Positions 1 through 12,216 are shown, numbered from the stretch's first letter. The stretch: 12,216 nucleotides of DNA from Methanobacteriaceae archaeon (GCA_003558085.1 PWMT01000095.1:1-12216), one strand, 5' to 3'. The notes: generated by a model from the sequence alone, not told the origin. Translations and numbers: made by a program.

Positions 1-1
1 A

Positions 2-82
2 GATAAATGTATTCTATGTGGGGTCTGTTCAACTAAATGTCCGGTAAGCGCTTTACGCTTAGAAAGAAAGGATATTTCCTGA
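2..82 (+). CDS. 3' end (5'-truncated by window) of a 4Fe-4S ferredoxin-domain protein, possibly a polyferredoxin
   Basis: Not in the ORF track. Frame from nt 2 reads DKCILCGVCSTKCPVSALRLERKDIS* (TGA 80-82), containing a perfect CxxCxxCxxxCP motif. Confidence 0.85.
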   Translation, partial: DKCILCGVCSTKCPVSALRLERKDIS

Positions 83-350
83 TTTCTTATAAATTATATT
101 AGATTCTCCTTGGATACCTATTTTTTTACTAATTACATTTTATAGAAGAGGGGTTTTATTGCATAGGGTTATATTAGTATTGGTTCTAAGTATTAAGCTC
201 CTAGATTTTCTATTTACTTAAATAAAACCTTTAACTTGTTATAGGAATCATTTTTCAAGTGATCCAATCCTCTTTTAAATTATATTTACTATGGAGATTT
301 AATAAATCATCCCCTGGATTTTGATGTTGAGGGGAAGGTAATCTAAGCGT

Positions 351-365
351 AGGTAAATTTAATAA
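351..365 (+). promoter_or_regulatory. Putative BRE/TATA promoter of the CBS gene
   Basis: AGGTAAA-TTTAATAA (TATA-like 358-365) about 130 nt upstream of the ATG. The AT-rich background limits certainty. Confidence 0.35.
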
Positions 366-490
366 TCTTTAAGTAATGTAATCTAGTAATAATAGACATG
401 ATGAGTATTTATCCTGATGATCATATTATTTGGCAAAAGATAACACCATCTCGTTACTATATAGGGGGATGAAAGTGGAGAGAATAAATC

Positions 491-1126
491 ATGAAGGTTA
501 AAGAAATTATGGATAAGGATTTTGTAAGTGTTTCTCCTCAGCAGGGACTGGAGGAAGCATCTCTAAAGATGGAGAAATATAGAAAATTTACCACTCCTGT
601 AGTTGATGAGAATATGAAATTAATCGGATGGATCACTACCCTGGATATTACCCGTGGATTCAGGGAAGGTAAAGAAACCATTCAAGAGATTATGCATAAC
701 AAGCAATCTGTACATCATGTCCATGAAAATGATCCTGCTCGTTTAGCTGTTTTAGAGTCAGCTAAACATAAATTAGTTAGCATGCCAGTTTTAAATGATG
801 AGGGTATTGTAGTGGGTCTGGTGCGCACCTATGATATTGTGGAAAACTTATCCCAGCTCTATGAAATCAAGGTTTATAAAATATTCAAGGCCATGGAACA
901 GGAACTTAAGGGAGTAAGCTGGGATGAACTGATGGAAGCTGCAGCTATCATCACCCGTAGAAGAACCGGCCATCGGATCAAACCAGAAGAATACGAACAA
1001 AGAATAAGAGAATCCACTTTCGGTGAAGCTATATGGGCTACCGGGGGTTTGGAAAAATTCTTTGTGGGTTTAATTGCTATTGGAGAACTGGTTATTGCTC
1101 GTAAAGTGGCTAGGGCTCGAAAATAG
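491..1126 (+). CDS. CBS domain-containing protein (CBS pair plus ~85-aa C-terminal domain of unknown function)
   Basis: Two CBS signatures: MKVKEIM...TPVVDENMKLIGWITTLDI and IQEIM...MPVLNDEGIVVGLVRTYDI. GGAG SD at 477-480. Confidence 0.9.
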   Translation: MKVKEIMDKDFVSVSPQQGLEEASLKMEKYRKFTTPVVDENMKLIGWITTLDITRGFREGKETIQEIMHNKQSVHHVHENDPARLAVLESAKHKLVSMPVLNDEGIVVGLVRTYDIVENLSQLYEIKVYKIFKAMEQELKGVSWDELMEAAAIITRRRTGHRIKPEEYEQRIRESTFGEAIWATGGLEKFFVGLIAIGELVIARKVARARK

Positions 1127-1372
1127 TCATACCTTGGAAGATGCCTTGCCTGAAAGATTTTAAACTCACATACTGCTTAATTTAGTGATGCACTTTAAAT
1201 TTAAATCTTATTTTAGGGTGCTCTTTTCTAATTTATTCTTAAATAAGCTTTACTTAAATGTAAGATCAATTTTATTTTACTATTCTTTATTTAATCTCTT
1301 TCTACCATTTTTTTTATAATATGGGTATTAATTTGTGGGAATTATTTTTCTTTTATAGGCTAGAGCTAAGGG

Positions 1373-1387
1373 CAAAGACTTATATAA
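1373..1387 (+). promoter_or_regulatory. BRE/TATA promoter of the Cys-rich peptide gene
   Basis: CAAAGAC followed by TTATATAA (1380-1387), a consensus archaeal TATA box ~95 nt before the ATG at 1481. Confidence 0.6.
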
Positions 1388-1392
1388 TATTG

Positions 1393-1426
1393 TTCGCATA
1401 ATATAATACATTCGCCAATTACCGAA
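1393..1426. promoter_or_regulatory. Candidate repressor operator TTCG-N8-CGAA plus an extra TTCG half-site (MsvR-box-like)
   Basis: TTCG 1393-1396; TTCG 1411-1414, 8 nt spacer, CGAA 1423-1426. It flanks the expected start site, and CG is rare in this intergenic DNA. Confidence 0.5.
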
Positions 1427-1480
1427 CTAAAATTAGGAGGGGATTTTTTCCCTCCTCCATCTTTAAAGGGGGAATTTTAC

Positions 1481-1699
1481 ATGAAATTTGAAGAAATAAA
1501 TAAACAATGCCCACTATGTAAATGCCAGGATAAAAGCATATCCCGTAAAAGAACATCAGATTTAAATGAAGATACCTTTTACATTCGTCACATACCCCAA
1601 GGCACTGTGGGTGTAATCCGATGCTCAGAATGCGGACACATCTTTGAATACTGTCATGATAGTAAAATGCCAGTGAAGGTAAAAAAGATCCAAATATAA
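1481..1699 (+). CDS. Small Cys-rich zinc-ribbon-like peptide, TIGR04165-like (methanogen family)
   Basis: 72 aa, 6 Cys: CPLCKC...CSECGHIFEYC. Has a GGGGGA SD, its own TATA box and a downstream T-run. Confidence 0.8.
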   Translation: MKFEEINKQCPLCKCQDKSISRKRTSDLNEDTFYIRHIPQGTVGVIRCSECGHIFEYCHDSKMPVKVKKIQI

Positions 1700-1759
1700 A
1701 TATCTTCATAAACTCTGTTCTAAGCACTGAAAACTCAAATTAATTAAATTATAGTCTTA

Positions 1760-1768
1760 TTTTTTTTT
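1760..1768 (+). terminator. Oligo-T archaeal terminator candidate after the Cys-rich peptide gene
   Basis: T9 run about 60 nt after the stop codon. Confidence 0.4.
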
Positions 1769-2057
1769 AAATAAAAGTCTAAAACATTACTTTAAAAAAA
1801 AGAAGTTTATTATCACTTAAATTAGTTCTTTTTTTCCTTTTTCCTTTTTAAGTATGAATCTAAATGGAAATACTTTTTTATTAATATTAAAGTAGGTTAA
1901 ATAGCTGTTATTTAAGGCTTATTCCCTACTTTTTAGATTTTTAAACCCTTTAAATATTAAATAAATATAAGCTGCAATTTAACTAGAAGGTAAAATCTAA
2001 ATAAATAAAAAGATAAAAATAATCTCAAAGTTAACTTAAATCAATTAATTATTAGAT

Positions 2058-2128
2058 GCCAAGATGACCGAGAGGCGAGGTGCGTGGCTGCAAACCATGA
2101 TACTTGGGTTCAAATCCCAATCTTGGCT
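2058..2128 (+). tRNA. tRNA-Cys(GCA), intronless, CCA not encoded
   Basis: Acceptor GCCAAGA/TCTTGGC with U73 discriminator; D stem ACC/GGT; anticodon stem CGTGG/CCATG with loop CT-GCA-AA (anticodon 2090-2092); variable loop ATAC; T arm TTGGG-TTCAAAT-CCCAA. Confidence 0.97.
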
Positions 2129-2135
2129 TAACTTA

Positions 2136-2144
2136 TTTTTTTTT
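2136..2144 (+). terminator. Oligo-T terminator of tRNA-Cys
   Basis: T9 run starting 8 nt after the discriminator base. Confidence 0.6.
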
Positions 2145-2207
2145 AAAATATTTCATAAACATATTATTATACTAAAACGCTAATTATAGGATGGTAGGTA
2201 AAAAACT

Positions 2208-3584
2208 ATGCTCTATATCTACAACACCCTAAGCCAGAGAAGGGAACCATTTCAAGCGGTTAAGGATCAAGTAGTAAAACTATTCGTCTGCGGCCCCACC
2301 GTCTATGAAGATGCTCATATAGGCCATGCCCGAACTTACATCTCCTTTGACATAATTAAACGTTATCTTCAATATAAGGGGTATACGGTTTATTATCTGC
2401 AAAATATTACCGATATTGATGATAAAATCATTAAAAGATCCCAAAAACTAGGCTTAGATCCCCTTAAATTAGCCCGCAAATATGAAAAAAGATACCATCA
2501 GGATATGGAAAAATTAGGGGTTAACCAGGTTAACTTTTTCCCCCGGGCCAGTGAACATATAGATCAAATAATAGGCCAGATTCAAACCTTAATCCAGAAG
2601 GGATATGCTTACCCCACTCCGAGGGGTGTTTACTTCGATATCAGTCAATTTCCAGATTATGGTAAACTTTCCCGGCGTAAAGTGGAGGACTTGAATGTAT
2701 CCCGTCTTGAAACTGATCCTTATAAAAAAAATCAAGGAGATTTTGCTTTATGGAAACTAAGGGATGAGGGGCCACTATGGGATTCTCCTTGGGGTTCAGG
2801 TAGGCCGGGGTGGCATATTGAAGATACTGCTATTACCGAAGAATATCTAGGCTCCCAATATGATATTCATGGTGGTGGATTGGATCTTATATTCCCCCAT
2901 CATGAAGCAGAAATAGCGCAGATGGAATCAGCCTCAGGCAAAATTCCCATGGTAGCTTATTGGATGCACACCGGTTTTTTAAATGTTTCTGGAGAAAAGA
3001 TGTCCAAATCTCTGGGAAATTTTATCACCATCCGGGATTTATTGGAAAACCACCACTCCCAGGTCTTCCGTTTTTTCGTATTATCCACTCACTACCGCAG
3101 CCCCATCGATTTTTCCATAAAAGCATTGGAACAATCTGCTAAAAGTTTTACTAGAATAAAAAAATTAGTTAATCGACTCTACCAATTATTAGATGAAGAT
3201 TTAAAGGAAAGTGCTGAGGAACCCTTCCAGGGATGGTTACAAGAATATAAAGAACAGTTTTTCCATTATATGGATCAAGATTTTAACACACCCCCGGCCC
3301 TGGCAGCAGTGTTTAAATTAACCCGCAAAATAAATCAGGCCTTAGCACAAACTAAACCATCACTACCTGTCTTAAAGAATATATTATCATTCTTCCATGA
3401 TTTAGAAGAAATTCTGGGTTTGCAATTACGAGCAGAAGATGAAGAGCACCGCGTGGATGAATCAGCAGAATTATTAGAACTTATTCTACATATCCGTGAA
3501 AAATTACGTGAAGAGAAAGAATGGGAATTAGCTGATAAGATCAGAGCTAAATTAATAGATTTAGGATATGAAATTCAAGATTGA
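2208..3584 (+). CDS. cysS: Cysteine--tRNA ligase (class I CysRS)
   Basis: CGPTVY, HIGH, NITDIDDKII, DFALWK, GRPGWHIE, DIHGGGLDLIFPHHEAE, KMSKSLGN, DFNTP and the C-terminal ADKIR anticodon-binding motif. Confidence 0.98.
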   Translation: MLYIYNTLSQRREPFQAVKDQVVKLFVCGPTVYEDAHIGHARTYISFDIIKRYLQYKGYTVYYLQNITDIDDKIIKRSQKLGLDPLKLARKYEKRYHQDMEKLGVNQVNFFPRASEHIDQIIGQIQTLIQKGYAYPTPRGVYFDISQFPDYGKLSRRKVEDLNVSRLETDPYKKNQGDFALWKLRDEGPLWDSPWGSGRPGWHIEDTAITEEYLGSQYDIHGGGLDLIFPHHEAEIAQMESASGKIPMVAYWMHTGFLNVSGEKMSKSLGNFITIRDLLENHHSQVFRFFVLSTHYRSPIDFSIKALEQSAKSFTRIKKLVNRLYQLLDEDLKESAEEPFQGWLQEYKEQFFHYMDQDFNTPPALAAVFKLTRKINQALAQTKPSLPVLKNILSFFHDLEEILGLQLRAEDEEHRVDESAELLELILHIREKLREEKEWELADKIRAKLIDLGYEIQD

Positions 3585-3623
3585 TTAGAGCAAGTTTGTT
3601 TTAACACCCACCAACTTTAATTA

Positions 3624-3640
3624 ACAATAGTTATATATAT
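3624..3640 (+). promoter_or_regulatory. Distal TATA-box candidate upstream of hdrC
   Basis: ACAATAG-TTATATATAT, about 310 nt upstream of hdrC. Confidence 0.4.
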
Positions 3641-3805
3641 TCCTAGTGGACATATAATAGTAATAATAACGTGAACTGGTTTTTGATGATAAAGGTGGAT
3701 AGGATTACTTTAAGAGGAAAATTATTACGACTATTTCTTATAAAAAATATTATTTTCTGACTATAAACTAATAATACATCCTTCTAATCCAGTTTAAAAA
3801 TTTAA

Positions 3806-3818
3806 GAAAGTATATAAA
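3806..3818 (+). promoter_or_regulatory. Proximal BRE/TATA promoter of hdrCBA
   Basis: GAAAG-TATATAAA is a good BRE+TATA match ~135 nt upstream of the likely hdrC start. Confidence 0.55.
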
Positions 3819-3949
3819 TTATAGTTAGTTAATACTCTTTACCCGAAAACTATAATGATACTAACAGTCACCTGCTAGTGGAGAGTGAGAAGGAAATCTA
3901 AATATAGTCCAACTCGAGTTCAAAAAAAAAAATGGAGAGGCGAGTTCCC

Positions 3950-4537
3950 ATGATGGAGAAAAAACATAAAAAATCTCAGCACTCTTTAGTTAGAGAAATT
4001 AAAGATAATCTTAGAGCATCTCCTGATCTGGGAATAAAAAGATGCATGCAATGTGGTTTATGTACATCTAATTGTCCTGCAGCCCGACATAGTGATTATG
4101 ATCCCCGGGAGATGGTGAAAAAAGTCTTGGATAATAACTTAGAAGTTCTGGATAATCCTGATATTTGGAACTGTTTCTACTGCTATACCTGTGCCAGTAA
4201 CTGCCCAGTTAATAACAGTCCCTCCCTAATCAACCAGATCTTAAGAGAAAAAATCTTAAATACTGGTGGAAACGTTTCCCGGGTCGCTGAATTTATAGAA
4301 TTTGGATATAATTATGTAGAAAAGGGAGTGGGAACCATACCTTCCACTTTTTTCCAGGATCTAGTTGATGATTTCGGGGAAGATTACCCGAAATTAAAAC
4401 ATGATTTACCTGATATCCGCCGGAAATTAGGTTTAAAAGAATATAATCTTAAAGGTGAAGCAGCAGCAGAAGTAAAAAATATTCTTAAAGCTTCTGGATT
4501 CACCCAGAGACTGGAAAAATTAAAAAAAATAGCTTGA
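3950..4537 (+). CDS. hdrC: CoB-CoM heterodisulfide reductase subunit C (2x[4Fe-4S])
   Basis: CMQCGLCTSNCP and IWNCFYCYTCASNCP motifs; adjacent to hdrB and hdrA. The ORF is open from 3932, but GGAGAGG (3934-3940) favours ATG 3950 or 3953. Confidence 0.93.
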   Translation: MMEKKHKKSQHSLVREIKDNLRASPDLGIKRCMQCGLCTSNCPAARHSDYDPREMVKKVLDNNLEVLDNPDIWNCFYCYTCASNCPVNNSPSLINQILREKILNTGGNVSRVAEFIEFGYNYVEKGVGTIPSTFFQDLVDDFGEDYPKLKHDLPDIRRKLGLKEYNLKGEAAAEVKNILKASGFTQRLEKLKKIA

Positions 4538-4640
4538 ATCAAATAGTTTTAGTATTAGACTATGATAAGTTTTATCCTCCTATTTAAAAAAGGTTCATTA
4601 ATATTCTCTTTTAGAAAAAAAATTAGAGGTATTGATATAG

Positions 4641-5576
4641 ATGAAAAACATACCCCATGAAAATATCCTTTTATTTAAAAGCTGCCTGGTTAATGTAGAA
4701 TATCCTGGAGTGGAGTCTTCTACCCGGTATCTTTTTGATCATTTAGGAGTGGAATATCAGGTTCATCCTGACCAATCCTGCTGCACTGGTCTGGGATATT
4801 ATTATGATCTATTTGACCAGTATTCTACTCTGGCCCTGGCTGCCCGTAATTTTTACCTAGCCCGAGAAAGTGAACATACTAATATCACCACTCTATGCGC
4901 CACCTGTTATGCTATACTAAAAAAATCACTCCATCTGCTTAACTCGAATGAAAAGGCTCGCAGCAAAGTTAATGAAATATTAGAGGAAGCTGGACTCTCC
5001 CATATGAAATACGAGGCAAATATGTTAAGTAGTGAAGAAAATATCTTCCATATAGTGGAAGTTTTATATTCTAAACGAGAGCAAATATCCCAAAAAATTA
5101 AAAAAGACTTTTCCAAGATTAAAGTGGCAAGTCACCATGCCTGTCACTACTGCAAAATTTATCCAGAACAGTCTATCACTTCCTCACGCAATCCCATGCT
5201 CTTGGACGAACTGGCAGATTGTTGCGGGGTAAAGGTAGTGGATTGGTATGATTTTAAAAAAGCAACTTGTGGAGCAGGTTTCAGTCAGAGATTCGCTAAC
5301 CGTGATCTTTCCTTATCAGCCACCCGGGATAAACTATATGCTCTGGAAGGAAAAGCAGATGTTCTGCTCCATATGTGCCCTAACTGTCAGATGCAATTCG
5401 ATCGTTATCAACCAGTACTGGAAAAAGAATTAGGTCGAAAAATAGGTTTAATACACTTGAATATAGCCCAATTAGCAGCTTTAGCTATGGGGGCAGATCC
5501 CTATGAGGTGGTAGGAATACAAACCCACACCATACCTGTAGAGGATCTTATAGATAAGATTAAGGATATTGAATAA
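4641..5576 (+). CDS. hdrB: CoB-CoM heterodisulfide reductase subunit B (CCG-domain protein, variant type)
   Basis: First CCG domain SCL...SCCTG...CATC; second HACH...TCGAG...CPNCQMQFD. GAGGT SD. Confidence 0.93.
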   Translation: MKNIPHENILLFKSCLVNVEYPGVESSTRYLFDHLGVEYQVHPDQSCCTGLGYYYDLFDQYSTLALAARNFYLARESEHTNITTLCATCYAILKKSLHLLNSNEKARSKVNEILEEAGLSHMKYEANMLSSEENIFHIVEVLYSKREQISQKIKKDFSKIKVASHHACHYCKIYPEQSITSSRNPMLLDELADCCGVKVVDWYDFKKATCGAGFSQRFANRDLSLSATRDKLYALEGKADVLLHMCPNCQMQFDRYQPVLEKELGRKIGLIHLNIAQLAALAMGADPYEVVGIQTHTIPVEDLIDKIKDIE

Positions 5577-5664
5577 GTTTTAAAATTAAATAGATAAATT
5601 TTAAAAAAAAATCTAATCAGAATAAAATTTTAAGCTCCTAATTAATTAATAAAAATATTTAATT

Positions 5665-8046
5665 ATGATTATAATGACTAATAACTCTCCCCAAGTAGAA
5701 TACATACCTCCGGTATACAAGGAAAAACGCCTGAGGCATAGTAAAAATCCAGATAAAATAGGGGTTTTCCTATGTCGCTGTGGAGATAATATTTCCAATA
5801 TTATTGATATGGAAAAATTAAAATCCAGTATTAAAGCAGACTTTGTAGCTGAATTTGAAAATCTCTGCTCTATTAACTGCAGGAGACATATCCGAGAGGA
5901 AATAATTGAACATGATTTAGATCGGGTGGCTATAGTAGCCTGCTCACCATTAACCCATCTTAAAACTTTTCAAAATTATGCAGATCCCTTAAATCCCCAC
6001 ATGGTGGAGATGATTAACTTACGGGAGCAGTGTTCCTGGGTGCATACTGATCAGGAGAAAGCCACTAAAAAGGCGATTGAAGTAACCCGGGCGGGAATAG
6101 AAAAATTGAAAAATGCCCAGGCTCTTGATAAGATAATCCGTCAAACTGAAAAAAGCGCTGCTATATTTGGTGGGGGTATTTCCGGGATTACCGCTGCGTT
6201 ATCTTTGGCTAATCAAGGCATCAAAAGTTGTATTATAGAAAAAAAACCTACCATTGGTGGTAATATGGTTAAGATTGGTAAGGTTTTCTCTCCTGAAAAA
6301 TTAGCAGAAGAATGTGCATTATGTATTTTAAACCCCATCATTAACGAGGTTATCAACCATAAAAACATTCACATCATGACCAGAACCAATCTACTGCGCG
6401 CTGGAAGAAAAGCCACTCATTTTAAACTTATTTTGGAAAAAGATACCGGACTAGTACATGAAGAACGTTGCATTGCCTGTGGAAAATGTGCAGAGGTCTG
6501 TCCGGTGGAGGTTCCTGATGAATGGAATCAGAAAATGACCACTCGTAAGGCTATCTATAAAACCTTCCCCCAGGCCGTCCCTGATGTTTACACTATTGAT
6601 AGGGAAAACTGTATAGAATGTGGAATGTGTGCAGAGGCCTGTAAAATGGGTGCTATTGATTTTAAATTAAAACCGGAGGTTATTCCCTTCCAGGCAGGGA
6701 ATATTATCATCGCCACTGGCCATGAAAATTATGATTTAAATAAACGTCCAGAATATGGTTACCACCGCTTTGACGATGTGATATCCCAGATGGATTTATC
6801 CCGTATCTTAGGAGTTAATGGTCCTACCCAGGGTGAACTTTTACGAATTTCTGATGGAAAGGTCCCGGATAAAGTGGTGATGATCCAATGTACTGGATCC
6901 CGGGATGAAAAAGCCGATGGTAAACGTTACTGCTCTAAAGTTTGCTGCATGATTGCCTTAAAACATGCCAGCATCATCCGGGAACATTATCCCGATACCG
7001 AAGTAGTGATATGTTACACTGACCTGCGTACGGTGGGCATGTATGAGAATTATCTGCGCTATGTACAGGATAAGGGCCTTAAATTAATAAGGGGAAGGCC
7101 GGGTGAGGTAAGTAAAAAGGATGGTAAATTAGTGGTGCGGGTGGAGGATACCCTGGAAGGAAAACCATTGGATATTGAAACCGATATGGTTGTATTATCA
7201 GAGGCTATTGAACCCTCCGCAGGTACCATGCGTATTGCCCGGAAATTAAATGTGGGTATGAATCAGGATCTCTTTATCAAGGAGAAACATGCTAAGATCA
7301 AACCAGTAAATACTGATATGGGGAGAATTTTCGTATGCGGCACTGCCCAGGGACCTAAAGATATAACTGATAGTGTAGCCCAGGCTAATGCTGCGGCGGC
7401 TAAGGTTTCTGAAGAAATAGAATCGGGTACTGAAGCAGAACCACCTGTAGCAGTAATAGAAACATCAAAATGTGATCTGTGTGGTAAATGTAGGAATATC
7501 TGCGGATTTAAAGCTGTCTATAAGGATGAAGAAAATATGGCAGTGGATCCTATGGCATGCCGGGGTTGCGGGGCCTGCGCAGGGCAATGCCCTCAAGAAG
7601 CCATTGAAATTAAAGGAATCAATGACCAGGAACTCTATGCCCAAATCAAAGCTCTTTTAAGTGATAAAGAGGAAGGAGAAATTCGTATATTAGCATTCCT
7701 GGATAATGTGGGTTATACTGCCGCTGATACTATAGGGTACAATCGGATCAACTATCCTGAGGCGATTCGGATTATACGCATACCATCCATCAATCGTATC
7801 ATGTCCCATCATTTAATGTATGCCTTTAATCAGGGTGCAGATGGAATATTAATGGCGGAATATCCTGATGAATGCATGTTAGAAGCTCATAAAGCAAAAA
7901 TAAAAGAATTAACTGAGAAAATAGCAGCTGAAGGCATTCCTAATGATAGATTACGATTCTATAAGGCTTACGCCCCCCACTATCGGGGTTTAAATAAGCA
8001 ATTCCACCGCTTCTATGAGGATATACGCGCAGAAGCTAAAATCTAA
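5665..8046 (+). CDS. hdrA: Heterodisulfide reductase subunit A with fused degenerate MvhD-like C-terminal domain
   Basis: IGVFLCRCG, ACSP, NLREQCSWVH, FAD motif GGGISG, CALC, IQCTGSRD...YCSKVCC, four CxxCxxCxxxC motifs, GPKDI; last ~120 aa resemble MvhD (YPEAIRIIR, AFNQGADG). Start could be 5665 or 5674; no clear SD. Confidence 0.95.
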   Translation: MIIMTNNSPQVEYIPPVYKEKRLRHSKNPDKIGVFLCRCGDNISNIIDMEKLKSSIKADFVAEFENLCSINCRRHIREEIIEHDLDRVAIVACSPLTHLKTFQNYADPLNPHMVEMINLREQCSWVHTDQEKATKKAIEVTRAGIEKLKNAQALDKIIRQTEKSAAIFGGGISGITAALSLANQGIKSCIIEKKPTIGGNMVKIGKVFSPEKLAEECALCILNPIINEVINHKNIHIMTRTNLLRAGRKATHFKLILEKDTGLVHEERCIACGKCAEVCPVEVPDEWNQKMTTRKAIYKTFPQAVPDVYTIDRENCIECGMCAEACKMGAIDFKLKPEVIPFQAGNIIIATGHENYDLNKRPEYGYHRFDDVISQMDLSRILGVNGPTQGELLRISDGKVPDKVVMIQCTGSRDEKADGKRYCSKVCCMIALKHASIIREHYPDTEVVICYTDLRTVGMYENYLRYVQDKGLKLIRGRPGEVSKKDGKLVVRVEDTLEGKPLDIETDMVVLSEAIEPSAGTMRIARKLNVGMNQDLFIKEKHAKIKPVNTDMGRIFVCGTAQGPKDITDSVAQANAAAAKVSEEIESGTEAEPPVAVIETSKCDLCGKCRNICGFKAVYKDEENMAVDPMACRGCGACAGQCPQEAIEIKGINDQELYAQIKALLSDKEEGEIRILAFLDNVGYTAADTIGYNRINYPEAIRIIRIPSINRIMSHHLMYAFNQGADGILMAEYPDECMLEAHKAKIKELTEKIAAEGIPNDRLRFYKAYAPHYRGLNKQFHRFYEDIRAEAKI

Positions 8047-8154
8047 TTTTTATTAAATTAAAATAGAAAAACCTAATTCTATAGGATTAGCAAGCCCATC
8101 ATTTCTATTAAATTAGATTTATACTCCCCCATAATCTGTGGGGGGAGGAGTTTA

Positions 8155-8193
8155 ATGGCAAAGAATATTTATTCCCTACCATCCCATAATTAA
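8155..8193 (+). CDS. Possible 12-codon upstream ORF (MAKNIYSLPSHN)
   Basis: GGAGGAG (8144-8150) 4 nt before ATG 8155; TAA at 8191-8193, just before the next gene's SD. Confidence 0.25.
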   Translation: MAKNIYSLPSHN

Positions 8194-8207
8194 TAATGGT
8201 GATGATC

Positions 8208-8603
8208 ATGGTAATGAATGAGGAGATGATGGATGCTGTTGAAAAAAATCTGGTTTTCATGGCCACTGCCAACCAGCAAGGCATGCCTAATGTAGTTCCC
8301 ATAGGCTTTGCCCGGCCTTTAAATGAAAACACGATCCTGATTGTAGATAACTATATGCATAAGACCATTAAAAATTTAGAGGAGAACCCTCAATTATCCT
8401 TAATTATACAGGATGCTAAATCCTTTCCCTATCAATTTAAGGGTACCGTGGAAATATTTAAATCTGGTAAATACTTTGACGAGGCAGTAGAATGGGCTCA
8501 AAATGTTATGAGCGAATTAGAGCCAAAATCAGCCATATTATTCACGGTAAAAGAGATATATTCAGTAAAGCCCGGTCCACAAGCTGGAGAAAAAATTGCA
8601 TAA
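8208..8603 (+). CDS. Pyridoxamine 5'-phosphate oxidase-like split-barrel flavin (FMN)-binding protein
   Basis: FMATANQQGMPNVVPI...DNYMHKTIKNLEENPQ...YQFKG pattern. The ORF is open from 8196; GGTGA SD (8198-8202) favours ATG 8208. Confidence 0.88.
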   Translation: MVMNEEMMDAVEKNLVFMATANQQGMPNVVPIGFARPLNENTILIVDNYMHKTIKNLEENPQLSLIIQDAKSFPYQFKGTVEIFKSGKYFDEAVEWAQNVMSELEPKSAILFTVKEIYSVKPGPQAGEKIA

Positions 8604-9101
8604 AATTAAAATGAATAGAATATTACTGTTAGGGCCTCAAAAACGGATAAGAAAAGCACCATAATAGTTATAATAAAAATTAAAAGTTCTAAAATTCTAT
8701 TTTAATTCAATCAAGTTAAACTTTAATCAAGCTAAAGTAAAAAAAGAATAAAATATTTTGCAATTGCTTCCTAGAATATTTATAGCCTTATAAGATAAAA
8801 AAATGGTATAAACTGTTCTACCCCCATCCTATAAAATTAAACTATATCTATCTTCCCCACTTTAGAGAATAAATAAATAAACTAAATTTTCACAATCAAT
8901 TAAACTATAACCCTACTACTTTAGTCCTGGAAATTAGGTTTTAACATGATTGGAGTTAAATTATACAGTAATCTAAGGAGTTTTAAATTGAATCTATTAT
9001 GAGCTTAATAATAATTAAGTATAAAATATATAAAATCTAATTCTAAACTAAAGGTTATTAAAATTATTGTTCTATAATTCCGCTATGAGACATTGATTAA
9101 C

Positions 9102-9473
9102 ATGAAAGCACCTTGTGAAATGGTGGTATGGTATGTTATACCCACCATTAGATCAGAACTAGCCAAAGAATTATTTAAACTTGGAATGATACAGAAAGAA
9201 ATAGCAGTTTTACTGGATATAACCCAACCTGCCGTTTCCCAGTACCTAAGTGATAAAAGAGGTAAGGAGCTTGAATTAAACCCAGAAATCTTGGTTTTGA
9301 TTAAAAATCTTGCCAGGGATTTAAATCAAGGAAAGGCAACTACTAAGGATATGGTTTCCCGAACCTGTCAGATCTGTCGAGAAATAAAAAGCTATGATAT
9401 TATCTGCCAGATTCACAAAGAAAAAGATAATGTCCCTCCCAACTGCTCTGTCTGTCTGGATTTAGATAAATAA
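9102..9473 (+). CDS. Archaeal XRE-like HTH transcriptional regulator (COG2522-type) with Cys/His-rich C-terminus
   Basis: PCE...IPTIRSELA...QKEIAVLLDITQPAVSQYLSDKRG HTH; tail CxxC-x9-CxxH-x9-CxxC. ATG 9102 preferred over TTG 9093. Confidence 0.85.
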   Translation: MKAPCEMVVWYVIPTIRSELAKELFKLGMIQKEIAVLLDITQPAVSQYLSDKRGKELELNPEILVLIKNLARDLNQGKATTKDMVSRTCQICREIKSYDIICQIHKEKDNVPPNCSVCLDLDK

Positions 9474-9588
9474 TTCACAACTAAATTCAACAGGCTTTAT
9501 TATTTTCAAATAAAATTTAGAATTATCTCTTAAGTTAATACATTAAAGTTTAAATTATTTATTTTAAAATTATTATTATTGGTGTAAA

Positions 9589-11046
9589 ATGTGTGCTATA
9601 GCTGGAATAAGAGACACTGATATTGCCGGTGACCTTAAAAACATGTTGGATAGTATGCAACATAGAGGAAGAGATGGTACTGGCTACTGGATTAAAGGGA
9701 ACCTCATCCAGGGAGAAGTATGTGAAGTGAACATCCCCGGGGCGTCTATAGGAATAGGACATAAACTCCTCTCTATCGTGGGCCGAGAATCATACCAGCC
9801 CCTAATAGATGATAACCTGGTTTTAGTCTGTAATGGTGAAATATACAATTATCAGGAATTGAAAGAGAAATTTGAACTGGAAACCAAGACCGAATCAGAC
9901 TGTGAAGTAATTTTAAAACTAATCTCAAAATTCAGGGAGGATAATCTATTAGAGGCAATAAAAAAAACATTACCCTACCTGGATGGAGATTATGCTTTTG
10001 CCCTCCTAGATGAGGAGAACCTGATACTGGGTAGAGATCCAGTAGGGGTTAAACCACTATATTATGGACAAACACCTTCCCTAAGGTGGGCCTTCGCCTC
10101 AGAAAAAAAGGCCTTATGGAAAGTGGGAATAGAGAAAGTGCAAACCCTACCACCAGGACACTTGCTTTTTAATCAAAATTTGATTCCATTGCAAAAGACC
10201 ATACCCCCATCCTCTAAGAGCAAAACGGATACTAGTAAGAAAATATTAAAATCTGCTCTGGAAAATTCCCTGATTAAATCAGTGCATAAGAGAGTTAAAG
10301 GACTGGAAGAGGTGGGATTAGTATTTTCTGGTGGAGTGGACAGCACACTCCTGGCCTGCCTATTAAAAGATATGGAAATAAATACCACCCTCTATACGGT
10401 GGGAACCCCTAATTCTCCTGATTTAAGTTATGCTCAAAGGGGAGCCGAACTATTAGATTTAAAACTCAAAACTTTTATAGTAGATGAGAATGTGGTGAAA
10501 TCCACATTAAAACCAGTTTTAACTGCTATTGAAGAATTTAATGTGATGAAAATAGGGGTGGGTATGCCCTTGTATTTAGCAGCTCAGCTAGCCTGCAAAG
10601 ATGGAATAAAAGTGGTGCTTACTGGTCAAGGTGCAGATGAACTCTTTGGAGGATACCATCGCTATCTCCAATATTATAGTCGCAGTCTAGAGTTAACCCA
10701 GGAACATTTAAAAAAAGATGTGGAAAGAAGTTATGAGGTTAACCTGCAACGTGATGATGCGGTGACCATGGCCCATGGTGTGGAACTCCGGGTTCCCTAC
10801 TTAGATAGGGAAGTTATAAAAGTGGCTATGGATATACCTATTAAGTATAAAATAAAAGATGAAAAGGATAATCTTCGCAAAAATATACTACGGGAGTTAG
10901 CCCTGGATCGAGGGGTTCCCCCTTTCATTGCACATCGTCCTAAAAAAGCAGCTCAATATGGTTCAGGAATCCATAAGATTTTAATCAAGAAAGTACTTAA
11001 AGATTTTGATGAAGAGTACTTTATCCAAAAACTGAGAGGATTTTAA
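9589..11046 (+). CDS. asnB: Asparagine synthase (glutamine-hydrolysing)
   Basis: N-terminal nucleophile Cys2 (MCAIAG), HRG, NGEIYN, GRDPVGVKPLYY, SGGVDS, GQGADELFGGY, ELRVPYLD. GGTG SD. Confidence 0.95.
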   Translation: MCAIAGIRDTDIAGDLKNMLDSMQHRGRDGTGYWIKGNLIQGEVCEVNIPGASIGIGHKLLSIVGRESYQPLIDDNLVLVCNGEIYNYQELKEKFELETKTESDCEVILKLISKFREDNLLEAIKKTLPYLDGDYAFALLDEENLILGRDPVGVKPLYYGQTPSLRWAFASEKKALWKVGIEKVQTLPPGHLLFNQNLIPLQKTIPPSSKSKTDTSKKILKSALENSLIKSVHKRVKGLEEVGLVFSGGVDSTLLACLLKDMEINTTLYTVGTPNSPDLSYAQRGAELLDLKLKTFIVDENVVKSTLKPVLTAIEEFNVMKIGVGMPLYLAAQLACKDGIKVVLTGQGADELFGGYHRYLQYYSRSLELTQEHLKKDVERSYEVNLQRDDAVTMAHGVELRVPYLDREVIKVAMDIPIKYKIKDEKDNLRKNILRELALDRGVPPFIAHRPKKAAQYGSGIHKILIKKVLKDFDEEYFIQKLRGF

Positions 11047-11110
11047 AGAAAAAATGAGTTAATTAAGAGTTTAAATTTAAAAAAATGATAATATATTTTG
11101 AGGGATTATA

Positions 11111-11326
11111 ATGAAGATCGAAAAAGAAGCAGAAAAGATACTAGCAGAATTTTCCAAAGCATTGGAAAATTTACCTGATTTAGAGGAAACCCATTACTTA
11201 GTAGATAACTTGAATCGCACCCGTGAAGATGTAGCTGAAGAGAAAAATCCTGATAAAATATTAAGAAACACCCGACAAGACCAAGAAGGGAATATCATCG
11301 CTGAGAAAGGAAAGTGGATCCAATAA
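11111..11326 (+). CDS. gatC: Asp/Glu-tRNA amidotransferase subunit C
   Basis: 71-aa acidic protein, EAEKILAEFSKALE...ETHY...NRTRED...KGKW, matching the archaeal GatC pattern and its usual context next to asnB. Confidence 0.8.
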   Translation: MKIEKEAEKILAEFSKALENLPDLEETHYLVDNLNRTREDVAEEKNPDKILRNTRQDQEGNIIAEKGKWIQ

Positions 11327-11339
11327 AAGAGTAGATAAT

Positions 11340-11828
11340 ATGCGAACCAACCTAGTATTGGAACTGCAAGATGTCCCTGGCCAATTAGTAGGGGTTTTAG
11401 ATCCTATCGGAGCTTTAGGAGCTAATATTGTAACGATTATTCACCAAAGGGATGTTAAAACTGAAAGAGGAACTATTCCTGTAGAAATAACTTTAGAGGG
11501 TGATCAGGAAACTCTGGATCGGGTTTTAAATAAACTGGATGAACTGAATATTCATATTAGGGCTGTAGATGGGATAATGTTAAAGGAGAAAATTATCACC
11601 CTCCTTCTGGGTAAAATAATAGACCGGGATGTTAAAGATACCATGGATAAAATAAATCAATTGGAAGGAGTGCGCGTAGCTGACCTGGAATTGAAGATCT
11701 CTGAAAATGATCAGGATTCCTCAGCCAAGATTATAGTAGAAGCAGAATACGGCAACCGGGACTTATTCATGGATAAAATTAATGAAATAGCAGATTTTAA
11801 GGGATTCCAGGTTATCAGTGAAGTTTAA
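11340..11828 (+). CDS. ACT-domain amino-acid-binding protein (putative allosteric regulator of homoserine dehydrogenase)
   Basis: LELQDVPGQL...GANIVTIIH ACT signature; directly upstream of hom. Confidence 0.85.
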   Translation: MRTNLVLELQDVPGQLVGVLDPIGALGANIVTIIHQRDVKTERGTIPVEITLEGDQETLDRVLNKLDELNIHIRAVDGIMLKEKIITLLLGKIIDRDVKDTMDKINQLEGVRVADLELKISENDQDSSAKIIVEAEYGNRDLFMDKINEIADFKGFQVISEV

Positions 11829-11846
11829 TTAATGCAGATATTACCT

Positions 11847-11860
11847 AAAAGCTTATATAA
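11847..11860 (+). promoter_or_regulatory. BRE/TATA promoter candidate for hom
   Basis: AAAAGC-TTATATAA, 100 nt upstream of the hom start. Confidence 0.5.
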
Positions 11861-11959
11861 ATAATTATAATGTTTTTTATCTATTAATAAGCTTATTTTT
11901 AAGAAATTAGTTTAACACTAGTTTTAAGGGATAATTATTAATTTAATGAGATGATTTTT

Positions 11960-12216
11960 ATGCGTATATGTTTAATGGGATTTGGAGCAGTTGGCAGGGG
12001 CTTGGCCCAGGTCATATCCATGAAAAATGATGATTTAAAGGAAAAATATGGGATGGATTTAAAATTAGTAGCAGTAAGTGATAGTTCAGGATCAGTGATA
12101 AATGAGGAAGGTTTAGATGTGGATTTACTCTTGGAGACCAAGGCTCGCACTGGAAAAGTATGTAAATATCCAGAATATGGTATTCCGGATGTAGCTAATT
12201 ATAAAACCATGGACAT
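11960..12216 (+). CDS. hom: Homoserine dehydrogenase, 5' part (runs off window)
   Basis: Not in the ORF track. Reads MRICLMGFGAVGRGLAQVISMK...LKLVAVSDSSGSVINEEGLD with the GFGxVG Rossmann motif and no stop to the window end; alternative ATG at 11951. Confidence 0.92.
   Translation, partial: MRICLMGFGAVGRGLAQVISMKNDDLKEKYGMDLKLVAVSDSSGSVINEEGLDVDLLLETKARTGKVCKYPEYGIPDVANYKTMD

Follow-up and report, generated by a model that had tools for sequence, protein, structure and literature searches.

The HdrA-like protein encoded in the window, that is, the whole stretch of 12,216 nucleotides from a Methanobacteriaceae archaeon (GCA_003558085.1, PWMT01000095.1:1-12216) analysed here, carries a fused C-terminal MvhD-like domain in which at most one of the four cysteine ligands of the [2Fe-2S] cluster is kept. 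This is in line with the original prediction, made from the DNA alone, of a HdrA fusion devoid of these cysteines. The protein would be the HdrA of a second complete HdrABC of the HdrA1B1C1 type, for which, by analogy, a function as Mvh-independent, probably non-bifurcating and ferredoxin-driven CoM-S-S-CoB reductase is considered slightly better supported than not. Soluble Hdr is central to the energy coupling of methanogens, many of whose genomes contain a second set. The lack of the MvhD cysteines together with the lack of E356 would constitute two marks that split HdrA1-type proteins from the bifurcating HdrA2-type and canonical enzymes and would offer a structural basis for the inferred lack of bifurcation in HdrA1B1C1 of M. 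acetivorans; with these marks, the question of the donor becomes open to test in Methanobacterium and in Methanobrevibacter from gut and rumen.

The hdrCBA operon and the fused HdrA

The genes of the window are ordered hdrC-hdrB-hdrA (Table 1). The hdrA frame is translated free of stops up to the stop codon at 8044-8046. Position 7681, the predicted start of the domain, is in frame and opens codon 673 (Ile), one residue ahead of 'RILAF', and the peptides quoted in the prediction are present. On the NCBIfam model NF041891, named 'ferredoxin:CoB-CoM heterodisulfide reductase HdrA', residues 31-789 cover profile positions 2-760 of 762 with a score above the cut-off, so that the family, as had been assumed, is not new. 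The HdrB-like protein is matched by Pfam CCG (E 2.6e-18) and aligned to 8rvu_b (E 7.1e-51). In compared loci, hdrA and hdrB occur together in 13 of 13, with hdrC alongside in 12. According to a genome scan, the same genome also encodes a canonical HdrA (contig C117; 39% identical to the fused protein), a canonical HdrB (512.8 bits) and mvhD-mvhG. The host is presumably a cytochrome-free hydrogenotroph without HdrED or Rnf. Contigs from an RNA library (at least 95% match, most at least 99%) overlap parts of hdrC, hdrB and hdrA, including 7401-7723; the regions 3400-3930, 4462-5169, 6055-6585 and 7825-8700 are uncovered, which is uninformative. Because such libraries can contain DNA, the contigs are a weak hint that expression of hdrCBA is possible.

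Table 1. Features of the hdrCBA operon and of its products
Feature	Position	Strand	Evidence
hdrC-like gene, 201 aa, first of operon	3932..4537	+	NF041890 hdrC_Methbact 247.5 bits (cut-off 270); Fer4 dicluster Pfam matches
hdrB-like gene, 311 aa, catalytic CCG-domain subunit	4641..5576	+	NF041780 hetero_SS_HdrB 511.8 bits (cut-off 450)
Thr209-Cys210 of HdrB, second CCG motif = T-C-G	5265..5270	+	'kkatcgagf' vs 'MMCCGAGG' in 8rvu_b
hdrA fused to MvhD-like domain, 793 aa (P0001)	5665..8046	+	NF041891 hdrA_Methbact 1355.7 bits (cut-off 1300)
HdrA core, aa 31-667	5755..7665	+	aligned with 5odc_A residues 4-652, E 4.2e-153
C217-x-x-C220, Cys pair between FAD and MvhD site	6313..6324	+	aligned with 'DCSIC' of 5odc_A; 119/119 family members
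S379, site of E356 of M. thermolithotrophicus HdrA	6799..6801	+	'LELERM' vs 'MDLSRI' alignment
K433, counterpart of K409, the lysine in contact with N5 of FAD	6961..6963	+	kept in 119/119 family members
Short linker, aa 668-674, HdrA core to MvhD-like domain	7666..7686	+	alignment ends; pLDDT ~89-94 (full-length model)
MvhD-like (FlpD) domain, aa 675-788, cluster-less	7687..8028	+	PF02662 E 2.9e-22
D680, site of ligand Cys13	7702..7704	+	Asp in 121/121 family members; Asp/Glu in 98/108 wider cluster-less fusions
S708, site of ligand Cys42	7786..7788	+	Ser in 120/121 family members, 108/108 wider fusions
E732, at ligand Cys67 or one residue ahead of it	7858..7860	+	Glu in 120/121 family members; Asp/Glu in 107/108 wider fusions
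C737, the domain's single Cys, at ligand Cys72 or adjacent to it	7873..7875	+	paired with Cys72 by HMMER

The assignment of the C-terminal domain as a true MvhD homologue is supported by sequence and predicted fold. FlpD (PF02662) matches residues 675-788 with 79.4 bits (cut-off 22.3; 81.7 bits in the genome scan), and all six PDB sequence matches of the last 141 amino acids are MvhD-type chains (E 7e-10 to 1e-6). A structural model had been proposed as a check; the AF2 model of the domain (pLDDT 89.9, pTM 0.85) could be placed on solved MvhD chains; in a Foldseek search at E ≤ 0.001 the only matches of this predicted structure were 5odh_D, 5odc_D, 8rvu_F and 7bkb_F, with TM 0.77-0.83 and rmsd 2.2-2.6 Å. 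The full-length model has pLDDT 87.3 and pTM 0.77, with residues 1-27 below pLDDT 50. The linker is bounded by residue 667, aligned with residue 652 of the 654-residue 5odc_A, and residue 675, aligned with residues 4-6 of the MvhD chains.

Loss of the cluster ligands and retention of the domain

The [2Fe-2S] cluster of MvhD normally carries electrons from Mvh, Fdh or Elp to HdrA. Since the available passages of PMC13580544 describe Cys16 as an 'additional' conserved cysteine beside the cluster, their wording would leave Cys13, Cys42, Cys67 and Cys72 as the four ligands; numbering follows the genome's own MvhD, in which H68 and D71 coincide with the M. marburgensis numbering of the same passages. 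Two comparisons, by HMMER with solved MvhD chains and by an HMM of canonical MvhDs, agree in placing Asp680 at Cys13, Val682 at Cys16 and Ser708 at Cys42, while Cys67 falls on a one-residue gap beside Glu732, for whose placement the alignments disagree by one residue. Cys72 is paired with Cys737 by HMMER but with Met738 in an ungapped MAFFT alignment. The outcome of the alignment with MvhD that had been suggested is, hence, an Asp, a Ser, an absent cysteine beside a Glu and one Cys72-like residue; the latter, located within 'YPDECM', is the only cysteine in residues 673-793, matching the count given for the C-terminal ~120 amino acids. Because the alignments concur, and because the canonical MvhDs among the 150 library matches listed (patterns xCCCCC) as well as the genome's own MvhD keep all five cysteines, the ligand loss is, on the aligned sequences, a real difference and no alignment accident. 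It is likewise supported that the domain would be unable to bind a normal Cys4 [2Fe-2S] cluster.

In the NF041891 family, sampled with 121 members for the domain and 119 rows for the core, no member has more than one ligand cysteine, and 92 of the 121 lack any cysteine in the domain. Among 101 further matches to a profile of cluster-less domains, 94 are without ligand cysteine and seven have one. The pattern L-VS-C, which includes Cys737, is restricted to 11 of the 121 family members, the commonest residues in that column being Leu, Pro and Ile, and Cys737 was for this reason rejected as a functional remnant. Of the cluster-less scaffold originally envisaged, the missing cluster stood; the fold is kept and the domain is under purifying selection. 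The one remaining cysteine turned out not to be conserved.

A further point is to be added to the prediction. Since conserved Asp, Ser and Glu residues occupy the former ligand sites, the old cluster pocket would appear to be rebuilt rather than merely emptied. Near-invariant oxygen donors at three former ligand sites, in the family as well as in the wider clade, could be taken to mean that Asp680, Ser708, Glu732 and, in the NF041891 family, His716, which is invariant in all 121 members, bind an unusual [2Fe-2S] cluster or a mononuclear ion, perhaps a redox-active one, all the more as two buried carboxylates usually require a counter-ion. This is nevertheless judged highly improbable; the fourth site is variable, no more than 48 of the 108 wider fusions have His716, a hydrogen-bond network would account for the conservation equally, and we know of no [2Fe-2S] cluster without any Cys or His ligand.

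No full-length protein examined, be it of the family or of the wider clade, has a shortened MvhD-like domain, and the alignment of the domain contains many invariant columns. Between the nearest relatives, dN of the domain is 0.14-0.20 with dS saturated, the single computable ratio being 0.13. Purifying selection is thereby supported, which argues for a retained cluster-less module and not for decay. That the domain is what remains of an earlier MvhD fusion, now without function and in decay, could be read from the vanished cofactor ligands and from a divergence faster than that of the core at larger distances (examples: 43-50% versus 56-66% identity), yet it is extremely unlikely in view of the full-length retention, the low dN at saturated dS, the invariant columns, the confident fold prediction and a tree consistent with one old loss and long retention since then. 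A pseudogene was rejected on account of the intact frame, the family-wide conservation and the same substitution pattern.

HdrA core, relatives and proposed route of the electrons

Outside the fused domain, the HdrA core is intact as judged from its motifs. It consists of an N-terminal cluster domain, a FAD/thioredoxin-reductase domain with an inserted ferredoxin domain, and a C-terminal ferredoxin domain; the FAD-binding domain and the cysteines of six [4Fe-4S] clusters are found in the query. The canonical HdrA of the genome defines 26 Cys columns, 23 of which hold Cys in each of the 119 family rows. Of the other columns, two N-terminal ones are kept in 116-117 rows and one in 118, and C92 is lost in the family. 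The Cys pair Cys217/Cys220, a counterpart of the pair whose role is treated in the accessible part of PMC13580544, is preceded by 'AEEC..C' in the query as against 'T(N/L)DC..C' in canonical proteins. Lys433 is present, and the site of E356 is occupied by Ala, Gly or Ser in 119 of 119 family members and never by Glu; the canonical HdrA of the genome and HdrA2-type proteins do have this Glu. E356 and K409 have been proposed to tell bifurcating from non-bifurcating enzymes (PMC12054007, text available in part). The loss of E356 bears more on the mechanism than the idea of the domain as a 'plug' that had been put forward.

In a tree of the HdrA core from 39 hand-chosen rows, 19 cluster-less fusions, among them Methanosarcina HdrA1, Methanocella and Bathyarchaeota, form one side of a branch with an SH-aLRT of 98; within it, a subclade of 13 rows (SH-aLRT 100) unites the query with HdrA1 and is also devoid of E356. 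On this tree, the HdrA1-type family NF041778 (hetero_SS_HdrA) is sister to that of the query, which, with 832.1 bits against a cut-off of 1400, is no member of it. Judged by these sequences, cluster loss is not peculiar to Methanobacteriales but marks a single wide group including Methanosarcina HdrA1, and the tree fits one old loss. NF041778 members above the cut-off were found in none of 38 genomes of the phylum of the outgroup genome, a lineage unsuited to this question. A six-row Bathyarchaeota/Thermoplasmata subclade is cluster-less yet keeps E356, so that cluster loss alone need not end bifurcation; this separability of the two losses counts against the preferred reading.

Among the closest known systems is HdrA1B1C1 of M. 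acetivorans (MA3126-MA3128; NF041778, NF041779 and NF041780), which we take to be EC 1.8.7.3. The HdrB of the window scores above the NF041780 cut-off. A Methanosarcina sp. protein of the HdrA1 type (NF041778, 1540.7 bits), which here stands in for the C-terminal part of M. acetivorans HdrA1, also ends in a fused MvhD-like domain devoid of ligand cysteines, and Ala occupies its E356 site. The 806-amino-acid HdrA of M. acetivorans likewise reads 'TQMELAR' in the table of a 2025 survey, as far as that table is available. Differences are a tblastn identity to the query of 41% in the best segment, a gene order hdrA-C-B in Methanosarcina versus hdrC-B-A here, and a more degenerate domain in the Methanosarcina protein, with Asn and Thr in place of the Asp and Ser of the query. 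In the available text of a review, HdrA1 is stated to be without MvhD extension (PMC6019823), a statement that the HdrA1 sequences, as aligned here, contradict. Growth and flux data have been interpreted as direct reduction of the heterodisulfide by M. acetivorans HdrA1B1C1 with reduced ferredoxin and without bifurcation (PMC4561719, in the portion accessible), while bifurcation by HdrA1B1C1 is the rival proposal in the review. That the direct mechanism stems from physiological modelling and not from an enzyme assay also weighs, like the proposal of the review, against the favoured explanation.

According to the latter, the fused domain would sit at the site of free MvhD on the mobile arm of HdrA, because the fusion is nearly direct (linker of ~7 residues). 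The cluster-less domain would keep the architecture of MvhD, relay no electrons and leave no room for a cluster-bearing MvhD, so that no electrons would enter from a hydrogenase. Electrons of reduced ferredoxin would instead pass through the clusters of the ferredoxin domains to FAD, HdrC and HdrB, where CoM-S-S-CoB would be reduced. Ferredoxin as donor, which had already been named as a candidate, is suggested by analogy and by the database name of NF041891. Since Glu356, which positions the lysine at the flavin N5, is replaced by Ser, Ala or Gly family-wide, the enzyme would probably be a simple non-bifurcating ferredoxin:heterodisulfide reductase. A stand-alone ferredoxin-driven reaction is wasteful of energy in a hydrogenotroph and, therefore, needs a physiological reason; the role would be to keep CoM and CoB reduced without dependence on H2, possibly for coenzyme M homeostasis. 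The retention of K433 and of the Cys pair is a further observation that speaks against this explanation.

The retained K433 and core clusters, as well as the same overall HdrA-MvhD fusion, would also be compatible with an enzyme resembling the F420H2-dependent, bifurcating HdrA2B2C2 of M. acetivorans (NF040770), which shares the core cofactor motifs with the query. [quoted passage not shown] The class A2-1, to which the accessible part of the 2025 survey assigns such proteins, and a PNPOx-fold gene downstream in the window, with weak similarity to F420-dependent PPOX and a few kb away in 4 of 13 loci, can be cited for it. We regard it as distinctly unlikely, however. On the HdrA2 model the query remains at 736.1 bits, below the cut-off of 1100, E356 is gone throughout the family, and the PNPOx gene is no conserved neighbour, whereas true HdrA2-type proteins, located on the opposite side of the tree, keep all MvhD cysteines and E356, as exemplified by Methanosarcina HdrA2 (1339.5 bits on NF040770). 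Scored on the three HdrA models, the MvhD of this genome reaches 181 bits with the C-terminal part of HdrA2, 44.5 with NF041891 and 19.5 with NF041778, and the iron content of purified HdrA2 is reported, in the part of the source available, to be consistent with the predicted Fe2S2 cluster.

Free adaptors of the MvhD, VhuD and ElpC type from Mvh-Hdr, Fdh-Hdr and Elp-Hdr (5ODC, 7BKB, 8RVU) have the fold and many motifs in common with the query domain, which differs in being fused to HdrA and in lacking the ligand cysteines and the extra Cys16 and His68; in the C-terminal helix region, it reads 'Y.P.FRGL' versus 'SASEGEKF' in the genome's own MvhD. The canonical bifurcating HdrA (the C117 copy; 5ODC_A) shares domains, cluster ligands, Cys pair and K409 with the query and differs by E356 and the missing extra domain. 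The MvhD fold kept at high model confidence and the conserved surface motifs, such as 'AAD..G', 'YP..IRIIR' and 'GADG', would suit a docking adaptor which recruits Mvh, Frh, Fdh or another partner, electrons taking another path, for example via the Cys217/Cys220 site. In the excerpts of PMC13580544, Asp71 of MvhD adjoins an unknown ligand on the HdrA Cys pair, a position where HMMER places Glu736 of the query, and two of the 13 loci have mvhDGAB as a neighbour of the operon. Such a function is very unlikely in our opinion, given that the distance from cluster to FAD is already 22 Å with the cluster present (same excerpts) and its absence would widen the gap to the MvhG clusters still more, that the position aligned with Asp71 is variable across the wider clade, and that the mvh linkage is limited to two related genomes.

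The two sequence marks also reveal a place where a published classification groups unlike proteins; the 2025 survey, in the part available, pools the cluster-less fusions with cluster-bearing HdrA2. In the passages covered by a literature search, no statement of cluster loss in the MvhD-like domain of HdrA was found.

Gene neighbourhoods and a possible relation to coenzyme M

No conserved hydrogenase, Fdh or F420 module was found beside the operon in the compared loci, and no conserved donor gene beyond hdrC, hdrB and hdrA in the 13 loci and 10 further ones (one duplicating L033). The mvhDGAB genes of the two related genomes are 2-6 kb from the operon; their proximity is to be held against the preferred reading, as is the changed second CCG motif of HdrB. 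Sulfur and thiol genes recur as neighbours. Six loci (L023-L025, L049-L051) have hdrCBA flanked by comA, methanogenesis marker 16 and comDE. Cysteinyl-tRNA synthetase is encoded next to the operon or a few kb upstream of it in five loci and also near that of the window, and a gene for an E1 enzyme of the ThiF/MoeB family is adjacent or close by in six; a cysteine desulfurase with a PatB C-S lyase and SufBC-like genes occur in one locus each. In M. acetivorans, marker 16 acts as the CoM synthase, and CoM starvation induces hdrABC (PMC12068725, available in part). The link to CoM biosynthesis genes suggests a role in thiol homeostasis, which could matter for methane mitigation aimed at CoM metabolism.

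A more far-reaching scenario is possible, albeit unlikely. An old HdrA branch, found in Methanobacteriaceae, as Methanosarcina HdrA1, and in Methanocella, Methanomassiliicoccales, Methanoperedenaceae, Helarchaeota and Bathyarchaeota, would have fused MvhD and lost the cluster once, the rebuilt Asp-Ser-Glu pocket binding a cation or small ligand, and a sub-branch would then have lost E356, whereby a bifurcating enzyme would have become a one-way, ferredoxin-burning reductase for CoM homeostasis. If this scenario is true, the class termed 'type Ia / A2-1' would comprise two mechanistically different enzymes. The position of the operon inside the cluster of comA, CoM synthase and comDE in Methanobrevibacter-type genomes fits CoM homeostasis, as does, within the accessible text of PMC12068725, the induction of the Methanosarcina counterpart. 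A phyletic link between the fusion and marker 16 was not found in the 41 genomes searched; marker 16 is above the cut-off in 35 of them, with or without the fusion. Five family-f1 genomes are without the fusion, three of which have marker 16 above the cut-off and two (99% and 84% complete) do not.

From the same neighbourhoods and the CoM link, together with one Cys missing from the second CCG motif of HdrB, a ferredoxin-driven reductase of another sulfur substrate, be it a persulfide, a sulfur-carrier intermediate or an intermediate of coenzyme M biosynthesis, could be envisaged outside energy metabolism. It is decidedly improbable, since HdrB scores above the curated equivalog cut-off, and heterodisulfide recycling under CoM scarcity, the reading of the authors of PMC12068725 themselves in the passages available, explains the CoM link equally well. 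Moreover, the neighbourhoods vary with lineage, and those of related genomes cannot be counted as independent; in the window, CysRS is the sole such gene near the operon, and marker 16 is nearly universal among the relatives searched. The first CCG motif of HdrB is complete, and nine of the ten CCG-motif cysteines are present overall. The second motif, for which the genome's canonical HdrB reads 'MMCCGAGG', could by its change mean an altered substrate; the form '[AT]TCGAGF' recurs in 9 of 12 scanned relatives' loci.

Organization of the hdr operon and its fused MvhD-like domain

The three hdr genes of the window are separated by gaps of 103 and 88 bases, and hdrC-hdrB-hdrA is read as a single operon. 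Profile NF041891, which the HdrA protein passes, carries the curated name hdrA_Methbact, ferredoxin:CoB-CoM heterodisulfide reductase subunit HdrA. The HdrA-MvhD fusion was known before, as were the gene family and its name; the family, judged probably not new in the original prediction, is indeed catalogued as NF041891. Window position 7681 is the first base of codon 673 of hdrA, and 8044-8046 is its stop codon.

Genes of the window and relatives' hdr loci embedded among com genes
Feature	Sequence	Position	Strand	Remarks
CBS-domain gene	window	491-1126	+	
Cysteinyl-tRNA synthetase	window	2208-3584	+	
hdrC-like	window	3932-4537	+	NF041890, 247.5 bits; just below cut-off of 270
hdrB-like	window	4641-5576	+	NF041780, 511.8 bits; passes cut-off of 450
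hdrA (793 aa)	window	5665-8046	+	NF041891, 1355.7 bits; passes cut-off of 1300
PNPOx-fold gene	window	8196-8603	+	135-aa product
Small HTH gene	window	9093-9473	+	
Asparagine-synthase-like gene	window	9589-11046	+	
ACT-domain gene	window	11340-11828	+	
com-embedded locus	L023	4419-14408		
com-embedded locus	L024	6470-13260		
com-embedded locus	L025	6763-14131		
com-embedded locus	L049	3377-14288		
com-embedded locus	L050	67-7329		
com-embedded locus	L051	5309-12476		

HdrA residues 675-788 match Pfam FlpD, the MvhD family (E 2.9e-22), and the PDB sequence matches of the last 141 residues are exclusively six MvhD-type subunits from Mvh-Hdr, Fdh-Hdr, Elp-Hdr, and related complexes. The ligands of the MvhD cluster would be C13, C42, C67, and C72, because Cys16 is described in a 2026 structure paper as an additional conserved cysteine, located between the cluster and FAD (PMC13580544). 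The ligand positions were mapped both by HMMER residue alignments and by an HMM made from canonical MvhDs, and the two agree. In the fused domain Cys13 is replaced by Asp680, Cys16 by Val682, and Cys42 by Ser708, while Cys67 falls into a one-residue gap next to Glu732. Cys72 is aligned with Cys737, the ungapped MAFFT alignment offsetting this last stretch by one residue. At most one of the four ligands is left, which bears out the claim that the MvhD-like domain fused to HdrA has lost its cluster cysteines; all of them are present in the one free MvhD of the genome, which is encoded beside mvhG on another contig.

The loss is a property of the whole family. A set of 121 proteins (the query, 12 close matches, and 108 further matches, each with an FlpD domain) contains no member with more than one cysteine at the ligand positions; 92 of the domains are wholly free of cysteine, and Cys737 is shared by 11 close relatives only. 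The domain has dN values of 0.14-0.20 against the nearest relatives, similar to those of the HdrA core (0.11-0.18); synonymous sites are saturated, and the one computable dN/dS for the domain is 0.13. An AlphaFold2 model of residues 655-793, calculated from a 14-row alignment, has a pLDDT of 89.9 and a pTM of 0.85. At E ≤ 0.001, Foldseek retrieved 5odh_D, 5odc_D, 8rvu_F, and 7bkb_F only, all of which are MvhD or ElpC chains (TM 0.77-0.83, rmsd 2.2-2.6 Å). According to this model, the domain keeps the MvhD fold while the cofactor site is gone.

The replacing residues are themselves conserved. Asp680 is found in all 121 family members, with Asp or Glu in 98 of 108 wider cluster-less fusions; Ser708 occurs in 120/121 and 108/108, respectively; Glu732 is present in 120/121, with Asp or Glu in 107/108 of the wider fusions. 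The residue at the fourth ligand position varies. This pattern argues that the former cluster site is not a product of mere erosion. Since the equivalents of Asp680, Ser708, and Glu732 all ligate the single MvhD cluster, the three side chains should share one common pocket.

In the literature searched, no published statement was found of the ligand loss, of the conserved Asp/Ser/Glu replacement, of a coupling between ligand loss and loss of the core glutamate E356, or of the operon's placement among coenzyme M biosynthesis genes; any of these points may be in print beyond the text searched. The domain-level property appears to be undescribed.

HdrA core and predicted route of electrons

Residues 30-667 of HdrA align with 5odc_A (E 4e-153), and the cysteines that bind the N-terminal, flavin-domain, inserted-ferredoxin, and C-terminal-ferredoxin clusters are nearly all retained. 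All 119 family members have the Cys217/Cys220 pair, and all have Lys433. Lys433 corresponds to K409 of M. thermolithotrophicus HdrA, which according to a 2025 survey touches the flavin N5 and is kept in place by E356; the same survey notes that both residues had been proposed to tell bifurcating from non-bifurcating enzymes (PMC12054007). E356 ('LELERM') is replaced by Ser379 ('MDLSRI') in the query, and the position is occupied by Ala, Gly, or Ser in 119/119 family members and by Glu in none. The HdrB of the operon deviates as well; its second CCG motif reads T-C-G (Thr209-Cys210, window 5265-5270), so that nine cysteines are left of the ten with which the motifs bind the two non-cubane clusters. 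The motif '[AT]TCGAGF' is present in nine of the 12 relatives' loci scanned, and the canonical HdrB of the genome has C-C-G.

That genome (96% complete, 175 contigs) encodes elsewhere a canonical HdrA of 665 amino acids, 39% identical to the query, and a canonical HdrB (TIGR03288, 512.8 bits). The operon is a second Hdr set, not a replacement.

Residue 667 pairs with residue 652 of 5odc_A, which has 654 residues, and residue 675 with MvhD residue 4-6; the fusion is therefore almost direct. In the full-length model (overall pLDDT 87.3, pTM 0.77), the linker reaches a pLDDT of about 90. The fused domain would thus take the place of MvhD on the mobile arm of HdrA. Devoid of its cluster, it would pass no electrons from MvhG, Fdh, or Elp, and the ferredoxin-domain clusters would be the electron entry left. 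The enzyme would probably be a hydrogenase-independent, non-bifurcating ferredoxin:CoM-S-S-CoB reductase. This reading is based on the missing E356, the curated family name, and the physiology of HdrA1B1C1 of M. acetivorans, which is the closest characterized system; according to physiological evidence, reduced ferredoxin is its direct electron source, and its activity uncouples methanogenesis from ATP synthesis (PMC4561719). The HdrA2 enzyme bifurcates with F420H2 (PMC5296606), and HdrA2, unlike the query, has kept both the MvhD cysteines and E356. The observation behind the original prediction is confirmed, and its interpretation is partly supported: the MvhD homology and the cluster-less state are borne out, and the closure to hydrogenase electrons, ferredoxin as donor, the absence of bifurcation, and the placement of the domain on HdrA are deduced from the comparisons made here.

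Distribution and ancestry of cluster-less fusions

NF041891 is over its cut-off in 19 of 41 related genomes, including that of the query, and one more genome (G005) reaches 1180 bits. All 20 carriers belong to the window's own taxonomic family, where they make up 20 of 25 genomes with the window's counted; named members of the protein family come from Methanobacterium, Methanobrevibacter, and Methanosphaera. The profile search found the family in none of 15 genomes of other families in the class, and the single outgroup genome has a different fusion. When a library was searched with the domain only, other cluster-less domains were its nearest relatives, ahead of canonical MvhDs. A profile of cluster-less domains retrieved 101 further proteins, 94 without a ligand cysteine and seven with one; those named come from Methanocella, Methanomassiliicoccales, Methanoperedenaceae, Bathyarchaeota, Thermoplasmata, and Helarchaeota. 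Metagenome runs with the labels salt lake, soda lake, and alkali sediment contain near-identical DNA.

When species genomes were scanned, two kinds of Methanosarcina HdrA came to light. The HdrA1-type protein (L052, 809 aa) passes NF041778 with 1540.7 bits and, like the query, is devoid of the ligand cysteines and has Ala at the E356 position ('TQMELAR'). The HdrA2-type protein (L108, 784 aa; NF040770, 1339.5 bits) differs from the query in having all cysteines and E356. NF041778 was over cut-off in only one of 14 control genomes, which we infer to be that of M. acetivorans. The HdrA2 model, in its C-terminal part, gave the genome's own MvhD a score of 181 bits, compared with 44.5 bits from NF041891 and 19.5 bits from NF041778. 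In Table S2 of the 2025 survey, read without the C-termini, class A2-1 includes an M. acetivorans HdrA of 806 aa that has 'TQMELAR', and Methanobrevibacter HdrA proteins of 770 aa from the query family are likewise pooled there with HdrA2 (PMC12054007). HdrA1 is described in the text of a 2018 review as being without the MvhD extension (PMC6019823). Both this statement and the A2-1 pooling conflict with the sequences: HdrA1-type proteins carry the domain, in a form without the cluster.

A tree was calculated from about 640 HdrA core residues, with the fused domain omitted, in the quick mode of IQ-TREE with SH-aLRT support only; its 39 rows (19 cluster-less fusions, 11 Cys-bearing fusions, and nine unfused proteins) were chosen, many available rows being omitted. 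In it, a branch with a support of 98 separates the 19 cluster-less fusions from all other rows. A 13-row group with a support of 100 unites the Methanobacteriaceae family, Methanocella together with Methanomassiliicoccales, Methanosarcina HdrA1 together with Methanoperedenaceae, and one protein from Helarchaeota; in each of the 13 the E356 position is taken by Ala, Gly, or Ser. A six-row Bathyarchaeota/Thermoplasmata group (L058, L059, P0020, P0336, P0342, P0323) has no MvhD cysteines, Glu at the E356 position, and the canonical 'TLDC..C' motif. Because this group is cluster-less and yet has E356, loss of the cluster and loss of E356 are separate events. The simplest reading of this unrooted 39-row tree would be one old cluster loss followed by a later loss of E356.

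Gene neighbourhood and a possible link to coenzyme M

Among the 13 loci compared, no neighbour is conserved beyond hdrC, hdrB, and hdrA, and no hydrogenase, formate dehydrogenase, or F420 module regularly adjoins the operon. The recurring neighbours are sulfur and thiol genes. In six Methanobrevibacter-type genomes (see table), hdrC-hdrB-hdrA lies between comA plus methanogenesis marker 16 and comD-comE. Cysteinyl-tRNA synthetase adjoins hdrC or lies no more than a few kb upstream in five loci, window included, and six loci have a ThiF/MoeB-family enzyme next to the operon or nearby. These counts overstate independent support, since gene order in related genomes is inherited from common ancestors.

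A 2025 study established marker 16 as the main coenzyme M synthase of M. acetivorans, and hdrABC was induced in the coenzyme M-starved mutant along with coenzyme M uptake and biosynthesis genes (PMC12068725). A role of the operon in keeping coenzyme M reduced when it is scarce would fit both this induction and the placement among com genes. That the enzyme acts on a different sulfur substrate is the weaker alternative. As regards the coenzyme M role, no phyletic tie between marker 16 and the fusion was found, marker 16 being nearly universal in the relatives searched.

Several further genes occur near the operon. Two related genomes have the canonical mvhD-mvhG-mvhA(-mvhB) operon at a distance of 2-6 kb from the fusion hdrA and in opposite orientation to it (L027 12693-16738, L032 16272-18500). 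Close relatives (L029 12308-16263, L030 12189-16069) have a ThiF/MoeB-family adenylyltransferase and a GMC-like FAD oxidoreductase between cysteinyl-tRNA synthetase and hdrC; this spacer in the window (3585-3931) comprises about 350 non-coding bases, so that both genes are missing from that position. Nitrogenase-like NifH, NifD/K-type, and Nitro_FeMo-Co genes are located no farther than about 5-8 kb from the operon in four relatives (L022, L028, L030, L031; for example, L022 485-3390 and 3667-4008).

Metatranscriptomic contigs of one library match parts of hdrC (4037-4436), hdrB (5300-5564), and hdrA (5736-5882, 6752-7035, 7152-7321, 7401-7723) with identities of at least 95%, most of at least 99%; DNA may be present in libraries of this kind, which makes the matches no more than a hint at transcription of the operon. 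Residues 1-27 encoded by the hdrA ORF (window 5665-5754) have a pLDDT below 50, and the family profile begins at residue 31; the real start may be at codon 4, the second in-frame ATG, or the N-terminal tail may be disordered. The A+T-rich stretch separating hdrA from the PNPOx-fold gene contains a G+C-rich inverted repeat (window 8120-8150, CTCCCCC ... GGGGGGAG), a possible transcript end or binding site. The PNPOx-fold protein has weak similarity to F420-dependent PPOX-class enzymes (E 3e-8, below cut-off), and a homologue is found no more than a few kb from the operon in four of 13 loci. The HTH protein has a Cys-rich C-terminal tail with two CxxC pairs, and a homologue (173 bits) directly adjoins hdrC in one relative (L033 12416-12796); the HTH protein might regulate the hdr operon as a thiol or metal sensor.
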